Source: Alphaproteobacteria bacterium
GTDB lineage: Bacteria > Pseudomonadota > Alphaproteobacteria > Rickettsiales > UBA8987
DNA length: 64,000 nt
NCBI GenBank assembly: GCA_030429625.1
Contig: JAUIFA010000001.1
Coordinates: forward strand, 97,306 to 161,305
Reading direction: 5' to 3'
Part shown: positions 1-64,000 of the stretch, piece by piece
Numbering within the stretch: the first letter of the stretch is position 1
Layout of the letters: the number at the start of each line of letters is the position of its first letter
The notes under the pieces: model-generated
Databases searched by the model: none
What the model was told of the DNA's origin: nothing
The model's input: only the letters and a program-made list of their open reading frames with translations
Position numbers and translations under genes: made by a program

Positions 1-1
1 T

Positions 2-1708
2 ATTCCATTGGACGATAAAGCCACGTTTGAAATGTTGGGGCGGGGAGAGTCAACCGGTGTGTTCCAGATGGAGTCGGCCGGCATGCGCGACGCATTGCGT
101 AAGATGAAGCCGGACACGATTGAGGATCTGATTGCTTTGATTTCTTTATACCGCCCAGGACCAATGGAAAACATCCCCACCTACATCGCCCGTAAACATG
201 GCCGAGAAAGGCCTGATTACCTGCATCCAAAGCTTGAGCCCTGTTTGAAAGAAACTTTTGGGGTAATCATCTATCAAGAACAGGTGATGGAAATTGCTAA
301 GGTGCTGGCAGGGTATAGTCTTGGCGGAGCGGATTTGTTACGTCGTGCGATGGGCAAGAAGATTGCTTCAGAGATGGATCAACAGCGCGCTCTCTTTATG
401 GAAGGGGCAAAAAAAAACGGAGTGGACCCCAAACAGGCTGGAAAGATTTTTGATTTGGTGGCCAAATTTGCCGGTTATGGTTTTAATAAGTCCCACGCTG
501 CGGCCTATGCCTGGATTGGCTATCAAACCGCCTATTTAAAAGCCAATTATCCGGTGGAATTTTTGGCCGGATCAATGAACATCGACATCGGCGATACGGA
601 TAAGCTCAGTATTTTTGCCCGCGAAGCGGCATATAATAAAATTACACTTTTACAGCCAGACATCAATAAATCTGTGGCTGAATTTGGAGTTGAGGCTACA
701 GAAGATGGTGCCAATGCCATACGTTACGGCCTAGCCGGATTAAAAGGGGTAGGCAAAGAAGCTATGGATCTTATGGTGGCGGAGCGTACCAGTGGCAAAG
801 AATTCAGTGATATTTTTGACATGGCACGCCGATGCGGTAATAAAATAATTAACAAGCGACAGATTGAAAGTCTTGCCAAAGCCGGAGCGTTTGATGGGTT
901 TGGCCTCTCACGCAGAGCTGTGTTTGAGGGCGCGCCCTCTCTGGTTCGCTACAGTCAGATGATTGCAGAAGAAAAACAATCCAACCAAAGCAATTTGTTT
1001 GGTGGAGCTACGGAAGATACCAGCATTACCACATCAGGCATTTTACCTGAGTTGGAGGAGTGGGAAGACGCAGAAAAATACCAACAAGAATATCATGCCG
1101 TAGGGTTTTATCTCACGGGTCATCCATTGGAGGCCTATCGTAAGGAAATTATCAATATTCCTACGCTTATATATGCCAACCAAATGGAAGAAAAAATTTC
1201 TATGGACGGTGGAAAATATAAAATATGTGCCATTACCACAGCGATTACCATGCGCTCTTCCAAAAGGGGACGCTTTGCGTACTTGCATGTGTCGGACCCA
1301 ACGGGAGATGTGGAACTTTCAATCTTTGATGAAAAAACAATTGATGAAAATATTGAGAATTTTAACAATGGGGTTCCCTTGTTGCTTTCGGTGGATGCCC
1401 GCAGAGATGAAGGCGGAATCCGATTGCAGGTAGACAATATTGAAATTCTTGATAAGTATCTGAAAAACAAGAAAATATCTATATCTTTAGACATTAATGA
1501 AGGAGCAAAAATAACCGGGAAAGATCTGATGCAGATCAGTAGTCTCATTGAAAATAATGACAAAGGCAGGGCACAGATTGCCTTTGTGTATGTTACGGAT
1601 GCCCATATCAAAACCACTGTAAAATTACCCGGATATTACACGTTGCCAGCGGAATATGAGTCGGCCTTCAGTGCGATAGAATACGTAAAGTCGGTTGTAA
1701 TAAACTAA
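2..1708 (+). CDS. dnaE: DNA polymerase III alpha subunit, C-terminal ~566 aa (5' end cut by window edge)
   Basis: The frame is open to the window start. Translation reads IPLDDKATFEMLGRGESTGVFQMESAGMRD, LISLYRPGPM and GYGFNKSHAAAYA, followed by an OB-fold-like tail. These are classic DnaE motifs. Confidence 0.93.
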   Translation: MPLDDKATFEMLGRGESTGVFQMESAGMRDALRKMKPDTIEDLIALISLYRPGPMENIPTYIARKHGRERPDYLHPKLEPCLKETFGVIIYQEQVMEIAKVLAGYSLGGADLLRRAMGKKIASEMDQQRALFMEGAKKNGVDPKQAGKIFDLVAKFAGYGFNKSHAAAYAWIGYQTAYLKANYPVEFLAGSMNIDIGDTDKLSIFAREAAYNKITLLQPDINKSVAEFGVEATEDGANAIRYGLAGLKGVGKEAMDLMVAERTSGKEFSDIFDMARRCGNKIINKRQIESLAKAGAFDGFGLSRRAVFEGAPSLVRYSQMIAEEKQSNQSNLFGGATEDTSITTSGILPELEEWEDAEKYQQEYHAVGFYLTGHPLEAYRKEIINIPTLIYANQMEEKISMDGGKYKICAITTAITMRSSKRGRFAYLHVSDPTGDVELSIFDEKTIDENIENFNNGVPLLLSVDARRDEGGIRLQVDNIEILDKYLKNKKISISLDINEGAKITGKDLMQISSLIENNDKGRAQIAFVYVTDAHIKTTVKLPGYYTLPAEYESAFSAIEYVKSVVIN

Positions 1709-1848
1709 CGATATACTGTAGCTATGGTATACTCAGTCACGCTATCTATATAATTTCTAGACAATTTTAAACATTTATATTATACCTTTAACCTGATATG
1801 AATTTTACTCGTGAAGAGACCCATTAAGAACTACGTGTGTTTATATAT

Positions 1849-4683
1849 ATGAAGAAATTATTTATTTTTGCTTTTACAGCTGCCCTATTTTTATTGTCTT
1901 ATAAACCAGCCTTGGCTGATTCTACCCCTGTCCCTCTGCCTCCCTTGCCCGGTTTTGCTTCTGTAGAAGAAGCACAGCAACTTTCCGAGAGTGTAGAAAA
2001 GGAAGAAAAAGCAGAGATGCCAAAACTTGAAGATCTTCCAGAATTTGCTGACGTTGAAGAAGAAAATACCTCTGAAGATTTGCCAACGCTTGAGGATTTA
2101 CCAGAATTTGATGAGGCGGGAACAGATGAGGTGGATCATGAGGGAGCAAACACCCTTGTTGAGGACGCATTAGGCGTATTAAAAAGCAGTACCATCAAGT
2201 CCGCTCATGCGGATGCTGAACCGTCAAACGACATTGATGAAGAGGTAACAACCGAATCAATATTAGAAATGGCTGACGATGTGCTTCAGGCAAGCAAAGA
2301 TTCGGTGAGAGAAAATATTTCAGAAATTGAGCAAACCGATATGTCAGATTTGTCTATTGAGATGGATATGGATGAAGAAGAGTCTGACATGGAAGGGGAA
2401 TTGCTGTCTGAGGAAATCATTCAGGCTCAGGAAGAGTTGCCCGCGCTTGAAGCTGAGATTGAGATGGCCGAAGACGATGTGCCAGTATTGCAGCTTGAAG
2501 AAAGTGTGGATACGGCGGAGCAAGACGTTGTGGCCGTGGCAGAAGAAGTGGAAGAAGAAATCCAGGACATAGTCTCCCAAGATTCAGTGGAAGAAGCTGA
2601 GGTAATGGATTTAGACATGGAAGACATGGATATTACTTCTGAAGAGCTGGAAACACAGGCATTTGAAGAATTTGATGATAAGGCAGAAGAATTTTCAGAC
2701 ATGGAAGACATGGATGAGGAGGAAGCCCTACCATCCCTAGAACAAGAGCTGGATATGGCGGAAGAGGGCGATATAGATGGTCTTGATGATATGCCAGAGG
2801 CTGAACTTGTGGAGTCAGAACCAATTTCCGATATAAACCACACGCTTGTTCAAGATATTCCCGCAGAGCTTCCAGACATGCAGGTGCCTGAGGTTGAGAG
2901 CGGTACAGACAATGCGGAAGATTTGTTTGCGCAAGAAATTTTAGATTTGCCAGAGTCTCCTGTTGAAACGGCTAAGGACATGCCAGAATCAGAAGCGCTG
3001 GAAGTAACCGTAGAAAAACAAGATATTGAAGATTTGTCCAAGGCATTTGGAGCCGATGAAAAGGAACAGGCAGAGCTTGAGGCACTGTTTGCGGAAGAGG
3101 GCTTGCCGGCTCCAGACATTAAAGAAGTAAAAGCCGCAGTTCAGGAAGAAATAGCACAGGACGATACCGATTGGGCAATTAGCAGCTGGTCTTTAAACGA
3201 ACTTTCTAGCAAGGAAAAGCGTGATCAAGACGTCGCCGAGTTAGTAAATAAACGTAAAAACGCGCTTGCCAAAGACAATGACTTCGTTGTGCCAAACTTT
3301 ATGTATAAGAGGGCATACAACAAATCAAATTCTCACCTGCCAAAGGCAATTTACCAAAGTGACCTTGATAGACAAATGGTCATGGCCGCCGCCAAAGGTG
3401 ATATGGCGGGTGTGCGCTCTCTACTTAATTCTGGCGTGTCTGTAAATTCGGTGGACAATAATGGCAACAGCGCGTTGATGCTTGCTGTGGCAAATAACCA
3501 TAAAGATCTTGTGAATCTTTTGATTCTAAGAGGAGCCGACATCAATGTGGCAAACAATGAAGGTGTGACAGCCCTGCATGTGGCTATTGATAAAAACAAG
3601 CCTTATTTTGTCAACATTCTTTTGTATAAAGGTGCGGATGTAAATGTTGCTAGTGCCAATGGTACGACGGCGCTGATGCGTGCGATTATGGCAAACAATG
3701 ATGTGGTATTTAACACATTGGTTGACAATGGTGCGAACATAAGAGCAACAACAAGGAATGACGTTACAGCATTGCACACAGCGGCGCAGCTTGGGCAGGT
3801 GCAAATGGTTGAACGGTTGCTTAAAGAAGGTGCCGTGCCAAACGCTAAAACCAAAGATGGTTTTGTCCCCGAAGAACTTGCGGTGATAAATGGGCATTCG
3901 CAAATTGCCTCCACAATTGCCCTGTTTACTGCCGAGCTTATCAAGCAGCATCAGGCAGAATTGCTCAAAGAACATAAACAAATCAAACAAGAGCGGGAAG
4001 AGTTGGCACAGGCCATGTCCATGCCGTTTGATGGGGAAAGAAGATACAATCGGCTAAACAAGGCTGAGCAACATATCTGGGATCAGCGTTTGAGAAACTG
4101 GGTTAATGTGCAAAATAATTTTGATGATTTAAATTTAGAAGATAAAATACTCTGGAACGATCGCCGGAAAAAATTACAATCTATTTACGCTCAGCAGCTT
4201 TTTGCCTCTTTAACGGAGTTAGGTGCGGATCCGATTGCTATGGTATCGCATTGGGATGAATTTGAAAAATCTCTTCCACAGATCATTGAAGAGAAAAAAC
4301 AGCGCAAAGAACAAATGCTAAAACTTATATCGGATTGGAAGGCAACAGATGCGCAGTTTGACACAATGTCTTTTGAGGAGAGGGTCGCTGCCAACACCAA
4401 GCGCATACAAATGCTTGAGAAATTGTTGGGCGGTAAAGAGTCGGGTGAATTGTCTGATGTGTTCTTCGAATTGCCCATTGAAGAGCGTGAGCAATTACGC
4501 GCTTCCATGGCCAAATGGGATGTTTTTGAACGCACCATTGATGTGGAGGATCCCGAAGCACAATTTATCTCAAAATCCGCAGGGGTAGACTCTGTGCCTT
4601 CATCGCAAGACATTGATATGGAACAAATATTGATGGATAAGCAAGATCTGATGCAGCAAGACATTGAGTTTGACCAAAAATAA
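1849..4683 (+). CDS. Secreted ankyrin-repeat protein with a long acidic N-terminal region and a coiled-coil-like C-terminus
   Basis: ORF 1837..4683. The ATG at 1849 gives MKKLFIFAFTAALFLLSYKPALA, which looks like a Sec signal. About 450 aa are D/E-rich low complexity, including LEDLPEF twice (nt 2026-2047 and 2089-2110). Five to six ANK repeats lie around nt 3376-3915 (NGNSALMLAV..GADIN, EGVTALHVAI..GADVN, NGTTALMRAI, DVTALHTAAQLG). Confidence 0.85.
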   Translation: MKKLFIFAFTAALFLLSYKPALADSTPVPLPPLPGFASVEEAQQLSESVEKEEKAEMPKLEDLPEFADVEEENTSEDLPTLEDLPEFDEAGTDEVDHEGANTLVEDALGVLKSSTIKSAHADAEPSNDIDEEVTTESILEMADDVLQASKDSVRENISEIEQTDMSDLSIEMDMDEEESDMEGELLSEEIIQAQEELPALEAEIEMAEDDVPVLQLEESVDTAEQDVVAVAEEVEEEIQDIVSQDSVEEAEVMDLDMEDMDITSEELETQAFEEFDDKAEEFSDMEDMDEEEALPSLEQELDMAEEGDIDGLDDMPEAELVESEPISDINHTLVQDIPAELPDMQVPEVESGTDNAEDLFAQEILDLPESPVETAKDMPESEALEVTVEKQDIEDLSKAFGADEKEQAELEALFAEEGLPAPDIKEVKAAVQEEIAQDDTDWAISSWSLNELSSKEKRDQDVAELVNKRKNALAKDNDFVVPNFMYKRAYNKSNSHLPKAIYQSDLDRQMVMAAAKGDMAGVRSLLNSGVSVNSVDNNGNSALMLAVANNHKDLVNLLILRGADINVANNEGVTALHVAIDKNKPYFVNILLYKGADVNVASANGTTALMRAIMANNDVVFNTLVDNGANIRATTRNDVTALHTAAQLGQVQMVERLLKEGAVPNAKTKDGFVPEELAVINGHSQIASTIALFTAELIKQHQAELLKEHKQIKQEREELAQAMSMPFDGERRYNRLNKAEQHIWDQRLRNWVNVQNNFDDLNLEDKILWNDRRKKLQSIYAQQLFASLTELGADPIAMVSHWDEFEKSLPQIIEEKKQRKEQMLKLISDWKATDAQFDTMSFEERVAANTKRIQMLEKLLGGKESGELSDVFFELPIEEREQLRASMAKWDVFERTIDVEDPEAQFISKSAGVDSVPSSQDIDMEQILMDKQDLMQQDIEFDQK

Positions 4684-4762
4684 ATTTCTCTAAGTATATC
4701 CTTGAAATTTAATCGGATCTGGCTAATAAACTATCATCGTTTAAAATTCAGGAGAGAAATTC

Positions 4763-6478
4763 ATGTCGGACACATTCGATAAATCAAAATTACCAAGCAG
4801 ACATGTCACCGAAGGGCCGGAACGTGCCCCCCATCGTTCGTATTATTACGCCATGGGGATGACGGAGGCACAAATCCATCAGCCATTGGTGGGGGTGGTC
4901 AGTACGTGGAACGAAGCCGCCCCATGTAATATTGCGCTACAGCGTCAGGCACAGGTAGCCAAAAAAGGCGTGTGGGCGGCCGGTGGTACTCCGCGTGAAT
5001 TTACAACCATTACGGTGACCGATGGTATTGCCATGGGGCATCAGGGCATGAAATCCTCTCTGGTCAGCCGTGAGGTGATTGCCGATTCAACCGAATTGAC
5101 TGTGCGTGGGCATTGTTATGACGCTTTGGTTGGCCTTGCCGGCTGTGATAAATCCCTACCCGGCTTGATGATGGCCATGTGCCGTTTGAACATTCCTTCG
5201 GTCTTTATGTATGGTGGCTCTATTCTGCCGGGAAAATATAAAGGTAAAGACGTGACAGTGGTAGACGTATTTGAGGGCGTGGGCAAATATGAGGCAGGCA
5301 ATATGGACGCATCAGAATTGCATGATCTTGAACAAGTGGCTTGCCCATCTTCTGGATCTTGCGGGGGTCAGTTTACCGCCAACACGATGGCCTGTGTGAG
5401 CGAAGCCATTGGCTTGGCGTTGCCAGGGTCTGCCGGTGCGCCAGCGCCCTATGAAACACGGGACGATTATGCGTTTGAATCAGGCAAAGCGGTGATGGAA
5501 TTGATCAAAACTGGCCTGCGCCCACGCGATATTGTGACCCGTAAAGCGTTGGAAAATGCGGCGCGTGTGGTGGCGGCCACAGGTGGTTCTACTAATGCGG
5601 GGTTACATTTGCCCGCCATTGCCAGCGAATGTGGTATTGAATTTACTTTGGCAGATGTGGGAGAGATTTTCCGCTCGACTCCTTATATCTCTGATTTAAA
5701 ACCCGGCGGCAAATACGTGGCCAAAGACATGTACGACATTGGTGGTGTTCAGGTGGTGATTAAAGAGCTTCTTAAGGCGGGTTATATCCATGGCGATTGT
5801 ATCACGGTGACCGGCAAAACCATTGCGGAGAATTGTGCCGATGCACGAGATGCCGATGGTAAAGTGGTTTATTCCGTTAAGAACTGTTTATCAGAAACCG
5901 GCGGAGTGGTGACGTTGAAAGGCAATTTGGCGCCGGAAGGTTGTATTGTGAAGATTGCTGGTATGAGTCGCCTTCGCCATGAAGGTCCGGCTCGAGTTTT
6001 CGATTGTGAAGAAGATGCGTTTGAAGCGGTTAAAAAGCAGGATTACAAAGAGGGCGATGTAATCGTCATCCGTTATGAAGGGCCAAAGGGTGGGCCGGGT
6101 ATGCGTGAGATGTTATCTACCACTGCCGCTTTGGCCGGTCAGGGTATGAGTAATGTTGCCTTGATCACTGATGGGCGTTTTTCCGGTGGAACACGTGGCT
6201 TCTGCATTGGCCATGTGGGACCTGAAGCGGCCGATGGCGGTCCGATTGCCTTGCTTAAAGACGGTGACATGATTACACTCGATGCGACAAAGGGGGAGAT
6301 ATCGGTTGCGCTTTCGGATGCTGAGCTTGCTGACCGTAAGAAGGCTTGGAAGCCAAGACTCAACGAGTATCAATCCGGCACATTGTGGAAATATGCCAAC
6401 TCGGTAGGGCCAGCGTATAAAGGGGCGTTGACGCATCCTGGGGCTAAGTCAGAAGTTAAGCAATATAAAGATATATAA
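4763..6478 (+). CDS. ilvD: Dihydroxy-acid dehydratase
   Basis: 571 aa. The motif pattern matches the IlvD/Edd family ([36 protein letters not shown]). An AGGAG-like RBS precedes the ATG. Confidence 0.93.
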
Positions 6479-6479
6479 A

Positions 6480-7226
6480 ATGAATAAAACCGCACAGTCT
6501 GCTAGTATCGATGAGCAAGAGGTTAAAAAATTCTCTGCCATGGCGGATCAATGGTGGGACGAAGAGGGCAAGTTTAAACCGCTCCATAAATTTAATCCGG
6601 TGCGCATTGCCTATATTCGTGACCATTTGTGCCAGCATTTTGGCCGTGATACCATGCAGGATAAGCCCCTTAATGGACTCAAGATTCTAGATGTAGGCTG
6701 TGGAGGTGGGCTACTTTCTGTACCGCTCTCACGCCTTGGTGCAAAGGTCATGGGCATTGATGCCAGCCAAACGAACATTTGCGTTGCCCAGACTCATGCT
6801 AAGGACAATGATCTTAAAATTGACTATCAGTGTATTTCGGCAGAAGAGCTTGCGGCAAAAGGTAAAAAATTTGATGTCGTTTTAAATATGGAGGTGTTGG
6901 AGCATGTAGCGGATGTGCCGGGATTTTTACAGGCTTCCTCCCAGTTGGTGGCATCGGGAGGTGTGATGTTTGCGGCCACGCTTAACCGTACTGCCAAAAG
7001 CTACGCTTTTGCGATTATTGGTGCAGAATATGTGTTAAACTGGTTGCCGCGCGGCACGCATGATTGGAAAAAATTCTTAAAACCCCATGAAATAGATAAG
7101 GTCACATCCTTACACGGTTTAAAGCTGCATGAAATGGTCGGGGTCGGCTATAACCCACTTAACGACAGTTGGAAGCTGAGCAACGACATTTCTATCAACT
7201 ACATGATGCTTTTTATAAAAGAATGA
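6480..7226 (+). CDS. ubiG: Ubiquinone biosynthesis O-methyltransferase
   Basis: 248 aa. N-terminus has FSAMADQWWDEEGKFKPLH, the SAM motif is ILDVGCGGGLLS, and MEVLEHV follows. The gene starts 1 nt after the ilvD stop. Confidence 0.85.
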   Translation: MNKTAQSASIDEQEVKKFSAMADQWWDEEGKFKPLHKFNPVRIAYIRDHLCQHFGRDTMQDKPLNGLKILDVGCGGGLLSVPLSRLGAKVMGIDASQTNICVAQTHAKDNDLKIDYQCISAEELAAKGKKFDVVLNMEVLEHVADVPGFLQASSQLVASGGVMFAATLNRTAKSYAFAIIGAEYVLNWLPRGTHDWKKFLKPHEIDKVTSLHGLKLHEMVGVGYNPLNDSWKLSNDISINYMMLFIKE

Positions 7227-7229
7227 GGG

Positions 7230-7850
7230 TCATTTTTCCGCAGGTTTGTCTGCCGCACCGATAATAGGCTGTTTCTCAACTTTATTTTCTTCCTCCACCA
7301 CAGCCTCATTGTTTATCACAGGCATGGATTCAGGAATGGTTTCTTTTATGTTGCGGACAAATTTGATGGCCGGTTGCCACATTTTGTCTTTAATAGAGCC
7401 TACCAGATTATGCATCACGTCTTCATCGAGCTTTAATACGCGGATACCTTCGCGTTCATCAATCATATTATCGGTTGAAACACTGTGATTAATGATGGCT
7501 GGGCGTTTTTTAATGATTGGTGCGTACAAGGTTAGATTATCGTCCTCTAGCGTGTAGTAGAACATGGCTTGTGCATCTGGGCCTTTTAGAAGAAGAAATT
7601 TATAACCGTCCCATGTTAGGGTCTTCATGTCGGTTTGAGACACACGATCGCCTTTGACCGGATCAATCTGTATCAATTTATCGTCGTCACGGACAATAAG
7701 AAATTGTTCCTTGCGTACCGGCTCTTTGTACCACTGCCCAGGAAAATCACTGTCTACTTCAGCCCTGTCCCACATTGCTCCAAAATCTTCCACCAGCAAA
7801 CAGCTGCTTAAGCAGACAATAAGAACTGATAACATAGCCAATAAACGCAT
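7230..7850 (-). CDS. Hypothetical lipoprotein, translationally coupled to atpC
   Basis: MRLLAMLSVLIVCLSSC has a signal peptide and a lipobox-like LSSC. Its ATG overlaps the atpC stop (TAATG at 7848-7852). I recognise no family. Confidence 0.5.
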   Translation of the reverse strand: MRLLAMLSVLIVCLSSCLLVEDFGAMWDRAEVDSDFPGQWYKEPVRKEQFLIVRDDDKLIQIDPVKGDRVSQTDMKTLTWDGYKFLLLKGPDAQAMFYYTLEDDNLTLYAPIIKKRPAIINHSVSTDNMIDEREGIRVLKLDEDVMHNLVGSIKDKMWQPAIKFVRNIKETIPESMPVINNEAVVEEENKVEKQPIIGAADKPAEK

Positions 7851-8242
7851 TATTTACAAAGCTCCACAAGTTTTTCAATGTTTTTAATTTCTTCTTCAAA
7901 CGCTTCTTTTTCGGGCTCAGAAATTGACGCTGCAAGTTTATCCTTAGTTACGGATAACAAAGCCTTTGCTTCAGATTTTGAGAATTTATCAAGGTCAAAC
8001 GCATCGGTCGCCAAAATAGTGCAACGATCACCAGTGACTTCAGCAAAGCCACCCGTAACAAAGATTTGCCCACTGATTGTGTCTTTCTCATACAGGCTGA
8101 TAACCCCTGGACAGAGCGTTGAGATAAGGTTTGAATGCGCCTCTAAAACCCCAAATTCTCCTTCGGAACCTGGAATTACAGCCATGGTCACCTCTTCAGA
8201 AGAGACTACTTTTTCAGGTGTTACAAGATCAACTGTTAGCAT
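7850..8242 (-). CDS. atpC: F1 ATP synthase epsilon subunit
   Basis: 130 aa. Opens VDLVTPEKVVSSEEVTMAVIPGSEGEFGVL and lies directly downstream of atpD. Confidence 0.9.
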   Translation of the reverse strand: MLTVDLVTPEKVVSSEEVTMAVIPGSEGEFGVLEAHSNLISTLCPGVISLYEKDTISGQIFVTGGFAEVTGDRCTILATDAFDLDKFSKSEAKALLSVTKDKLAASISEPEKEAFEEEIKNIEKLVELCK

Positions 8243-8269
8243 GTTTTATCCTTATCCAACAACAAATGT

Positions 8270-9715
<1,446 letters not shown>

Positions 9716-9744
9716 TTACTCCACTTTTTTACTTTCTTAATCCA

Positions 9745-10311
9745 TTAAAAGGATTTTGTTTCTTTCATTAATTCATTATTTGTTTTGTCTGATTCCATAA
9801 ACATTACTCTAAAATCTTCGAAATCTTTTCGAAGTATGTATAAAAAGAACCAGTAAGCAGCACCAATATTAACGCATAGAATAACTAAGAGGGCAATAAT
9901 AGGGCCTAGTCCAACGCTAATCAAAGCGCCTGCCACAAAGGTTGCTGCAAGATTGGCGGCAATGTTTCTCCATTGCCATGCCCACCATAGTCGTCTGACC
10001 CGAGAAAGCGTTAAGCCTCTGTTATCGGTTGAATCTGCTGAAATGATATAAGGCACGCCTCTTTTGGAGAAAAAGACTTTGTTAAGAAAAAACTGCTTAA
10101 AATAATAATAAGAAGCCCAAATTACACCAATCCCAGCAATGATCTCTTTATAAGCCTTTGACGTTATTGGATTGATTCCTGTAATTTTAAAAACTATTGC
10201 ACAAACAATATTTATGGCAATACCAATTAAAAGAATCCGCCAGAATATTCCCCACCAAATAGCAGTTGCCCTGATGTCCTCATGTTGTAATGATTGATTT
10301 TCAGTCATCAT
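9745..10311 (-). CDS. Four-TM membrane protein of unknown function inserted between atpG and atpD (internal two-fold repeat)
   Basis: 188 aa. Its ATG overlaps the atpG TGA (ATGA at 10308-10311). There are four hydrophobic segments. The two halves resemble each other: AIWWGIFWRILLIG...YYYFKQFFLNK versus RLWWAWQWRNIAAN...YWFFLYILRK. The gene is AT-rich relative to atpD. Confidence 0.6.
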   Translation of the reverse strand: MMTENQSLQHEDIRATAIWWGIFWRILLIGIAINIVCAIVFKITGINPITSKAYKEIIAGIGVIWASYYYFKQFFLNKVFFSKRGVPYIISADSTDNRGLTLSRVRRLWWAWQWRNIAANLAATFVAGALISVGLGPIIALLVILCVNIGAAYWFFLYILRKDFEDFRVMFMESDKTNNELMKETKSF

Positions 10312-11210
10312 ACACTCTCCGCCCCAGCAATAATTTCAATAAGCTCAGTGGTGATCGCAGCCTGACGGGAGCGGTTATACTGAAGCGTCAAATCGTTAAT
10401 CATTTCACCGGCATTGCGAGTGGCATTGTCCATCGCCGTCATCCGTGAGCCTTGTTCCGAAGCCGAATTTTCCAGAATTGCATGGAAAATTTGTACCGCA
10501 ACGTTGCGTGGCAATAATTCTTCGAGAACGGCCTCCTCTCCCGGTTCATAATCATAGGAGGACTGCACATCAGAGGCAGAATGTTCTTTATCTAAATTTC
10601 CAATTTCAAGGGGAATAAGCTGTTGAAACGTAACTTCTTGGGTCAGCGCATTGATAAATTTATTATACACGATGGAACAAGAATCAATTTCTTCCGATTG
10701 GAATAAGTCGATCACATGAACGGCCAGTTTCTCTGCATCGTCAAAGTCATAGCTGGCTCTATTGTCCGTTTTGGCTTTGTAACAGATCAGGCTTTCGTAA
10801 CCAAAACGAAGCTGCTCCAGCCCTTTCCGGCCAAAAGTAATGAGTTTTACCTTTTTGCCTTGGCTCTGTAAGGCAGCGATTTTGTGTTTGGTTGCTTTGA
10901 CAATAGAACTGTTGAAGCCACCACAAAGTCCCTTGTCCGCCGTAGCAACGATAATCAGGTGGGTTTTGTCCACAAGGTTTTGTTGTTCATCACGGTGACC
11001 AGAAAGCAGCTTGGGCGCTGTATCCACGCATATGGCAGCCGCTAGAGTTGATAGCATACGTTCCATTTTTTCCGTATAAGGGCGTGCACGTTCAGCACGT
11101 TCCTGAGCCTGGCGCAACTTACTGGCGGCAACCATCTGCATCGCCCGCGTAATTTTACGCGTGGATTTTACACTGTCGATGCGGTTCTTAAGTTCTTTTA
11201 AGTTCGACAC
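10308..11210 (-). CDS. atpG: F1 ATP synthase gamma subunit
   Basis: 300 aa. Starts MSNLKELKNRIDSVKSTRKITRAMQMVAASKLR and ends ITTELIEIIAGAESV. Confidence 0.93.
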   Translation of the reverse strand: MSNLKELKNRIDSVKSTRKITRAMQMVAASKLRQAQERAERARPYTEKMERMLSTLAAAICVDTAPKLLSGHRDEQQNLVDKTHLIIVATADKGLCGGFNSSIVKATKHKIAALQSQGKKVKLITFGRKGLEQLRFGYESLICYKAKTDNRASYDFDDAEKLAVHVIDLFQSEEIDSCSIVYNKFINALTQEVTFQQLIPLEIGNLDKEHSASDVQSSYDYEPGEEAVLEELLPRNVAVQIFHAILENSASEQGSRMTAMDNATRNAGEMINDLTLQYNRSRQAAITTELIEIIAGAESV

Positions 11211-11219
11211 GTTTTACAC

Positions 11220-12755
11220 CTAGCCTTTGACAAATACTTTTACGAGTTTTTTAAGAATATCATGCAGTTTGCCTTCAATATCCTTATCCAACACCTTCTT
11301 CGTGCGGATTGCATCCAACAAGTCAGCATGGCTGTCATGAATTTCACGCAATAAATTGGCTTCAAAATCCGTTACGTCCTCTGCTGGAATCGTGTCCAGA
11401 TAGCCATTAACACCGGCAAAGATAGCAATGGTCTGCTCCTCAAATTTAAGAGGAGAATATTGATCTTGTTTCAACACTTCTACCAAACGTGCGCCACGGT
11501 TAAGCAATTGTTGTGTCGCCGCATCAAGGTCAGAGCCAAATTGGGCAAATGCTTCCATCTCACGATATTGTGCCAGTTCCAGCTTGATAGGCCCGGCGAC
11601 TTGCTTCATCGCTTTTACTTGTGCCGCAGAACCCACACGGGATACGGATAGACCCACATTAACGGCCGGACGAATCCCCTTATAGAACAAGTTTGTTTCA
11701 AGGAAGATCTGTCCGTCTGTGATTGAAATCACGTTCGTTGGGATATACGCCGAAACATCACCACCTTGTGTTTCAATAATCGGTAGCGCGGTCAAAGAGC
11801 CAGCCCCTAACGCATCAGAAAGTTTTGCAGCACGTTCAAGCAAACGTGAATGCAGATAGAACACATCACCCGGATAAGCTTCACGCCCCGGTGGACGACG
11901 TAGCAACAACGACATTTCACGATAGGCCACCGCATGCTTAGAGAGATCGTCATAGGTGATCAGCGCATGCATGGAGTTATCACGGAAATACTCACCCATG
12001 GTACAGCCGGTATAAGGAGCAAGGAACTGCAATGGAGCTGCTTCAGAAGCCGTAGCCGCAACAATAATTGAATATTTTAGCGCACCTTCTTCTTCAAGCT
12101 TCTTAGCAATCTGCGCTACAGTAGAACGTTTTTGACCAATACACACATAGATGCAATAGATCTTATCTTCTTCATTATCACCATCATGTGCTGCACGTTG
12201 GTTGAGCATTGCGTCAATGGCAATAGCGGTTTTCCCAGTTTGCCTATCACCAATGATCAACTCCCGCTGACCACGTCCAATCGGGATCAAACCATCAATG
12301 GCCTTAATACCGGTTTGCACAGGCTGATGCACCGACTTACGGGCAATGATCCCCGGTGCTTTGGTTTCTACTGCTTTATAAGTCACGTTTTTTAAAGGGC
12401 CTTTGCCGTCAATTGGGTTACCAAGTGCGTCCACCACACGGCCAAGCAAACCTTTGCCGGTAGGTACTTCAACAATTTTACCCGTACGCTTAACAACATC
12501 ACCTTCTTTGACATCTTTAGAGCTTCCGAACAATACTACGCCGACATTGTCTTCTTCAAGGTTGAGCGCCATTCCCACAGCGCCACCAGGAAATTCAAGC
12601 ATCTCACCGGCTTGAGCTTGATCCAGCCCATGTACCGTAGCAATACCATCACCCACTGACACCACATGGCCAATTTCTTTAAGTTCACTCTCGCTAGAAA
12701 AATCAGCGATTTGTTTCTTCAGAATACCTGAAATTTCCGAAGCTCGGATTTCCAT
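11220..12755 (-). CDS. atpA: F1 ATP synthase alpha subunit
   Basis: 511 aa. Walker A is [20 protein letters not shown] and [21 protein letters not shown] are also present. Confidence 0.97.
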
Positions 12756-12799
12756 AATAACTTCCTTTCTTAAATAGTTTTAAAACCAGAGAACCAAGG

Positions 12800-13360
12800 T
12801 CAACTGGCATTTTTTAAATATAGTTTCGTGCTCTCAAGCTTTCCAGAGAGAGAGCAATCGAGCATTTGTGAACCAATCGTAACAATCAGACCACCCAAAA
12901 TAGAGTCATCGACTTCTTCTTCCAGCAAGACAATCTTGCCGGTATTTTTAGAAAGCAACGATGTAATTTCTTTTAGTTCAGACTTCTTCAGAGCTTTTGC
13001 AGACGTGACGGTAGCTTTAACCTCGCCTTTGCTTTGGGACATAATTTCATCATAGGCAGTCACTATCTCGCGCATAATACTCAAACGTCCATTGGCACCG
13101 AGCACCACACAAAATTTGTGCGTAAGTTCTGAAATTTTAATTTTTGCAAAAATAGCAAGCGCGGCATTAGCAACCTGATCTTTGGGCAATATAGGGCTTT
13201 GAAGAACGGAGGAAAATTCTTCTGAAGAGTAGATTATATCGTCGATGGCGTTTAAATCTTTAGCAACTTCCTCAATTTTTTTGCCGTCATGAGCCAGATC
13301 GAACAACGCTTGGGCGTAACGGCGGGCAATGAGTGCCTTGCTAAACTGTTTCTTTGCCAT
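12800..13360 (-). CDS. atpH: F1 ATP synthase delta (OSCP) subunit
   Basis: 186 aa. Contains ARRYAQALFDLA and ILGGLIVTIGSQMLDCSLSGKL. It is the first gene of the atpHAGDC operon. Confidence 0.85.
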   Translation of the reverse strand: MAKKQFSKALIARRYAQALFDLAHDGKKIEEVAKDLNAIDDIIYSSEEFSSVLQSPILPKDQVANAALAIFAKIKISELTHKFCVVLGANGRLSIMREIVTAYDEIMSQSKGEVKATVTSAKALKKSELKEITSLLSKNTGKIVLLEEEVDDSILGGLIVTIGSQMLDCSLSGKLESTKLYLKNAS

Positions 13361-13548
13361 AGTGACGATCTCTTATAATTTTTTGCTCAAACAAAGGGAG
13401 AATCTACACATTCACACTAGGCAAAATATGAATTTCTGGCTCTCCACTCAAAAATATGGGGCATGTCTAGCATATGAATTTTATGCTGGCAAGAGTAAGA
13501 ATGAACTGTTTGGAAAAAAAATGCAATTAGCGGAGTAAGAACACACAT

Positions 13549-14184
13549 TTACCAACTTGCAGACGCATGGTTTCGTTGGTCTGATTCTTCGTCAAAGTTA
13601 TTTATTTTTTTACCGTCAGGCAGGTGATTATTTATCTCTGAGATGATATCATTGCGCAGATCTTCTATTTGTGTAGGCAACTTTGCACCGGTGATGTTTG
13701 AGGCCACCCCCAGCCGTTCAATTACCTTTTTCCCACCTGCTCCAAAGCCAAGTCCATAGGTATTTTCTAAATTGGCAAAGTTAAAATTCGCGCCGTCAAT
13801 TTTTGTGTTGTATAATTTGGTGAAGGACAAATCTGCTTTTCTAAAATCACAATATTGTACATTCGCACCATCAAGCTGAACATCGGTGAGATTGGAATTT
13901 GTAAAGATAGTATGTTCGGCAGTGACCCCACTCAAGACAACTTTTGATAAATCATAATTTGAAAAGTCTCGTCCGGAAATATTAGAGTTGGTCATGTCAA
14001 TGCACAAATCCTTCTGACCCTTGGAGAAGCTGGCCATTCTTGTAAGCCGTGTGAAGAGTTCACGTACTTTAGACTTACGCATGTCCACATTACGCAAATC
14101 TAAATCCCTAAGGTCGAGTACCCCGTTGACAAAGGAATCCTCCATACGAATAAGGAATTGTGTTGTGGTAATTGTTTGTAACAT
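13549..14184 (-). CDS. Pentapeptide-repeat protein
   Basis: 211 aa. Consecutive A(D/N)LxX-type pentads run from about residue 65 to 135, for example NISGRDFSNYDLSKVVLSGV, TNSNLTDVQLDGANVQYCDFRKADLSFTKL and GANFNFANLEN. Confidence 0.75.
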   Translation of the reverse strand: MLQTITTTQFLIRMEDSFVNGVLDLRDLDLRNVDMRKSKVRELFTRLTRMASFSKGQKDLCIDMTNSNISGRDFSNYDLSKVVLSGVTAEHTIFTNSNLTDVQLDGANVQYCDFRKADLSFTKLYNTKIDGANFNFANLENTYGLGFGAGGKKVIERLGVASNITGAKLPTQIEDLRNDIISEINNHLPDGKKINNFDEESDQRNHASASW

Positions 14185-14319
14185 CTACATGACCTTACAG
14201 AATTTAGATTTAAATATGCCCCTTACCAAAACAATATAACACCATAAGGTGCAAAAATAAATACCGTATCTGTGTTTACTGTGATATTATTTAAATATTA
14301 ATATCTTAGGTAAAGATTT

Positions 14320-16068
14320 ATGGTAGAAACACCACACATATCACACATTGCCGCCAGCGGAAGTGGTGGGGGCAACAATCCATCAGGAGCCAGCAGTCAA
14401 ACCACAGTTTTAAAAATACCATCTGGGCTGGAAAATCTGCAACCGGGTCGGGTGGTAGAGGCGGTGGTTGTCGGAAAAGATATGCATCAAAACACCCAAC
14501 TGCATGTCAAGCAAGGCACTCAATTGGACGAGTTGACCGTTTCGAGCAAACTGCATTTACCAAAACAAAGCAGCCTGTTAATCAAGATTCTGGAAAACGC
14601 AGTAGGCAAGGACGGTCATGCGCATTTTAGAGCGCAAATACTTTCTGTGGATGGGAAAGAGCCAAATTTACCAAAAACAACAAACGGTGAAACCATAAAA
14701 TATTCTGACATCTTAAGGGCGGTTTTGCCCAGCGGGGGTGGCACAGGAAAACCATCGCCTATAATTCCAAATCCGTCCGAAGAGGTAACGGTAGTCAATG
14801 TTTCTAAGGGGGCAGTTCTGGGGGCGGTGGTGGTCAAACCTAGCCCTCAGTCCTCACAATATTTACCCCAATCATCTTTGGCCAATGCTGCAGTAAAAGC
14901 CTATGGCGGGGAAGCAACCTCTCTTAAAGAATTTGATCAGGTGCAATTAAAGGTCATATCGTATAAGACAGATGGAGAAGTGGGTTTTAAGCCGTCTAAT
15001 GCGACAACGAGCAACACAACAAAAGACGTGAGTTACAGTGCGTATCAAAAAGCCGGGGCGGAAGGCACGTATACAAAACCGTCAGGGGAAGGAATTTCAA
15101 CCAAAGAAGCGGTTTCAGCATTTGCCAATCGTAATGCAGGGACACAAGCGCAAAATTCATCATTGATGGAACAATCAGGCAAAGTTTTTACGGCCAAAGT
15201 TATCGGAATAGAAAAATCCGGAGAGGCGGTATTGTCAAGTCCTTTAGGAACATTGACATTGTCTTCTGCTGTAAAATTAGCGCCGGGAAGCACACTAAAT
15301 CTGGAGGTGATTTCTCATATGTTAAAATCAGAAATGGCCGAAGGCGCGCAGACAGATCAGAAATTTATTACCAACAATTACAAACAGGCTTTTTCCGGAG
15401 AAAATTCCCCATTGCATGGGTTGTTTAAACAGCTGCAATCCATTCAGGGTAGAGATGGTGGAATTATTCGGGATATTTTCCCCAGCAATAATAATCAGGC
15501 AGCGGCCAAATTATTGTGGTTTTTGTTCAACATACAAGGCGGCAGTGCTGCGGGCTGGATAGGGAAAGACAACACACAGATATTGGCCAAGTCCGACCAG
15601 AAAGACATCCTAAAGAAATTGGAAAACACGTTTTCTAATATGAGAAAATTATACAATGAAACCAATCAGGCAGGGTGGCATACGGCCATCTTTCCGTTTT
15701 ACGATGGCGAGGATCTTCAATTTGGCAGGTTCTATTCCAGACAGGATGAGTCTGACAAAACCAAAGGCAATGATGTTCGGTTTCTTGTTGAACTTGAGCT
15801 AGACAATTTGGGGGAATTCCAATTGGACGGATTCATCAAAGAGAAGCCGTCAAAAGACAACATATACGGCAAACAGTTTGATCTTTACGTGCGTTATAAG
15901 AATGAGATTGATGGTGGAATGGAAAAAGAAATCAGAGAACTATTTGAGGCCTCTTTAGGTGCTTCCGGCCTACGGGGGCAGATCATTTTTGAACGTGTAA
16001 AAAACTTTCCCATCCATCCGGATGAGGAGGTGGAATTGAGTGAAGATAGCGGTGAGATTATAGTTTAG
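14320..16068 (+). CDS. Hypothetical 582-aa protein with a C-terminal region reminiscent of the FliK hook-length-control C-terminal domain
   Basis: The N-terminal two thirds are S/T/G/Q/P-rich. The C-terminus (DVRFLVELELDNLGEFQLDGFI...FDLYVRY...EIRELFEASLGASGL) matches my recollection of the Flg_hook/FliK-C pattern. No flagellar genes lie nearby. Confidence 0.35.
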   Translation: MVETPHISHIAASGSGGGNNPSGASSQTTVLKIPSGLENLQPGRVVEAVVVGKDMHQNTQLHVKQGTQLDELTVSSKLHLPKQSSLLIKILENAVGKDGHAHFRAQILSVDGKEPNLPKTTNGETIKYSDILRAVLPSGGGTGKPSPIIPNPSEEVTVVNVSKGAVLGAVVVKPSPQSSQYLPQSSLANAAVKAYGGEATSLKEFDQVQLKVISYKTDGEVGFKPSNATTSNTTKDVSYSAYQKAGAEGTYTKPSGEGISTKEAVSAFANRNAGTQAQNSSLMEQSGKVFTAKVIGIEKSGEAVLSSPLGTLTLSSAVKLAPGSTLNLEVISHMLKSEMAEGAQTDQKFITNNYKQAFSGENSPLHGLFKQLQSIQGRDGGIIRDIFPSNNNQAAAKLLWFLFNIQGGSAAGWIGKDNTQILAKSDQKDILKKLENTFSNMRKLYNETNQAGWHTAIFPFYDGEDLQFGRFYSRQDESDKTKGNDVRFLVELELDNLGEFQLDGFIKEKPSKDNIYGKQFDLYVRYKNEIDGGMEKEIRELFEASLGASGLRGQIIFERVKNFPIHPDEEVELSEDSGEIIV

Positions 16069-16280
16069 CCGATAAATCCAGTAGAAGTTACGCACATTGA
16101 ACTATCGTGCCAAACCATGGTGGGACTTGTCTTGTTTTATAAGGATATTTTGCTATTAAATAAACCGGTTTAATAAGAGAAAATATTTATAGAACAGATA
16201 GTTATAATTATCAGCTATGTTTAATAATATTTTCTATTTTTATGAAAGCAAAAAACGCTTAATATAGAAAGAGATAGCTT

Positions 16281-16301
16281 TTGTCCACAAAGTTATCCAC
16301 A
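16281..16301 (+). promoter_or_regulatory. Two tandem DnaA-box-like 9-mers upstream of uvrC
   Basis: TTGTCCACA (16281-89) has one mismatch and TTATCCACA (16293-301) is a perfect consensus. They are in the same orientation with starts 12 nt apart, and they lie 44-64 nt upstream of the uvrC ATG in a 276-nt AT-rich spacer. Confidence 0.45.
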
Positions 16302-16344
16302 AGCAATGCTTTAAAATAATTTTAATAGATAGTATACATCCCCT

Positions 16345-18195
16345 ATGACCATATCCTCCATATCACCCCCGAAATCATCCCCAGGAAATGGGGTTGAGGT
16401 GATCCGTGAAAATTTAAAAACCATGCCAGAACAGCCAGGCGTGTATCAAATGTTTGATGCTAAAAACAATGTGCTTTATGTGGGCAAAGCAAAGAATCTG
16501 AAGAAGCGTCTTATCAGCTACACGCACGTAAACAAATTGGTGTATCGTATCAGCCAAATGGTGATGAATACGGCGAAGTTGGAAATTATCGCCACAAAAA
16601 CAGAGGCTGAAGCATTGATTCTTGAGGCCAATTTGATCAAGGAACATAAGCCCAAATACAATATTCTGCTTAAGGACGACAAATCATTTCCTTACATAAT
16701 GATTGATAAAGAGCACGATTTCCCACGTATTTCAAAACATCGTGGCGCGAAGAAAAAGGAGGCCATTTATTTTGGCCCCTTTGCCGACACGGCAAGTGTG
16801 AATCAGGCCATTTCCACATTGCAGAAAGTCTTTTTGTTGCGCCCCTGTTCCGATAATATACTTAAGAACGCGTTGCGTCCCTGTATGGAATATCAGATAA
16901 AGCGTTGCAGTGCGCCCTGTGTGAAGAAAATATCAAAGGAAGAATATGCGGAGCTTGTCGCTCAGGTAGAAAATTTTCTTCAAGGCAAAGACGATCAGGT
17001 CAAACATTACTTAACACAGCAGATGTTAGAGACCAGCAAGGCCATGGATTATGAAAAAGCAGCATTGTACCGTGACCGCATTCAAGCGCTGTCGATTATA
17101 CATTCTCAGCAACACAGCAACATCAAGACATTTTTAGACGCGGACATATTGGCCGTATGTCAGCAGGAAAATAACAGCGTGGTGCAAATTATGTTTGTGC
17201 GTGGGGGGCAGATTTTAGGCAGCAAAGCCTATTTCCCAACACAGACAGAAGGGCATTCCGTAGCGGACATATTGGAAGCGTTCATGGTACGGTTTTACCA
17301 AAGCAATACTCCGCCACCCGACATTATAATCAGCGAAGATATTTATGCCAAAAGACTGCTGGAGGAGATTCTTTCAGAAAATTCCGATCGAAAAATAAAG
17401 ATCACTTTCCCCAAGAAGGGGGAAAAAAGGACAATCATTGAAACGGTGCTAGAAAATGCAAAAACATCTTTGCGGCGCAACATTCAGCAGGCGACTAATG
17501 AACGAGATTTGATGGAAAAACTGGCAAAGAAATTTGAAATAGGCTCGACGATAAAGAGGATAGATATTTTTGATAACAGCCATATTTTTGGTAAAAGTGC
17601 TGTGGGTGCAATGGTGGTGGCAACACAAGATGGGTTTGACAAACATGCGTACAGGAAATTCAATGTCGATTCAGGAAGTAAGGTAACCGGAGGCGATGAT
17701 TTCTACATGATGGAGCAAGTGCTAAAGCGTAGATATTCAAAAATGGAAGAAGGAAATCGACCGGATGTGATAATCATCGACGGTGGGGCTGGCCATTTGA
17801 CAGTGGCAAAGCAGGTGCTGGAAGATCTGGGCATTGACATTCCTTTACTATGCATTGCCAAAGGTCCTGATCGTAATGCAGGTAGGGAGGATTATTATCT
17901 GGTTGGACAAGAGCCGTTTAAATTACCAAAAGACGATGAGGTCGGTTATTATTTGCAGCGTCTGCGTGACGAAGCCCATCGATTTGCTATCTCAACGCAT
18001 CGCGCCAAAAGAAGTAAGGATACCATAAAATCTGAGCTGGATACAATCCCTGGTATTGGTGCCAGTAGAAAAAAAGCTCTGTTGCACCACTTTGGTTCAG
18101 TTAAGGCAATTGCGTCTTCGCCGGAGAAGGAGCTACTTAAAGTAGAGGGCGTGAGTAAAAGTATAGCAAAAATCATATATAATTACTTTCATTAG
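16345..18195 (+). CDS. uvrC: Excinuclease ABC subunit C
   Basis: 616 aa. The GIY-YIG region is PGVYQMFDAKNNVLYVGKAKNLKKRL. The C-terminal (HhH)2 region is IPGIGASRKKALLHHFGSVKAI. Confidence 0.95.
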   Translation: MTISSISPPKSSPGNGVEVIRENLKTMPEQPGVYQMFDAKNNVLYVGKAKNLKKRLISYTHVNKLVYRISQMVMNTAKLEIIATKTEAEALILEANLIKEHKPKYNILLKDDKSFPYIMIDKEHDFPRISKHRGAKKKEAIYFGPFADTASVNQAISTLQKVFLLRPCSDNILKNALRPCMEYQIKRCSAPCVKKISKEEYAELVAQVENFLQGKDDQVKHYLTQQMLETSKAMDYEKAALYRDRIQALSIIHSQQHSNIKTFLDADILAVCQQENNSVVQIMFVRGGQILGSKAYFPTQTEGHSVADILEAFMVRFYQSNTPPPDIIISEDIYAKRLLEEILSENSDRKIKITFPKKGEKRTIIETVLENAKTSLRRNIQQATNERDLMEKLAKKFEIGSTIKRIDIFDNSHIFGKSAVGAMVVATQDGFDKHAYRKFNVDSGSKVTGGDDFYMMEQVLKRRYSKMEEGNRPDVIIIDGGAGHLTVAKQVLEDLGIDIPLLCIAKGPDRNAGREDYYLVGQEPFKLPKDDEVGYYLQRLRDEAHRFAISTHRAKRSKDTIKSELDTIPGIGASRKKALLHHFGSVKAIASSPEKELLKVEGVSKSIAKIIYNYFH

Positions 18196-18467
18196 GGCGT
18201 AATGCAGTTCATGGTTGTTCTTAATCTACCTATGGGCGACAAGAGTAAATAAATACAATTTATCTGTTGGGTAATAATAATATATGTGGTATTCTCAAGG
18301 GGTATTTTTATACTATTTGTAGATTTTTTAATTGTTTTATAAAGAATGGAAGTATCGGATTAAATTATTTATTAATTGTTAACATTTTCACTGGAATATT
18401 AAAAAACTTCAGATTATAATCCACTCTGCAAAGTTGAATTGTTTAACCAAGCTAGGTTTTTTAACAC

Positions 18468-19094
18468 GTGAGAAAAAATACTCTTAGTACTGTAACCAAT
18501 CTCCATACTTCCAAAGATAAATCGTCGGATGCGAGCGATAAGAAGGCTGAGGAGACTGCTATGGATGTTACGGCACTGATGAATTTGCTGGACAATAACC
18601 TTAATAATAAGACAAATTCTTCTAAGTCAGAAAATATTGCAGCGCAAAAACCAAAGAAGAAAGAAGTGCCGAAGAAGATTGATTTTTCTGACATAAGGGA
18701 AACCCTTGAAATCAGTGAAACAAAAGTGGCGGACAACATAAACGAGCCTATTTTTTCTCCCAATCCGATGAAATATTTTTCTATGGCCGCCATTGTGGTT
18801 ACAACAATATGTCTGTTCTTTGGCATGCTGTATGTGGTTGATAACAAAGCCGATGAGTGGTTTATTAAAGCGTCTGGACAAAAGGACGGAAAAAATGAAG
18901 GTCTTCTTTCGTCTGCCGCAACAAATAAAACCATGGCAAAACGTCTGGCCAATGACAAAAAATTAGCTGAAAATACCAAAAATGTAAATGGGGGTGACTT
19001 TGGCAAAATTTCTCCTTCTTCCGGTGGGGAGATGGACTATTCGGATAAGGTTGAGCTTCTTAGGTTGCTAAGCAAAAAATCTGTGAAAAATTAA
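18468..19094 (+). CDS. Hypothetical K/N/S-rich protein with one central TM segment
   Basis: GTG start, 208 aa, with the hydrophobic stretch YFSMAAIVVTTICLFFGMLYVV. It is preferred over the antisense ORF 18461..19006, whose F/S-rich translation looks like a mirror artefact. Confidence 0.45.
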   Translation: MRKNTLSTVTNLHTSKDKSSDASDKKAEETAMDVTALMNLLDNNLNNKTNSSKSENIAAQKPKKKEVPKKIDFSDIRETLEISETKVADNINEPIFSPNPMKYFSMAAIVVTTICLFFGMLYVVDNKADEWFIKASGQKDGKNEGLLSSAATNKTMAKRLANDKKLAENTKNVNGGDFGKISPSSGGEMDYSDKVELLRLLSKKSVKN

Positions 19095-19118
19095 ATCTAC
19101 ATCAAACAGGAAAATATC

Positions 19119-20207
19119 GTGAAAAGATTTATTATTATCGGTCTTGTTTTATCATTACTGCCTATGGTCATGACTTCGGCATATGCTTTTGGCGAGGATC
19201 AGGTTGCCGTTGCTAGCGATCAGGTGAAAACATTGGAAGAGGATACGCCCAGCCTTATGATTGGTAATAATGGTCAAAACATATTGGGGATGGTCACCGG
19301 CTCACCAACGGGCACATATTATCGTTTTGGGTATGATATAAAAGACGCAATCAAAAACAGCGGCGTAGAAATTAATGTGAAAGAATCTAAAGGATCCATT
19401 ACTAATATCCGTCGTATTGGTAGCAATGAAAACGCGGCTTTTGGCATTGTACAGTCGGATGTGCTTGGTTTTTTAAGCCGATCAGCACAACCTGAATCGA
19501 AAAAATTGGCGGAAAATTTGCGTATGGTTTTCCCCTTTTATCAGGAAGAGGTCCACATCATTGCCAATAATTCTGTGAAAACATTTTCTGACCTTAACAA
19601 AAAGACCGTTGTGGTGGGGCAAAGTGGCAGCGGGAGCTGGCTTACTGCGATGAATATGTTTAGCATTACAGGCTATCGCCCTTCAAAAATACGACGTCTT
19701 TCTCCGGAAGAAGGAATGAAAGCGGTTTTAACGGGTGAGGCCGATGCCATGATTTTTGTTGCGGGAAAGCCAGTGACCTTGTTCGAAACATTGGGTGAGC
19801 TTTCAAACAATCCCAAATATGCAGACATTGTAGAAAATGTGCATCTGGTTCCCGTCAGCGACGGCCGCCTCCTTAAAGAATACGCACAATCCATAATTAC
19901 ACCTGAAGATTATAACATTGTGAAAGAGGATATTCCAACCATTGCGGTGACAGCGGTGTTGGTATCGTATGATTTTTCTGATGTAGAAAGCAACTATTCC
20001 CGTGAGCGTTGCAACGACATTAAGCGATTTAGCGCTGCCCTGACAGAAAATATCGCTGCGTTAAGAAAAACCGGTCATCCCAAATGGAAAGAAGTGGATT
20101 TGGATGCAGAAATTGGCGTGTGGAAGCGTGATAAATGTTCGGCCATGTCAAGTACGTCCGTTGAGTTAGAAAATGAGTTCTTAAATGAACTTGAAATTCA
20201 ATGGTAA
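19119..20207 (+). CDS. Periplasmic solute-binding protein, TAXI-family TRAP receptor-like
   Basis: Signal peptide MKRFIIIGLVLSLLPMVMTSAYA. GSPTGTYYRFGYDI and AAFGIVQSDV resemble TAXI/NMT1-like binding proteins. No permease gene is adjacent. Confidence 0.55.
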   Translation: MKRFIIIGLVLSLLPMVMTSAYAFGEDQVAVASDQVKTLEEDTPSLMIGNNGQNILGMVTGSPTGTYYRFGYDIKDAIKNSGVEINVKESKGSITNIRRIGSNENAAFGIVQSDVLGFLSRSAQPESKKLAENLRMVFPFYQEEVHIIANNSVKTFSDLNKKTVVVGQSGSGSWLTAMNMFSITGYRPSKIRRLSPEEGMKAVLTGEADAMIFVAGKPVTLFETLGELSNNPKYADIVENVHLVPVSDGRLLKEYAQSIITPEDYNIVKEDIPTIAVTAVLVSYDFSDVESNYSRERCNDIKRFSAALTENIAALRKTGHPKWKEVDLDAEIGVWKRDKCSAMSSTSVELENEFLNELEIQW

Positions 20208-20259
20208 GAAATTTATTCTGACAGTGCTTGATTAACAGTCTTTTGGTGGAAGGTGGAAG

Positions 20260-20829
20260 ATGATGCTCAGAAAGATACCAAATATTCTGACATTCTCACG
20301 GATTGTTGTTATCCCTTTTCTTGTGGCCTCATTTTATATTAATGATTTCTTCCCTGATCTAGATGTGCGTATGGCTCACTGGGTGGCGGCGGGTTTGTTT
20401 GCTTTGGCCAGTGTAACGGATTTTTTTGACGGCTATCTGGCGCGTGCGTGGAAGGTGGAATCACAGTTGGGCAAGCTGTTAGACCCCATTGCAGACAAAC
20501 TAATTGTGGCCACCGCCATCATCTTACTGGTGCATTTTGATCGTGCGGATGTCATTGCGTCGTTGATTATCCTCTGTCGCGAAATTGCTATTTCTGGCCT
20601 GCGTGAATTCTTAGCACAAACCAACATCAGTGTGCCGGTCAGCAAGTTGGCCAAGGTAAAGACAGTCTTCCAGATGTTGGCCATTTTCTTATTGATTCTG
20701 GGGACAAAAGGCACGGGAGAGGAGCTCACCAAAACCATTGGCAATGTTTTCCTCTGGATCGCAGCCTTGTTGACCATCGTAACGGCTTATGCCTACATTA
20801 AAACCGGCTTAAAGCATATTCAAGACTAA
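20260..20829 (+). CDS. pgsA: CDP-diacylglycerol--glycerol-3-phosphate 3-phosphatidyltransferase
   Basis: 189 aa. The CDP-alcohol phosphatidyltransferase motif is DFFDGYLARAWKVESQLGKLLDPIADKL. Confidence 0.9.
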   Translation: MMLRKIPNILTFSRIVVIPFLVASFYINDFFPDLDVRMAHWVAAGLFALASVTDFFDGYLARAWKVESQLGKLLDPIADKLIVATAIILLVHFDRADVIASLIILCREIAISGLREFLAQTNISVPVSKLAKVKTVFQMLAIFLLILGTKGTGEELTKTIGNVFLWIAALLTIVTAYAYIKTGLKHIQD

Positions 20830-20841
20830 AACCCAAAGCAC

Positions 20842-21519
20842 CTAGCTGGCATTAGCAAGGCCACGCAAGACCCTATTTCCTATGTTCTTACACACGGTAA
20901 AATTGGCTTCGGTTTTTTCACGAATCTCATCAATGGTAGTGTCCGGTGCATGGTCTACTAATACCAATCCTTTGTTGGTAATATCAAACACCGCCAGCTC
21001 AGTAATAACTCGATCCACTACTTTTTTCCCAGTTAAGGGAAGGTTACAGTGCTTCAAAATTTTAGGTGAGCCATCTTTGGCCGTATGGGTTTGCAATACC
21101 ACGACGCGTTTTACACCCGCAACCAAATCCATCGCCCCGCCAGGGCCTTTGACCATTTTGCCGGGAATCATCCAATTGGCCAGATCACCTTCTTCTGAGA
21201 CTTCCAATGCCCCTAAGATAGAAAGATCAATATGGCCACCGCGGATCATGCCAAAAGACGTTGCACCATCAAAATAACTGCTGTCTGGCAGTTCAGTGAT
21301 GGTTTGTTTTCCGGCATTGATCAAATCCGCATCAACTTCGTCTTCCGTTGGGAAAGGCCCCATGCCTAACATACCGTTTTCTGATTGTAAGGTAACATTG
21401 CATCCTTCTGGGATATAGTTTGCCACCAGTGTGGGCATGCCAATACCAAGATTGACATAGCAGCCATCGAAAAATTCGGTGGCAGCAATTTTACACATAT
21501 CTTCTTTTGACCAAACCAT
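20842..21519 (-). CDS. scoB: 3-oxoacid CoA-transferase subunit B
   Basis: 225 aa. Contains LQSENGMLG and GGAMDLV and pairs with the upstream A subunit. Confidence 0.9.
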
Positions 21520-21531
21520 GCTGTGTCTCCC

Positions 21532-22233
21532 TTATGCTGCGTCTCTGGTGGTGCGCTGCTCAATGCGCTTCTGATAATCTTTGCCCACAAAAAGCCGTTG
21601 CACAAAGATGCTTGGCGTGTGGATATTATCTGCTTCCAGTTCGCCTTCTTCCACCAGCTCTTCGACTTCTACAATAGTAGTTTTAGCGGCGGTGGCCATA
21701 ATCGGGTTAAAATTGCGTGCGGTTTTACGATAGACTACGTTGCCAGATTTATCCGCTTTCCATGCTTTGACAATGGCAATGTCGGCAAACAAGCCGGTTT
21801 CCATAACATAGTTATCCCCATTAAATTCACGGGTCTCTTTGTCTTCGGCTAACACGGTGCCGTAGGCGGTTTTGGTATAAAAAGCAGGAATGCCCGCTCC
21901 GCCGGCACGAATACGTTCGGCCAACGTGCCTTGTGGATTAAGTTCCAATTCAAGATCGCCATCGAGATATTGTTTTTCAAAAATCTTATTTTCTCCTACA
22001 TAAGAGGAAATCATTTTTTTGATCTGGCGGGTTTGCAACATTATGCCAAGACCAAAGTCATCAATACCGCAATTATTGCTGATAATTGTCAGGCCTTTTA
22101 CACCCGAATCACAAATGGCTTGAATGGAGTTTTCGGGAATTCCACACAAGCCAAAACCACCGGCCATAATGGTCATGTCATTCTCTAATAGCCCTTCTAG
22201 AGCAGACACCGCATCGTCATAGATTGTAACCAT
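21532..22233 (-). CDS. scoA: 3-oxoacid CoA-transferase subunit A
   Basis: 233 aa. Contains GGFGLCGIPE, ELNPQGTLAERIRAGGAGIPAFYT and ADKSGNVVY. Confidence 0.9.
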   Translation of the reverse strand: MVTIYDDAVSALEGLLENDMTIMAGGFGLCGIPENSIQAICDSGVKGLTIISNNCGIDDFGLGIMLQTRQIKKMISSYVGENKIFEKQYLDGDLELELNPQGTLAERIRAGGAGIPAFYTKTAYGTVLAEDKETREFNGDNYVMETGLFADIAIVKAWKADKSGNVVYRKTARNFNPIMATAAKTTIVEVEELVEEGELEADNIHTPSIFVQRLFVGKDYQKRIEQRTTRDAA

Positions 22234-22244
22234 CTCATTTCCTT

Positions 22245-23135
22245 CTAACTGCGTACTAAATCAGAATAATCTTGCATCATTTGGCGGGTAATGTCACCAA
22301 CTTTAAACTCAAAATTTCCCAACTCGCACTCTATGGAGCCGATCGGGGTTACCTCAGCGGCGGAACCGGTGAGGAATGCTTGGCTGGCCTTGGCCAGTTC
22401 TTCAGGCTGGATGTGGCGTTCCACTACGTTAATTCCACGCTTCTTAGCCAACTCAATGACGGTTCTGCGTGTGATACCATCCAAAAAACAATCCGGAGTC
22501 GGGGTATGTAGTTCTCCGTCCATGACCATAAAGAAATTTGCACCAGTGGCTTCGGCGATGTAGCCGCGATAATCAAGCATTAGCGCGTCATCAAACCCTT
22601 CGTCCATCACCTTATTTTTGCTTAGGGTACAAATCATATACAATCCGGCAGCCTTGGCGTGTACTGGCTCGGTTTCTGGGGAGGGGCGTTTCCATGGGGC
22701 AAAGGTAAGTTTGAGACCCTTCATCAGCGCTTCTTCACCGAAATATTTAGGCATTTCCCATGCGCAAATGGCGGTGTGGATGGAGGAACGGTCAGTGCGG
22801 ATGGCCATTTGTTCTGACCCGCGCCATGCTACTGGGCGGATATATCCGTCTGTGATGTTGTTTTTTGCGGCAATGTCGATGGTAGCCTGATTGAGTTCTT
22901 CAACCGAATAAGGAATAGTAAATCCCAGCATGTTGGCAGAATCGTGCAATCGTTGGGTATGTTCTGTGAGCTTAAAAATATTGCCATTATAGATCCGCGT
23001 CCCTTCAAACACGCATGAGCCATAATGCAGGCCATGATTCAACACATGAATCTTTGCATCACGCCAATCAACCGTTTTGCCGTTATACCAGATGTAACCG
23101 TCTCTGTCGTCAAAGGAAGGAGGGAGCGTTGTCAT
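22245..23135 (-). CDS. ilvE: Branched-chain amino acid aminotransferase
   Basis: 296 aa. Contains HGLHYGSCVFEGTRIY, KAAGLY and GITRRTVIELA, the class IV aminotransferase pattern. Confidence 0.9.
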   Translation of the reverse strand: MTTLPPSFDDRDGYIWYNGKTVDWRDAKIHVLNHGLHYGSCVFEGTRIYNGNIFKLTEHTQRLHDSANMLGFTIPYSVEELNQATIDIAAKNNITDGYIRPVAWRGSEQMAIRTDRSSIHTAICAWEMPKYFGEEALMKGLKLTFAPWKRPSPETEPVHAKAAGLYMICTLSKNKVMDEGFDDALMLDYRGYIAEATGANFFMVMDGELHTPTPDCFLDGITRRTVIELAKKRGINVVERHIQPEELAKASQAFLTGSAAEVTPIGSIECELGNFEFKVGDITRQMMQDYSDLVRS

Positions 23136-23188
23136 AATAGTGTTTTCCTCTTTTATAAAATCAGGTTGTGTATTATATAACGTATGTT

Positions 23189-23884
23189 ATGGAAGTCAAA
23201 GCACATATTTTAATTATCGACGACGATAAAAGGCTACGTTTGTTGTTGGAACAGTTTCTCAGTAAAGAGGGTTTTACCAGTAGCTCTGTGGCCAACACCG
23301 CTGAGGCACGTAACATATTACAGTCGGAAAATATTGATATTATCATTCTTGATGTGATGATGCCTGGACAAAATGGGGTAGAATTTGTCCAGCAATTGCG
23401 CAAAGAGCAGAAGGTTCTGCCGGTTCTTTTACTTACCGCAATGGACGATGTTGAAGACCGCATTACCGGTTTGCAGAGTGGAGCAGACGACTATCTAACC
23501 AAACCGTTTGAGCCGCGTGAATTATGCTTGCGGGTGGAAAATTTGTTGCGCCGACACCAGAATTTTATCCAGAAAAAATCCAATATTGTTAGGTTTGGAA
23601 CATTTTCTTACCATACGGACAGTCATGAATTGTACAAAGACGGTGAAAATCAGGACATCCCCCTCAGCAGCAATGAACAGGCATTGATGGATATGTTGGC
23701 CGCTGCCCTTAATCAGCCAGTCAGCCGTGAAGCACTCTCAGCCCAGTTAAACAATATCTCTGAACGTTCGGTTGATGTGCAGATTACCCGTTTGCGCCGT
23801 AAGATTGAAGACGATCCCAAAAACGCCAAATATTTGCGTACTATGCGCGGGCAGGGCTATGCACTCAAAGGTGATGTTGGTTGA
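23189..23884 (+). CDS. OmpR/PhoB-family response regulator
   Basis: The ATG at 23189 gives MEVKAHILIIDDD. The receiver domain has DIIILDVMMPG and DDYLTKPF. The winged-helix end is VDVQITRLRRKIE...LRTMRGQGYAL. The ORF-track start at 23168 is a GTG extension. Confidence 0.85.
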   Translation: MEVKAHILIIDDDKRLRLLLEQFLSKEGFTSSSVANTAEARNILQSENIDIIILDVMMPGQNGVEFVQQLRKEQKVLPVLLLTAMDDVEDRITGLQSGADDYLTKPFEPRELCLRVENLLRRHQNFIQKKSNIVRFGTFSYHTDSHELYKDGENQDIPLSSNEQALMDMLAAALNQPVSREALSAQLNNISERSVDVQITRLRRKIEDDPKNAKYLRTMRGQGYALKGDVG

Positions 23885-23908
23885 AGAAGTGCGCGGAAAA
23901 CAACCATC

Positions 23909-24730
23909 CTACAAAAATTCTTTGTCATGCTTGAGTGATGCCAGACTGGTACGGGTTTTCTGGATTTGCTCAGTGTCAATCTCCGCAAGGATTGTGCCCT
24001 CTTTTTCTCCGCCATCGGCCAATATTTCACCCCAAGGGCTAACAATTAGGGAGTGACCATAGGTGTTTCTGCCGCCAGGATGTTCCCCCGTTTGAGCAGC
24101 GGCAAACACAAAACAGCCATTTTCAATGGCGCGGGCGCGCACCAGTACTTCCCAATGAGCGCGGCCAGTTAAGCGGACAAAAGCCGCAGGTATAGAAAGA
24201 AAATCAGCGCCGGATTGGGCAAGGTGACGGTACAAATGTGGAAAACGGACATCGTAACACACGGACATACCTAATTTTCCCCAAGGGAGTGCAGCGATTC
24301 TACAATTTTCACCGGCGAGATAACTGTCTGATTCACGATAGCGCTTGCCGTTGGGAAGATCCGCATCGTAAAGGTGAATTTTATCGTAGTAAGAGGAAAT
24401 TTTTCCTGTGGGCGCAATCAGGTAAGAGCGATTATAAAGTTTCTGACTGTCGGCATAAGGTTTGATGGCCAATGACCCAATGGAAAGATATACCTGTTTC
24501 TCGGCGGCAAATTTTTGGAAGGATTTTAGAGCAGGATGGCTTTCCTCTGTATAAGAATTGGCCAGTAGATTGGTATTATTTTCTGCCATGAAAGCGACAC
24601 ATTCAGGGGTAAAAATAATGTCTGCACCTTGATATTTTGCTTCAGACATCAACTCACATGCCCGAGCAATATTATCGTCGAGATTATTCTGGCTGTTGAT
24701 TTGAACACAGGCTGCCTTAAAAATAGTCAT
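23909..24730 (-). CDS. Carbon-nitrogen hydrolase (nitrilase superfamily)
   Basis: 273 aa. Contains FTPE, the active-site Cys context GMSVCYDVRFP, and HWEVLVRARAIENGCFV. Confidence 0.85.
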   Translation of the reverse strand: MTIFKAACVQINSQNNLDDNIARACELMSEAKYQGADIIFTPECVAFMAENNTNLLANSYTEESHPALKSFQKFAAEKQVYLSIGSLAIKPYADSQKLYNRSYLIAPTGKISSYYDKIHLYDADLPNGKRYRESDSYLAGENCRIAALPWGKLGMSVCYDVRFPHLYRHLAQSGADFLSIPAAFVRLTGRAHWEVLVRARAIENGCFVFAAAQTGEHPGGRNTYGHSLIVSPWGEILADGGEKEGTILAEIDTEQIQKTRTSLASLKHDKEFL

Positions 24731-24731
24731 G

Positions 24732-25457
24732 TTACAATTGTACCGTTTTTGCTAAGGTTAGGATATAAATATTTTCCACCCCTTCTTTTTTGAGTATTTT
24801 GCTGCATTCGTTGAGCGTTGAACCGGTGGTCACTACATCGTCTACCAGTAAAACTGACGTACCAGGAATCACATCGGCATATTTGTTATTTATGGCAAAA
24901 CAGCCTTTGACATTTTCCTTGCGCTTTTTTGCGCTAAGGCTGGCTTGTGGCGGAGTATGTTTGGTTCTTTTTAACATGTCTGGTACAAATTTAGCGTTAC
25001 AGTCTTTGCTGATCTGTTTTGCCAAGAGAGCAGATTGATTGAATTTTCGTTGCAGCAATCGTTTTTTATGAATGGGGACAGGAATAATATAATCCACCTC
25101 GTCCACATTGGCTCGGTTAGCATTGACCATTAATTTTGCCAGATAAGATGCAACCAGAGTGTTGTCGCCATATTTAAATCGGGTAATAAGTTTTGAACTA
25201 TGTTCGTCATAAATAATGGCAGAGGAGGATTGGTTAAATATGGGTGGGGCGGCGGTGCATTGGGCACAAAGCGGCGAATCTTCATCAATATATTCTAGCG
25301 GAAAGGAACAGATACGGCAGGCATTAGAATTCAGAAAGCGAATATTGCCCCAGCAGACATGGCAAAGATTTCCGTAATCTTTTATGACGGTAGCACAGCC
25401 GACACAGCGTGGTGGAAAGAGAATGTCAGAGAGTATTTCTAGCGGTTTTCTTAGCAT
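24732..25457 (-). CDS. ComF-family phosphoribosyltransferase-like protein
   Basis: 241 aa. The N-terminus has a Cys-rich zinc-finger pattern (CVGC..CHVC..CRIC..CAQC). The PRT motif is VLLVDDVVTTGSTL. Confidence 0.8.
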   Translation of the reverse strand: MLRKPLEILSDILFPPRCVGCATVIKDYGNLCHVCWGNIRFLNSNACRICSFPLEYIDEDSPLCAQCTAAPPIFNQSSSAIIYDEHSSKLITRFKYGDNTLVASYLAKLMVNANRANVDEVDYIIPVPIHKKRLLQRKFNQSALLAKQISKDCNAKFVPDMLKRTKHTPPQASLSAKKRKENVKGCFAINNKYADVIPGTSVLLVDDVVTTGSTLNECSKILKKEGVENIYILTLAKTVQL

Positions 25458-26304
25458 TTTTTACAACATGGTAAGTGGCATATAAAGTGCTGATCATGAT
25501 GAAGGCGGTGCCTATAAGTGTCCATGTATCAATGATTTCATCAAACACGACATAACCGATAATAGCAATAAAAATGATACGAGTAAAATCATATGGTGTT
25601 AAAAGAGTCATGTCTGCATTGGCCACCGCATTGCCTAAAGAAATCTGTGCCACCGCCACGCTCATCCCCAACCCTAAACAAAGCGGCAAATGTTCCAATG
25701 TTGGGTTGTGCCAGCTCCATAATGCGCCGGGTAGTGTCACTGGAATGGTAAGCAACAAACTATAAAAGGCAATAAAAACAGGGTTTAGTTTTTTGGTCAT
25801 CATTTTAAGGATAGAATTGACTGTTGCCCAGATAATGGCCGAAGCCACGGCGCATAAACTGTACGCATTAAAGGCCTCAGTTCCCGGGCGCAATACCACC
25901 AGCATGCCTATGAAACCCAGCCCCAAAGCAAGCCAGCGTTTTCCATCACTGGCTTCTTTAAAAATCACAATACCGATAATTGATGCGATGATGGGCGACA
26001 TAAAGGTGATGGAGGTAGCCACCGCAATGGGAATATGTGCCAGTGCGGTATAGAACAAGGCCAAACCAATGTAACTTAAACAGGTGCGGAACAGCAAAAC
26101 CGGAAGATGTTGTTTTTGCAAAAGTGGCGGGCGGTGCTTCAACAGCCACGGAATAAAAAACGGTAAGGCAGAAATTGCACGCAGGAAATTGATCTGCAGG
26201 GCGCTGAAATCTGTGGTCAGTAAACGAGCAAAAACCGACATGATACAGATGGCCAGACAGAAAACCAACATCCACAGTATGCCAACGGTTTGGGTACTAT
26301 TCAT
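25426..26304 (-). CDS. EamA/DMT-family transporter (paralog 1 of 4)
   Basis: Ten-TM pattern. The ATG at 26304 (MNSTQTVGILWML) overlaps the upstream paralog's stop by 8 nt (ATGAATAG). The ORF-track start at 26391 is an upstream extension. Confidence 0.8.
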   Translation of the reverse strand: MNSTQTVGILWMLVFCLAICIMSVFARLLTTDFSALQINFLRAISALPFFIPWLLKHRPPLLQKQHLPVLLFRTCLSYIGLALFYTALAHIPIAVATSITFMSPIIASIIGIVIFKEASDGKRWLALGLGFIGMLVVLRPGTEAFNAYSLCAVASAIIWATVNSILKMMTKKLNPVFIAFYSLLLTIPVTLPGALWSWHNPTLEHLPLCLGLGMSVAVAQISLGNAVANADMTLLTPYDFTRIIFIAIIGYVVFDEIIDTWTLIGTAFIMISTLYATYHVVKNAKKTARNTL

Positions 26305-27202
26305 ATTGACCAACTTCTGCCGATTTTGCATGATACAGTGCGTAAAGTACGCTTGAGAGAATAATGATTCCCCCAGCAATAGTCCACACATCCACTATTT
26401 CATCAAAAAAGAAATAGGCAAAGACTGAGGTGTATATTAGGGTGGAAAAACTGATAGGAAGGACCACAGTAATGGGGGCTTTAGAAAAGGCCTTGGTTAC
26501 GGCATATTGTTGGCCAAACACAAAAACCCCCATCAACAAACATAATTTCCATTGATAGAGGGTGGGCTCAAGCCACACGTAAGTTGCCAAGGGCAATGCA
26601 AGTAAGCCGGTTAAAAACACCATATAGAACGTGATGGTGGAAGGGTTTTGGTTGGCAGTCAGCCGTTTGATTAAAATACCGCATGTGGCAAAACAACTGC
26701 AAGCAATGGCAATGAGTATGGTTGCCAAATACACATGACCCCGATTGTTTCCTGCTAGGCTAGAATCGTCTATGCCCGGGTGGATGACTGTCAGTACGCC
26801 AATAAGTCCAGCAACAAAGGCAATTTTTCGGTGGATGCTACTGTGCTCACGTAAGATAACCACTGCCGCGGTATATAAAAATAAAGGTGTCATATAAGAC
26901 AAAGCCGTGTGAATAGGTAAGGGGATAAGTGAAATAGCATAAAATGACAAAGACCAGCCCACACATTCTAAAACAGCGCGTAGCACATAGGCTTTATAGT
27001 GAGCAGTTTGTAGCACAATTTTTTTCTTCATTAAATAGGGCAAGAAAAGTGCCGTAGCAAAGACATTGCTGAAGAAAACAATTTGAAATGGATGCATATG
27101 ACTTTCGGTTAGAAAGCGGATGATAACAAAATTACATGCACCCAATAAGGTCATCACCACCATCCAGAACACACCGTGAGAGATATCGCTATAATGCTTC
27201 AT
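26297..27202 (-). CDS. EamA/DMT-family transporter (paralog 2 of 4)
   Basis: 301 aa, about 10 TM segments, similar to its neighbours. Overlaps the upstream paralog by 14 nt. Confidence 0.8.
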   Translation of the reverse strand: MKHYSDISHGVFWMVVMTLLGACNFVIIRFLTESHMHPFQIVFFSNVFATALFLPYLMKKKIVLQTAHYKAYVLRAVLECVGWSLSFYAISLIPLPIHTALSYMTPLFLYTAAVVILREHSSIHRKIAFVAGLIGVLTVIHPGIDDSSLAGNNRGHVYLATILIAIACSCFATCGILIKRLTANQNPSTITFYMVFLTGLLALPLATYVWLEPTLYQWKLCLLMGVFVFGQQYAVTKAFSKAPITVVLPISFSTLIYTSVFAYFFFDEIVDVWTIAGGIIILSSVLYALYHAKSAEVGQYE

Positions 27203-28073
27203 GCGTGCCTTTTAACCGCTTTGATTCACCGCGCATAGCAAAAACTGCTCCCACAAGAATAATGATTGAACCAATGACGGTCATCATTGTGGTTTTTTCC
27301 TCCAAGAAGATCGCACCCAAAATGACCACAAACAGTAGACGGGTAAACTGAAACGGCATCACAATCACCGCTTCGGTATATTCGTAGGCTTTAGACATGG
27401 AATATAGCGCAATATTCCAACACACCGCCACCAGAATTGCCCACAATAATTGGGTGTTGGTTGGCATCTGCCAATAGAAAAAAGCAATGGGCATGGAAAT
27501 TGCTCCCATAAACAGTTTGGTATAAAGAGAAATGGTATTGGCACTGTCCGTACGAGTGAGCATTTTGACGCTGATATGCGCCCCTCCATAAAGTGCCGCG
27601 CCGGTCAGAACAGCCAAAGATGCTGCATTAAAATGGACACTGCCAGGCTGAATGACCACTAAGGCACCGACAAATCCTATGGCTAACGCAAAGATACGAA
27701 CAAAAGTGGCTTGTTCTTTAAAACATAAAAGGGCAATGATTACCCCAAACAAAGGAGAAGTGAAAAAGATAGCCGATACGTCGGCCATGGTCATCTGGGT
27801 GAGCCCATAAACAAAAAGAATGTAAGAACTTGTCCCTGTGATGCCGCGCAGTAAATAGGTTTTCCAGCGAGTGGTTTTTGGCAAGGTAAAGCCAGAACGC
27901 TGTAGCCAAGAGGAACTCATAATCAGGGCAAATAAATGCACCATAGCACACACCATATAAGGGTTTATCCCTTCGGCAGCTTTACGTGAAGCCAGAGTAA
28001 TAATGGCCATCATAAAGCAGTGAATTACCATCCAAATGATGCCTTGCAGGCTGCTATGTAAATGTTTGATCAC
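27189..28073 (-). CDS. EamA/DMT-family transporter (paralog 3 of 4)
   Basis: 294 aa. LQGIIWMV and VMPFQFTRLLF match paralog 4 (LQAIIWMV, VMPFEFTALIF). Confidence 0.8.
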   Translation of the reverse strand: MIKHLHSSLQGIIWMVIHCFMMAIITLASRKAAEGINPYMVCAMVHLFALIMSSSWLQRSGFTLPKTTRWKTYLLRGITGTSSYILFVYGLTQMTMADVSAIFFTSPLFGVIIALLCFKEQATFVRIFALAIGFVGALVVIQPGSVHFNAASLAVLTGAALYGGAHISVKMLTRTDSANTISLYTKLFMGAISMPIAFFYWQMPTNTQLLWAILVAVCWNIALYSMSKAYEYTEAVIVMPFQFTRLLFVVILGAIFLEEKTTMMTVIGSIIILVGAVFAMRGESKRLKGTHEAL

Positions 28074-28938
28074 GACGTTTCATTTCCTTATGCAGGGCAA
28101 TAGAAGTTCCGGATAATACTATAATAGCACCTATAATAGTCCATTTATTTATAATTTCATCAAAGATAAAATAGGCCAAGAATGTAGTAAAGATCAGGGC
28201 GGTAAATTCGAACGGCATCACTACCGCAAGATCTACTTTTCTAAAGGCGTTAGCAATGGCGATGAATAAGAAGTTAGACACTTGTGCGGCAAGGATTAGC
28301 CAGAGAACATCATTAAGGCTGGGTGTTTGCCAATAATAAACCATAAAAGGAATACAAAAAAAGAACATAAACAGCCAAGTAAAGAACACGGTGGTGATAT
28401 TATCCTCGTCTACAATAATTTTTTTATAGAAGATTACCGATACGGCATAAAGGAAATTTGCGGCCAATGATGCAATGGCACCAATGTGGAAGTCATCCGT
28501 ACCGGGCCGGATGATGATCATTGCCCCGACAAATCCAATAAAGAGGGCAACAAGCTGTGTATTATTCAGTTTTTCTTTTAGAAAGATGACCGCTAGAAGG
28601 ACGGTAAATAATGGGGCAGTATAGTCAAGAGCTACGGCTTGAGTCAGCGGAATAACTGAAATACCATAGACCCATAAAAACATCGATAGCATTCCCGCAA
28701 TAGCACGGTAGTTGTGCAATTTAGCTATTTTTGTACGCGGGAAGGAAAAATGTCCTCTGTCTTTGATAACAATCCACAACAAGATAAGCACGATGGCAAA
28801 TAAATTACGCAGACTCACAATCACATAAGGATTGAGTGTTTCAGACAAATGGCGGATGATGGCGCTTAAGAGTGAAAACCAGAAACAGCTAATGACCATC
28901 CAAATAATGGCTTGTAAGTTGTTCGAGAGCTTATGCAT
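28054..28938 (-). CDS. EamA/DMT-family transporter (paralog 4 of 4)
   Basis: 294 aa, about 10 TM segments. Overlaps exoD by 8 nt and paralog 3 by 20 nt. Confidence 0.8.
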   Translation of the reverse strand: MHKLSNNLQAIIWMVISCFWFSLLSAIIRHLSETLNPYVIVSLRNLFAIVLILLWIVIKDRGHFSFPRTKIAKLHNYRAIAGMLSMFLWVYGISVIPLTQAVALDYTAPLFTVLLAVIFLKEKLNNTQLVALFIGFVGAMIIIRPGTDDFHIGAIASLAANFLYAVSVIFYKKIIVDEDNITTVFFTWLFMFFFCIPFMVYYWQTPSLNDVLWLILAAQVSNFLFIAIANAFRKVDLAVVMPFEFTALIFTTFLAYFIFDEIINKWTIIGAIIVLSGTSIALHKEMKRRDQTFT

Positions 28939-29584
28939 AATGGAGCAGGTGTATCAGAGGAGAGTTGCCGGCAAACATGTTCATCACCGCTTCTCCGCCA
29001 TAAATCAGAATCAGTGTGGTGATGGCACAGCCTACAAAACCCACAATAATCCCCACAATGATGGTGATTCCGTCCTTGCCAAGAAGCCCCAATGACATAA
29101 TTAAAATGCCATAACCGGGGGGGAGGTTGGTAAGTGGCAAGGGTACGGCAATGGACACAGCGCAGATAAATGCAACAATGCCAATAATTCGTTCGCCCGT
29201 TTCTGTAGCGGCAAAGTGCATTCTAGGTTTGAGGAGTTTTTCAATTTTTCGTAAAATAGGATTGGCTCGTTCAATCATTTTTGCCAGACCATGGCGGCGG
29301 ATCTCCCTGCGTTCTAGCCATTTGGGTAGCCATGGCGTGTCCATCCCCATAATCATTTGAATGGAAAAAATAAACAACGGAATGGAAAAAAACGTAGTGT
29401 AGCCTGGAGGTACAGGGATAGGAATACATAAGGGCAGGGAGGCAATGGCCATTAACACGCCAAACCCTCGCTCGTGTAACGCATTTTTCAGTTGCTCAAC
29501 GGTAATCATGTCATGCTGATGTTCTTCCACTACCTTTTCAAGTAAGGCAGAAGTAGTGCGGGCATGTTGTTTTTCATCATTCAT
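28931..29584 (-). CDS. exoD: ExoD-family exopolysaccharide synthesis membrane protein
   Basis: 217 aa. ERGFGVLMAIASLPLCIPIPVPPGYTT is typical of ExoD. Confidence 0.75.
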   Translation of the reverse strand: MNDEKQHARTTSALLEKVVEEHQHDMITVEQLKNALHERGFGVLMAIASLPLCIPIPVPPGYTTFFSIPLFIFSIQMIMGMDTPWLPKWLERREIRRHGLAKMIERANPILRKIEKLLKPRMHFAATETGERIIGIVAFICAVSIAVPLPLTNLPPGYGILIMSLGLLGKDGITIIVGIIVGFVGCAITTLILIYGGEAVMNMFAGNSPLIHLLHYA

Positions 29585-29626
29585 ATAAGGGATTCCAAAC
29601 CATCAATGAAACCAAATATAACACAG

Positions 29627-30508
29627 TTATAATGCTGGCTCATCAAGATTATGTGCTCGACAAAAGGAAATTAAAGTGTTGCGTAGCAAGCAGGCAATGG
29701 TCATCGGCCCCACCCCACCGGGAACGGGGGTAATCGCACCGGCAATGTTAACCACATTGTCAAAATCCACATCCCCAACCAGTCGGCTCTTTCCGTTTTC
29801 TTCAATGCGGTTGATGCCCACATCAATGATGGCAGCACCTTCTTTGACCCAATCGGCTTTGACCATACGCGGGTGGCCAATGGCAGCAACCAGAATATCA
29901 GCACGCTTACAAATGTCTTCAATGTTTCGGGTTTTGGAATGGACGGTCGTAACCGTACAATTCTCTGCCAGAAGAAGGGAGGCCATCGGTTTTCCCACAA
30001 TGTTGGAACGCCCCAGCACAACCGCATTCAAGCCTGACAGGTCACCCAGCGTGTCTTTGAGAAGTATAATACAGCCAAGCGGCGTGCACGGAACCATTGC
30101 ATTCTGACCCGTTACAAGCCGACCGGTGTTAATCACATGAAAACCATCAACATCCTTATCGGGAGAGATGGCTTCAATCACCGCATTTTCATTGATGTGT
30201 TTTGGCAAAGGCAATTGCACCAAAATGCCATTGACTGTAGGGTCTTGATTTAGCTCCTCCACTTTGGTGATCAATTCTGTTTCGGAAATGGTGTCCGGCA
30301 TTTTAAATTCAAAGGATTCCATACCGCATTCAACGGTTTGCTTGCCTTTATTACGTACGTAAACCTCACTGGCCGGATCTTCTCCCACCAAGATAACCGC
30401 AAGACCGGGTTTTTTACCTGTGGTGGTTGTTACTTTTTTTACCTCCGTAGCTACTTTTTCACGTAAGCTAGCAGCAAAGGCTTTTCCGTCAATAATTTTG
30501 GCCGTCAT
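29627..30508 (-). CDS. folD: Bifunctional methylenetetrahydrofolate dehydrogenase/cyclohydrolase
   Basis: The ATG at 30508 gives [19 protein letters not shown]. Later motifs include [20 protein letters not shown] and GGVGPMT. The ORF-track N-terminal extension overlaps the FNR gene and is rejected. Confidence 0.93.
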
Positions 30509-30512
30509 AATG

Positions 30513-31514
30513 CTACACTCCTTTGCTGGTGGAATATTCAAAATGGAACGGTTCATCATGCACAAAAGGATAGGCCGCTTTGGCTGCCAGTGCGGCTTCG
30601 CTAAATCCGCATACGATGAGCTTGAGCTTGTTGTCGTAATGGTTAATATCGCCCACGGCAAAAATGCCCTCAATGTTGGTTGCCAAAGTAGTAGGGTGCA
30701 CATCAATGTGATTTAAATGGATGTTAAGCCCCCAACTAGCAATGGGACCCAGCTCCATCGCCAAACCGTAAAAAGGCAAAAGATAATCGGCTTTAAGCTC
30801 TTTTTCATTGCCCTGCAAATCTTTGACAATCACTGTTTCCAACTGCCCATTCTTGCCCTTGAGATTGTCCAACTGATAAGGAATCACCAATTCAATTTTG
30901 CCTACTTCGGCCAAGGCATGTAATTTGTCAGAGCTGTCCGGTGCACAGCGGAATTTTGGACGACGATGTACCAGTTTGACTGTCTTAGCAAGCTCGGCCA
31001 AAGACAGTGCCCAGTCTACTGCGCTGTCCCCACCGCCAGCAATGACCACATCTTTGTCGCGGTAAATCTCTTTTTTCTGTACCATATACGCCACGCTGCC
31101 TGTGGACTCATAGGCTTCTAACCCTTCAATGGGCGGACGGTTTGGCCCAAAAGCTCCGCATCCCGCGGCAATGATAATGGCTTTGGATTCAATAATCACG
31201 CCGTTGGACGTGGTGGAAACCCACACATCTCCCTGTTTTTCTACTTTTACCAATTGTTGCCCTAGATGATAGGTTGGGTTAAAAGGTTCGGCCTGCTTGT
31301 GCAGGCTAGCAATCAGCTCTTCGGCAGAAATGGCCGGAAAGCCGGGAATGTCATAAATCGGTTTTTCTGGATAGAGCGCGGTACATTGGCCCCCGACATA
31401 ATCAAGAGCGTCTACCACATGGGCACGCATTTTCATCATGCCACATTCAAAGATGGTAAACAGGCCAACCGGTCCAGCGCCAATAATCACAATGTCTGTT
31501 TGGTGTTTTGTCAT
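30513..31514 (-). CDS. Ferredoxin--NADP(+) reductase, thioredoxin-reductase-like type
   Basis: 333 aa. Contains [33 protein letters not shown] and [11 protein letters not shown]. Confidence 0.85.
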
Positions 31515-31603
31515 GGTCGCTATTTATAAGCGAGAACAATATTTTGTGCAAGCGGCTTATATAAGCGGTGGACATATATTTCTTCTTCCATTAGAAGTAA
31601 AAT

Positions 31604-32020
31604 ATGATGCAAAGCTGTACCGTTACATTGTCGTTTTCTGCGGCTAAAAGATTGCCGGATTTTGATGGTAACTGCAAACATGTTCATGGCTATGGTCATA
31701 AAATAGAAGTAACCTTTGCTCCAAAAGGTTCGGATGGAGATTTGGTGGTTGATTTTTATAAGGTCAAGAATGTGCTGGGGCAATGGATAGACGGGCATTG
31801 GGATCACACGATTTTGTTGCATGAAAAGGATAAATCTTTAGGAAATTTAATCGCTCAACATACCGGTCAGACCCCCTTTTATTTTGATACGAGTCCTACG
31901 GCAGAAAACCTTGCTAAATTTTTATGCACACAGATCTGTCCAGAGTTATTGCCTCAGGTGATATGCATCAAAGTTAGAGTCTACGATAATCCGGAAGTGT
32001 GGGCGGAATTCTCTGTTTAA
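31604..32020 (+). CDS. queD: 6-carboxy-5,6,7,8-tetrahydropterin synthase
   Basis: 138 aa. FSAAKRLP..C..VHGYGHKIEVTF and DHTILL match the PTPS/QueD pattern. Confidence 0.75.
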   Translation: MMQSCTVTLSFSAAKRLPDFDGNCKHVHGYGHKIEVTFAPKGSDGDLVVDFYKVKNVLGQWIDGHWDHTILLHEKDKSLGNLIAQHTGQTPFYFDTSPTAENLAKFLCTQICPELLPQVICIKVRVYDNPEVWAEFSV

Positions 32021-32358
32021 TTAAAAGCAAACATATTTTGCATAATGTCACAAATTTCCTGAGCTTTTATTTGGTTTAAGGTAGTGACTTTATTAAGCAA
32101 ACGCTTTTTATCAATAGTGCGCATTTGATCCAACGCCAGCTGATATTGCCCGTATTCAATGTTGATAGGCACTCGAAACGGCGCAGCACGGCCAATGTGA
32201 CGTACCGGAGCAACCGTGACGGTTTTAAGCTGATTGTTTAGCTCATTGGGGGAAATGACAACGCACGGTTCAGGGCGGCGAATCTCGGTTGAATCCAGAG
32301 AAGTAACCGACACCATAAATACATCAAAACGCTCAATGGGGATAGACATATTACACAT
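32017..32358 (-). CDS. MazF/PemK-family toxin
   Basis: 113 aa. FDVFMV..EIRRPEPCVVISP..TVTVAPV and DQMRTIDKKRL fit the PemK-like pattern. The alternative ATG at 32349 overlaps the antitoxin stop. Confidence 0.75.
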   Translation of the reverse strand: MCNMSIPIERFDVFMVSVTSLDSTEIRRPEPCVVISPNELNNQLKTVTVAPVRHIGRAAPFRVPINIEYGQYQLALDQMRTIDKKRLLNKVTTLNQIKAQEICDIMQNMFAFN

Positions 32359-32587
32359 CCTCCTCGTTATTGATATCGTCAGGAATATGCAGCTGTTCTT
32401 TTTGGGTTAGCATCAGTTGCTTGGCAGCCTCCTCCCAGTTTCTTCGGGTCTGAGTGACCGGGGTGATAACCAAAGATTTGCCTTTAACCTTCATCTCAAC
32501 CATGTCAGATATTCCGCACTCTTTAAGTACTTTAGATGGAATCCGAACACCTTTTGAGTTGCCGATGGCGATGACTTTTGCTTTCAT
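32351..32587 (-). CDS. AbrB/MazE/SpoVT-family antitoxin
   Basis: 78 aa. MKAKVIAIGNSKGVRIPSKVLKECGI is a swapped-hairpin AbrB-type N-terminus and the tail is acidic. The gene lies immediately upstream of the toxin. Confidence 0.7.
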   Translation of the reverse strand: MKAKVIAIGNSKGVRIPSKVLKECGISDMVEMKVKGKSLVITPVTQTRRNWEEAAKQLMLTQKEQLHIPDDINNEEDV

Positions 32588-32664
32588 AATACATACCTTA
32601 TACGCTAGGTAATATTTTATAAGATAATCTTTTTAAAGAGTCAATAAAAGTTATTACGATGTGA

Positions 32665-33393
32665 TTACAAATCTTTGAGAGGAATAATTTTCCCCTGATC
32701 AAAAGTAAGGATACGATCGGTTTGTTTTGCCAACTCATGATTGTGAGTGACCAAGAACATGGACAGTCCTTTTTCCACCACATATTCCACCAACACATCA
32801 AAGACATGCTTGGCGGTTTTGGGGTCAAGATTGCCCGTAGGTTCGTCCGCCAGTAATAAGGTAGGCTCGTTTGCCAAGGCACGGGCGATGGCGGTGCGTT
32901 GCTGTTCTCCGCCAGAGAGCTGAGACGGGCGATGATCCAGCCTTTTTCCTAAACCAAGCTTCTGTAATAATTTACTGGCAAACATACTTGCCTGAGCCAT
33001 TGGTACACCCGCAATGAGCTGAGGCATCATCACATTCTCCAAGGTGGAGAATTCACTTAACAAATGGTGATACTGGTAAATAAAGCCAATATTATGCCGA
33101 CGGATGGAGGCAGCCTTATCGTCTTTCAGGTTGGTGCAGTCAACATCGTTGATGGTGACGCTTCCGCTGTCTGCCGTATCAAGCAGGCCGGCAATGTGCA
33201 ACAAGGTGGATTTCCCACAGCCACTTTCTCCCACCAAAGACACCATTTCTCCCTTATAGACTTCCAGTGAGGCGTTGTTGAGAATATCAAGAGTGACATC
33301 TCCCTGATGATATTGTTTGCAAACGTCATCAAGTGATAACACCATGCGTGCCCCACGGATATTATCAGAAGTAGGTTGTTTTGGACTATTCAT
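32665..33393 (-). CDS. lolD: Lipoprotein-releasing ABC transporter ATP-binding protein
   Basis: The ATG at 33393 overlaps the lolC/E stop by 8 nt. Walker A is GESGCGKST, the signature is LSGGEQQR and Walker B is [12 protein letters not shown]. Confidence 0.88.
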
Positions 33394-34624
33394 TGTGCAA
33401 GCCCTCCACCGGAGAAATACGCGAAGCACGCCATGACGGATATAAGGTGGCCAACAGGCTCAAGCTAAGTGAAAGAATTACAACGCCATAAACATCACTG
33501 TTTTCAACATTTGCCGGCAATTGTGAGAGGAAATACACTTCCGCCGGGAAAAATTCGCTGTGGCTTAATTCCTGCAGCACTTCACGAATGGATTCAATGT
33601 TTAGCGCAAAACCCAATCCTAGCAAATAACCTAGGAATGTACCAAGAAAACCAATGGAGGCACCACAGAGAATAAAAATCCGCATGATAGAGCCACGTGT
33701 GGCGCCGATGGTGCGTAAGATAGCGATTTCTTTGTTCTTTCCGGTGACCAACATCACCATGCCGGAAATAATATTAAAGGCAGCAATAACGATAATTAAG
33801 GTAAGGATCAGGAACATCACATTGCGTTCAACCTTCAAAGAGCTAAAAAACGAACTGTTGGCGGCTTTCCAGTCCACCATATAATAATCGCTACTCAAAC
33901 GTGCCTTTATCTCATCTTTTACTGTCTCGATGTCTTTAGGGGTGCGTAAATCCACTTCAATGGAAGTAGCCGCTTCTTTGCTTCTGAAATAAATCTGCGC
34001 AGATTCAATGGGCATGAAAATGGTGGAACTGTCATACTCAAACATGCCTACTTCAAAAATTCCGGCGATGGTATAGTCTTTTACACGGGGAATGTCACCA
34101 AAGAAGGTGGTAGAGGATTTAGGCGAAATAAGACGAATCTGATCACCAGGTACCAAATGCATGTTGCGTGCCATGCGTGCGCCAATAAGTACAGAGTGAT
34201 TGTCCTGCCAGAAATCTCCGTAAAGTATGTTATCGGCCACCAGTTCTTTGTTTTTCAAATCATTAAGCTCCATCCCTCGTACCATGGCGCCGGTATGTTT
34301 GTCGTTGGCGGTGGCCAATACCTGTCCTTGTACCATAGGCGAGGCATTATGTATGCCCGGTAGGCTTTTTAAATTGTCCGTCAGCCGTTGATAGTCTGTG
34401 ATTTGTCCCTGAGAGTGCATGATGGAAATATGAGAATTAATGCCCAGAATCCGCTTTAGAAGCTCTTCATGAAAGCCGTTCATCACCGACATCACCACGA
34501 TCAATGTGGCCACGCCCAACATAATTCCCAGAAATGAAAAGCCAGCAATGATCGAGACAAATCCCTCCTCTTTGCGTGAACGCAAGTAACGGAAGGCAAT
34601 CATTCTTTCAAATTTATTAAACAT
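33386..34624 (-). CDS. Lipoprotein-releasing ABC transporter permease (LolC/LolE family)
   Basis: The ATG at 34624 gives MFNKFERMIAFRYLRSRKEEGF. The fold is MacB-like: a TM segment, a large periplasmic domain, then three TM segments. An alternative start lies at 34660. Confidence 0.85.
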   Translation of the reverse strand: MFNKFERMIAFRYLRSRKEEGFVSIIAGFSFLGIMLGVATLIVVMSVMNGFHEELLKRILGINSHISIMHSQGQITDYQRLTDNLKSLPGIHNASPMVQGQVLATANDKHTGAMVRGMELNDLKNKELVADNILYGDFWQDNHSVLIGARMARNMHLVPGDQIRLISPKSSTTFFGDIPRVKDYTIAGIFEVGMFEYDSSTIFMPIESAQIYFRSKEAATSIEVDLRTPKDIETVKDEIKARLSSDYYMVDWKAANSSFFSSLKVERNVMFLILTLIIVIAAFNIISGMVMLVTGKNKEIAILRTIGATRGSIMRIFILCGASIGFLGTFLGYLLGLGFALNIESIREVLQELSHSEFFPAEVYFLSQLPANVENSDVYGVVILSLSLSLLATLYPSWRASRISPVEGLHNE

Positions 34625-34723
34625 AGATGGCGTTTCTTCTTTAATATTTAATGGGTGCAATTACGCTAATTGTAATGATCAATGCCATAATCAATATACA
34701 GGTTTTTTTATGTCTGTGAATAT

Positions 34724-35029
34724 TTAATTGGCCAGCCAGACCGTAATATACAGAATAATCGGGCTGAGGGAAAGAATCATACAAATGACAGGAAAGACAT
34801 AAGATGCTAGGGATTTATTGGCGATGATTTCCCACCAATACACAAAGGTGGCAATGGCAAAGAAACAAGCAAGCGGTCCAATCACCACCATAAAAAGTGG
34901 TACTCCCGCCCAAGATTCCCAAGAAATTTTAGCAATGATGGTGGCCCACAGATAATAGGTCACCGGTATGGCATAGGCCATGATGAGAAAGAGTGCCGCC
35001 AAGGTGACTTTGATGGAGTTACGTAACAT
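34724..35029 (-). CDS. Small three-TM membrane protein of unknown function
   Basis: 101 aa and very hydrophobic. The start overlaps the proS 3' end by 11 nt. Confidence 0.5.
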
Positions 35030-36290
35030 ATGCTATTACTTTATCCAGAGGCACATCCTGTTTTTCTCCGGTTTTACGATTCTTTAATTCAACATTTCCC
35101 TGTTCAAGCGAGCGCGGGCCAACGGCAATTTGCCAAGGTGTGCCGATTAAATCCTGCGTGGCGAATTTACTGCCTGCCGATTCTTTACGATCGTCGTAGA
35201 GTGTCTCAATTCCAGCTTCACAGAGATGGGCATACAAAGCTTCACAGGCTTTGTCGCACGCCTCATGTCCGGATTTCACATTGATAATCGCCGCTTGGAA
35301 AGGTGCTACCGACTCCGGCCATATGATGCCGTTCTCATCGTGACTGGCTTCAATAATTGCCCCAACAAGGCGGGAAACGCCAATACCGTAACAACCCATT
35401 TTCACGGTAGTGCTCTTGCCGTCTGCACCCATCACTTCGGCCTTCATGGCGGCGGAATATTTGTCGCCCAGATAAAAGATATGCCCGACTTCAATCCCAC
35501 GGGCGGATTTTACGTCGCTAGGAGCTTGGGCGGGATCGTGCATTTCATCGGCCGCCGAATACAGAGAGCGTAGGGTAGGGATGTCCAGCTCGTCTGTGTC
35601 CACCAGTTCTTCAAATTTTGGATCGTAGAATATCTCACTTTCTCCGGTATTGGCGATGACCTGAAATTCATGGCTCATATCGCCGCCAATGGCACCGGTG
35701 TCCGCCTTAAACGGGATAGCTTTTAAGCCCAAACGCTTAAATATTTTAAAATAAGCGCGATACATAGTGTCGTAGGACTCTTTGGCAGATTTTTCATCAA
35801 TATCAAAGCTGTAAGCGTCTTTCATCAAGAACTCACGTCCACGCATCACGCCAAAACGCGGGCGGATTTCATCACGGAATTTCCACTGGATGTGGTAGAG
35901 ATTTAGCGGTAGTTCTTTGTAACTACGTACGTTATTGCGGAAAATATCGGTGATCACTTCCTCATTTGTCGGGCCATAAATAAGCTGATTGTTGTGTCGA
36001 TCGGTGACAATCAACGTCTCCTTGCCGTAATCGCCACGTCCGGACTCCGCCCACAACGAAGCTGGTTGCATGGTGGGCATCAGTAATTCCACTGCACCCG
36101 CCTTGTTCATCTCTTCACGCACGATATTTTCTACCTTCTTTAATACGTTTAGCCCCAATGGCAGCCAGTTATAGATGCCGCTGGAAAGCTGACGAATCAT
36201 CCCCGCACGCAGCATTAGCTGATGGGAAATGATGGTGGCCTCGGAAGGGGTTTCCTTTAAAACCGGTAAAAGATAGTGTGATAGTCGCAT
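35019..36290 (-). CDS. proS: Prolyl-tRNA synthetase (short form without INS editing domain)
   Basis: 423 aa. Contains [18 protein letters not shown] and the class II motifs [25 protein letters not shown] and [10 protein letters not shown]. Confidence 0.93.
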
Positions 36291-36366
36291 ATTATTCCTT
36301 GTGATATAATCATCTTAGCAATATATAGGTTGCTTACAAATCTAATGAAACGGCAACGATAATACA

Positions 36367-36789
36367 ATGCAAATAATTGAATGTAAAACGAAAGAACAGA
36401 TAAAAGAGACTTATAAAGTCGCCAGTCAGCATTATAATCTCGGTGAAGCCGAATATATGGCAAATATGGAAGAGATGATGCAGGCAGGGGATTATCGTTG
36501 CATTGCTGCGGTAAATGACCAAGGTGAATATCTTTCTATATTAGGATTTCGGGTGGGCAGACGTCTTTATTGTGGCAAGTTCTTCCATCTGGATAATTTG
36601 ATTGTCGGCAAAGATCATCGTCGCGAAGGTCTGGCCGAAAAGATGGTAGATTGGGCGCGCGATGAAGCCAGAAGGTTGGGGTGTAACTCGATCCTTGCCG
36701 ATACGTATGTGGAAAATTATCCCGCGCATAAGCTCTTTATGAAAGAGGGTCTACACATCCGTGGCTATCACATGCGCGAGATTCTTTAA
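36367..36789 (+). CDS. GNAT-family N-acetyltransferase
   Basis: 140 aa. LIVGKDHRREGLAEKMVDWARDEARRLGC is a motif A-like Q/RxxGxG/A region. Confidence 0.7.
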   Translation: MQIIECKTKEQIKETYKVASQHYNLGEAEYMANMEEMMQAGDYRCIAAVNDQGEYLSILGFRVGRRLYCGKFFHLDNLIVGKDHRREGLAEKMVDWARDEARRLGCNSILADTYVENYPAHKLFMKEGLHIRGYHMREIL

Positions 36790-36810
36790 GTCGTGCCTTT
36801 GTCGGGCAGG

Positions 36811-37542
36811 CTAAAAACCAGCAGGAATATCAGGCTTAAAGGGAATTGAAGGTAATTCAATAGCTGGGGCGATTTCTTTAAAGAAATCATCATTCATATT
36901 CTCAAATAAATATTCTAAATCCTTATCCCGCTTATACTGATACTTCCCATTGTCAAAGTCCATTAGTTCCGTAACCATTGCTTTCCAATCGTGGTTTAAA
37001 ACAGTATTAAAGAATCGAGGGGTCGACCTATCCCAATTGAGACTGTACTGGAGAGCAACAGAGGCAACGATTGTTTGAATGTGTGGTGACAGGTCTCCGA
37101 ACTGTTTTGCGCCCTTAGGAATGTTTGCATTGTAAATATTTTCTATGGTTTCTCCAAGATATTTAAAAAACAACTTATCTATAAGATTATATTCTGATTT
37201 TGTTAATGTAAGCGGTTCAATATAACTATATATTTGGGCCAATTGTCCTTTTTTACCTAAATAGGGCTTCAGCTTTTCTTTAATGTCTTCGGGAATGCCC
37301 ATTTTATCAAGACTGCTCTCATTATATTTACCCAAATCAAATAGATCAGCTATTACCACACCCGCATCCACGGTTAGGTTTCCAGTATAGTTATAGATAG
37401 TTACGCCCGCATACTGTCCTCTGGCTTTAATGTGTAACAATTGACTGCTTTTATCATCGGAAATGGTTTGGGCGTTAATGCTACTACTAATCAAAAAAAC
37501 CAGCAGGAATAGCAGGCTTGGAAGGGATATGTGCAATTTCAT
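36811..37542 (-). CDS. Secreted pesticin-C-terminal-like (T4-lysozyme-fold) muramidase homolog, possibly non-canonical
   Basis: Signal peptide MKLHISLPSLLFLLVFLISSSINA. GVVIADLFDLG, LKPYLGKKG, FGDLSPHIQTIVASVALQYS, TPRFF, DWKAMVTEL and KRDKDLEYL match my recollection of the pesticin-like muramidase family. There is no Glu between the signal peptide and the G-V-x-I-A motif. Confidence 0.55.
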   Translation of the reverse strand: MKLHISLPSLLFLLVFLISSSINAQTISDDKSSQLLHIKARGQYAGVTIYNYTGNLTVDAGVVIADLFDLGKYNESSLDKMGIPEDIKEKLKPYLGKKGQLAQIYSYIEPLTLTKSEYNLIDKLFFKYLGETIENIYNANIPKGAKQFGDLSPHIQTIVASVALQYSLNWDRSTPRFFNTVLNHDWKAMVTELMDFDNGKYQYKRDKDLEYLFENMNDDFFKEIAPAIELPSIPFKPDIPAGF

Positions 37543-37544
37543 TT

Positions 37545-37583
37545 TATAAATATTGTTTGTCCCTGAAGATTAGGGTAATTATT
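37545..37583. repeat. Anchor repeat, degenerate copy 1 (34/39 identical to copy 2)
   Basis: tataaatattgtttGtcccTgaAGattAgggtaattatt. It lies between the muramidase-like gene ATG (37542) and the ATG at 37588. Confidence 0.75.
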
Positions 37584-37587
37584 TTTC

Positions 37588-38073
37588 ATGCGTACAAAAG
37601 ATTTTATAAAATCATTATCATATAGTAAAATAGTATTTTTATTACTCTTTACGGCTCCTGCTGTTGCATCGGCATTTATAATACAAGAACAATTGGATGA
37701 TTCAGATTTAAACGAACGCATAATACCGTTGCTTATGCTTATTTCCTATCTATTCTTTATAATCTCAATGCTAAATTATTTTATATACAGGAAAAGCGGG
37801 AGAATATCGGCTGTTGTGCCAGTTATAATAAACTTTATTGCGATAGGCAGCTTTGGAATTATGCTCAACATGCCCGCTGTTTTCATTATTCCATTCTTAT
37901 TTGTTGCTGGAGTGTGGGAGATTTTTGAGAAGAAATTTTTAGTTGCTGCGGTTTATATTTTGTTGTTCCTTGCAACCATAACCCCTTTTGTATTTGTATG
38001 GCAGACTGGACTTGAAATGGAGAAACGTTCTGAGGGGATGAAAGACCAAGTTCAAGACCAATCAGAACACTAA
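37588..38073 (+). CDS. Multi-pass membrane protein, immunity-like candidate (paralogous N-terminus with 38288..38923)
   Basis: 161 aa with about five hydrophobic segments. MRTKDFIKSLSYSKIVFLLLF parallels MKIKDCIKSLTFSEIILYLLL in the neighbour. Degenerate anchor copy 1 lies directly upstream. Confidence 0.5.
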   Translation: MRTKDFIKSLSYSKIVFLLLFTAPAVASAFIIQEQLDDSDLNERIIPLLMLISYLFFIISMLNYFIYRKSGRISAVVPVIINFIAIGSFGIMLNMPAVFIIPFLFVAGVWEIFEKKFLVAAVYILLFLATITPFVFVWQTGLEMEKRSEGMKDQVQDQSEH

Positions 38074-38278
38074 TTGCATCGTCTTTCTCACCTTTTATTT
38101 TCTTCCACATGCCCCCATTTAAAGTTTCTGATATTATACCAACAAACGCAACACCTGCATTTACAAGACTCAACCATTCATAGGTAAAACCACAGGCTAA
38201 ACCTACAAACCCATAATGTATGTTGCCCCAAATATCGGTGTTATATAAATATTGTTTATCCCCGAGTATTGGGGTAAT
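38042..38278 (-). pseudogene. Start-less orphan cassette encoding the C-terminal half of the toxin domain
   Basis: My reverse-strand translation is ITPILGDKQYLYNTDIWGNIHYGFVGLACGFTYEWLSLVNAG...KDDAISVLIGLELGL. It aligns to residues 186-~275 of the 327-aa protein. There is no in-frame ATG/GTG/TTG before 38173 and no internal stop. Confidence 0.6.
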
Positions 38279-38279
38279 T
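38243..38279. repeat. Anchor repeat copy 2 (exact 37-mer)
   Basis: atataaatattgtttatccccgagtattggggtaatt is identical to 39296-39332. It heads the orphan cassette on the minus strand and ends 8 nt before the ATG at 38288 on the plus strand. Confidence 0.9.
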
Positions 38280-38287
38280 ATTGTGTT

Positions 38288-38923
38288 ATGAAGATAAAAG
38301 ATTGTATAAAATCATTAACTTTTTCTGAGATAATTCTCTATCTGCTGTTAGCTACTATACTGCCACTATTAGAATGGAACGGAGTTTCATTTGTAAGTAT
38401 TATCGTGACAATATTGGTACTAATATACACTATCATATTTGCCCCAATATATTTTATAACATACGTGTGGAGGAAAAAGTTCAAGGCATTACTTCCTTTG
38501 TTTAAAGGAATTCTAATGCTTCTTTACATGTTGTCGGTTGTTGCCACTGTGTACCGGCACTATGAAGAGAAAGTTTTTAACGAAAAATATAATGATTATA
38601 TGGAAGTGGTAAATATATTTAAATCAGGATCATGGCCATATGAAGTGATTGAAACTACTGCCGAAGAAAAATCTAGGGGGCATTATGATAAGTATGTTTT
38701 GCCTACTAAATACCATCATCTAGCAAAACCTTACTGGGTTAATAATCCTAAAAGAAAACTGCATGTTATTGAAGGTAATATAGCGAATCCAAATAGTGAA
38801 ATAGAGTTTTCTGTTGAATCTCATTACGATGAAGCATGGGTGGTTTATACTCCTATTAAAGGGTGTGGTATATATCAACCATGCAAAAAAGACCACTGGT
38901 ACTTATTGCACACTCCTAGATAG
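38288..38923 (+). CDS. Membrane protein (3-4 TM segments plus a ~110-aa soluble C-terminal domain), immunity-like candidate
   Basis: The ATG at 38288 gives MKIKDCIKSL. The ORF-track TTG start at 38252 lies inside the 37-nt anchor. The 3' end overlaps the convergent toxin gene by 21 nt. Confidence 0.5.
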   Translation: MKIKDCIKSLTFSEIILYLLLATILPLLEWNGVSFVSIIVTILVLIYTIIFAPIYFITYVWRKKFKALLPLFKGILMLLYMLSVVATVYRHYEEKVFNEKYNDYMEVVNIFKSGSWPYEVIETTAEEKSRGHYDKYVLPTKYHHLAKPYWVNNPKRKLHVIEGNIANPNSEIEFSVESHYDEAWVVYTPIKGCGIYQPCKKDHWYLLHTPR

Positions 38924-39886
38924 CAATTTTGCGATATTTGAACTTTTGACCTTTAAGTTTTGAGGGCGTAATTTTACAGACCCAGCACTCCATAATGCTC
39001 TGGTGGTGTATATCGCTATATGTAATGCTTGCTTTGATAGTGAATTGCTATTTTGCTCCCATAGACCAATTCCTGCTAATACACTAATTTCATCATCTTT
39101 TGCAGCAATGGCATGCCCTTTCACTTTACCAAATATATTGCCAAAATCTATCTCTCCCTTATAAAGATCTGCAGCTATGCCAATACCTGAACTAACAATC
39201 TCTACCGCAGTATTACCTAGAAGTAAGAATTCTTTTGTAAACCCACAAGCCAGCCCAACATAACCAAAATGAATATTTGACCAAATGTCATAATAATATA
39301 AATATTGTTTATCCCCGAGTATTGGGGTAATTGGTACAAAATCTCCATTCTTTTTCCATGCAGGAATAAACAATGCTTTAAATTTATCATTCTTCTTATG
39401 ATCCCACTTGCCTCCAGACTTAACTAATTCTATAAACTTTAGATTTGCCTGTGTAAAATAAGATAGAGACTCTGCTTCTAACAGTGCTCGTCTTTTATAA
39501 TCAATCTCACCTATAGATTTTATTATCAAATTGTCAGATTGAGCATTCAATTCCCTTATTTCCTGTGCTTCGGGGCCATTAGCATTTTTGTTCATTTCTG
39601 CGGTCATAAAATTTAGGACACGATCGTATGCGTCGTAATTAAACAGATATTCGTGTTTTAACTCTTCATTTTCATTCACGGTTTTTGCCTGATTATTAGA
39701 TAGGCGTTCTTTTCTTATGGGGTTAAGAAAATCGGCAAAAAGATTGCGATTGCCTTCAAGCGATGCCTGTTTTTTCTCAGGCGTGATCTCAGGGAAAAGA
39801 TGCGCCACTTGTTCGAAAGCAAAGGCAAGAGATTCTTGCGCCAGCCCGATTGTTATGGGTCTAATGATTTCATTTGGTTTTGGCAT
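38903..39886 (-). CDS. Polymorphic-toxin-like protein: unknown N-terminal ~160 aa plus a C-terminal Ntox44-like (polymorphic toxin type 44) domain
   Basis: 327 aa. GGKWDHKKN...DIWSNIHFGYVGLACGF...AKDDEISVLAGIGLW resembles my recollection of the type-44 toxin pattern (WDxK, NIH[FY]G[FY]VG, DD). No signal peptide is present. The ATG lies 2 nt after the tail-tube gene stop. Confidence 0.5.
   Translation of the reverse strand: MPKPNEIIRPITIGLAQESLAFAFEQVAHLFPEITPEKKQASLEGNRNLFADFLNPIRKERLSNNQAKTVNENEELKHEYLFNYDAYDRVLNFMTAEMNKNANGPEAQEIRELNAQSDNLIIKSIGEIDYKRRALLEAESLSYFTQANLKFIELVKSGGKWDHKKNDKFKALFIPAWKKNGDFVPITPILGDKQYLYYYDIWSNIHFGYVGLACGFTKEFLLLGNTAVEIVSSGIGIAADLYKGEIDFGNIFGKVKGHAIAAKDDEISVLAGIGLWEQNSNSLSKQALHIAIYTTRALWSAGSVKLRPQNLKVKSSNIAKLLSRSVQ
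39296..39332. repeat. Anchor repeat copy 3 (exact 37-mer) inside the 327-aa toxin-like gene
   Basis: On the minus strand it encodes ITPILGDKQYLY, residues 186-197 of the 327-aa protein. Confidence 0.9.
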
Positions 39887-39888
39887 GA

Positions 39889-40302
39889 TTATGCCTCCGT
39901 GTAGAGGATTTCGCCGCTACTTTCGAGAGAAATACTGTAGCTTTCAGCATTCTTAATGGCGCCGGAGCGATTATAATCCATCACCTTAAATGTACCAGAG
40001 AGCACGTCACCGCTACCAAAGTGAATCTCAAAACTTGTCAATTTATTGGTGAATGCGGCAATACGTAATTGGTTTTCAGTCGTTGATCCCATATACCTGC
40101 CGCTGGCATCAATGGTGATAGAGCGTTGTCCCTCATTATCAATGATATCACGCCATTGACCAGACAAAATGTTAGTTGAATCAATTATTTTTGTACTAAA
40201 ACTAAAATCCATGTTTAGTAATCCGCCGACCAGAGAGAAACTCTCCGGATCGCCACCATCGCCAATATGTAATGTTACCTCAGAACCTTTTTGTGCCGCC
40301 AT
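39889..40302 (-). CDS. Phage/GTA major tail (tube) protein homolog, TP901-1 family, solitary
   Basis: 137 aa. The pattern MAAQKGSEV...GGL...WRDII...ASGRYMG...F...G.F.V..Y...G...AESYSISLESSG and the length match my recollection of the RcGTA g9-type tube protein. Confidence 0.65.
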   Translation of the reverse strand: MAAQKGSEVTLHIGDGGDPESFSLVGGLLNMDFSFSTKIIDSTNILSGQWRDIIDNEGQRSITIDASGRYMGSTTENQLRIAAFTNKLTSFEIHFGSGDVLSGTFKVMDYNRSGAIKNAESYSISLESSGEILYTEA

Positions 40303-40365
40303 GCTGCCCTCCGTTGTTTTTTCTCAGGCAGGATAGGGTCAAATGTGAAAAGGCGGAAGGGGGCT

Positions 40366-40992
40366 TTAGGCAGATAAAGCCTGCGCGATCTTCTCAGCGG
40401 TGATGCTGCCCTGGCGCAGAATGTTGGGGGTGGCGGTGGTGCAATCCACCACGGTGGACGAAATGCCAATATCACACTGCCCGCCATCTATGATTATAGC
40501 AACCGGTTTTTGCAGGGTTAAAGCGGCTGAGGTAGCATCAATACAAGGCTGTTCATCCGAAATGTTTGCACTGCTTATGGCAATAGGTCTGCCAAATTCG
40601 GCAAGAAAATCCGAGATGATCGGATGGTCAGCCACCCTTATGCCGATAGTATCGCGGCCGCAGAAAATAGGCTCGCATAATCCGGCGTCATCTCTGCGCT
40701 CGATGATGATGGTCAGCGCCCCCGGCCAAAAAGCATGTGCCAGCTTCAGCGCGTTATTGTTAAATATACCGAGCTGCTGTGCTTGAGTAAGGTCCTTTGT
40801 CATAATCTGCAGAGGTTTGGTATCAGGCCGTTTTTTGGCGTTGAACAGTGACTTTACAGCCGCTTCATTCGTCGGGTCGGCCGCAATGCCATAAACGGTT
40901 TCGGTGGGCAGAATAACCAACTGTGCATCTTTTAATAAAGCTGCGGCCTTGGCTCGCACGCGATCAGAGTATGTGACGATTAGGTTTTCCAT
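40366..40992 (-). CDS. tsaC: L-threonylcarbamoyladenylate synthase (YrdC/TsaC type)
   Basis: 208 aa. Contains VILPTETVYGIAADP, KKRPDTKPL and SSANISDEQP. Confidence 0.85.
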   Translation of the reverse strand: MENLIVTYSDRVRAKAAALLKDAQLVILPTETVYGIAADPTNEAAVKSLFNAKKRPDTKPLQIMTKDLTQAQQLGIFNNNALKLAHAFWPGALTIIIERRDDAGLCEPIFCGRDTIGIRVADHPIISDFLAEFGRPIAISSANISDEQPCIDATSAALTLQKPVAIIIDGGQCDIGISSTVVDCTTATPNILRQGSITAEKIAQALSA

Positions 40993-41047
40993 AAGGGGGA
41001 TATATAGTCTTATGGGGCAAAAAGTATAGAAAAAATTAATGATCGCC

Positions 41048-41076
41048 CTTGATAGTACATAATATTCTGCCTATAT
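41048..41076 (+). promoter_or_regulatory. Putative sigma-32 (RpoH) heat-shock promoter of lon
   Basis: CTTG (41048-41051), an 18-nt spacer, then CCTATAT (41070-41076). This fits the alphaproteobacterial heat-shock consensus CTTG-N17/18-CYTATNT and ends 27 nt before the lon ATG. Confidence 0.45.
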
Positions 41077-41103
41077 TAAACATATCATCAGCTGGAGAGG
41101 TCT

Positions 41104-43539
41104 ATGGCAGAAACGGGAGACAAAAAATCAAAGGTAACGTGTGATGCGGAGTTATACCCTGTCTTACCACTTCGAGATATTGTGGTTTTCCCAGGAATGA
41201 TTGTGCCGCTTTTTGTAGGCCGGGATCGTTCTATTAGCGCTTTAGAAGACAGCGTTAAGAATAATAGCAAACTTGTTTTGGTCACTCAGAAAGACGCGGT
41301 GCAGGACTCTCCGTCCTCAGAAGATATATACCGTGTTGGGGTGTTGGCCAATGTGTTGCAGATGCTCCGCCTTCCTGACGGAACGGTCAAAGTTCTTGTT
41401 GAAGGGAGTGGCAGGGTAGAGATTAATTGCTTTATTGAGGCCGAAAAATATCTGGAGGCGGATATTACCCAGATAGAAGAAAATGCCAATGATGAACAAT
41501 CGGTTGAGGCGCTTGTGCGGTCGACGGTTTCCTCTTTTTCTCAATACGTAAAGCTAAACAAAAAAGTACCACCAGAAATTTTTGAAAGTGTTAAACAGAT
41601 TGAAGACCCTTCCCAGTTGGTGGATACAATTGCGTCGCACATCACATTAAAAATTACAGAGAAGCAGGACATTCTTGAAACCAGTGAGCTGGATACGCGT
41701 CTGGAAAAAGTCTATTCTTATATGGAAAGGGAAGCCAGCGTACTTTCAACGGAAAAGAAAATCCGCTCTCGTGTGCGCAATCAGATGGAAAAAACCCAGA
41801 AAGAATATTATCTCAACGAACAAATGCGCGCCATTCAGAAAGAGCTTGGCGACAATGAAGAAGCGGTTGATGAGCTGGCAGAAATCAAAAAAAATATTGA
41901 GACCGTAAAATTATCTAAAGAGGCAAAAGAAAAAGCCCTTTCTGAGCTTAAAAAACTTAGATCAATGGGGCCTATGTCAGCCGAAGCGACAGTGGTGCGT
42001 AATTACCTTGATTGGGTTTTGACCATTCCTTGGAAGAAACGCTCTAAGGTAAATCTTGATTTAGACAATGCCCAAAAGATCTTGGATCGTGACCATGCGG
42101 GTCTTGAAAAGGTCAAAGAGCGTATCATTGAATATCTTGCGGTACAAAAACGTACCAAGTCTACCAAGAGTCAGATATTGTGTTTGGTAGGCCCCCCGGG
42201 TGTGGGTAAGACTTCTCTGGCCAAATCCATCGCGCAGGCAACAGGCAGAAACTTTGTCCGTCTCTCGCTTGGTGGGGTGCGGGATGAGTCCGAAATCCGT
42301 GGGCATCGTCGGACCTATATAGGCTCTATGCCGGGTAAGATTGTTCAATCAATGAAAAAGGCCAAAACGTCTAACCCGCTTTTCCTTCTGGATGAGGTAG
42401 AAAAGATGGGGCAGGACTTTAGAGGAGATCCCGCCGCTGCGTTGCTGGAAGTGTTAGATCCCGAACAAAATAATAGTTTTAACGATCATTATCTGGAAGT
42501 GGATTATGACCTTTCGGATGTGATGTTTATCACCACGGCCAACACGTTAAACATGCCGCGCCCTCTGCTTGATAGGATGGAAATCATCCGTATTTCTGGT
42601 TATACTGAGTTAGAAAAAATCAACATTGCTAAAAAACATCTTATCCCAAAACAGATTAAAGAGCATGGTTTGAAAAAAGGGGAATGGTCTATTACTGATC
42701 CGGCACTTAAAAAACTTATTGCCTGTTACACGCGCGAATCAGGGGTGCGTAATTTGGAGCGTGAACTTTCAAAATTAACCCGTAAAGCGGTCACAGAAAT
42801 TGTAAGAAAGAATGTTAAATCAGTAAAAGTCACGCCAAGCAATTTAAAAAAATATGCGGGGATTGAACGCTTTGAACATAATGTAGCGGAGAAAGATGAC
42901 CATATTGGTGTGACTACCGGTCTGGCCTATACGGAAGTGGGTGGCGATTTATTGCCCATTGAAGCAGTGTTGATCCCTGGTGGTAAAGGGCGCATTACCT
43001 TGACAGGCAAACTCGGTGATGTGATGCAGGAGTCGGCACAGGCGGCATGGAGTTACATTCGTTCTCGCTCGCATGACTTTGGTATCCGTACCGAAAAATA
43101 CCTTAACAACGACATTCACCTTCACGTGCCGGAAGGCGCAACACCAAAAGACGGGCCTTCTGCAGGTGCGGCAATGTGTGTGACTATCGTTTCCGCTTTG
43201 GTTGGTATTCCAGTACGCAAAGACATTGCTATGACCGGTGAGATCTCTCTGCGTGGTATGGTCATGCCCATTGGGGGTTTAAAGGAAAAACTGCTCGCGG
43301 CCTTAAGGGGGGACATCAAAACAGTGTTGATTCCTGAAAAGAACATTAAAGATCTGGAAGAAATTCCCGATGTGGTGAAAAAGGGATTGGACATTGTCTC
43401 GGTATCTTCAGTGGACGAAGTACTGGCACATGCGTTGACCAAAAAGCTTGAACCATTAAGTTGGGAGGAGAGTCAAAAAGATCTTTCCTCTATTGCCCGG
43501 GTGACAGAAGAGGGTGATAAAGATGTGGTTACGCATTAA
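41104..43539 (+). CDS. lon: ATP-dependent Lon protease
   Basis: 811 aa. Walker A is GPPGVGKTS. The catalytic Ser context is PKDGPSAGAAM and KEKLLAALRG is also present. Confidence 0.97.
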   Translation: MAETGDKKSKVTCDAELYPVLPLRDIVVFPGMIVPLFVGRDRSISALEDSVKNNSKLVLVTQKDAVQDSPSSEDIYRVGVLANVLQMLRLPDGTVKVLVEGSGRVEINCFIEAEKYLEADITQIEENANDEQSVEALVRSTVSSFSQYVKLNKKVPPEIFESVKQIEDPSQLVDTIASHITLKITEKQDILETSELDTRLEKVYSYMEREASVLSTEKKIRSRVRNQMEKTQKEYYLNEQMRAIQKELGDNEEAVDELAEIKKNIETVKLSKEAKEKALSELKKLRSMGPMSAEATVVRNYLDWVLTIPWKKRSKVNLDLDNAQKILDRDHAGLEKVKERIIEYLAVQKRTKSTKSQILCLVGPPGVGKTSLAKSIAQATGRNFVRLSLGGVRDESEIRGHRRTYIGSMPGKIVQSMKKAKTSNPLFLLDEVEKMGQDFRGDPAAALLEVLDPEQNNSFNDHYLEVDYDLSDVMFITTANTLNMPRPLLDRMEIIRISGYTELEKINIAKKHLIPKQIKEHGLKKGEWSITDPALKKLIACYTRESGVRNLERELSKLTRKAVTEIVRKNVKSVKVTPSNLKKYAGIERFEHNVAEKDDHIGVTTGLAYTEVGGDLLPIEAVLIPGGKGRITLTGKLGDVMQESAQAAWSYIRSRSHDFGIRTEKYLNNDIHLHVPEGATPKDGPSAGAAMCVTIVSALVGIPVRKDIAMTGEISLRGMVMPIGGLKEKLLAALRGDIKTVLIPEKNIKDLEEIPDVVKKGLDIVSVSSVDEVLAHALTKKLEPLSWEESQKDLSSIARVTEEGDKDVVTH

Positions 43540-43674
43540 TCGTTTTCTTAAAAACATGAGGTAAATTTTTTGCTGATGGGACAAGATATGTTCCAATCAA
43601 CAGCTTTTTATGCCCTTCATTATTTTTCCTAGTAAAAAGTTTGGTTTTGGCTTTAGCTGTGGCTTCTGGGCAAA

Positions 43675-43690
43675 TTAATATTTAATTAAC
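43675..43690 (+). promoter_or_regulatory. Sequence matching the CtrA-box consensus TTAA-N7-TTAAC
   Basis: TTAA (43675-78), tatttaa, then TTAAC (43686-90), within the 404-nt lon-hupB spacer. Chance occurrence is plausible in AT-rich DNA. Confidence 0.3.
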
Positions 43691-43943
43691 CACTATTTCT
43701 CGGCTTTTGTCATAAAAATGTAAAAAAAGCAGTTTTTTTACAGAAATAGGCATTTTTTTCCTTGTGTTTTTGTTTTGAAAGCGCAAGGATAGCTTCGACA
43801 GTCCTTAATTGATAAAGGTTTGCTGGGAGATGGGAATTTAATAAATTGGCTTAGTCATAAGTTTTTACTATTTTCTTACTTCCATAATGATCGTAAAGAG
43901 TTAAGGTACTTTTATTAACTTTATGCTATTGGGAGAATTGATA

Positions 43944-44219
43944 GTGAATAAGAATGAACTTGTTGAAGCAGTGGCTTCTAAAATTGATGGTACTAAAGCT
44001 GATGCATCTCGTGCAATTGATGCAGTTTTTGACTCAATCTCTGGTGAACTTGCCTCTGGTGGTGAAGTTCGTCTAGTAAATTTCGGTACGTTCCTTGTTG
44101 CAAACCGTAAGGCAACAACAGGTCGCAACCCACGCACAGGCGAGCCTATTAAGATCGCTGCTTCTAAAAGTCCTAAATTCCGCGCTGGAAAAATCCTTAA
44201 AGAAGCAGTAAACAAATAA
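43944..44219 (+). CDS. hupB: HU-family DNA-binding protein
   Basis: The GTG at 43944 follows GGGAGA and gives (M)NKNELVEAVASKI. Later motifs are GFGTF-like NFGTFLV and RNPRTGEPI. An alternative ATG lies at 43923. Confidence 0.9.
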   Translation: MNKNELVEAVASKIDGTKADASRAIDAVFDSISGELASGGEVRLVNFGTFLVANRKATTGRNPRTGEPIKIAASKSPKFRAGKILKEAVNK

Positions 44220-44243
44220 TTAGTATCATTTGTTTTTTGAAGA

Positions 44244-44269
44244 GGGCAGCCAAAAGGCTGCCCTTTTTT
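44244..44269 (+). terminator. Rho-independent terminator after hupB
   Basis: Hairpin GGGCAGCC-AAAA-GGCTGCCC followed by TTTTTT. Confidence 0.8.
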
Positions 44270-44379
44270 GTTTTGTCTTACTTGCGCAGTTTATCTGTTA
44301 TGTCTTTATGTAAGCGGGCTTCTTTTTTCGCTTGCAATTGTCCTTCATATAGATTAGTAAATCCTCTTCCTTCCCCAAG

Positions 44380-44456
44380 GGGCGGTTAGCTCAGCTGGCT
44401 AGAGCATCTGGTTTACACCCAGAGGGTCGGGGGTTCGAATCCCTCACCGCCCACCA
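44380..44456 (+). tRNA. tRNA-Val (anticodon TAC), CCA encoded
   Basis: I folded the cloverleaf by hand. Acceptor GGGCGGT/ACCGCCC, D arm GCTC..GAGC, anticodon stem TCTGG/CCAGA with loop TTTACAC, T arm GGGGG-TTCGAAT-CCCTC. Total length 77 nt. Confidence 0.93.
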
Positions 44457-44577
44457 TTTAGAATTAAAAATGATCTTTAATGTTTTTAATCTCTTATATA
44501 ATCACAATACTTTCTTTTCCATCTTCAATCCATTATACCTGATAATGCTAGGTTTATAATTCGTTCAGTGGTGTGGG

Positions 44578-45990
44578 ATGCAGTTTACGTCATCGGTTTT
44601 TGTGGTTTTCTTTGTGGGAGTGTTTGCGCTGTATTGGCTTTTGCCCACGATCCTAAACCCGCAGAATTCACAGGCAAAAAAGAACATCCAAAACATCATT
44701 CTTCTTACCTCCAGCTATGTGTTTTATGGCTGGGTGCATCCGTGGTTTTGCTTTTTGCTGGCCACCTCCACGATGATCGATTTTCTTTGTGCTCAGAAGA
44801 TACATGATGACCGAAGCAACAGTAAAAAATGGCTGGTACTCAGTTTGGTGACCAATCTTGGTATGTTAGGGTTCTTTAAATATGCCAATTTCTTTATTGA
44901 TAATGTGACGCTTGTCTTAAGCGCTCTTGGGTTGTCGCTTGATCCGATTGTCCTTGAAATACTATTGCCGGTAGGGATTTCGTTTTATACCTTTCAGAGT
45001 ATGAGCTATACGATTGATATCTATCGCAAGGAACAAGAGCCGCATAAGAGCCTAGTGGAATTTGCGCTGTTTGTGTCGTTCTTCCCACAGTTGGTGGCAG
45101 GGCCGATTGAGCGCGCCCGGCACATCCTGCCGCAAATTACGGTAGCACGCCAATGGAACTGGGATTTGTTTAATGAGGCGTGGTCGTTGATTATTCGCGG
45201 CTATTTCAAAAAGTTGTTTATCGCTAATGGGGTGTCGTTTTACGTGGATAAAATCTTTGCCCACCCCAACCCTTCTGTTGCGCTGGTAACGGTGGGGACG
45301 GTCGGCTTTGCCATACAGATATACGCAGATTTCTCTGCCTATACCGACATTGCGCGCGGGACTGCCAGACTCTTTGGCGTACGGCTGATGGAAAACTTTA
45401 AATCTCCCTATTTGGCCATTTCGCCTTCGGATTTCTGGCGGCGGTGGCATATTTCCTTTTCCAGTTGGATTAAGGATTATGTTTATATTTCTTTCGGTGG
45501 CTCACGGGTGAAAACACGGTTGCAGTTTTTGCTGGTGGTGCTGGCGACTTTTGGCCTCAGCGGGCTTTGGCACGGGGCGCAGTGGCATTATGTGATTTGG
45601 GGTCTGTACCATGCGGTGATCCTGTTCGTGTATCATGCGCTGGGGATGGGCGGAAAATGGCGGGCAACCAGCTTGCCGACCATCGCGCTTTCATGGTTGG
45701 TGATGTTGGGGCTGAGCCTGTTTGGCTGGCTTATTTTCCGTACGCCTAGCATGGAGTGGCTGTCACAGATTGCATGGGCGCAGGACAATGCTCAGTATGT
45801 GGTGGCGGTGGCCTACATCACATGGATTGCGTTATATACGCTGCCGTTTTTTATTTTTTTGGTAGCAGAGAGGATCTTGCCCAATTCGCGCCTGAGCAAT
45901 GCAGTGATTAACGGGTTGGAATTGGCCATATTATTATACATGCCCATCATTGATGTGGTGAGCGACGAATTTATTTACTTTCAGTTTTGA
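44578..45990 (+). CDS. MBOAT-family membrane O-acyltransferase (AlgI/DltB-like)
   Basis: 470 aa. Contains FWRRWHISFSSWIKDYVYISFGGSR and GLWHGAQWHYVIWGLYHA, including the conserved His. Confidence 0.88.
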   Translation: MQFTSSVFVVFFVGVFALYWLLPTILNPQNSQAKKNIQNIILLTSSYVFYGWVHPWFCFLLATSTMIDFLCAQKIHDDRSNSKKWLVLSLVTNLGMLGFFKYANFFIDNVTLVLSALGLSLDPIVLEILLPVGISFYTFQSMSYTIDIYRKEQEPHKSLVEFALFVSFFPQLVAGPIERARHILPQITVARQWNWDLFNEAWSLIIRGYFKKLFIANGVSFYVDKIFAHPNPSVALVTVGTVGFAIQIYADFSAYTDIARGTARLFGVRLMENFKSPYLAISPSDFWRRWHISFSSWIKDYVYISFGGSRVKTRLQFLLVVLATFGLSGLWHGAQWHYVIWGLYHAVILFVYHALGMGGKWRATSLPTIALSWLVMLGLSLFGWLIFRTPSMEWLSQIAWAQDNAQYVVAVAYITWIALYTLPFFIFLVAERILPNSRLSNAVINGLELAILLYMPIIDVVSDEFIYFQF

Positions 45991-45994
45991 TGAT

Positions 45995-47044
45995 ATGCAA
46001 AGAATGATAGAACACATACGTTATCCGCTTATCACACTGGCCGTGTTGGGACTGTTCTGTCTACCTCTGGTCTTTGACGTACAAGATTTCTATTTACGTT
46101 TTCAGCCGAGCATGGTGGATGTCAACCGACAGGCACTAAACAAGCTAGAGCCGGAAGTTTTGTTTGTGGGCAATTCTATGGTCTATGACAATATTGACCT
46201 TGAAACTTTCCGTGATAACGTCTCATCTAAAACATTTACTATTACCTCTGCTGGTGCGCGCCCATCCTTTTGGTATCTGGTGTTAAAAAATCTGGTGATT
46301 ACGATACAAAATAAACCAAAATTGGTAATTATACCGTTTCGTGATGCGGAATGGATGGAAACCAAAATTGCCCGCTTTGGCCGGTATAAGAAATCGCTCG
46401 ACATAATGTCAAAACACAATGAACCACTGTTAAAGAAACTGACATATAACGAATCACCTCTTGGTATTGTCTCAGGCATCCTGACCTTTCGGCAGGAAAA
46501 CATCCATTATGACATTGAAGGTTATTTGTACAATTATGTGGTCAATGAATTGCTGGACGATGTGGCAGAGGTAAAACAATGTGCGTACCCCAACGGGTGT
46601 GAGCGTCCGCGTACCATCTCCGGACAAATTCGTCGGGTGATATATTGTACCTTCTCGCCAAAAGATAATTACCGTTATAGCGATGAATGTGCAGGCTTTG
46701 AACGGCCTGACGCAGTGGATTTTAACCAAGCAGTGGAAAATTCCTATTTACCGGAAATTATCAAAATTGCTCAAGAAAATAACATCATATTACTGTTGGT
46801 AAGGATGAAGGCCGCCGAAGACCTTGTGCCGAATACTCAGCCGCCGTCATTGAAGAAATATATCAAGGATTTCTCAGAATATTTAGAAGCAAATAAGATT
46901 GCATTTATTGATTTTTCCGACGAAGCGGCGTTAACAAAATACCATTATAAAGACATCAATGCCCACCTGACGCAGGAGGGGTCAAAACTTTTGACCCACC
47001 TGTTAGCAGAGCGTATAAAAGAACAAAAATTATTAGATCGGTAA
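45995..47044 (+). CDS. Membrane-anchored partner protein of the MBOAT enzyme (AlgJ/DltD-like role inferred)
   Basis: 349 aa with an N-terminal TM segment. VLFVGNSMVY is loosely SGNH-like. The gene starts 4 nt after the MBOAT gene. The call rests on position only. Confidence 0.3.
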   Translation: MQRMIEHIRYPLITLAVLGLFCLPLVFDVQDFYLRFQPSMVDVNRQALNKLEPEVLFVGNSMVYDNIDLETFRDNVSSKTFTITSAGARPSFWYLVLKNLVITIQNKPKLVIIPFRDAEWMETKIARFGRYKKSLDIMSKHNEPLLKKLTYNESPLGIVSGILTFRQENIHYDIEGYLYNYVVNELLDDVAEVKQCAYPNGCERPRTISGQIRRVIYCTFSPKDNYRYSDECAGFERPDAVDFNQAVENSYLPEIIKIAQENNIILLLVRMKAAEDLVPNTQPPSLKKYIKDFSEYLEANKIAFIDFSDEAALTKYHYKDINAHLTQEGSKLLTHLLAERIKEQKLLDR

Positions 47045-47048
47045 CTCC

Positions 47049-48707
47049 ATGGAAAAAGGCAATCACATACGCTATGAGATACAAGTTGCACTGATCATTG
47101 TGTTGGCGGTGATGTGCAATGTCATTGGTCTTGCCGACCAAGTGTTTTATGCCACCACGCCCTATCTGATCAATGACGACACACGCGCGCTCTTCCATTA
47201 TTATCGTTATGAAGATTCATCATTATTTGCCGATGATTACATCGCCAATTATCTGGCCAAAGGCTTTACGGATTTTGTCGGTTATGATTGGCTGATGAAA
47301 ACGGCGACTTCCTATTTCGGCCTCAATACAACCCTTGATGTTTTGCCTTTGTGTTTGGTGGCGTTTAGCGCAATGGCTCTGTCGTTTGTTCTGCTCAAGC
47401 TGGGCGGGAGGATGGCGTTGTTTATGGGGTTGATAAGCTTCTTTTCCTACAGTACGTTTTTTGAACGAATCAATTCCTCTATTCCCCATTCCTTTGCTTA
47501 CCCCATCATGCTTATCGCTATTGCGGCCTTGGTTTATGGCAATATGGGTTGGCTGATTGTGGCCTTGATATTGGCGGGGTTGTTTTATTCACCCATGACC
47601 CCGATCATCGGGTTAATGCTGGCGATTTATGTGCTGGTACTGCCTAAAAAATTCCAGTCAGAGAAAGTGCAGCAGCTCAATGTTTATGTAAGATGTTTGA
47701 TTCTTTTGGTGTGTGCTGCGGTAACGATGTATTTAATTTGGCCGACGCTGCCTTTTGGTGAAGACAGTGACTTTGGCCGTAGATTGTCCCTGCAGAATGA
47801 TCTGGCGCAATTTCCCGAACTGGATCCCAATGGAGGCAGAAATCCTTCTTCGGTGAGCAGCCCTGTTGTTTCTGCTTTGCAGCGCATTGTGGGCAATTTC
47901 ATCTATCCAGCAAAAATGTTGATCCTGCCGCTGCTGTCTTTCTTGATCATTACGTATTTCTTCTTTAACTCTAGGCTTAGCAGTGCGGGTTCACGCTTTG
48001 CGATATTTATTATCTCGGTAATTATCTGTGCCGTATTGGGGCATTATTTTATGCCTGCCTTTGTCTATCGTGCTCTATTATACACTTTGCCGCTCATCGC
48101 TTTAATCTTATTGCCAGTGGGGCTGTGCGACATCACTCATCGCCTGTGTAAAACTTCAAAAATTGCTACGGGGATATTGGCAGTGTTGACCCTTGTTCTG
48201 TCCTTTTCATTTGCAGAAAAAACCTTCCGCGGTACCGGTTATACCATACAAATAGATAAGAGCTACGCGCCGATTCTACAGACAATAGAGGATCTGCCAA
48301 AGAACGCATTGATTGCCGGTTTTCCCGGTTCATCGCAAGGGGTGATTGAAAATGTTCCATTTTTTGCCAAGCACAAAGCCTTTGTACTCTATGAGGCACA
48401 AGTGCCCTCTCATGAAGGCTTCACCCTTGAAATGCGTCAGCGGATGAACGCGCTGATTGATGCCTATTTTGCCACCGACATAAAAGATGTACTAGCTTTG
48501 CGTGATAAATGGGGGGTGGATTATCTTATCGTTAACACTGTATTCTACGACTATAGGCCAAGTTATTTTAAACCGTTTAATGACAAAATAGAAAAAATAT
48601 GGAAGGAGAACAAAGCAAAAAGCTTTATACTACCGACATTATTTGATACCGCATTAGAGGGAAGTAATGATACTATCAAAATCATTGATCTAAGACAAAT
48701 GGAATAA
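47049..48707 (+). CDS. Polytopic membrane protein (~12 TM segments) with a ~170-aa C-terminal soluble domain, possibly a GT-C-like glycosyltransferase or polymerase
   Basis: 552 aa. The call rests on topology read from hydrophobic runs. I recognise no diagnostic motif. Confidence 0.3.
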   Translation: MEKGNHIRYEIQVALIIVLAVMCNVIGLADQVFYATTPYLINDDTRALFHYYRYEDSSLFADDYIANYLAKGFTDFVGYDWLMKTATSYFGLNTTLDVLPLCLVAFSAMALSFVLLKLGGRMALFMGLISFFSYSTFFERINSSIPHSFAYPIMLIAIAALVYGNMGWLIVALILAGLFYSPMTPIIGLMLAIYVLVLPKKFQSEKVQQLNVYVRCLILLVCAAVTMYLIWPTLPFGEDSDFGRRLSLQNDLAQFPELDPNGGRNPSSVSSPVVSALQRIVGNFIYPAKMLILPLLSFLIITYFFFNSRLSSAGSRFAIFIISVIICAVLGHYFMPAFVYRALLYTLPLIALILLPVGLCDITHRLCKTSKIATGILAVLTLVLSFSFAEKTFRGTGYTIQIDKSYAPILQTIEDLPKNALIAGFPGSSQGVIENVPFFAKHKAFVLYEAQVPSHEGFTLEMRQRMNALIDAYFATDIKDVLALRDKWGVDYLIVNTVFYDYRPSYFKPFNDKIEKIWKENKAKSFILPTLFDTALEGSNDTIKIIDLRQME

Positions 48708-48717
48708 AGATAGCAAT

Positions 48718-49770
48718 ATGACTGAGAATTGGAAAAACATAAGCGTTAGGCCGGATATGAGCATCATTCAAACCATTGCGGTCATTGACAATGGTGGCAA
48801 GCGCCTCGCCCTTGTGGTGGATGAGAAGGGAAGACTGTGTGGAACAGTCACCGATGGGGACATACGCAGAGGACTACTGCGGAAGATTTCTTTGGAGGAT
48901 AAAATTAGCCAAGTGATGCAGACCCATCCGATTACCGGCGGGCAGGGGGAAAGCGACACGCAGTTAGTGGCCAAAAGCAAAACACACAGTATATTCGAAA
49001 TCCCGATTGTTGATTCTGAAGGCAAAATGGTTGATCTAAAAATATTCAGTACGGTAGATCAAAGGCCAAAATTAGACAATCCAGTGTGTATCATGGCCGG
49101 TGGTTTTGGCAAAAGGCTCATGCCTCATACAAAAGATTGCCCCAAGCCAATGCTTAATGTTGGGCAAGCGCCGTTACTGGAGAGTACAATAAAAAACTTA
49201 GCAGACAACGGTTTTCATAATATTTTTATCTCGGTCTATCATTTGTCCCAACAGATCATTGAACATTTGGGTGACGGTTCGCAATGGGATATTTCACTCC
49301 AATACTTACAGGAAGATAGCCCCTTGGGGACGGCGGGTGCATTGAGTCTTTTGCCGGAAACTCTGCCAGACTTACCGCTGATTGTCCTCAATGGTGATAT
49401 CTTAACCAAGCTAAATTTCAAAGAGCTGCTTGAGTTCCATAATCATTCAAACACCAGCGTTACCACTTGTGTGACGGAGTATGAGTTCCAAGTCCCCTAT
49501 GGTGTTATCAAACAAGAGGAAGGTCGCCTGACCGCCATTGAAGAAAAACCTTCACATAAATTCTTTGTCAATGCAGGGATATACGCTCTTAACAAAGAAA
49601 TTATTGCCAATATGGACAAGAACAAGGCGGTGGATATGCCTGTGGTACTGCAAAAATATATTAAGGAGAATCAGGTGGGCGTTTTCCCAATTCATGAATA
49701 TTGGCTCGACATTGGCAAGATAGACGATCTGGAAAAGGCGCAGAAAGATTTTATTGAGGAATTTAAATAA
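48718..49770 (+). CDS. CBS-domain-containing sugar-phosphate nucleotidyltransferase (PtmE-like)
   Basis: 350 aa. An N-terminal CBS pair is followed by the NTP-transferase motif IMAGGFGKRLMPHTKDCPKPML. Confidence 0.8.
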   Translation: MTENWKNISVRPDMSIIQTIAVIDNGGKRLALVVDEKGRLCGTVTDGDIRRGLLRKISLEDKISQVMQTHPITGGQGESDTQLVAKSKTHSIFEIPIVDSEGKMVDLKIFSTVDQRPKLDNPVCIMAGGFGKRLMPHTKDCPKPMLNVGQAPLLESTIKNLADNGFHNIFISVYHLSQQIIEHLGDGSQWDISLQYLQEDSPLGTAGALSLLPETLPDLPLIVLNGDILTKLNFKELLEFHNHSNTSVTTCVTEYEFQVPYGVIKQEEGRLTAIEEKPSHKFFVNAGIYALNKEIIANMDKNKAVDMPVVLQKYIKENQVGVFPIHEYWLDIGKIDDLEKAQKDFIEEFK

Positions 49771-50768
49771 TGGCGGAGTGCTACCTCATTATTGGTTTGG
49801 GAAGTATAGGCAGGCGGCATTTGCGCAATGTAAGAGCGTTGCGGCCAGAGGCAAAAATTGTACTTCTGAGGCGCGAAGAATCCCTTGCGGCAGACGAAGA
49901 TAAATTGGCCGATCATATTGTGACCAACATCAAATCGGCCATTGCACATCGGCCCATTGCCGCCATTATTTGTAATCCTGCGCCGTTTCATCTTTCGGTG
50001 GCCATGGATCTGGCTGAGGCTGGGATTCATCTTCTTATCGAAAAGCCGATTTCGCATAATTTGGCAAATGTTGATGGGCTGATTCATTATTGTAAAAAGA
50101 AAAAGCTAAAACTGCAAACCGCGTATGTGCTGCGCTATCATCCTTTAATCAAAATGCTAAAGAAAAAGTTCGACGAAAAACTAATAGGTCAGCCGATCAG
50201 TGCGGTGGTCGAATGTGGGCAATATCTACCGCAATGGCGACCAGAGCAGGACTATCGCCAATCGGTTTCGGCCAAGGCTGGTCTGGGGGGAGGGGTATTG
50301 TTGGAGCTTAGCCATGAGTTTGATTATTTACGTTATTTATTTGGCGAGGTACAATCGCTTTCTGCTCATTGTTTCAACAGTCACAGCCTTGAGATTGATG
50401 TGGAAGATGTGGCCGACCTAACTCTCAGATTTGCCAATACGTTTACCGCCAATGTGCATTTGGATTTTTTACAAACCAAGCTGCACAGAAGTTGTAAAAT
50501 CATGGGCGATAAGGGCATGTTGTACCTTGATTTAGCAGAGCAAACCCTCGATTTTTATGACAAAGAGGGGCAAAAAACCCCGCTTTCCCATCTTAAAGAC
50601 TATGACAGAAATACGATGTTTATTGCTGAGCTGGAAGATTTTTTAAACACGGTTGCTCAGAATTGCGACCCTACGATAACCGGATATGATGGGCTTCAAG
50701 CGGTTCGAATTGTTGAGGCCGCCAAACAATCCTCCAAAAATAAGAAGGAGGTCACTCTTGATGGTTGA
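49770..50768 (+). CDS. Gfo/Idh/MocA-family oxidoreductase
   Basis: 332 aa. The N-terminal Rossmann region is IIGLGSIGRRHLRN. EKP is present and the C-terminal alpha/beta domain follows. Confidence 0.75.
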   Translation: MAECYLIIGLGSIGRRHLRNVRALRPEAKIVLLRREESLAADEDKLADHIVTNIKSAIAHRPIAAIICNPAPFHLSVAMDLAEAGIHLLIEKPISHNLANVDGLIHYCKKKKLKLQTAYVLRYHPLIKMLKKKFDEKLIGQPISAVVECGQYLPQWRPEQDYRQSVSAKAGLGGGVLLELSHEFDYLRYLFGEVQSLSAHCFNSHSLEIDVEDVADLTLRFANTFTANVHLDFLQTKLHRSCKIMGDKGMLYLDLAEQTLDFYDKEGQKTPLSHLKDYDRNTMFIAELEDFLNTVAQNCDPTITGYDGLQAVRIVEAAKQSSKNKKEVTLDG

Positions 50769-51471
50769 TAAGAAGGCGATAGGATTTATTTTTGCTCGTG
50801 GCGGCTCCAAAGGGGTAAAGGGCAAAAATATAAAGTTGCTTAACGGCAAACCGTTAATCGCTTATTCCATTGAGTGCGCGTTAAGCTGCCCTTCCATCAG
50901 CAGGGTGATCGTTTCCACAGACAGTCAGGAGATTGTCGATATCGCAAAAAAATACGGTGCGGAAGTGCCCTTTATGCGCCCAAGCCAACTGGCGCAGGAC
51001 GATTCTCCTGAATGGCTCGCGTGGCAGCATGCCGTGCAATTTCTACAAGATCAGGGGCAAGAGTGTGATGTTTTTGTCAGTCTTCCGGCAACGTCTCCCT
51101 TGCGCAACGTAGAAGATGTGGAAGCCACCATTGCTTTGCTGGATGAGAAAACAGACGTGGTGGTCACCTGCACTCCGGCCAAACGTCACCCCAGCTTTAA
51201 CATGCTAAAAAAGAACGATGACGGTTATGTGAGTATAGTCATGCCGGTGGAGAAGGAAATTCATAACCGACAACAGGCCTCGGAGCTGTTCGATATGACC
51301 ACGGTAGCTTATGTCACCCGTCCGCAATATATTATCAATCACCAATCCTTGCTTGAAACCGGCGCGGTAAAAGCGCATAGTGTGCCGGAGGAAAGGGCGT
51401 TGGACATTGATACGATGTTTGATTTTAAAATAGCGCAACTTTTGATGGAAGCAAGCGATGCTGGAAAATAA
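50761..51471 (+). CDS. Acylneuraminate/nonulosonate cytidylyltransferase (NeuA/LegF-like)
   Basis: The ATG at 50761 gives MVDKKAIGFIFARGGSKGVKGKNIKLLNGKPLIAYSI. It overlaps the upstream stop by 8 nt. Confidence 0.85.
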   Translation: MVDKKAIGFIFARGGSKGVKGKNIKLLNGKPLIAYSIECALSCPSISRVIVSTDSQEIVDIAKKYGAEVPFMRPSQLAQDDSPEWLAWQHAVQFLQDQGQECDVFVSLPATSPLRNVEDVEATIALLDEKTDVVVTCTPAKRHPSFNMLKKNDDGYVSIVMPVEKEIHNRQQASELFDMTTVAYVTRPQYIINHQSLLETGAVKAHSVPEERALDIDTMFDFKIAQLLMEASDAGK

Positions 51472-52231
51472 AATAATTGTGATCACCGGTGGTGCCGGCC
51501 TCTTAGGTTCGGCGTTTGTGAAGGCGGTTCTTGCCAATAAGGGTAAGGCAATCATCGCGGATATCAATAGTGATAAAGGACAGGAATTAGAACAGAATTT
51601 GCACAAAGAATACGGCAAAGAATCCTGTGCCTATCGGAAGCTTGATGTAACGTCGAAAGACAGTGTGCAGCAGCTTATTGATCAGACAGAGGCAAAATAT
51701 GGTCATATTGATGCGTTGGTCAATGCGGCCTATGCACGCAATGCTTCCTTTGGAAAGGATTTCTTTGAGGTGGAACATGCCGATTTTTGCGACAATCTTT
51801 GCCTCCAGCTTGGCGGATATTTCTTAACCTCCCAACAATTTGCCACCTACTTTAAAGACAAGGGTAAGGGCGGAAACATCATCAATATCGCTTCTATTTA
51901 TGGGGTTGTTGCCCCGAAATTTGAGATTTACGAAGGCACAGAAATGACCTGCCCGATTGAGTATACGGCGGTGAAGTCGGCGTTGATTATGATGACCAGA
52001 ACCATGGCCAAGCGCTTTAAGGGCATGAATATTCGGGTCAATTCCATCAGTCCGGGTGGGATTCTAGACGGGCAAGACCCTAAGTTCTTAGCTGCCTACA
52101 AAGCACAATGCATCAGCAAAGGCATGCTCGATGTGAAGGACATTGAAGGCTGTTTGGTGTTCTTGCTTTCGGACCAATCACAATACATCAATGGTCAAAA
52201 CATAGTGGTGGACGACGGTTTCACGCTGTAA
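51458..52231 (+). CDS. Short-chain dehydrogenase/reductase (PtmA-like)
   Basis: 257 aa. Contains ITGGAGLLGSAF, NAAY and a YxxxK context (YTAVKSAL). Confidence 0.85.
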   Translation: MLENKIIVITGGAGLLGSAFVKAVLANKGKAIIADINSDKGQELEQNLHKEYGKESCAYRKLDVTSKDSVQQLIDQTEAKYGHIDALVNAAYARNASFGKDFFEVEHADFCDNLCLQLGGYFLTSQQFATYFKDKGKGGNIINIASIYGVVAPKFEIYEGTEMTCPIEYTAVKSALIMMTRTMAKRFKGMNIRVNSISPGGILDGQDPKFLAAYKAQCISKGMLDVKDIEGCLVFLLSDQSQYINGQNIVVDDGFTL

Positions 52232-53498
52232 GTAATGTTGCGATGGCGCGGTTTATGTTTTCTTTCATATCTTCTTCCGCAACGCCATATCCCGCGTCGT
52301 AATAGCGGTAATGTTCCTGCCATACGGGGTCTGTATAAAAAGCGTTGATTACCTCAAGATTAAGGGCATTCACATCTTCAATCTCCGGCACGATCTTATT
52401 CTTCACAAAGCCGTTTACGTCGTGTGAATATCCGTCCAGTCCGGCATAATACACCACCGGAACACCCTGTTTAAGCACTTCAAGATGCACGCTGCTGTTG
52501 CCGATAATAGCCAGATCCACCTTGCTGACATCCTCGTCGAGCCTAGTTCCTTTTGGTGAGATAGTAATACCACTCTTGCCTGCCAGCGTGGCAAAATCAG
52601 GCCGTACCAACTCCACCGGATGCGGACGAATTACGATAGCGGCCTCCTCGAATTTCTTTCTTATTTGGTGGAGGATCTTCTCAAGATTGGTCATATTGGT
52701 TTGCGCGGTGAGAAAAATCCCCACCGTCTTTATAGGACGATTGAGCTTTAAGGCAGTGGTTTTCCCCTCAACGCCGGAATAGACAATTTGTGTGCTGAAA
52801 TGTTCGTTATATTGACTGAGAATGTCCGAGGCATATTTTCCCGAAAGAATTGCCAGATCATAGTGCATATTCGAAGTGCTGTAATCTTCTGTTATATTAG
52901 CGTGGGGAACAAGGATAACAGGAATATTCATGTGTTTAGCGGCACAAATCAGTGCCATACTGTCCGAAGCGTAGGTGCTGGTGACCAACACGGCGCGTGG
53001 CGGACATTGCTCCATAATATGCAGAAATTTTATGTAATAGCCAAGATAGGCCGCAATCAGACAGGCAGGGATAAAATCCATTTGCCTGAAATGCATCATC
53101 AGCCGAAATATTTGGGTTATATTTTTATAGCGTAGCCCTATTTTATAGAAGTGAATGACGTTGGGCAGATACAAAATATTTTTATTAGAAATGGAGCTGT
53201 TTTCTAAAGTGTAATCGGCCAGAGAGTTTTTGATATAGTCCACTTTACTGTGCTCATTGGCCGTGGTGGAACAGGCTAAGATATCCCCACCTCCCTTCGC
53301 CTTCAAGTTAAGGATGGATTTCACAACATACAGTACCAGAATAAAGGTATAGAGCTTACTGCCTTTGAAGGATTCTATCCACTTTATGGCAAAACGCAGC
53401 ACCGGTTTCTTGGCCAATATTTCCGCGAACACCTTGATAGCAACCTCATGTGTTCTTACAGATTCTATATACCGTATCGCTTTTTTAATGTTTTTCAT
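52221..53498 (-). CDS. Hypothetical protein, possible GT-B/capsule-synthesis-like glycosyl (ulosonic acid) transferase
   Basis: 425 aa. The C-terminal IGNSSVHLEVLKQGVPVVYY loosely resembles nucleotide-sugar-binding halves of GT-B or KpsS-type enzymes. Evidence is weak. Confidence 0.3.
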   Translation of the reverse strand: MKNIKKAIRYIESVRTHEVAIKVFAEILAKKPVLRFAIKWIESFKGSKLYTFILVLYVVKSILNLKAKGGGDILACSTTANEHSKVDYIKNSLADYTLENSSISNKNILYLPNVIHFYKIGLRYKNITQIFRLMMHFRQMDFIPACLIAAYLGYYIKFLHIMEQCPPRAVLVTSTYASDSMALICAAKHMNIPVILVPHANITEDYSTSNMHYDLAILSGKYASDILSQYNEHFSTQIVYSGVEGKTTALKLNRPIKTVGIFLTAQTNMTNLEKILHQIRKKFEEAAIVIRPHPVELVRPDFATLAGKSGITISPKGTRLDEDVSKVDLAIIGNSSVHLEVLKQGVPVVYYAGLDGYSHDVNGFVKNKIVPEIEDVNALNLEVINAFYTDPVWQEHYRYYDAGYGVAEEDMKENINRAIATLLTA

Positions 53499-53506
53499 AA
53501 CTGGCT

Positions 53507-54121
53507 TTATAATTTAAGAAAATTTTTTATAATCTGTAACCCGGCAGCTCCGCTTTTCTCCGGATGAAATTGGGTGCCGTAAACATTATCTTTCCCAACA
53601 ACTGCCGTTACGTTTATGGCATCATAATCGTAATACGCCAAAAGATCTTCTTTGTTATTAGGGTTGGCAGAATAAGAATGGGTAAAATAAAATCTATCTG
53701 CTTGGGAAATGTGATGAAACAAATCATTATTGGTCATTATCTTCAATGATTTCCAGCCCACAAAAGGAATTTTATATTTTACACTATCGCTAATTTTGCA
53801 GACTCGTCCTCCAATTAAGCTGAGTCCTTTATTTAAACCAAATTCCTCGCTTTCATCCAGTAACATTTGCATGCCAACGCAGATGCCCAGATAGGGCCTT
53901 CTGGTGGCAGAAAATTCTAACAAGACATTCTTCAGACTTTTCTGTGCTAGGGTGGAGACGCAATCTTTAAACGCGCCAACGCCGGGGACAACTAGTCTTT
54001 GGGCGCAGAGTATATCGTTCGGGTTATCACTCACCAGCACATCGGCACCACAATGCTCAAACGCTCTTTTGACACTCAGTATGTTACCGATACCGTAATC
54101 TACTATTACAACTTTTTTCAT
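53507..54121 (-). CDS. HisH-like glutamine amidotransferase subunit (glycan acetamidino pathway paralog)
   Basis: 204 aa. Contains VVPGVGAF, GICVGMQML (catalytic Cys) and QFHPEKS. Confidence 0.88.
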   Translation of the reverse strand: MKKVVIVDYGIGNILSVKRAFEHCGADVLVSDNPNDILCAQRLVVPGVGAFKDCVSTLAQKSLKNVLLEFSATRRPYLGICVGMQMLLDESEEFGLNKGLSLIGGRVCKISDSVKYKIPFVGWKSLKIMTNNDLFHHISQADRFYFTHSYSANPNNKEDLLAYYDYDAINVTAVVGKDNVYGTQFHPEKSGAAGLQIIKNFLKL

Positions 54122-54128
54122 CTATTTC

Positions 54129-54911
54129 TTAAATTGTTATATTGTCCACACAGCGTATTTCAAAATTATTCTGGTTTATTGCCCATCGATGTATTTCGGA
54201 CAATTGTAGCGTATCGTAATGCAAAACATGCGCCATAGCAATGGCATCCACATGGCTTTGTGTAAGAGCCTCTTCTATGTCGTGTAAGGAGCCAATGCCT
54301 CCGCTGGCAATTATAGGGATTTGTACAACAGATGAAACCGCTTCTAAAAGCTCTATATCCATGCCTTTGGCCGTTCCTTCTTTATCAACGGAAGTCAATA
54401 ATATTTCTCCTGCTCCAAGAGACACGGCTATTTTTGCCCAGTGGATAACATCCATTGCGGTTTTTTCCCGCCCATTATCGTAATACACTTCCCATTTGTT
54501 ATAATCGGTTTTCTTAGCTTCTATGGATAGAACCATACATTGGGAACCAAAACGTTGGGAAACCTCCCTGATAAGCTCAGGATTTTTTACCGCCGCAGTG
54601 TTAATGGCCACTTTGTCAGCGCCATGGCTTAACGCGGCAGCCACATCCTCAACCGACCGGATGCCACCACCAACGGTGATGGGGATAAAAATATCTTTGG
54701 TAGCATCTTTAACAATATCTAAGAGTGAATTGCGTTCATAAAGCGAGGCAACGCAGTCCATATAGAGTATTTCATCAATACCTTGCGCATAATATTTTCT
54801 GGCAAAGTCATTCGGTTTGCCAAGTTTTCTTAACCCTTCAAGTTGGATCCCTTTTATTAAATTGTCACCCTTAACATCAAGACGGGCAATAAACCGTATG
54901 TTCCTTGTCAT
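54129..54911 (-). CDS. HisF-like cyclase subunit (glycan acetamidino pathway paralog)
   Basis: The ATG at 54911 gives MTRNIRFIARLDVKGDNLIKG. Later motifs are ITVGGGIRS, GADKVAINTAA and ASGGIG. Confidence 0.88.
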   Translation of the reverse strand: MTRNIRFIARLDVKGDNLIKGIQLEGLRKLGKPNDFARKYYAQGIDEILYMDCVASLYERNSLLDIVKDATKDIFIPITVGGGIRSVEDVAAALSHGADKVAINTAAVKNPELIREVSQRFGSQCMVLSIEAKKTDYNKWEVYYDNGREKTAMDVIHWAKIAVSLGAGEILLTSVDKEGTAKGMDIELLEAVSSVVQIPIIASGGIGSLHDIEEALTQSHVDAIAMAHVLHYDTLQLSEIHRWAINQNNFEIRCVDNITI

Positions 54912-54912
54912 A

Positions 54913-56181
54913 TTATGACCAAACAGTGTGCCGTAATTTCCACTGACCATTGTCTTTTTTCCATAGGTGAGGAGAACGAAATTTATCCTCCAGTTGGTGA
55001 AAATAGTCTTGCGTCATTATCGGGCTATCAAAACATTTATGAGCGATGGGAAATTCTTTTTCGTTGATGGACAAATATTGAAAGATTTCTTTCTCAAAAC
55101 GTGTTGGATATTCGCCATCAAATTTTTTAACCAATGCTACTCCTTCCTCACGGTCTATTTCCTCGTTTCTAATTTCTTGAGCAGCGTCATATGTCGCACG
55201 GCCAATGCCAAACTTTATGTAGGTGGTGTAATAATGATAATCATCAATTTTATCGTCAATGGAATTGTATTTTGAATAGGTGCCGGTGGTTCTTTCGGGA
55301 GAGGATTGGAATCCTCCATTCTCAACGGCATAATAATACGCTCCTTGCGGGTGCCATCTCAGATAATAACCCAGATAGTGAACCTCAATATGGTGCTTCT
55401 CACAGATATCCGGATTTATAGGCATATAGGGAATTAAATCCTGTGTATTAACGCCGTAACTCTCTTTTAATTCTAAAAGGGAAGTACCACCAAAATAGAT
55501 TTCTGAATCCTTAGCAGAGCTAAAATATTTAAAATCCCGTTTCGCGCTTTGTGTGTCTTGGATAGGGTTTCCATACTCCGCCTCATTTTCTCCATAGAAA
55601 ATAAGTTTAATATCATTTTGTGCCGCAATCTTTGGTGCAATCCCTTTTTGTCCAATAATAAAAGGCTGGAAAGGGTGGAACAGCCTCTCAACAGCCAGTC
55701 GGGTTAAAAGTCTGTGGATACGTCCATTGGGGGTTACTAAAATATTATCAAACCCGGCATTGATCCAAGCCTGAAAGTTTTTCCACCCCCAATCGGTATA
55801 AAGATGCGGTGCCCATGTCACGGTAAGAGGGTTCATTCCATATTTATACTTCAATACATGCGCCTGATAGAAGCTGTCTTTACCGCCAGAACCCGGTACA
55901 AGACAGTCATACGATCCGTCTTTGCTACGGTGTTTATCACAAAGCTCGATTAATTTCTTTTCTCTCTCATCCCAATCAATGTTCTTTTTGGCCTCCGCCA
56001 CCCGGCAGGCATCACAGACCCCATCTTCATCAAAATGGATGGTTTGTTTTTTACTTTCCCCAGTATGCTTTGTTTCAATATCGGAGTTAGGGCGTTGGTT
56101 TGAAATAACACATTTCTTACAAAATTTAATTTCCTGCGGAAGGCCGTAATATGTTTCATAATTCTTATTATTTTCAGTCAA
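54913..56181 (-). CDS. N-acetyl sugar amidotransferase (PP-loop; PseA/WbpG family)
   Basis: 422 aa. Has an N-terminal Cys cluster (CKKCVIS..CDACR) and the PP-loop SGGKDS in LVPGSGGKDSFYQ. Confidence 0.8.
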   Translation of the reverse strand: MTENNKNYETYYGLPQEIKFCKKCVISNQRPNSDIETKHTGESKKQTIHFDEDGVCDACRVAEAKKNIDWDEREKKLIELCDKHRSKDGSYDCLVPGSGGKDSFYQAHVLKYKYGMNPLTVTWAPHLYTDWGWKNFQAWINAGFDNILVTPNGRIHRLLTRLAVERLFHPFQPFIIGQKGIAPKIAAQNDIKLIFYGENEAEYGNPIQDTQSAKRDFKYFSSAKDSEIYFGGTSLLELKESYGVNTQDLIPYMPINPDICEKHHIEVHYLGYYLRWHPQGAYYYAVENGGFQSSPERTTGTYSKYNSIDDKIDDYHYYTTYIKFGIGRATYDAAQEIRNEEIDREEGVALVKKFDGEYPTRFEKEIFQYLSINEKEFPIAHKCFDSPIMTQDYFHQLEDKFRSPHLWKKDNGQWKLRHTVWS

Positions 56182-56234
56182 GATTCTTAATTCCTTTTTT
56201 AATACAAGTGTCTAACAAAGTATTTCTTAATGTA

Positions 56235-56906
56235 TTACGGTACATACTCAAATTTCATTCCATTTATTTCTATATATGCTCCGGGCGCATTAGGAAATGT
56301 AACGGCTTTCACTCTTCTCTTCATTTCTTCAGCAGACATAGTTAAATTTAGTTTGCACAGTTCGTTGAGCTCCTTTCTTTGATATGGTGGTCTTTCCCAT
56401 TTTTCACCGCAAGGAGTGAGCTCTTGGCCACTTATAATGATATCCATTATGTCATAAAACATATTCGAAATGTTTTCATAGCATCGTTGGGTAAGGGATA
56501 AAACACTATCGGCTTCATATATAGGAAACCGTTTAACCATTATAATGTCTCCGGTATCAACCTTTTGGTTCATCTGATGACAGGTAACCCCAAACTCTTT
56601 TTCTCCATTATAAATAGCAAAATTTGTACAGCCAATACCGGGATATTTAGGTGATCCAGGATGAAAATTTATACTATGTATTGATGCGTTATCTAATAAT
56701 TCTTTGGGGACAATCCATGGGCAGAGGTAAGATATTATATAATCCCCTTTCCATTGCATTAATTTATTTGGGAAAGGTTCACCTCTGCTGTTGAGGGATA
56801 TAGTACTATTAGGAAAATGATTTTTCACAAATTCAGAGGCTTTTAAACAGAGAGGATCTGCATCTTTTCCTAAAAATAATATTGATAAATCTTTTCTTGG
56901 TTTCAT
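56235..56906 (-). CDS. Formyltransferase-fold protein (sugar N-formyltransferase candidate)
   Basis: The ATG at 56906 gives MKPRKDLSILFLGKD. SINFHPGSPKYPG resembles the HxSLLPxxRG region of formyltransferases, and a Fmt-like GDYIISY pattern is present. Confidence 0.6.
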   Translation of the reverse strand: MKPRKDLSILFLGKDADPLCLKASEFVKNHFPNSTISLNSRGEPFPNKLMQWKGDYIISYLCPWIVPKELLDNASIHSINFHPGSPKYPGIGCTNFAIYNGEKEFGVTCHQMNQKVDTGDIIMVKRFPIYEADSVLSLTQRCYENISNMFYDIMDIIISGQELTPCGEKWERPPYQRKELNELCKLNLTMSAEEMKRRVKAVTFPNAPGAYIEINGMKFEYVP

Positions 56907-56907
56907 A

Positions 56908-57984
56908 TTACGACTCAATTTCTTGATCAATATCGATATTTTGGGAACACTCTTCACCCACATAATCCCAATACTTCATGGCGCTGATGCCGCTGCCGGG
57001 ACGTTTACAGGCCAGATTATCTTTGCTGTAGGTTTCACCTTTTTGTATGTCGCGGGCGGCAGTCAGGCTCCTTCTGGCAATGGCAATGTTCTTTATTTCA
57101 CTGGCCTGTGCCTCTTTTACGCCACTGCCCATGGCGGCTTCAACATCACGGATATGCTTGACCAAATGTATTAATTCTTCCGGCTCTAAAGAAGCCTTAT
57201 GGTCTGGCCCGGGAAGAGAGCAGTCTTTGGTAAAGTGTTTTTCAATCACCTGCGCCCCCATAGCCACCGCTGCAACGGGGATGTGGATGCCCAAGCTATG
57301 GTCGGAAAGCCCGACCGGATGGCCAAAAGCATCCGCTATGGTACGCATGGCGTTTAAATTTACATCCTCATAAGGGGTGGGATATTCGGTGGTACATTGC
57401 AGGATCGTGATGTGGCCATTTAAGATATTCTTACCCTCTTCCGTCTCGTAATAATCCAGACATTCTTGCAATGAGGAAGGTTCATCTCGCCCGCTCCAGC
57501 CATAAGAAAGAATAGCCAGCGCTTGTTCAATTTCGTGCAGATTGGCCATGCCGGTGGAAAGGATCAACGGCAGTCTAAACCGTGCTACACCATATAAATA
57601 GGGGGCGTTGGTGATTTCTCCGGAAGGGATTTTGATATAGGGAATGTCACATTCTTTCACCAGATATTCCAGATTCGCCAGATCAAACGCGGTGGACATA
57701 AAGAGGATATTTTTGGTTTTGGCATAATCGGCCAGCTCTTTAAAGTGCTCCCGAGGCAGCTCCAACCGTTTGACCATATCAAACTGGGACTCTTCTTTTC
57801 CGGTATTGGCTTTTTGATATTCGGCTTGTGGGGCATACACCGAAATAATTTCTTCGGTGGTAAAGGTCTGGAATTTTACTGCGTCTGCCTTTGCCTCGGC
57901 GGCAATATCAATCAACTCTTTGGCTAGCGACATATCGCCATTATGATTAACTCCGGCTTCGGCAATGATAAATGTACGTTCCAT
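56908..57984 (-). CDS. neuB: NeuB-family nonulosonic acid synthase (LegI/NeuB-like)
   Basis: 358 aa. Starts MERTFIIAEAGVNHNGDMSLAKELIDIAAEAKADAVKFQTF. Also has GLSDHS and a C-terminal SAF/antifreeze-like domain. Confidence 0.92.
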   Translation of the reverse strand: MERTFIIAEAGVNHNGDMSLAKELIDIAAEAKADAVKFQTFTTEEIISVYAPQAEYQKANTGKEESQFDMVKRLELPREHFKELADYAKTKNILFMSTAFDLANLEYLVKECDIPYIKIPSGEITNAPYLYGVARFRLPLILSTGMANLHEIEQALAILSYGWSGRDEPSSLQECLDYYETEEGKNILNGHITILQCTTEYPTPYEDVNLNAMRTIADAFGHPVGLSDHSLGIHIPVAAVAMGAQVIEKHFTKDCSLPGPDHKASLEPEELIHLVKHIRDVEAAMGSGVKEAQASEIKNIAIARRSLTAARDIQKGETYSKDNLACKRPGSGISAMKYWDYVGEECSQNIDIDQEIES

Positions 57985-57985
57985 G

Positions 57986-59143
57986 CTAACCTATCTTATA
58001 AAATGTTTTTTGCAGCAATGTTTGAGGATCATCGATTGCCGACAAAATAGCAACGATTTTTTCCGACGTGCCGCCCTCCCCATAAGGGCTAGTGATGGTG
58101 GTACGATCAAGGGCGTAGGCCTGCTCAAGGGCAGAGAGAATGCTTGATTCTTCCATAACACAATCGATCACATTATTGGGCTTTAAGCGGCCTTTCTGGC
58201 GATCGGCAATGTTGATAAAGGGCAGTTTAAAGGTCGGCGCTTCATACAACCCGCTCGAAGAATTTCCCAAAAAAACATCCACATATTTTAACGTGTTGAA
58301 AAACAGCTCCTTGCCCAACGACAGATGAAACACCACGTTGTTATGATCTTTGGCATAGTTTGAAAAGAGTTTATTAATCATTTTCCCGCCCGTGTCCGAA
58401 TTAGCGCCGGTGAGGACGATACCGGTATCTTTAAGCTGGCTGAGGGTGGAAAGGATTATTTTAGCATCCTGCTGTGGTGATCTGCTACTCAGTGTTTCAG
58501 GGTGATACGTCACCAATATATGTTTTTTACATCCATCATTTAGCCCGACTTCCTTTAGCCAGTTTTCTTTAGAAATATAGTTAACTTCGTTGATAACATC
58601 TAAGCTAGGTGAGCCTACCAGATGGACATTCTTAGGGTTTTCCCCCATTTGAATAAGGTTGTGATAAGAGGTTTGGTTAGTAGCAAAATGCACGTGTGAC
58701 ATTTTGGTAATCGCATGGCGCATCGCATCGTCAAACGCTCCTTCGCTGATGTCTCCGCCGCCAATATGCGCCACAGGGATTCTAGCAATGAGTGCGGCTT
58801 GTACGGCAGCCATAATCTCAAAGCGATCCCCCAAAACCAACAACATATCCGGACGTTTGGTGTCAAAAAAATCAGCCAGTTTGATCAATTCATTACCCAT
58901 AGACTTGGTGATGGAACATGCATCATTTTGGCTTTCTAACATCTCTATTTTGGCGGTGATGTTAAAACCATCCTGCTCAATCATTTGCACCGTATTGCCA
59001 TAATCCTGCGCCAGATGTTGGCCTGTCACAATGAGTTGTAAGCTCAGATCATCAGATTGCTCGATCAATCGCATCGGGTAATATAAATAGGAATAATCCG
59101 CCCGATTTCCCGTCACTACACAGATAGTTCTTTGGTTTGTCAT
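57986..59143 (-). CDS. neuC: UDP/GDP-N-acetylglucosamine-type 2-epimerase, hydrolysing (NeuC/LegG-like)
   Basis: 385 aa. Contains ICVVTGNRADY, VLGDRFE, HIGGGD and GNSSSG. Confidence 0.9.
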   Translation of the reverse strand: MTNQRTICVVTGNRADYSYLYYPMRLIEQSDDLSLQLIVTGQHLAQDYGNTVQMIEQDGFNITAKIEMLESQNDACSITKSMGNELIKLADFFDTKRPDMLLVLGDRFEIMAAVQAALIARIPVAHIGGGDISEGAFDDAMRHAITKMSHVHFATNQTSYHNLIQMGENPKNVHLVGSPSLDVINEVNYISKENWLKEVGLNDGCKKHILVTYHPETLSSRSPQQDAKIILSTLSQLKDTGIVLTGANSDTGGKMINKLFSNYAKDHNNVVFHLSLGKELFFNTLKYVDVFLGNSSSGLYEAPTFKLPFINIADRQKGRLKPNNVIDCVMEESSILSALEQAYALDRTTITSPYGEGGTSEKIVAILSAIDDPQTLLQKTFYKIG

Positions 59144-60711
59144 AAAGTTTGATCGCCGTATAAATATTTTTTCTTTATATATAGATTACATTTCTGCCCT
59201 TTACATCTGATTTGTGCCCTGTTGAGGTCTACCAAGCTTTTGATATAGGGAGAGGGCAGTGATGTAACTTCGATTTTATCTTTTGTAAGATCTATTATTG
59301 TCAGTGCTCTAAACTCAAAATGCTCCAATAGGTATAAATCCATATATTTAGGATTTTGTAACAGGAGGTCTTCTGGTACTTTAATTTTATATTCCAGATC
59401 GTTACTTCCTAGTTTTCTAGTCCTACTGGAATACCATTTTGTATCATTCCAGGCTCTTTGGGTTAGCCATGTTGTGGCATAATTATTTATTGCTATGGTA
59501 TTGTCTATATCCATTATGATGCCAACAACTCCTGGTAAAGGTTTTTCAATAGATTGTAGCCGTGAGATTATAATTTGTTCGTTAACCATTCTGTTCAAGA
59601 ATTGTATGAATTGGAATTGCTGAACTGAAAAGGATAATAAAATAAGGATTATACAATAAGAAAGCTGTAGCTTCTTGCCAAGAAGAGTGCTTGCAAACCC
59701 AAAAAAGACACAGACAATAGGAATGGCGGTAAAGCCATGGCGCTGTCCCCAGAAATAAAAAAGCAAGTCAGGAGAATTGCTTGTCAATATATAGGGTGAT
59801 GCTGCACAACCAAGCCAGAATAGAATCAAAAAAAGAATTTTGCCAGCCTGTCTATAATTTATACTGGGTAATTTCTTCTTAATTAAGATATGCGAAGAAA
59901 AGAAAATTAGAAATAAGGCTAATAATATAAAAAGCGGCAAAAGGAAATTTCGGAGGTGATATAAAAACTCAAAAAAATCAGGAAAAGAAATTTTATTATA
60001 ATTTTTATAATAGCCAGAAGGTGGGTAATAATGTTTGAAGATGAGCAGAGCCACCAAGCAGAATAGTCCTATGGTCAATAATATATAGGCTCGTTTGCGA
60101 AAATTAGAATTAGGTTGGGAAACAAAAACACACAATAGAGAAAGCCCAATGACAGAGGTTATATTGGAATAGAGTTGAAAGGAGACAATCAACAGAATTG
60201 TTGCTAAAAAAGCATAATAGTGGCTTCCGGTTAAAATTTTTCTAGCACTAAACAGGCAAAGCGCCACGCAACACACATGAAATATCAACACGCTCGATAC
60301 CAAAGTAACCCAATAAGGGAAAACAAACACCATGATAGAAGCGCCGTAAAAAGCAACCTTATCGTTAGGGAGAAGAAATTCCACAATGCGGGCAGTTTGT
60401 AAAGAGAGGGTAAATAAGGAAAGGACAATAAGGAAATCTTGTACCAGACCATCAGTGATAGACAATAATTGGGCAGTATGGCGTATCGCAATATAAAAAT
60501 AATATTGCAAAAACCACTGCGATTCAAAAAACCAAATCTTTAAACCGACAATATTATCAGTTCTTTGGGCGTAATCGATTATCACCCCATCCCAAAAGTC
60601 CCAATCAAAAAGCACAAAGATGGTAACATATATTCCACATAATAATGTACCAAAGATAAAATTATATTTTATTCGTGACGTGTTGTTTTCATGGGATTGT
60701 GCCACAAACAT
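59140..60711 (-). CDS. Very AT-rich polytopic membrane protein (~12 TM segments plus a ~150-aa C-terminal domain), candidate polymerase, ligase or GT-C-like enzyme
   Basis: The ATG at 60711 lies 2 nt after the aminotransferase stop. Hydrophobic runs extend to about residue 380. I recognise no motif. Confidence 0.3.
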   Translation of the reverse strand: MFVAQSHENNTSRIKYNFIFGTLLCGIYVTIFVLFDWDFWDGVIIDYAQRTDNIVGLKIWFFESQWFLQYYFYIAIRHTAQLLSITDGLVQDFLIVLSLFTLSLQTARIVEFLLPNDKVAFYGASIMVFVFPYWVTLVSSVLIFHVCCVALCLFSARKILTGSHYYAFLATILLIVSFQLYSNITSVIGLSLLCVFVSQPNSNFRKRAYILLTIGLFCLVALLIFKHYYPPSGYYKNYNKISFPDFFEFLYHLRNFLLPLFILLALFLIFFSSHILIKKKLPSINYRQAGKILFLILFWLGCAASPYILTSNSPDLLFYFWGQRHGFTAIPIVCVFFGFASTLLGKKLQLSYCIILILLSFSVQQFQFIQFLNRMVNEQIIISRLQSIEKPLPGVVGIIMDIDNTIAINNYATTWLTQRAWNDTKWYSSRTRKLGSNDLEYKIKVPEDLLLQNPKYMDLYLLEHFEFRALTIIDLTKDKIEVTSLPSPYIKSLVDLNRAQIRCKGQKCNLYIKKKYLYGDQTL

Positions 60712-60713
60712 CC

Positions 60714-61874
60714 TCAACCCTCCAACAATTTTTTGGTGATGCTGCTGGGCAGGCACACAATATGTTCATACGCCCAAAGCGTGTTGGACAAATCAGGGCT
60801 GCGCAAAGCATGGGTAAACATTCTACTCAGATGCATCGGTTGCCAGATGGGGCGAGCCATAATCTTATGATCATTTAAATATTTCAATGTGTTTTTGCAC
60901 TCTTCAGCCGAATCACAAGCAATGGCGTTTAACCAATAATTGGCCAAGGTTCCTTCGCGTTGTTTGAGGCTGTGCAGGCCATGCTTCTGGCAGAAATCGT
61001 GGTATTTCTCCGCCAGCAAGCGTTTGGCTTTCAAGATTTCTTTCACGTGCAATAATTGGGCATAAAGCAAGGCTGCGTTAAGGTTGGGCATCCGATAATT
61101 ATAGCCGATCTCATCATGTGCAATCATGTCACTGTTGTTGATCTTTGCGGTGGTGGAAAGATGCTTTGCCTGCTTTGCTATGGTTGGATTATTGGTGATC
61201 AACATACCCCCACCACCAGAAGTAATGATTTTGTTGCCATTAAAACTCAAAGCGGAGACGGTAGAATCCATACCGGCATGTTTGCCATGTTCATCATGGC
61301 TTCCCACGGCCTCAGCCGCGTCTTCGACCAACTTCAGACAATGTTTATCGCAGATGGTTTTTAACGCATCACTGCGGATAGAATGCCCCAGAATATAGAT
61401 TGGAAGGCAGGCCGACACGCGCCGTTTGGTTGTGTTTTCTACACATACGCCGTCGATTGTTTGGGTATTTTCTTCTAACCAGAGAGCTAATTTTTCGGGG
61501 GAAAGAGATAAGCTGTCTCGGTCAATATCCACAAACACCGGATCCGCATTACAATAAGAAATAGCATTACAGGTGGCCACAAAGCCAAGCGATTGAGTGA
61601 TAACCAGATCGTCTTTTTTTACCCCTGCACACAGCAAAGCAATATGCAATGCCGAGGTGCCATTAGACATTGCTACGGCATAAGCAACGCCAGTGAATTT
61701 GGCAATCTCTTGTTCGCATTTTTCCACAAAAGGCCCGATGGTTGACACCATAGTCGTATCAATGGCCTCGCATAACATGTTCTTTTCTTCACCAAAGAAA
61801 TACGGTTCATGCAGGGCAATCACTTCCTTATTTGGGTATATTGAGCGGATAAAGTCACACAAATCATTAGACAT
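60714..61874 (-). CDS. DegT/DnrJ/EryC1-family PLP aminotransferase (LegC-like)
   Basis: The ATG at 61874 gives MSNDLCDFIRSIYPNKEVIALHEPYF and overlaps the dehydratase stop by 8 nt. SFNGNKIITSGGGG is the Lys-PLP context. Confidence 0.88.
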   Translation of the reverse strand: MSNDLCDFIRSIYPNKEVIALHEPYFFGEEKNMLCEAIDTTMVSTIGPFVEKCEQEIAKFTGVAYAVAMSNGTSALHIALLCAGVKKDDLVITQSLGFVATCNAISYCNADPVFVDIDRDSLSLSPEKLALWLEENTQTIDGVCVENTTKRRVSACLPIYILGHSIRSDALKTICDKHCLKLVEDAAEAVGSHDEHGKHAGMDSTVSALSFNGNKIITSGGGGMLITNNPTIAKQAKHLSTTAKINNSDMIAHDEIGYNYRMPNLNAALLYAQLLHVKEILKAKRLLAEKYHDFCQKHGLHSLKQREGTLANYWLNAIACDSAEECKNTLKYLNDHKIMARPIWQPMHLSRMFTHALRSPDLSNTLWAYEHIVCLPSSITKKLLEG

Positions 61875-62850
61875 TATACACATCCGCCTTGTAGCGTTGT
61901 TTGTTTTCAGGCTTGGACAGCCATTCAATCGTTTTTTCTAGCCCTGCGCGCAGGTCATGTTGTGGATCAAAACCGGTGAGTTGTTTTAATGCGGTATTGT
62001 CGCACAATAAGCGATACACCTCGGAGGATTCTGGACGCAGACGTGCTTTATCGGTGGCGATGCGGATGTTTTTACCCATAATCTCCGCAATGAGTTCCAC
62101 CAAATTTTTAATAGAGATTTCCGCACCCGAGCCAATATTGACCACCTTGCCAACGGCTTTATCACAATTGGCCAGTAATTTTAGCCCGTTGCACGTATCG
62201 CTGACATAGGTAAAATCACGGGTAGAATCCAACATTCCAAGTTTAATTTCATCCTTGCCATCTAAAACCTGGGTGATGATGGTAGGGATCACCGCTCTGG
62301 CAGATTGTCTAGGGCCATAGCTGTTAAACGGGCGAGCAATGGTCACAGGCAAGTCAAACGAATGGTAAAAACTCATCGCAATGGCATCGGCCCCGATTTT
62401 AGAAGCACTGTAAGGCGATTGTGGCTGTAAAGCATGTTTTTCGTCAATCGGCACATATTGTGCTGTGCCATAGACTTCGCTGGTGGAGAGGTGAATCAGG
62501 CGCTTTACTTTATTGTCTTTTGCGGCTTGAGCGATGTTCAACGTTCCGCTAACATTGGTGTCTATGTAGCTTTGCGGAGCGGCATAGCTGTAAGGAATGG
62601 CGATCAGTGAAGCCAGATGGTAAATCACGTCAACGTCTTTGGCTAAATTCTGACAAAAATGCACATCACGTATGTCACCGCTAATAATCTCCAGATGTTT
62701 GTGATGGCGTAGTCCTTCAAGCCAGCCCAAAGAATTAAAGGAATTATAATAGGAAAGCGCCTTTACTTTATGCCCGTCATTGAGCAACGATTCCACAAGG
62801 TGCGAGCCGATAAATCCATCTGCGCCGGTGACTAATATTTTGTTGCCCAT
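61867..62850 (-). CDS. NAD-dependent nucleotide-sugar 4,6-dehydratase (LegB-like, extended SDR)
   Basis: 327 aa. Contains ILVTGADGFIGSHL, STSEVYG and YSASK. Confidence 0.85.
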   Translation of the reverse strand: MGNKILVTGADGFIGSHLVESLLNDGHKVKALSYYNSFNSLGWLEGLRHHKHLEIISGDIRDVHFCQNLAKDVDVIYHLASLIAIPYSYAAPQSYIDTNVSGTLNIAQAAKDNKVKRLIHLSTSEVYGTAQYVPIDEKHALQPQSPYSASKIGADAIAMSFYHSFDLPVTIARPFNSYGPRQSARAVIPTIITQVLDGKDEIKLGMLDSTRDFTYVSDTCNGLKLLANCDKAVGKVVNIGSGAEISIKNLVELIAEIMGKNIRIATDKARLRPESSEVYRLLCDNTALKQLTGFDPQHDLRAGLEKTIEWLSKPENKQRYKADVYNV

Positions 62851-62858
62851 ATTCTTCC

Positions 62859-64000
62859 CTAATCGTTGGTCATTGTGGCTCTAAATAATTTTCTCTTACG
62901 TAAGATGAGGATAATAACGCCACTGACAAACGCCGCTACCGTATAGGCAACGATTGTGGCATACGCAATTCCCACCGTACCAAACTCTTTTACAAAGAGA
63001 TAATTGAATATGATATTAAGCATAATCACAATAATAGTACAGAGTGAAATATAGCCCGTCTTCTTCACAAACATCAAATAGCCCAGATTGTGGGTGAAAT
63101 AGCCCTGTACCACTGCCGCTATCACCAGCCAATAGATATATTGGGTGGCTTGCAGGAAGGTGGCGTTCATCAGATAGGGAGCAACAAACAAGGACACAGC
63201 AATGAGAATGAATCCAATAATGGGCAGACCAACATAAAAAATCACAGTCCCGATCATTACAATTTTTCGCCCATGTTGGTCATGATTGCTGAGTAATTTA
63301 AACATCCACGGTAGCCAGGCAAAGATAAACGCGCCGGTGACAATCATGTTCAACACCGAACCAAACAGGGTAGCGATGGAATAAAATCCCGTATCTTCAA
63401 GGCTGACCATATGGGCAATAAAGAGTCGGTCGGTCAGGGGGATAATGACAGCGCCCAAAGCGGCAGGGAAATAGATAAGACCAAATTTAGCCAGAGTAGA
63501 AATATGGGCTTTGTCAATGTGGGGGAGGAAATGTAAGGGTAAATCCGGTTTAAAAATGACGATGGACAGGAGAAGTGATCCGGCAAGACCGGCTGCTGTT
63601 CCAAGGATTGCTGCGCTATATCCCGCGCCGGAAATGAGGAACGAAAGGCTCACTACGAGCGTGATGATCACTTGAAGAATCAGTGTTACTATTAGAGCCT
63701 TGCGGTCTTCTTTAAACTGGTAAATCGCGCGGACGATGTTGTGAACCGAATACAGAAACGCCACGACGATGATCGACCAGAGCCAATGTTGTGGGAAAAG
63801 AGTAATCTTAGCAAAAAATTCCGGTGCAATGAGAATGATAAGTAGGGCTGCAAGCGATAAAATAGTGGTTAAAAAAACTGCCGAACAGACAAAGCGTGCC
63901 AGATGATTGCCCTTTAGATCAGGAAAATGTATCTTTACAGCGTCGTCAAATTTAAGGCCGATAAACGGCATCACAAACGCATAGAGGCTGGTGAATAATG
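62859..64000 (-). CDS. Wzx-like polysaccharide flippase (MOP superfamily), N-terminus beyond window edge
   Basis: The frame stays open from 63974 to 64000 (..LFTSLYAFVMPFIG..). There are at least 10 TM segments and a basic C-terminal tail. Confidence 0.7.
   Translation of the reverse strand, partial: LFTSLYAFVMPFIGLKFDDAVKIHFPDLKGNHLARFVCSAVFLTTILSLAALLIILIAPEFFAKITLFPQHWLWSIIVVAFLYSVHNIVRAIYQFKEDRKALIVTLILQVIITLVVSLSFLISGAGYSAAILGTAAGLAGSLLLSIVIFKPDLPLHFLPHIDKAHISTLAKFGLIYFPAALGAVIIPLTDRLFIAHMVSLEDTGFYSIATLFGSVLNMIVTGAFIFAWLPWMFKLLSNHDQHGRKIVMIGTVIFYVGLPIIGFILIAVSLFVAPYLMNATFLQATQYIYWLVIAAVVQGYFTHNLGYLMFVKKTGYISLCTIIVIMLNIIFNYLFVKEFGTVGIAYATIVAYTVAAFVSGVIILILRKRKLFRATMTND

Follow-up and report, generated by a model that had tools for sequence, protein, structure and literature searches.

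Results

The reading frame orf188 lies on the minus strand of a 64,000-nt stretch of alphaproteobacterial DNA, hereafter called the window, where it separates the genes for the gamma and beta subunits of the F1 sector of ATP synthase. Its coordinates and anatomy, as given in the original prediction (a 188-aa frame that overlaps the atpG stop at 10308-10311 and ends 32 nt from atpD), were confirmed. The features of the locus are:

7230..13360, minus strand: co-oriented string atpH-atpA-atpG-orf188-atpD-atpC-orf206
10308..11210, minus strand: atpG (F1 gamma), upstream neighbour of orf188 (PF00231 on the identical protein P0031)
10317..10320, minus strand: GGAG, putative Shine-Dalgarno-like site for orf188 within the atpG 3' end, 5 nt before the ATG (sequence)
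10308..10311, minus strand: ATGA in which the start codon of orf188 overlaps the stop codon of atpG, translational-coupling junction (sequence)
9745..10311, minus strand: orf188, 188-aa inner-membrane protein of two 2-TM hairpin units in tandem, unannotated family (ORF list, sequence, HMMER, AF2)
9713..9744, minus strand: 32-nt spacer between orf188 and atpD (sequence)
8270..9712, minus strand: atpD (F1 beta), downstream neighbour of orf188 (82.6% identical to atpD of the related locus L082)

The atpG gene ends in GTA TGA, and the ATG of orf188 occupies 10311-10309; a second in-frame ATG follows directly, giving a TGATG arrangement. At the other end, the TAA of orf188 (9747-9745) is followed by the atpD ATG at 9712, which has a GGAG of its own 6 nt upstream (9722-9719) in the spacer. 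The last gene of the string, the lipoprotein-like orf206, is coupled to atpC by TAATG. A scan of the orf188/atpD spacer found no minus-strand terminator-like site, and promoter signals in the same scan were not in excess over shuffled sequence. Since the coding strand of the spacer carries no terminator, orf188 is expected to be co-transcribed with the F1 genes. The earlier view of orf188 as a gene embedded in the F1 operon is supported, in a position suited to translational coupling.

Within the protein, two related units could be delimited:

10027..10290, minus strand: unit 1 (about residues 8-95), with IWWGIFWR, TM1, TM2 and a degenerate C-terminal motif, NKVFFSKRGVPYIIS (alignments A1 and A2; 27.0 bits against the leave-out profile)
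9784..10026, minus strand: unit 2 (about residues 96-176), with LWWAWQWR, TM3, TM4 and the canonical LRKDFEDFRVMF (A1; 58.1 bits against the leave-out profile)
10237..10260, minus strand: WWxxWR motif of unit 1 (I18-R25), at the predicted cytoplasmic membrane interface (A1; positive-inside topology)
9967..9990, minus strand: WWxxWR motif of unit 2 (L108-R115) (A1)
9799..9834, minus strand: C-terminal juxtamembrane motif of unit 2 (L160-F171, LRKDFEDFRVMF) (A1; K, F, F and R columns conserved)

The tandem duplication of a two-TM unit that had been read from the sequence is real: a half-versus-half BLASTP comparison gave E = 2e-4, and each half separately matched a family profile made without orf188 (27.0 and 58.1 bits; best of 2000 shuffles, 11.3 bits). 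Both units carry W-W-x3-W-R directly before their first TM helix, as IWWGIFWR (18-25) and LWWAWQWR (108-115). The motif L-x-K-x-F-x-x-F-R-(V/I)-x-L after the second TM helix is present in unit 2 (LRKDFEDFRVMF) and degenerate in unit 1 (NKVFFSKRGVPYII); unit 1 of the homolog P0002 shares this derived, degenerate and expanded form (KKVFNTSDGRNFIVT). In the AF2 model of unit 2, a hairpin of helices H6-37 and H40-65 with a pLDDT of 84.7, the C-terminal juxtamembrane motif is non-helical. The full-length AF2 model shows four long helices, and a simple hydropathy scan resolved three of the four TM segments in orf188 and all four in P0002, so that the proposed four-TM protein is supported by AF2 and broadly by hydropathy. 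The models of unit 2 alone and of the full-length protein fit a module that is a two-helix membrane hairpin with a short outer loop, with which both hydropathy and charge agree. Basic residues are concentrated in the N-terminus, the linker and the C-terminus, and the hairpin loops are short; the N and C termini are therefore probably cytoplasmic. The TM columns of A1 hold no conserved charge, and the TM helices of orf188 contain no acidic residue.

Homologs of orf188 were sought by an exhaustive HMMER (phmmer) scan of 1.84 billion proteins with a cut-off of E<=1e-3. The scan returned 20 matches, 18 of which are true distant homologs; P0003 (669 aa) and P0010, repetitive translations matching on 'WW.WQ' words only, were left out. 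The true homologs are either single units (86-110 aa) or tandems (170-226 aa) and have in common WWxxWR before TM1 and KxFxxFR(V/I)xL after TM2. A leave-out profile of 19 units from proteins other than orf188 gave orf188 a score of 79.3 bits (Z = 1.84e9, E = 3e-17), as compared to at most 11.3 bits for 2000 shuffles. In alignment A1 (23 units), W13, W14 and W18 are invariant, and R19 and an F are near-invariant. The family consists of P0002, P0004-P0009, P0011-P0020 and P0021-P0030, which their sources name 'hypothetical protein'. The closest homolog of orf188 is P0002 (33% identity, E = 2e-13), whereas unit 2 of orf188, taken by itself, has its nearest relative in P0011, a protein of one unit (43% identity). 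In P0005 the two units share 63% identity; between P0009 and P0014 like units pair, the first with the first and the second with the second. Tandem fusions of the hairpin module thus appear to have arisen independently.

Other searches added few members. A word-indexed search of 5.8 billion proteins with orf188 found orf188 itself only; with the unit profile it found ten members on short contigs, none of them named. A metagenome scan with the alignment of orf188 and P0002 returned the contig of P0002 alone; the other copies of P0002 are identical at the nucleotide level. A degenerate DNA pattern for IWWAWQWR gave, in viral contigs, two chance matches in a large unrelated ORF. Searches of Pfam, NCBIfam, PHROG, PADLOC and the PDB sequence profile with orf188 gave no curated-family match above noise. 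Nine relatives of orf188 likewise matched nothing above noise in Pfam and NCBIfam, including AtpI/AtpZ/AtpR-type families, and PHROG and PADLOC returned just weak sub-threshold noise for orf188 and nine relatives. Matches to NCBIfam 'MAG0920' (E = 0.003, far under its cutoff) and to FliQ (E = 0.2-0.7) were dismissed as TM-composition, and Foldseek with full-length and unit models yielded generic helical bundles only (E>1). The profile and structure searches that had been proposed for the 188-aa protein thus recovered a distant family by HMMER and no named family or fold.

Most family members examined, other than orf188 and P0002, lie outside atp operons. Four such contexts were inspected, those of P0007, P0011, P0028 and P0006. 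P0007 and P0011 are found between a peptidase U32 gene and purE, a context in which family members are wedged into housekeeping strings by overlapping stop and start codons; P0028 adjoins gltX, and P0006 is located among membrane ORFs without known function.

We considered whether orf188 might have no function, or be open by chance only, in an intergenic region that has expanded. Such a reading would account for a GC-poor frame that belongs to no annotation-level family and that finds only itself in the word-indexed search of 5.8 billion proteins. However, the distant homologs are significant, the leave-out profile separates orf188 from shuffled sequence (79 versus <=11 bits), the start context is intact with a Shine-Dalgarno site present, the AF2 hairpin is confident, and P0002 occupies the same position between atpG and atpD. 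The homologs, the position of P0002 and the leave-out profile effectively refute a chance frame, which we regard as extremely improbable. Absence of homologs from all relatives, combined with a lack of purifying selection, had been named as grounds for rejecting the gene; a homolog does occur at this junction in another, divergent genome, which rules out a spurious frame. By these comparisons, orf188 is a genuine gene of a rare, undescribed membrane-protein family. As its sole positional homolog is 33% identical, synonymous sites between orf188 and P0002 are saturated.

Inspection of the atpG-atpD spacing in relatives, as the original prediction had suggested, showed that the occupants of this slot vary. 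P0002 lies between atpG and atpD in L082-L084 and L086, after a gene for a SAM methyltransferase; identities between L082 and the window are 62% for atpG, 79% for atpA and 83% for atpD. In the sister genomes L087-L089 (atpG 72% identical to that of the window), which are syntenic with the window through orf202, ubiG and ilvD, the slot holds a 245-aa methyltransferase alone, and in L087 and L089 this gene starts via TAATG at the same atpG junction as orf188. The slot of L092 contains the methyltransferase and a 23S_rRNA_IVP protein, and its operon also carries toxin-antitoxin-type genes (DUF4258/DUF2283, BrnA). An unrelated 91-aa ORF fills the slot of L093, and the slot is empty in L091 and L094. 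A homolog of orf188 is therefore absent from L087-L089, L091, L092, L093 and L094 despite complete atpH-A-G-D(-C) strings. The family HMM found no further member elsewhere in the examined relative loci or in the window, where orf188 is single-copy. Methyltransferase and hairpin protein thus appear to have been gained or lost independently in the slot within the clade.

As background we used 78 alphaproteobacterial loci sampled by GTDB. A contig scan with atpG, dominated by the conserved KITRAMQM pattern, gave only relatives at 49-55% identity, the window's own genome not among them, and was reused for the same purpose. The median atpG-atpD gap in the sampled loci is about 11 nt, in line with the earlier statement that atpG is directly followed by atpD, but this does not hold throughout: a gap of >200 nt with an ORF at the junction occurs in 7/78 loci, as compared to 0, 1 and 2 at the other F1 junctions. 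The ORFs at these seven junctions are unrelated to one another and to orf188. Those of Rhodobacterales encode coiled-coil proteins (75-90 aa), proteins without a Pfam match (256-283 aa) and a DUF6232 protein. Together, these data show that the gamma/beta junction is a preferred, permissive accessory slot of alphaproteobacterial F1 operons, and one that has probably long been occupied in the clade of orf188.

The base composition of orf188 had been taken to suggest later acquisition. The underlying counts were reproduced exactly (17 G+C at 9781-9840; 31 at 9421-9480 in atpD), and the GC content of orf188 is 36.3%, as compared to 46.4-46.6% for atpA, atpG and atpD and 43.3% for the window. In the window, with its 57 ORFs, orf188 is 5th lowest in GC (z = -1.8) and 4th lowest in GC3 (31.7%, z = -1.9); the gene is AT-rich, yet no extreme outlier. 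The conclusion drawn from this composition fails, as slot genes are 4-10 GC points lower than the flanking atp genes in every related locus, including the methyltransferase that is conserved across three lineages. Low GC being typical of gamma/beta slot genes, it does not demonstrate recent acquisition. P0002 is not AT-rich compared with its neighbours.

These values bear on a different account of the origin of orf188, in which the gene, or a cassette of methyltransferase and TM protein, would have come in recently from a relative of lower GC, with the conserved flanks in atpG and atpD serving for homologous recombination. The common position would then reflect a landing pad and not common ancestry; the account concerns origin only and fits either functional reading. 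It is in keeping with the low GC and GC3 of orf188 in a 43% GC window, the lack of a homolog in the sister genomes, the patchy slot content across a star-like set of relatives and the 34% GC of the L082 lineage. Against it, a recombination test at the flanks (atpG, atpD) gave no signal: the window and L082 show no heightened similarity at the 3' end of atpG (84%) or the 5' end of atpD (63%), the corresponding values for the sister L089 being 90% and 76%. Moreover, orf188 and P0002 share just 33% identity, all slot genes are GC-poor relative to atp genes, the clade-conserved methyltransferase too, and orf188 has neither meaningful flanking direct or inverted repeats nor a match in a tblastn search of plasmids and phages. 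We therefore consider recent lateral arrival rather unlikely.

A mobile-element signature was likewise absent around orf188 in PHROG, PADLOC, the repeat search and the plasmid/phage tblastn. These results also weigh on the idea of orf188 as a small membrane protein of selfish or toxic nature (toxin, holin-like protein, addiction element) lodged in an essential, highly expressed operon. The toxin-antitoxin-type and 23S_rRNA_IVP genes in the L092 operon would fit this idea, as would the wedging of relatives into housekeeping strings by overlapping stop and start codons. However, orf188 and nine relatives drew blanks in PHROG and PADLOC bar sub-threshold noise; no partner or antitoxin ORF, repeats, mobility genes or plasmid or phage copies accompany orf188; and no further copy exists in the window or in the relative loci. 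In addition, the motifs are conserved across very distant hosts, suggesting a cellular function. A selfish or toxic role is thus very unlikely.

Discussion

Our best reading is that orf188 encodes a translated, accessory membrane protein. We judge, with a probability of about 0.55, that it is an operon passenger and neither a subunit nor an obligate assembly factor of ATP synthase, because the content of the slot is dispensable and because family members reside elsewhere in unrelated operons. A subunit or obligate assembly factor should be present wherever the enzyme is present in close relatives, and orf188 is not.

The family module is an ~85-residue two-helix hairpin with its conserved residues outside the membrane, in two juxtamembrane motifs on the predicted cytoplasmic side, T..x.L(R/K)IWWAxxWR before TM1 and LxKxFxxFR(V/I)xL after TM2. 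As the module occurs alone or in independently arisen tandem fusions, its working form may comprise no fewer than two hairpins, packed into a four-helix membrane bundle whose N and C termini face the inside; orf188 would represent such a dimer in covalent form, a pseudo-dimer. The gene would be transcribed along with atpHAGDC and translated by ribosomes terminating on atpG, using the ATGA overlap and its own GGAG; given this coupling, we expect orf188 at a roughly gamma-like, low stoichiometric level. The cytoplasmic-face motifs may bind a partner or a lipid interface, and the protein would gain from steady, housekeeping-level co-expression. In the simplest history, an ancestor of this uncultured clade would have carried methyltransferase and TM protein in the slot, followed by differential loss, with the window keeping the TM gene, the sisters the methyltransferase, L082 both and others neither. 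This ancestral cassette needs several independent losses, and lateral replacement via the atpG/atpD flanks, with which the low GC3 of orf188 would be in keeping, may have occurred instead.

Known systems resemble orf188 in part. AtpI/UncI, AtpZ (ATP-synt_I, ATPase_gene1) and the AtpQ/AtpR proteins of N-ATPase operons are likewise small hairpin or 4-TM proteins of high hydrophobicity, encoded on one transcript with ATP synthase genes; they are absent from the purified core enzyme and are dispensable or only mildly important. Their genes head Fo or whole-enzyme operons, whereas orf188 has its place between the gamma and beta genes in a distinct F1 operon and not promoter-proximally in an Fo or complete atp operon. 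No AtpI/AtpZ/AtpR-type model matched orf188 (hmmscan of Pfam and NCBIfam, E<=10), and WWxxWR and KxFxxFR are features of orf188 and not of these proteins. With respect to position, a close parallel is the atp operon of Rhodopseudomonas (Rhodobacter) blastica, in which an additional frame separating the genes for gamma and beta was reportedly described by Tybulewicz, Falk and Walker in 1984. Like orf188, this frame would be an unassigned ORF located exactly where gamma adjoins beta in the F1 operon of an alphaproteobacterium, a phenomenon that recurs in the 7/78 loci of our sample. The F/V-type proteolipid, too, is a hairpin module in single and tandem forms encoded with ATPase genes, V/A-ATPases having a duplicated 4-TM form. 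In contrast to subunit c, however, the TM helices of orf188 lack a membrane-embedded carboxylate or conserved charge, its topology would be opposite, the termini probably being cytoplasmic, and no match to subunit c (PF00137) was found in Pfam, the PDB sequence search or Foldseek. The WWxxWR hairpin family has both motifs, the hairpin and the tandem form in common with orf188, unit 1 of orf188 and P0002 being distinguished by the degenerate, expanded C-terminal motif.

Two observations speak against a mere passenger. Retention of the same position across the divergence of the two genomes (atpG 62% identical) would be rare by chance, and may fairly be read as the outcome of selection for co-expression with F1. 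In addition, the tight coupling to gamma and a membrane site where F1 docks fit an ATP synthase-linked role. The alternative is that orf188 is a lineage-specific accessory factor of ATP synthase: a membrane-anchored protein whose cytoplasmic WWxxWR and KxFxxFR motifs would touch gamma or epsilon of F1, the stalk formed by b/b' or the interface between a and c. Translational coupling would keep its synthesis in step with that of gamma; it would help F1 and Fo to dock or assemble, or would regulate coupling, and may once have worked with the neighbouring methyltransferase. The use of one slot in two divergent genomes, the ATGA overlap with atpG plus the GGAG of orf188, the conservation on the cytoplasmic face and the adjacency of methyltransferase and TM protein in L082 are all consistent with such a factor. 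Small hydrophobic accessory proteins moreover have precedent in atp operons in AtpI, which assists the c-ring, and AtpZ. On the other hand, the gene is missing from the sister genomes and from four more clade members with otherwise normal F1 operons, its nearest single-unit relatives lie between U32 and purE, and similarity to AtpI, AtpZ, AtpR or subunit c is lacking in Pfam at E<=10 as well as in PDB sequence and fold searches. Furthermore, the junction collects unrelated ORFs, toxin-antitoxin-like genes among them. We thus regard an accessory factor as possible but doubtful. A bolder version, by analogy, is that the slot encodes a lineage-specific ATP synthase module in which the tandem hairpin protein docks or regulates F1 by means of its cytoplasmic Trp/Arg and Phe/Arg motifs and the class I SAM methyltransferase modifies ATP synthase, similar in idea to the mitochondrial c-subunit lysine methyltransferase as an ATP synthase-directed modifier; we consider this unlikely.

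Extra non-subunit genes of atp operons, such as AtpI, AtpZ and unassigned frames, are known but poorly understood. What is new here is a protein family with clear motifs that curated libraries miss, and a gamma/beta junction that serves as a preferred accessory slot with two recurrent occupants in one clade. Even if unrelated to ATP synthase, orf188 would provide a clean case of passenger genes using translational coupling in an essential operon. At the same time, it is a concrete candidate, amenable to testing, for an accessory factor of ATP synthase in bacteria related to mitochondria; were the accessory-module reading true, it would add a new layer to the biogenesis or regulation of bacterial F-ATPase in relatives of the mitochondrial ancestor.

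An additional membrane protein gene in the F1 operon

The gene orf188 is located between atpG (F1 gamma) and atpD (F1 beta), with the following junctions:

9745..10311, minus strand: orf188, 188-aa ORF
10308..11210, minus strand: atpG, ending ...GTA TGA
10311-10309, minus strand: ATG start of orf188, forming an ATGA overlap with the atpG stop; a second ATG follows immediately
9747-9745, minus strand: TAA stop of orf188, followed by a 32-nt spacer and the atpD ATG at 9712

GGAG elements were found in the sequence 5 nt before the orf188 start and 6 nt before the atpD start. In the spacer between orf188 and atpD, a consensus scan revealed no coding-strand terminator and no excess of promoter signals over shuffled sequences; the most direct reading is therefore that orf188 is transcribed together with atpH-A-G-D-C. 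The gene thus sits in the F1 operon in a geometry that suits translational coupling to gamma, and it would be expressed at approximately the level of gamma.

orf188 represents a new and rare family of two-TM hairpin proteins

Pfam and NCBIfam searches with orf188 gave no credible match, and a word-indexed search of 5.8 billion proteins returned orf188 itself as the sole match. When 1.84 billion cluster representatives were scanned exhaustively with HMMER, 20 proteins were retrieved at E<=1e-3, of which 18 carry a common module of ~85 residues with the order T..x.L(R/K)IWWAxxWR, TM1, short loop, TM2, LxKxFxxFR(V/I)xL. Three tryptophans are invariant among 23 aligned units, and the R and the second F nearly so. 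A profile built from 19 units, all taken from proteins other than orf188, gave orf188 a score of 79.3 bits (E = 3e-17 when scaled to the whole library), with 58.1 bits for its second half (unit 2) and 27.0 bits for its first (unit 1), while the best of 2000 shuffles reached 11.3 bits. That orf188 is a spurious ORF is, at such scores, extremely improbable: the gene truly codes for a protein, which belongs to a new and rare family of two-TM hairpins. No member was assigned to a family by Pfam, NCBIfam, PHROG or PADLOC, and the sources that name members use "hypothetical protein".

Several matches were rejected. P0003 (669 aa) and P0010 (118 aa), the other two of the 20 proteins from the HMMER scan, are translations of strongly repetitive sequence (repeat units of ~45 aa and ~19 aa, respectively), which match orf188 through words of the "WW.WQ" type alone; they are probably translated satellite DNA and are not counted as homologs. 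Matches in a viral DNA-pattern scan were due to chance only.

All conserved positions of the module lie at its two juxtamembrane ends, and the TM columns hold no conserved charge. Basic residues are concentrated at the N-terminus, in the linker and at the C-terminus, while short, uncharged loops connect the helices of the hairpins. This distribution suggests an N-in/C-in topology that would place both motifs at the cytoplasmic face, where they may constitute the functional surface. AF2 modelled a single unit as a confident helical hairpin (pLDDT 84.7) and whole orf188 as four long helices (pLDDT 64.7; TM regions 75-80); neither model, nor the sequence profile, matched a solved structure.

The original prediction of an internal duplication was borne out, in that the two halves of orf188 match each other by BLASTP (E = 2e-4). 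The family comprises single units of 86-110 aa and tandems of 170-226 aa, and unit comparisons indicate several separate origins of the tandem form. In P0005 the two units share 63% identity; P0009 and P0014 display an older common duplication, each unit pairing with its counterpart (1 with 1, 2 with 2); and the closest relative of orf188 unit 2 is the single-unit protein P0011 (43%). Repeated fusion of hairpin pairs suggests a functional unit of at least two hairpins (a four-helix bundle), and orf188 itself may be a pseudo-dimeric four-helix bundle.

Content of the gamma/beta slot in relatives

The best homolog, P0002 (170 aa, 33% identity, E = 2e-13), likewise occupies the atpG-atpD junction; it comes from an ENA/JGI/Logan population (loci L082-L084 and L086) with the order atpH-atpA-atpG-[257-aa SAM methyltransferase]-[P0002]-atpD-atpC. 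The genome has 34% GC, and its atpG, atpA and atpD products are 62%, 79% and 83% identical to those of the window. Thus one further, divergent genome has a member of the family in this slot. A derived feature, the expanded and degenerate C-terminal motif of unit 1, is common to both proteins and makes them likely orthologs. This positional conservation, together with the coupling to atpG, lends plausibility to the main alternative to the reading favoured below, in which orf188 would serve ATP synthase as an accessory factor specific to this lineage; we consider it the less likely of the two.

Relatives were then chosen by their closest atpG proteins, and their gene contexts were read. The window and L089 are sisters, the remaining relatives being about equidistant. 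L087-L089 (atpG 72%, atpA and atpD 89% identical to the window; synteny through atpC-orf202-ubiG-ilvD) carry in the slot only a 245-aa methyltransferase, whose ATG lies at this same point, overlapping the stop of atpG (TAATG). In L092 the slot contains a methyltransferase and a 23S_rRNA_IVP protein, in L093 an unrelated 91-aa ORF, and in L091 and L094 it is empty. A family HMM detected no further member in the loci of these relatives or in the 64-kb window. Slot content thus turns over among relatives. The slot methyltransferases are orthologous (44-50% identity), and the most economical history would be an ancient cassette of methyltransferase and TM gene that was lost differentially. Replacement by lateral transfer across the conserved flanks is a less likely origin of orf188 than vertical descent with losses; close to the junction, the window and L082 are no more similar than elsewhere.

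The slot methyltransferase, absent from the window, is a class I SAM enzyme of 244-257 aa found in three lineages of the clade. It matches Methyltransf_23, with an N-terminal HWWF motif and hydrophobic C-terminal segments, and no specific NCBIfam equivalog. Its positions are:

L082 7196-7969
L087 1857-2594
L089 5900-6637
L092 4926-5660

Slot genes are generally GC-poor

With 36.3% GC (GC3 31.7%), orf188 is as AT-rich as originally described when compared with atpA, atpG and atpD (46.4-46.6%) or the window (43.3%), and the two hand counts of 17 and 31 G+C were reproduced exactly. Yet it is no extreme outlier, ranking fifth lowest in GC (z = -1.8) and fourth lowest in GC3 (z = -1.9) among 57 window ORFs. 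The flanking atp genes exceed the slot genes by 4-10 GC points at every locus examined, the clade-conserved methyltransferase included; P0002, compared with the genes around it, is not AT-rich. Low GC therefore characterises these accessory genes, which adjoin highly expressed atp genes, and the later acquisition that had been deduced from it does not follow, as low GC alone is no evidence of recent arrival.

The gamma/beta junction is a preferred insertion point

Among 78 usable GTDB-sampled alphaproteobacterial loci from a genome scan, the atpG-atpD gap usually measures tens of bases, and in seven (L016, L019, L021, L022, L036, L053 and L069) it spans 261-880 nt. Such gaps occurred in the same sample at no atpH-atpA, one atpA-atpG and two atpD-atpC junctions, so that gamma/beta is the preferred insertion point of these F1 operons. 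The inserts encode a 75-90-aa coiled-coil protein (L016, L022, L053), a 256-283-aa protein without Pfam match (L021, L036), a DUF6232 membrane protein (L069) and a 125-aa ORF (L019). As early as 1984, the Rhodopseudomonas blastica operon was reportedly noted to carry an unassigned frame between its gamma and beta genes.

Further genes were observed in and around the F1 operons:

7230-7850, minus strand, window: orf206, lipoprotein-like 206-aa ORF with signal peptide and lipobox LSSC
13549-14184, minus strand, window: pentapeptide-repeat protein, directly upstream of atpH
14320-16068, plus strand, window: divergent 582-aa ORF adjoining the pentapeptide-repeat gene, no Pfam match
3497-4001, 5666-6103 and 7609-7872, L092: toxin-antitoxin-type and 23S_rRNA_IVP genes

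The orf206 gene starts on the atpC stop (TAATG at 7850), is conserved in place in the sisters (orf202 of L087 and L089; 33% identity) and lacks a Pfam match. At the F1 operon end it forms a second membrane-anchored passenger. Neither the pentapeptide-repeat protein nor the 582-aa ORF has a conserved counterpart here in the sister locus L089. L092, a clade member on a 2.1-Mb contig, has toxin-antitoxin-type genes within its F1 operon: DUF4258+DUF2283 separate atpA from atpG, and atpD is followed by a BrnA antitoxin-like gene. Its 23S_rRNA_IVP-family protein comes after the methyltransferase, and atpC is not adjacent.

orf188 as a probable accessory passenger

Elsewhere, the four contexts of family members that were examined show no link to ATP synthase. 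A second positional group is formed by P0007 and P0011, single-unit proteins that bear the same WWAWQWR as orf188 unit 2; they lie between a peptidase U32 gene, whose stop they overlap, and purE in two different lineages with 31% and 48% GC (L096 4112-4402, L097, L098 and L095 195-476); P0028 adjoins gltX in a 58% GC genome, and P0006 lies among unknown membrane ORFs. P0007 is present on at least 24 contigs.

A selfish or toxin gene would be a very unlikely identity for orf188, given that it has no meaningful flanking repeats, that no plasmid or phage homologs were found and that PHROG and PADLOC gave no matches. It resembles AtpI and AtpZ only in that it is small and hydrophobic and, without being a subunit, is encoded alongside atp genes; by sequence and position it is neither. 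With subunit c it has in common only a hairpin able to be duplicated, and it differs in having no carboxylate and a topology that would be opposite. We favour, at a probability of roughly 0.55, that orf188 is an accessory passenger, i.e. a small membrane protein that ATP synthase does not need and that has been retained in a permissive slot with an ancient history of occupation. Accessory ORFs are known from atp operons; orf188 is best regarded as one of these, built from an undescribed protein family.

Follow-up and report, generated by a model that had tools for sequence, protein, structure and literature searches.

The 64-kb stretch of DNA of an uncultured alphaproteobacterium analyzed here (64,000 nucleotides, referred to throughout as the window) contains, between 36.8 and 40.3 kb, a low-GC island with 36% GC versus 43% for the window as a whole. 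The island contains the gene for a bacterial competition toxin, preceded by a gene for a phage-type tail tube protein, a start-less copy of the C-terminal half of the toxin (CT2), two presumed immunity genes (imm1 and imm2) on the opposite strand, a lysozyme-like gene and three copies of a short repeat that we call the anchor (Table 1).

Table 1. Features of the toxin locus (positions are those of the window)
Feature	Position	Strand	Description	Basis
Tail tube gene	39889..40302	-	Major tail (tail tube) protein, phage/GTA-type, 137 aa	PF06199 Phage_tail_2, E 1.8e-21; PHROG 1407
Toxin gene	38903..39886	-	Ntox44 toxin, 327 aa, the expressed gene	PF15607 at residues 150-276, E 1.2e-16
N-terminal extension	residues 1-84 of toxin		Lineage-specific
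Domain N-half	residues 85-185 of toxin		Carries WDHK (DxK motif)
Anchor in toxin	residues 186-197 of toxin
CT1	residues 198-327 of toxin		Variable C-half
Anchor copy 1	39296..39332	-	3'-terminal 37 nt of the constant part; encodes ITPILGDKQYLY
imm1	38288..38923	+	211 aa; ~3 hydrophobic segments and a soluble C-terminal domain	ORF, hydropathy
Anchor copy 2	38243..38279	-	Heads the silent cassette; plus-strand end 8 nt before imm1 ATG
CT2	37886..38242	-	Start-less orphan C-half of Ntox44	PF15607 profile positions 39-101, E 2.5e-9
imm2	37588..38073	+	161-aa polytopic membrane protein	ORF, hydropathy
Anchor copy 3, degenerate	37545..37583	-	34/39 identical to copy 2; marks the end of the array
Lysozyme-like gene	36811..37542	-	Pesticin/T4-lysozyme-like secreted protein, 243 aa	PF16754 (Pesticin/phage-lysozyme), E 1.5e-25

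Genes of the low-GC island

The initial annotation had taken the product of the expressed gene for a toxin, and the match to PF15607 identifies it as a polymorphic toxin of the Ntox44 family: the toxin scores 61.4 bits, the orphan cassette 37.9 and the toxin of a related metagenomic locus (L083) 53, the Pfam gathering cut-off being 24 bits. The conserved motifs of Ntox44 are DxK, GNxxxG and DxxxD (Zhang et al. 2012, PMC3482391). The first is present in the toxin as W-D162-H-K164; the second is exact in CT2 (GNIHYG) and reads SNIHFG in CT1, which carries this motif region together with a hypervariable stretch; and of the third the DD pair alone is kept (KDDEIS, KDDAIS), the second D being replaced by S. 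Hydropathy analysis of the toxin revealed no hydrophobic segment, no Pfam family other than Ntox44 and no recognized trafficking domain (T5SS, T6SS, T7SS, Rhs, PAAR, LXG etc.) was found in it, and neither the toxin nor the imm genes matched any entry of NCBIfam or PHROGs. When the AF2 model of the toxin was compared with the PDB by Foldseek, no match had an E below 0.37, and the Ntox44 genes found in viral contigs were distant ones only, with same-strand lipoprotein neighbors.

Each C-half is followed by a convergent membrane-protein gene on the plus strand, imm1 overlapping CT1 by 21 nt and imm2 overlapping CT2 by 188 nt; both genes had been missed in the first reading of this DNA. imm1 is presumed to be the cognate immunity gene of CT1 and imm2 that of CT2. 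The two genes are homologous over their first 15 codons (~50 nt into the genes), and beyond these imm2 shows no similarity to imm1 or to the membrane proteins of L083. Neither gene belongs to a Pfam, NCBIfam or PHROG family or to a known immunity family, a profile of Pseudomonas Ntox44-linked immunity proteins matched neither of them nor the L083 membrane proteins, and imm1, with either of its start variants, is absent from the public protein collection.

At the other end of the toxin gene, the stop codon of the tail tube gene lies 2 nt ahead of the toxin ATG, a spacing that makes co-transcription of both genes probable. A T6SS Hcp-effector pair was considered and rejected on the basis that the toxin neighbor is Phage_tail_2 (PF06199) and not Hcp (PF05638), and that T6SS genes are lacking among the scanned ORFs of the window. 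The ORFs scanned within the 64-kb window include no secretion genes and no integrase, transposase or recombinase, the last three being absent also from the gene table of L085, a contig of an independent assembly, and the only match of an Rfam scan was a tRNA-Val at 44380. In the nearest relatives of Lon (74% identity), tig-clpP-clpX lies upstream of lon and the island is absent, such that synteny is uninformative; the looked-up proteins of the source genome are all singletons at 90% identity, and the genome is absent from the species-representative collection.

The 37-nt anchor within the Ntox44 domain

Anchor copies 1 and 2 are identical over 37 nt and lie 1053 bp apart, as the initial annotation had reported, and the edges of the repeat are sharp, with a mismatch at the very next base on either side (G/A and A/T, respectively). 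A search of the 64-kb window at up to 3 mismatches recovered these two copies only, and none were recovered in 100 shuffles. On the minus strand the anchor comprises one base plus 12 codons and falls inside Ntox44, between the DxK and GNxxxG motifs, which agrees with the earlier claim that the handle lies within the toxin domain. The earlier count of no differences in the 12 anchor codons was borne out, versus 30 of 47 degenerate codons for identical residues that differ outside the anchor, and all nine synonymous differences that had been listed in the conserved peptide DIWxNIHxGxVGLACGF are real. Expressed as synonymous divergence between the main and orphan copies, pS equals 0.00 for codons 1-12 and 0.93 for codons 13-45 (0.72 overall), and the chance of a clean anchor can be calculated from the codon counts as ~0.36^12, or ~5e-6. 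Synonymous sites are thus saturated immediately next to identical anchors, and therefore the common ancestor of the anchors is much more recent than that of the cassettes.

The frame that begins at 38278 in copy 2 remains open for 130 codons (anchor included) and closes at 37886. Ahead of the anchor, at a distance of 11-12 codons, are two in-frame stops, and no ATG, GTG or TTG occurs before 38173. For these reasons the cassette is both start-less and intact, as had been proposed, and since the orphan matches only positions 39-101 of PF15607 it represents an alternative C-terminal half rather than a whole domain. CT2 keeps every invariant residue of the family alignment, its DNA has 35% GC, and the probability that an ORF of 130 codons stays open by chance is estimated from base composition as ~5e-5. 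Of the constant region CT2 retains no more than the final 37 nt, and as it has no start codon it is silent. The degenerate copy 3 is 86% identical to copy 2 over 42 nt, reads ITLIFRDKQYL-stop in the anchor frame and has no cassette behind it. Its plus-strand end lies 4 nt before the imm2 ATG; copies 2 and 3 thus both directly precede imm start codons, which accounts for the existence of a third copy at this position.

An independent Logan assembly of read set ERR3428548 contains two contigs (L085 and L103) that break inside anchor copies 1 and 2, which is expected of an exact repeat longer than the assembler k-mer (k = 31). Searches of metagenome and viral contig collections did not recover the anchor, and a metagenome scan by protein pattern gave no match. 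In the AF2 model of the toxin (pLDDT 58.8, partly confident), residues 187-196 form a low-confidence beta-hairpin between confident helices. At the DNA level, the anchor also holds a 6-bp hairpin followed by a T-rich tail, which a scan flagged as terminator-like.

Exchange of C-halves in related loci

Is the exchange of C-terminal halves observed outside this genome? In L083, a tail tube homologue (68% identical) lies ahead of an Ntox44 toxin, and the pair of tail tube genes shows a dN/dS of ~0.07 with dS saturated. Over residues 1-113 of the toxin, the best 12-codon windows contain 10-11 identical residues of 12 and pN equals 0.26, whereas past residue 218 the C-half is of a different type and pN rises to 0.49. 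L083 thus carries a third type of C-half on the same toxin N-terminus, and a constant N-terminal part with alternative C-terminal parts is found across the two loci. Mapping of the breakpoint by ungapped nucleotide comparison anchored at the DIW motif was confounded by linker indels and was set aside. L083 also contains a stub of the CT1 3' end (86% amino-acid identity) beside a homologue of imm1 (167 aa, 59% identical, E 3e-47) in the same convergent arrangement. A second stub, which derives from the CT of L083 itself, adjoins a membrane-protein gene that is duplicated. Its orphan toxin parts have decayed to 3' stubs of ~30 codons, whereas the adjoining membrane-protein genes are intact. These sequence comparisons demonstrate that C-halves are exchanged between lineages in the Ntox44 family.

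The anchor peptide of L083 is identical at 10 of 12 residues, but 11 of 36 bases differ in its DNA (pS 0.77), no second anchor is found in this locus, its anchor codons form no hairpin, and the sequence upstream of its imm1 homologue does not resemble the anchor. Therefore, the identity of the anchors is a recent, within-genome property and not that of a conserved DNA site. The initial annotation had offered nucleotide-level conservation or recent gene conversion as the cause of this identity; a recent event within the genome fits these observations, while conservation of the nucleotide sequence across species does not.

Seven Pseudomonas loci (L009, L066, L067, L069, L070, L074 and L078) were also compared. 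These arrays resemble the window in that an Ntox44 domain is followed by second copies or orphans, some of which start inside Ntox44 near WDHK; they differ in that at least some of the proteins are longer, with a PAAR-like sequence just upstream of the domain in L078. In L067, the main gene shares with an orphan an exact run of 80 nt, the end of which falls at WDHKPKL, within Ntox44. In some Pseudomonas pairs the N-halves are identical at a fraction of 0.9 and the C-halves at 0.52, while in other pairs this relation is reversed, and the identity of the immunity proteins tracks that of the C-half (OLS: 0.68*C + 0.22*N). From these identities it is shown that the C-half and the immunity gene are co-inherited in Pseudomonas arrays. 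Neither the length nor the position of the shared segments is constant among these arrays (80 nt, 323 nt or the whole N-half), as expected for homologous recombination. The immunity gene of these arrays encodes a single-anchor protein of 130-140 aa, lies on the toxin strand and is unrelated to imm1 and imm2, and the breakpoint lies at or before the DxK motif in Pseudomonas but after it in the window.

A model of C-terminal displacement and its alternatives

We consider it likely that the locus is a polymorphic-toxin array formed by C-terminal displacement, in which the anchor represents what was kept of the constant region and owes its identity to recent recombination. The constant part would consist of the tail-tube-linked N-terminus and the Ntox44 N-half with DxK, ending in the 37-nt anchor; it would be joined to CT1, followed by the convergent imm1, with an older CT2-imm2 module behind. 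The identity of the anchors could have arisen from the recombination that placed CT1-imm1 before CT2 or from later gene conversion. In either case, the exchange tract could extend no further than these 37 nt, since homology is lacking on one flank and identity reaches only ~60% on the other, and the anchor would be the sole stretch long enough for RecA-dependent recombination or replication slippage. Through an event at the anchor, CT2 would become the in-frame continuation of the expressed N-half and the CT1-imm1 module of 1053 bp would be lost, with a predicted fusion 77-mer of AAGAATGGAGATTTTGTACC + AATTACCCCAATACTCGGGGATAAACAATATTTATAT + AACACCGATATTTGGGGCAA (N-half, anchor and CT2, respectively). 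Such a simple deletion would also lose imm1, and the recombinant would be sensitive to the CT1 of its siblings. Switching may still occur. However, 37 bp is near the minimum for RecA-mediated exchange and far below the 522-bp handle of an Rhs locus discussed below, and therefore switching would be rare. In the structure model, the predicted hairpin of the anchor peptide links two well-predicted helical parts, which we count in favor of the displacement reading.

An alternative hypothesis is that the anchor is no recombination handle at all and instead serves the plus-strand genes as a cis element, such as a promoter, 5'-UTR, ribosome-binding region or hairpin terminator. The placement of copies 2 and 3 immediately before the imm starts, with homology running ~50 nt into the genes, would fit such a role, as would the terminator-like hairpin and tail, the compensatory change in the hairpin of copy 3 (CCCC/GGGG to CCCT/AGGG) and the 87% conservation of copy 3 even though it no longer encodes toxin. 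However, copy 1 is identical to copy 2 and yet is followed rightward on the plus strand only by the antisense of the toxin N-terminus; moreover, the hairpin is no more stable than shuffled sequence (z of -0.4 to -1.5), scans for promoters and terminators yielded about as many matches as chance would (15 promoter-like matches in the region versus 14 expected), and in L083 the sequence upstream of the imm1 homologue is unlike the anchor and the anchor codons lack the hairpin. For these reasons a cis element is quite improbable. The locus could otherwise be a plain tandem duplication in decay, with CT2 a dying pseudogene, the 37-nt identity of no consequence and only the immunity genes of importance. 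This is what the ~30-codon stubs beside intact membrane-protein genes in L083 would suggest, along with the stop codon in copy 3 and the absence of a cassette behind it, and orphan immunity gene arrays with effector stubs are common (PMC5361080). Against such decay, the CT2 frame would hardly remain open over 130 codons by chance and has retained all of its invariant residues, and a pS of 0.00 beside 0.93 needs some recent exchange, which makes this explanation unlikely.

The sharp edges of the direct repeats that bracket the 1053-bp module raise a further question, namely whether the anchors are att-like core sites at which CT-imm cassettes were inserted by a recombinase encoded elsewhere, in an integron-like or Xer-dependent manner. 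The junction between the anchor and the 5' end of an imm gene is present twice, the anchor contains a short imperfect palindrome, and a direct repeat of 34-49 nt (36813-36861 and 37495-37543) likewise brackets the body of the adjoining lysozyme gene. We regard site-specific insertion as very unlikely nonetheless, given that the scanned ORFs of the window lack a recombinase of any of the kinds sought, that in L083 the anchor has diverged at the DNA level and occurs only once, and that the shared Pseudomonas segments vary as homologous recombination would predict.

How does the displacement model compare with known toxin arrays? The imm genes of the window are convergent with the toxin, whereas toxin and immunity genes share a strand in typical Rhs loci, as they do with mafI in Neisseria, and the window has no Rhs, PAAR or T6SS parts. 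For the main/orphan pair STM0291/STM0292 of Salmonella Typhimurium, Koskiniemi et al. (2014, PMC3967940) describe a layout like that of the window, namely a full-length toxin and immunity gene followed by an alternative-end fragment with its own immunity gene, in which the fragment is without initiation and export signals and shares a stretch with the main gene; recombination in this stretch yields an expressed fusion. That handle extends over 522 bp (95% identity) and belongs to the Rhs core, ahead of the toxin domain, whereas the handle in the window is 37 bp, exact and intradomain. The silent mafB-CT cassettes of Neisseria class 3 MafB loci are likewise start-less C-terminal cassettes, each followed by an immunity gene (mafI), that lie behind a toxin which is small, globular and secreted, and recombination could take place in a short region at their 5' end that codes for a conserved motif (Jamet et al. 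2015, PMC4287609). Comparison of genomes in that study shows the silent cassette of one strain to be the expressed end of the toxin in another, a relation paralleled by CT1 in the window versus L083. These loci differ in toxin family and in that the conserved box at the cassette 5' end encodes a DWVKN motif (PMC4287609), which we read as lying ahead of, rather than inside, the MafB toxin domain. In the T6SS effector-immunity arrays of Vibrio cholerae, new modules displace older ones and leave orphan immunity genes with effector 3' stubs (Kirchberger et al. 2017, PMC5361080). The pattern in L083 is precisely this one. The window departs from it in that what has been displaced is not a stub but a complete half-domain, in frame and with an exact handle, and in that no T6SS context is present.

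The toxin-swapping layout is therefore familiar, and it is the position of the swap point inside the toxin domain that is unusual. The usual description of polymorphic toxins has the toxin domain exchanged as a whole, at a boundary that lies upstream of it, whereas here the exchange point is intradomain, between motifs, as it is in the independent Pseudomonas Ntox44 arrays, in which the adjoining immunity gene moves with the C-half. If chimeras are active, Ntox44 would exhibit natural split-domain modularity, with catalytic residues from both halves and immunity specificity from one, and would offer a practical guide for mapping its immunity-binding surface. In that event, the conserved pairing with a tail tube gene, which is under strong purifying selection, would hint at how a toxin without a recognizable export signal is delivered. 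A broader reading is that the siphophage/GTA-type tail tube and the toxin form a delivery pair not described before, in which the tail tube would be a carrier or chaperone of the toxin, by analogy with Hcp, or would load it into a GTA-like particle. Separately, Ntox44 would pair a fixed catalytic N-half with a C-half that is recognized by immunity and exchanged at a hinge within the domain, while the conserved 5' ends of the convergent imm genes would serve as a distal homology arm. We consider this combined proposal to be speculative and rather unlikely as a whole.

The initial annotation had also pointed to the third, degenerate copy of the anchor abutting a muramidase-like gene. Copy 3 is real and ends 3 nt before the ATG of the lysozyme-like gene at 37542, but copy 3 flanks imm2, and its position next to the lysozyme gene is incidental. 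The lysozyme-like protein itself carries a signal peptide, seen as an N-terminal hydrophobic segment in hydropathy analysis.

Anchor repeat and Ntox44 halves

Judged from its sequence, the locus is a putative polymorphic Ntox44 toxin gene followed by a single silent half-domain cassette. Loci of this kind are ordinary, but this one has three unusual features: its handle falls within the toxin domain, as is also seen in Pseudomonas; the presumed immunity genes run convergently, their starts abutting the anchors; and a phage-type tail-tube gene under strong purifying selection accompanies the toxin. Self-comparison of the window bore out the exact 37-nt repeat (the anchor) of the initial annotation: copies 1 and 2 are identical, lie 1053 bp apart and diverge from the first base on both flanks, and no further copy with ≤3 mismatches was found in the window or in shuffled sequence. 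Contigs of an independent Logan assembly of read set ERR3428548 break inside copies 1 and 2, which confirms the repeat; their bearing is limited to the repeat and does not extend to recombinants. On the minus strand the anchor comprises one base and twelve codons, encoding ITPILGDKQYLY, residues 186–197 of the toxin. The nine synonymous differences listed in that annotation are all correct in the codon alignment of the two copies. Over the whole alignment, degenerate codons of identical residues differ in 30 of 47 cases outside the anchor versus 0 of 12 inside, and the synonymous proportion (pS) between CT1, the toxin's C-terminal half, and CT2, the half behind copy 2, is 0.00 for codons 1–12, 0.93 for codons 13–45 and 0.72 overall.

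The downstream cassette is indeed start-less and intact: its frame is open for 130 codons past copy 2, to a stop at 37886, with in-frame stops 11–12 codons upstream of copy 2 and no start codon in the CT2 frame before 38173. Profile search places Ntox44 (PF15607) at residues 150–276 of the toxin; CT2 matches profile positions 39–101 only and retains every invariant residue of the family alignment. Ntox44 has been described as an all-alpha domain of polymorphic toxins, marked by the motifs DxK, GNxxxG and DxxxD, and no immunity family is listed for it (Zhang et al. 2012, PMC3482391). The family alignment supports the claim of a handle inside this domain, since the anchor falls between WDHK (DxK) and DIW[SG]NIHxG (GNxxxG), so that a cassette would replace the rear half of one domain only. 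Searched exhaustively with HMMER, 1.84 billion representatives yielded 467 relatives. Both the C-terminal tail and the anchor peptide, [VI][TS]PIxGDxxYLY, are common to a small subfamily of stand-alone proteins, and the linker at this position is variable across the wider family. The AF2 model places a hairpin of low confidence at residues 187–196, between two helical parts that are predicted with confidence; no solved structure resembling the model was found.

Features of the toxin locus, the related locus L083 and other parts of the window
Feature	Coordinates	Strand	Remarks
Tail-tube gene, phage/GTA-type (siphophage), PF06199	39889–40302	−	2 nt upstream of toxin ATG
Toxin gene	38903–39886	−	327 aa
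Anchor copy 1	39296–39332		
Anchor copy 2	38243–38279		
Anchor copy 3	37545–37583		degenerate
CT2	37886–38242	−	
imm1	38288–38923	+	~three hydrophobic segments and soluble domain; presumed immunity
imm2	37588–38073	+	polytopic membrane protein; presumed immunity
L083 array, behind toxin	2432–3867		
L083 feature 1			118-aa membrane-protein gene, convergent
L083 feature 2			stub of ~30 codons, 86% identical to end of window CT1, convergent
L083 feature 3			167-aa imm1 homologue, 59%, E 3e-47, convergent
L083 feature 4			96-nt stub of L083's own CT, 90%, convergent
L083 feature 5			paralogue of membrane-protein gene, convergent
Ankyrin-repeat protein	1837–4683	+	948 aa, multiple repeats
ATP synthase beta gene	8270–9712		
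188-aa ORF	9745–10311	−	
ATP synthase gamma gene	10308–11210		
EamA-family transporters	25426–28938	−	four tandem paralogues
MazF/PemK toxin gene	32017–32358		

Convergent membrane-protein genes and a related locus

Behind each C-half lies a plus-strand membrane-protein ORF in convergent orientation, overlooked in the initial annotation. imm1 starts 8 nt past copy 2 and imm2 4 nt past copy 3, and the homology of copies 2 and 3 runs ~50 nt on into these genes. The adjoining starts and the shared 5' homology give the plus-strand order copy 3, imm2 converging on CT2, copy 2, imm1 converging on CT1, copy 1 and the toxin N-part. Copy 3 is thus the outer flank of module 2 (imm2/CT2): it does match at 34 of 39 positions and lie 3 nt from the ATG of the lysozyme gene that it was said to abut, and it has no link to that gene. 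Both the 211-aa ATG form and the 223-aa TTG form of imm1 are absent from a collection of 15 billion proteins in which its neighbours are present, and imm1 may lack annotation in public records.

A single related locus was found, in ENA and JGI metagenomes (L083/L084). In L083 a tail-completion gene and a tail-tube gene (68% identical) precede a 310-aa Ntox44 toxin whose N-terminus is conserved with that of the window and whose C-half belongs, past residue 218, to a third type. The array behind it, in which 3' stubs of toxins sit between membrane-protein genes, is the textbook picture of displaced effectors and retained orphan immunity genes. Its content indicates that the CT1–imm1 pair is a conserved convergent module, that lineages sharing a common N-part have exchanged C-halves, and that orphan toxin parts decay and neighbouring genes persist. 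The anchor peptide is identical at 10 of 12 residues and the bases differ at 11 of 36 (pS 0.77, saturated as elsewhere), so the proposed nucleotide-level conservation of the anchor does not hold across species.

Probable displacement of C-terminal halves

How did the repeat arise? The evidence best fits a C-terminal-displacement array, of the same kind as those known for Rhs (PMC3967940), MafB (PMC4287609) and Vibrio T6SS effectors (PMC5361080). The anchor would be the final 37 nt of the constant region, kept ahead of the displaced cassette. Its identity beside saturated neighbours argues that the two copies were united recently, possibly by the event that placed CT1–imm1 before CT2 or by later gene conversion. 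The tract has no room to grow: one flank lacks homology and the other is only ~60% identical. Only the anchor could serve as substrate for fusing the N-half in frame to CT2, an event that would delete the 1053-bp module; against minimal homology lengths, exchange over 37 bp would be rare. Since imm1 would be lost as well in a plain deletion, an earlier duplication may be required, as proposed for Rhs (PMC3967940). For cassette replacement, the distal homology arm could be supplied by the conserved 5' ends of the convergent genes.

Pure duplication decay would fit L083 and copy 3, but it is unlikely, since it leaves the pS of 0.00 adjoining 0.93 unexplained and CT2 is intact. An alternative hypothesis is that the anchor is a cis-regulatory element, which fits copies 2 and 3: on the plus strand copy 2 holds a 6-bp hairpin, CCCCGA-GTA-TTGGGG, and copy 3 shows a compensatory change (CCCTGA-AGA-TTAGGG, then a T-rich tail). 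However, copy 1 does not fit, the hairpin is no more stable than in shuffled sequence, promoter matches are at chance level and L083 has no such element, making this role quite unlikely. The sharp edges of the repeats would suit cassettes inserted by site-specific recombination, yet no conserved core is seen and the ORFs scanned across the 64-kb window include no recombinase, transposase, T6SS or further phage genes; such insertion is very unlikely.

Among 80 Ntox44 genomic loci surveyed are several Pseudomonas arrays with a second copy or orphan. In L067 orphan and main gene share an exact run of 80 nt ending at WDHKPKL inside the domain, beyond which identity is 60–76%; in L069 the orphan starts at WDHK, with stops upstream; in L074 and L009 nucleotide identity is 80–90% in the N-half and 55–65% in the C-half. 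Mosaic pairs among 60 toxins have identities of 0.92 (N-half) and 0.52 (C-half), and reverse pairs also occur. A downstream 130–140-aa membrane-anchored gene tracks the C-half (identity regression 0.68 × C + 0.22 × N), its identity being 0.40 in pairs with N 0.92/C 0.52 and 0.68–0.71 in pairs with N 0.48/C 0.81. The covariation could be explained by physical linkage alone; even so, the sequences show that nature maintains chimeras whose halves meet within Ntox44, and that the C-half is inherited as one unit with its putative immunity gene. Domain halves differ in history in the Pseudomonas mosaic loci L009, L029, L031, L037, L063, L066, L067, L069, L070, L074 and L078, where the downstream gene encodes a single-anchor protein of ~135 aa without a family name. 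On large contigs labelled viral (IMG/VR), L097 (7698–9004) carries a stand-alone 259-aa Ntox44 gene and then a 181-aa putative lipoprotein, presumably another envelope-located immunity protein.

Tail-tube partner and genomic surroundings

The tail-tube–toxin pair recurs in L083 (677–1501), there with the tail-completion gene. In the normal clusters L090 and L091 the tail tube is followed by tail assembly chaperones and tape measure; the window lacks the remainder of the phage module. The tail-tube protein has a dN/dS of ~0.07, with dS saturated. GC content is 36% in the toxin block versus 43% in the window. Housekeeping genes flank the block: yrdC and lon to one side; a GNAT gene, proS and lolCDE to the other. 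Judged by its Lon protein, the host is an uncultured alphaproteobacterium. The nearest relatives of this protein are 74% identical, and named ones, mostly from Rhodospirillales and unclassified alphaproteobacterial MAGs, 66–68%.

The lysozyme gene beside copy 3 encodes a protein of the Pesticin/lysozyme type (PF16754, E 1.5e-25). The 3' and 5' ends of this gene are homologous to each other (36813–36861 and 37495–37543; 85% over a 34-nt stretch), so a short direct repeat brackets this cassette as well. The signal peptide LPSLLFLLVFL is encoded by the 5' copy, which in the anchor-3 frame reads IPSKPAIPAGFFD-stop; the C-terminus IPFKPDIPAGF-stop comes from the 3' copy, read in a different frame. 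Elsewhere in the window, the ankyrin-repeat protein may hint at a host-associated lifestyle. The 188-aa ORF between the ATP synthase gamma and beta genes overlaps the former by 4 nt and has no Pfam match, and the MazF/PemK toxin gene lies near the EamA paralogues.

Follow-up and report, generated by a model that had tools for sequence, protein, structure and literature searches.

Two plus-strand membrane genes of an alphaproteobacterial genome probably provide cognate immunity to an Ntox44-family toxin, one gene for each of two variants of its C-terminus, as judged from their sequences and surroundings. They lie in the window, which is the whole stretch of 64,000 nucleotides that was analyzed, on a small, horizontally acquired island carrying the toxin and a spare toxin-end cassette. 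The minus strand holds the 327-aa toxin, a silent C-terminal cassette, and a 42-nt anchor remnant, while the two multi-pass membrane genes are encoded on the plus strand (Table 1). Each membrane gene begins right after a copy of the anchor, and its 3' end overlaps a toxin cassette in both pairs. The open reading frames (ORFs) and their strands had been described in a first-pass annotation as membrane genes opposite to toxin cassettes and tail to tail with them, which was borne out by the ORF coordinates. The 21-nt overlap it gave for the toxin and the larger membrane gene is exact. For the 161-aa gene it had placed the overlap with the orphan homology at about 32 nt; since the homology of that cassette to the toxins extends as far as its stop codon at 37886, the antisense overlap is in fact 188 nt.

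Table 1. Features of the toxin and membrane gene locus, in positions of the window
Feature	Position	Strand	Basis
Pesticin-like (T4-lysozyme-like) protein, 243 aa, signal peptide	36811..37542	-	Pfam Pesticin 1.5e-25; hydropathy
Anchor copy 3, dead toxin-coding remnant (ITLIFRDKQYL, then stop); promoter-like TTGTTT-17-TAATTA-6-ATG of the 161-aa gene	37542..37583	.	
Type C membrane protein, putative immunity, 161 aa, ~5 transmembrane (TM) segments predicted	37588..38073	+	hydropathy
Silent (orphan) toxin C-terminal cassette, type C, without own start codon	37886..38281	-	Pfam Ntox44 6.3e-9, 36.6 bits
Antisense overlap of orphan cassette and 161-aa gene, 188 nt	37886..38073	.	ORF coordinates and alignment
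Anchor copy 2, orphan cassette start (-) / promoter-like TTGTTT-17-TAATTA-7-ATG of the type B gene (+)	38241..38282	.	repeat, spacing
Type B membrane protein, putative immunity, 211 aa from ATG 38288	38288..38923	+	hydropathy, homologues, coding substitution pattern
Tail-to-tail overlap of toxin and type B membrane gene, 21 nt	38903..38923	.	ORF coordinates
Full-length Ntox44-family toxin, 327 aa, type B C-terminal half	38903..39886	-	Pfam PF15607 1.2e-16, residues 150-276
Anchor copy 1, inside toxin gene, codons 186-197 = ITPILGDKQYLY, conserved Ntox44 core	39294..39335	.	repeat family
Phage tail tube protein homologue, 137 aa	39889..40302	-	Pfam Phage_tail_2 1.8e-21; PHROG 1407 (major tail protein) 3.8e-17

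The strongest support comes from two metagenome loci (L001 and L010) that show the same design. The comparative set thus consists of three loci, of which L001 and L010 share one metagenome sample and may be related strains. Three types of membrane protein occur in them, and in 8 of 8 gene and tail pairs each type stands beside the same type of toxin tail. Type A combines a small membrane gene with the tail ...DWDEGVTKFKLNQLKLVK (twice in L001 and once in L010). Type B combines the 211-aa protein and the proteins P0002 and P0013 with the tail ...LWSAGSVKLRPQNLKVKSS (the full toxin of the window and remnants in L001 and L010), and type C the 161-aa protein and a 119-aa protein of L010 with the tail ...TKYKP..LKI (the orphan of the window and a cassette of L010). 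As judged from these sequences, such perfect type-to-type linkage is the signature of cognate immunity. Wherever both gene ends are intact, they overlap tail to tail in every type, by 12 nt in type A, 21 nt in type B, and ~63 and 188 nt in type C. In orphan modules the membrane genes are intact, while the toxin parts have decayed to remnants of 30-40 codons. The immunity-like reading already proposed for the membrane genes gains support from this linkage in three loci and from their coding substitution pattern. Protein-pattern scans, two of genome contigs and one of metagenome contigs, returned no further loci. The degenerate DNA pattern DKxYLYxxDIWxNIH returned only L009, which is from the same organism as L001, and L007 and L008, which differ in architecture; in viral contigs it returned nothing.

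A reading of the membrane genes as spurious ORFs was ruled out by shuffling and by the distribution of mismatches over codon positions. No ATG-ORF of 161 codons appeared in 2000 shuffles of the region (maximum 141), and mismatches followed the order 3 > 1 > 2, with values at positions 1/2/3 of, for example, 0.37/0.24/0.53 for type B and 0.39/0.23/0.42 for type A. Searches of Pfam, NCBIfam, PHROGs, and PADLOC gave no family match for any of the membrane proteins, and for homology to known colicin immunity families Pfam and NCBIfam yielded only noise at E <= 0.1. TM segments were counted from Kyte-Doolittle windows.

The type B ORF is open from a TTG at 38252, which lies inside the anchor and gives the 223-aa length first assigned to it. 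The gene most likely starts at ATG 38288 instead and encodes 211 aa; this ATG was chosen because it is homologous to the start of the 161-aa gene and fits the promoter spacing. The database protein for this gene is a 135-aa truncation. By hydropathy, the 211-aa protein has three predicted TM segments followed by a soluble C-terminal domain of ~120 aa with a conserved C-x5-C, and this domain is predicted to be periplasmic. The number of TM segments is odd in both type B architectures, with three in the window and one hydrophobic stretch in P0002 and P0013, and the C-x5-C is conserved. Only two relatives of the 211-aa protein were found among 5.8 billion and 1.8 billion proteins; P0002 and P0013 are 47-59% identical to it over the soluble domain. 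The helices of a single-sequence AF2 model agree with the TM segments, and the model was not used for a fold search because its pLDDT is below 50 over the soluble domain. No homology was found between this domain and the neighbors of canonical Ntox44 toxins.

A homologue search with the 161-aa protein returned only the protein itself. Its one relative is the 119-aa protein of L010, with a weak match of 27% identity over 74 aa (E 2e-4 in an 11-sequence database). An hhalign comparison of type A and type C membrane proteins for common origin reached a probability of 31%.

The toxin belongs to the Ntox44 family with 61.4 bits against a gathering cut-off of 24, and shares the motifs WDHK and YxYDIWSNIHYGYVG with the canonical domain. 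Alignments and repeats identified a conserved N-terminal part, a variable C-terminal part, and a silent cassette sharing the anchor, and the alignment places the variable part within the catalytic domain itself, as its C-terminal half. The nucleotide repeat between toxin and orphan cassette spans 142 nt at 73% identity. The alignment of the cassette with the toxins continues to its stop and includes the common residues W299, G302, K305, L311, and K312, and its tail TKYKPQQLKI resembles the tail TKYKPKSLKI of the L010 cassette. The toxin has no signal peptide. No N-terminal trafficking domain (PAAR, LXG, Rhs, TPS etc.) was recognized, as Pfam gave Ntox44 only and NCBIfam and PHROGs nothing. A structure model (pLDDT 60.5, pTM 0.60) had no Foldseek match in the PDB at E <= 0.001, and a sequence search of the PDB returned nothing.

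Immediately upstream of the toxin, and translationally coupled to it, lies the phage tail tube homologue, a possible carrier of the toxin; the same gene pair is present in L001. The pesticin-like gene sits at the low-GC end of the island. The locus is chromosomal and not on a colicin plasmid. No Rfam family was found in positions 36000-41200, no terminator between the convergent genes, and no SOS box or lysis gene at the locus.

The common anchor and the near-identical opening of the two membrane genes, noted before, form one junction repeat consisting of the anchor and the 5' ends of the genes, in which 37542-37632 and 38241-38332 are identical at 71 of 92 positions. Between copy 1 in the toxin and copy 2 in the orphan, the 12 anchor codons show 0 synonymous differences, while 10 of the next 15 conserved codons differ. 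This comparison supports a constraint on the anchor at the level of DNA; alternatively, the perfect 37-mer could have been left behind by a recent recombination. Copy 3 no longer functions as coding sequence, yet it survives exactly in front of the 161-aa gene.

All six membrane genes of L001 and L010, which represent three types, are preceded by TTGCAA-17-TATCAT-6-ATG with diverging spacers, a motif that looks like a promoter for leaderless mRNA. The anchor of the window shares this spacing of -35, 17 nt, -10, 6 nt, and ATG (7 nt at copy 2). The shared upstream element described earlier as a leader is present, but in appearance it is closer to a promoter than to a transcribed leader. The proposed "coupled design", in which a 37-mer is coding on one strand and a leader on the other, is supported by the synonymous conservation and by the match to the promoter spacing of L001 and L010. 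The hexamers TTGTTT and TAATTA of the window are weak and were missed by a sigma-70 scan, which found 14 promoter-like sites in the region against 14.1 expected and hence no enrichment. A Shine-Dalgarno GGAGG occurs in the toxin gene, 7 nt before its ATG, and in the tube gene, and none occurs in the membrane genes. The spacer of copy 2 holds a hairpin (CCCCGA...TTGGGG). Anchor hairpins are predicted at -6 to -9 kcal/mol, and copy 3 bears a compensatory-looking C>T and G>A pair. The hairpin was set aside as a terminator or structural signal, as Gly and Pro codons already account for its CC...GG pairing and only three copies exist.

In the explanation we propose, the module would consist of the C-terminal half of the toxin domain and the convergent membrane-protein gene. 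Since their 3' ends overlap, recombination could not part toxin specificity from its antidote. Each immunity gene would be under its own promoter and transcribed into a leaderless mRNA, as suggested by a spacing of 6-7 nt between -10 element and ATG and by the lack of a Shine-Dalgarno sequence. Expression of immunity would therefore be independent of the toxin, also in silent and orphan modules. In the window, this promoter would be embedded in the 37-42-nt anchor, whose opposite strand codes for the motif that is best conserved in the toxin (ITPILGDKQYLY) and which would also provide the homology for cassette exchange. Through recombination between anchors, the type B module would be lost and the N-terminal part of the toxin joined to the type C cassette, for which the protecting immunity gene would already be in place. 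The immunity proteins would reside in the inner membrane, with the cysteine-pair domain of type B in the periplasm, neutralizing the toxin there or at the membrane.

The further reading that the 37-42-nt anchor is at once toxin core motif, crossover site, and opposite-strand promoter of a leaderless mRNA is held tentatively; together with its corollaries, it is more doubtful than probable. It would amount to a compact dual-strand coding economy, one short element serving as protein motif, recombination site, and promoter, and every recombination installing a new toxin end would bring or preserve the promoter of the adjacent antidote. One corollary would be that the Ntox44 toxins of this clade are neutralized outside the cytoplasm, which would question an RNase-only view of the family, and another that the co-translated tail tube protein may aid delivery in an Hcp-like carrier role. 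Should the immunity domain indeed be periplasmic, this would be relevant to the question of what Ntox44 toxins attack.

The membrane proteins could also provide immunity against a cytoplasmic RNase by blocking its passage through the inner membrane, occupying or mimicking a translocation partner, and not by neutralizing it in the periplasm. Ntox44 is annotated as a predicted RNase, the Ntox44 effector TseR has been reported as cation-dependent RNase, and the type A and type C proteins are nearly all membrane-embedded, without a sizeable soluble domain. We nevertheless regard this reading as unlikely, given that the specificity of type B lies in a soluble domain predicted outside the cytoplasm, that variation in the toxin falls in the C-terminal half of its catalytic domain, which fits direct binding better, and that the likely partners of canonical Ntox44 toxins are exported proteins.

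It is quite improbable that the plus-strand genes are unrelated passengers, or serve mainly in antisense or convergent-transcription control of the toxin with their proteins being secondary. Antisense overlap is certain if both strands are transcribed, as the genes overlap by 21 and 188 nt without a terminator between them, and the 161-aa protein is nearly without relatives; but a coding signature at the protein level, a conserved soluble domain, and linkage to toxin type in three loci speak for the proteins themselves. Orphan modules keep intact membrane genes while toxin parts decay, the opposite of what a pure antisense role predicts. A function as holin-like release factors, which together with the exported pesticin-like muramidase would free a toxin lacking a signal peptide (cf. 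type 10 secretion and colicin lysis genes), is very improbable. Release factors would have no reason to co-vary with the C-terminal type of the toxin or to form arrays with tail remnants, and type B differs from holins in its 120-aa soluble domain. While the proteins are small and multi-pass, the lysozyme-like gene adjoins the array, and the toxin is without a recognized trafficking domain, no holin family was matched in Pfam or PHROGs, membrane genes and muramidase lie on opposite strands, and L001 and L010 contain no lysozyme gene within the available DNA. Cognate immunity thus remains our preferred reading of both genes.

Among known systems, the same toxin domain occurs in the canonical Ntox44 loci, namely the T6SS PAAR-Ntox44 loci of Enterobacter and Klebsiella, the VgrG-linked loci of Treponema, and TseR of Yersinia pseudotuberculosis. 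The gene following the Ntox44 toxin in Enterobacter, Klebsiella, Treponema, and L003 has a product that bears a signal peptide, a TM anchor, or a lipobox. The canonical loci differ from the locus studied here in that the neighbor is co-directional, singly anchored, and unrelated in sequence, delivery is by T6SS, and no cassette array is seen. TseR is a reported RNase (review PMC13577199), and with such an activity one would rather expect the target to be cytoplasmic and the immunity protein to be soluble and cytoplasmic as well.

The polymorphic toxins of the Rhs, CdiA, and MafB kind (Zhang et al. 2012, PMC3482391) resemble the locus in their conserved N-terminal and variable C-terminal parts, in silent downstream cassettes that begin at a conserved anchor, in an immunity gene linked to each cassette, and in orphan immunity arrays with toxin remnants. 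Unlike in these systems, the immunity genes of the locus are convergent, overlapping, and multi-pass membrane genes, not co-directional ones. Half of one catalytic domain is exchanged and not the whole, no trafficking domain is recognized, and the toxin has only 327 aa. Gene-neighborhood screens for polymorphic toxin immunity require genes on the same strand, and no immunity family is listed for Ntox44 (Methods of PMC3482391 and its lists, respectively). The locus shows that such screens can miss candidate immunity genes and that automatic annotation can mis-call them, as in the truncated database protein. The contrast with canonical polymorphic toxin loci drawn in the first-pass annotation stands in so far as immunity genes are co-directional there. 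It does not hold further, as opposite-strand membrane immunity is textbook knowledge for colicins and the likely partners of canonical Ntox44 toxins are not soluble cytoplasmic proteins.

In layout, the locus comes closest to the opposite-strand membrane immunity known from the pore-forming colicins and from colicins M and Z, and such immunity has so far been treated as a peculiarity of colicins. In the pore-forming colicins (A, B, E1, Ia, Ib) and colicins M and Z, as at the locus, the immunity gene directly follows the toxin gene but is encoded on the other strand. The immunity protein of colicin M consists of a TM anchor and a periplasmic domain. Opposite polarity is typical for immunity genes of colicins acting on the membrane or peptidoglycan; these genes have their own promoter and an inner-membrane product, which has four TM segments in colicin Z, and the site of toxin action is the membrane or the periplasm (PMC6668396, PMC4436062). 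At the locus, an opposite-strand gene downstream of the toxin encodes an integral membrane protein (3 and ~5 TM segments predicted) behind a putative promoter of its own, a motif conserved in L001 and L010 with the same spacing in the window. The predicted periplasmic immunity domains indirectly suggest that this toxin, like those colicins, may have its site of action at the membrane or in the periplasm, while the RNase report for TseR points the other way. Unlike the colicins, the locus is chromosomal, has no SOS box or lysis gene and no sequence relationship to them, and couples an Ntox44-family toxin to a phage tail tube gene. Its genes overlap tail to tail, the putative promoter is merged with the anchor, and the cassette array includes silent toxin ends and orphan immunity genes. 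The colicin-like layout is known in itself, and here it most likely stands within an array of swappable cassettes.

The genes discussed here lie in a low-GC island at 36.8-40.3 kb of the window, where the GC profile gives 0.32-0.37, compared with 0.42-0.52 for the flanking DNA. On one side the island is bordered by a GNAT acetyltransferase gene (Pfam), beyond which comes an ORF that, by eye, we take to be proS. The ORFs flanking the other side were read by eye as presumably a Sua5/YrdC-type gene and lon. The remaining larger ORFs of the window also look by eye like housekeeping genes. The first-pass annotation described the ORFs and strands of the island correctly, including the 21-nt overlap of the toxin gene with the larger membrane ORF, which is exact, and the similar opening of both membrane genes (MKIKDCIKSL... 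and MRTKDFIKSL... in the larger and smaller protein, respectively). Two of its values were revised. The larger membrane protein, given as 223 aa, is better called at 211 aa because ATG 38288 corresponds to the start codon of the 161-aa gene. The orphan cassette, a silent toxin C-terminal piece, overlaps the 161-aa gene by 188 nt rather than about 32 nt, since its homology to the toxins runs down to its own stop (alignment A1, toxins and orphan cassette).

Features of the island, and genes directly downstream of canonical (T6SS- or VgrG-linked) Ntox44 toxins in other loci
Feature	Position	Strand	Basis
Phage tail tube homologue	39889-40302	-	Pfam Phage_tail_2, 1.8e-21
327-aa protein with Ntox44 toxin domain	38903-39886	-	Pfam Ntox44, 1.2e-16
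223/211-aa hydrophobic multi-pass membrane ORF, type B	38252/38288-38923	+	hydropathy
Orphan cassette, open frame without start codon, type C	37886-38281	-	Pfam Ntox44, 6.3e-9
161-aa hydrophobic multi-pass membrane ORF, type C	37588-38073	+	hydropathy
Pesticin-like lysozyme with signal peptide	36811-37542	-	Pfam, hydropathy
Anchor copy 1 (42 nt)	39294-39335		
Anchor copy 2 (42 nt)	38241-38282		
Anchor copy 3 (42 nt)	37542-37583		
Gene downstream of toxin, L011	3708-4175		
Gene downstream of toxin, L014	3160-3630		
Gene downstream of toxin, L013	3672-4124		
Gene downstream of toxin, L003	3818-4075		

The Ntox44 domain of the toxin spans residues ~90-290 in an alignment with eight other Ntox44 proteins, with the motifs EMNxNA, WDHK, YxYDIWSNIHYGYVGLACGF, and DDxxDxxAIxxGxxL, and the anchor, which encodes ITPILGDKQYLY within the toxin, sits mid-domain in the same alignment. 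Exchange of a separate toxin domain was ruled out, as the Ntox44 domain extends across both sides of the anchor; the cassette is thus predicted to exchange the C-terminal half of one catalytic domain. Past the anchor, toxin and orphan cassette are homologous over 142 nt at 73% identity, W299, G302, K305, L311, and K312 are common to toxins and orphan cassette (A1), and the orphan tail GTTKYKPQQLKISS reappears as GITKYKPKSLKIAN in the independent metagenome locus L010. The first ~85 residues of the toxin are missing from other Ntox44 proteins. A structure model of the toxin was all-alpha, with moderate confidence only, and had no structural neighbour in the PDB.

The toxin gene begins 3 nt past the tail tube stop (39884-40302), and its GGAGG lies within the end of the tube gene. 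The same tube/toxin pair occurs in metagenome contig L001 (1425-3191) with a Tail_completion_gp17 gene before it, and no other tail gene adjoins the pair. The tube protein may act as a carrier in the manner of Hcp; alternatively, the two genes may be left over from the tail module of a gene-transfer agent or prophage.

Searches for related loci recovered very few. Protein-pattern scans of 185,579 genomes and JGI metagenomes returned nothing, and the family is very rare. Only two relatives of the 211-aa protein were found, P0002 and P0013, through which contigs L001 and L010 were reached, and none of the 161-aa protein was visible to search tools. One strand of L001 (3.9 kb) encodes tail completion and tail tube proteins and a 310-aa Ntox44 toxin that is 47% identical to that of the window, with the N-terminal 113 residues largely conserved. 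Three membrane genes lie on the opposite strand: a type A gene (108 aa) overlapping the toxin 3' end by 12 nt, the type B gene of P0002, after which comes a 27-codon remnant AFWSIGSVKLRPKNLKVKSSNTAKLLS that is nearly the same as the window toxin's end, ALWSAGSVKLRPQNLKVKSSNIAKLLS, and a second type A gene with a remnant of the type A tail behind it. L010 (1.6 kb) is an array of membrane-gene/toxin-tail units, consisting of a type A gene end plus a remnant of the type A tail, a gene for a 119-aa membrane protein with an internally deleted cassette (anchor fused to a TKYKP..LKI tail), the type B gene of P0013 with a type B tail remnant FWSVGSAKLQPKNLRIKG, and the start of a further type A gene. 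For the 161-aa protein, this 119-aa product is the one relative that could be detected (27% identity across 74 residues in a collinear alignment; E 2e-4 in a database of 11 sequences), and by frame comparison both genes abut a TKYKP tail with matching relative reading frames.

Across the window, L001, and L010, the eight membrane-gene/toxin-tail pairs sort into three types with no mismatch, and the tail-to-tail overlap is present in every type that has both ends intact. The observation is real and conserved. The immunity-like role proposed in the first-pass annotation is supported by this linkage, and cognate immunity is the best-supported reading of the membrane genes, well backed by comparative evidence from very few loci. 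A module would pair the C-terminal half of a toxin domain with a membrane immunity gene that runs convergently to it, overlaps it, and has its own promoter. In orphan modules the immunity genes are intact and the toxin parts are decaying, as would be expected if immunity to neighbours' toxins were useful in itself.

Chance occurrence of the membrane ORFs was ruled out by 2000 shuffles of the region, none of which contained an ATG-ORF of at least 161 codons (maximum 141). Mismatches between homologues follow a coding pattern (codon position 3 > 1 > 2), with fractions at positions 1, 2, and 3 of 0.37, 0.24, and 0.53 for type B and 0.39, 0.23, and 0.42 for type A, respectively. A purely antisense or passenger role of the plus-strand genes is unlikely given this protein-level conservation, although antisense overlap is unavoidable if both strands are transcribed, since there is no terminator between the genes. 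Holin-like release factors working with the pesticin-like muramidase are likewise an unlikely alternative; neither co-variation with toxin type nor accumulation beside toxin-tail remnants would be expected of release factors, and no holin family was matched in PHROGs.

The 211-aa protein is predicted from hydropathy and the positive-inside rule to have a cytoplasmic N-terminus, three TM segments, with a strongly basic loop YVWRKKFKALLPLFKG joining TM2 and TM3, and a C-terminal domain of ~120 aa outside. In P0002 and P0013 this domain follows a single hydrophobic stretch and is likewise predicted outside, and a C-x5-C pair is kept in all three. The database protein of the 211-aa gene, P0001, is a 135-aa annotation truncation starting at internal Met77, and it lacks the shared N-terminus along with two of its three TM segments. 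Canonical Ntox44 partners start with a signal peptide, anchor, or lipobox (MKKKIVLGCIVLFSGLLVLIAH in Enterobacter, MKIKKILITFSILVFFSLIV in Treponema, ...LLSGCS in L003). Because the type B domain is predicted outside and canonical partners are exported or anchored, neutralisation is predicted to take place on the periplasmic side of the inner membrane. Such a site is in tension with the cytoplasmic RNase action reported for Ntox44 effectors, with which the exported or anchored canonical partners are also hard to square: the effector TseR is reported as an RNase (review PMC13577199), and database descriptions call the domain a predicted RNase. It is also possible, mainly for types A and C, that the immunity proteins block import, keeping a toxin with RNase activity from passing through the inner membrane.

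After anchor copies 2 and 3 come the membrane-ORF start codons and similar first codons, forming a junction repeat with 71/92 identical positions. Every base of the 12 anchor codons is identical between toxin and orphan, and of the 20 codons that follow, 15 keep their amino acid, 10 of these with a synonymous difference. The perfect 37-mer may have been recently homogenised by recombination, constrained as DNA, or both, and each would fit a recombination anchor doubling as promoter. Copy 3 no longer encodes toxin (ITLIFRDKQYL, then a stop, with no cassette behind) and is nonetheless retained exactly in front of the 161-aa gene. Copy 1, in the live toxin with no membrane gene after it, departs from copies 2 and 3 exactly at the -10 end (TAATTG vs TAATTA). 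The survival of copy 3 and the divergence of copy 1 would tie the anchor to the membrane genes. The anchor also contains a 6-bp hairpin of -6 to -9 kcal/mol (37561-37575, 38260-38274, and 39313-39327); among these only three copies, non-coding copy 3 has C>T and G>A changes that preserve the pairing and destroy Pro and Gly codons.

All six membrane genes of L001 and L010 are preceded by TTGCAA-17-TATCAT-6-ATG, with the -35 once TTGTAA and once TTGCAC and the -10 also TATTAT or TATTGT; the hexamers are retained and the spacers have diverged. This motif resembles a near-consensus sigma-70-type promoter, whose predicted transcription start at or adjacent to the start codon would therefore give a leaderless mRNA. 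The window has TTGTTT-17-TAATTA-6/7-ATG, with the same spacing and weaker hexamers, and its -35 element and spacer fall within the anchor. A generic promoter scan did not flag the anchor site, and promoter-like sites were not enriched. No Shine-Dalgarno sequence precedes the membrane genes; toxin and tube genes have GGAGG 7 nt before their starts. The anchor, first annotated as a shared 5' leader, lies directly 5' of both genes, but its placement is more promoter-like than leader-like and would imply leaderless mRNA. Separately, at L001 30-60 the first type A gene's start has a 9-nt duplication (ATGAACCT/ATGAACTT), so that the ATG closest to the -10 opens a 3-codon frame and the real start is 9 nt further.

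Different immunity types within one locus have their first 15-25 codons in common (MxxKDxIKSL in the window, MxFFxKxxKxxxW(L/M)FA in L001/L010), and the N-terminal membrane segments of the type B domain differ between loci. Such mosaicism points to the immunity gene's promoter and 5' end as the module's other recombination boundary.

The pesticin-like protein is T4-lysozyme-like with a Sec-type signal peptide, and its start coincides exactly with the end of anchor copy 3. A direct repeat of 34 nt (36813-36846 / 37495-37528, 85% identical) covers its last codons and signal-peptide codons. Possible roles are those of a second toxin, a release enzyme, or a cell-wall enzyme. At 32017-32587 (-), a pair of small ORFs that overlap (78 and 113 aa) resembles by eye a putative AbrB/MazE-type antitoxin and PemK/MazF-type toxin. 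A different protein with an Ntox44-like N-terminal half (AKWDHK..., GDKKYLYDHDIWSNIHFGYAG) occurs in L008 (1137-3654) and L007 (5813-7084); it also contains a LysM domain, and its C-terminus is like phage SPP1 gp7 / Mu F. The L008 gene has three ORFs for multi-pass membrane proteins (96, 157, and 191 aa) in divergent orientation upstream and a lysozyme-like ORF after it.

The convergent layout is not shared by more distant Ntox44 loci, where the next gene is co-directional (L003, L004, and L005, and plasmids of Enterobacter, Klebsiella, Treponema, and Sinorhizobium). The contrast drawn earlier with canonical co-directional, usually soluble immunity holds for orientation, but canonical Ntox44 partners are exported or anchored and not plain soluble. 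Zhang et al. (2012; PMC3482391) give no Ntox44 immunity family, and the neighbourhood method used there took only same-strand genes as operons, which may be why the convergent layout went unnoticed. The layout works like that of the immunity genes of pore-forming colicins and colicins M and Z, but there is no sequence match to those families, the genetic context differs, and the system is not a member of them. Its toxin domain, anchor, orphan cassette, and linked immunity make it a polymorphic toxin locus, and it differs from the usual ones in having no recognised trafficking domain and an immunity gene that is not co-directional. What seems new is the combination of a cassette array, an obligatory toxin/immunity 3' overlap, and a promoter merged with a coding recombination anchor.
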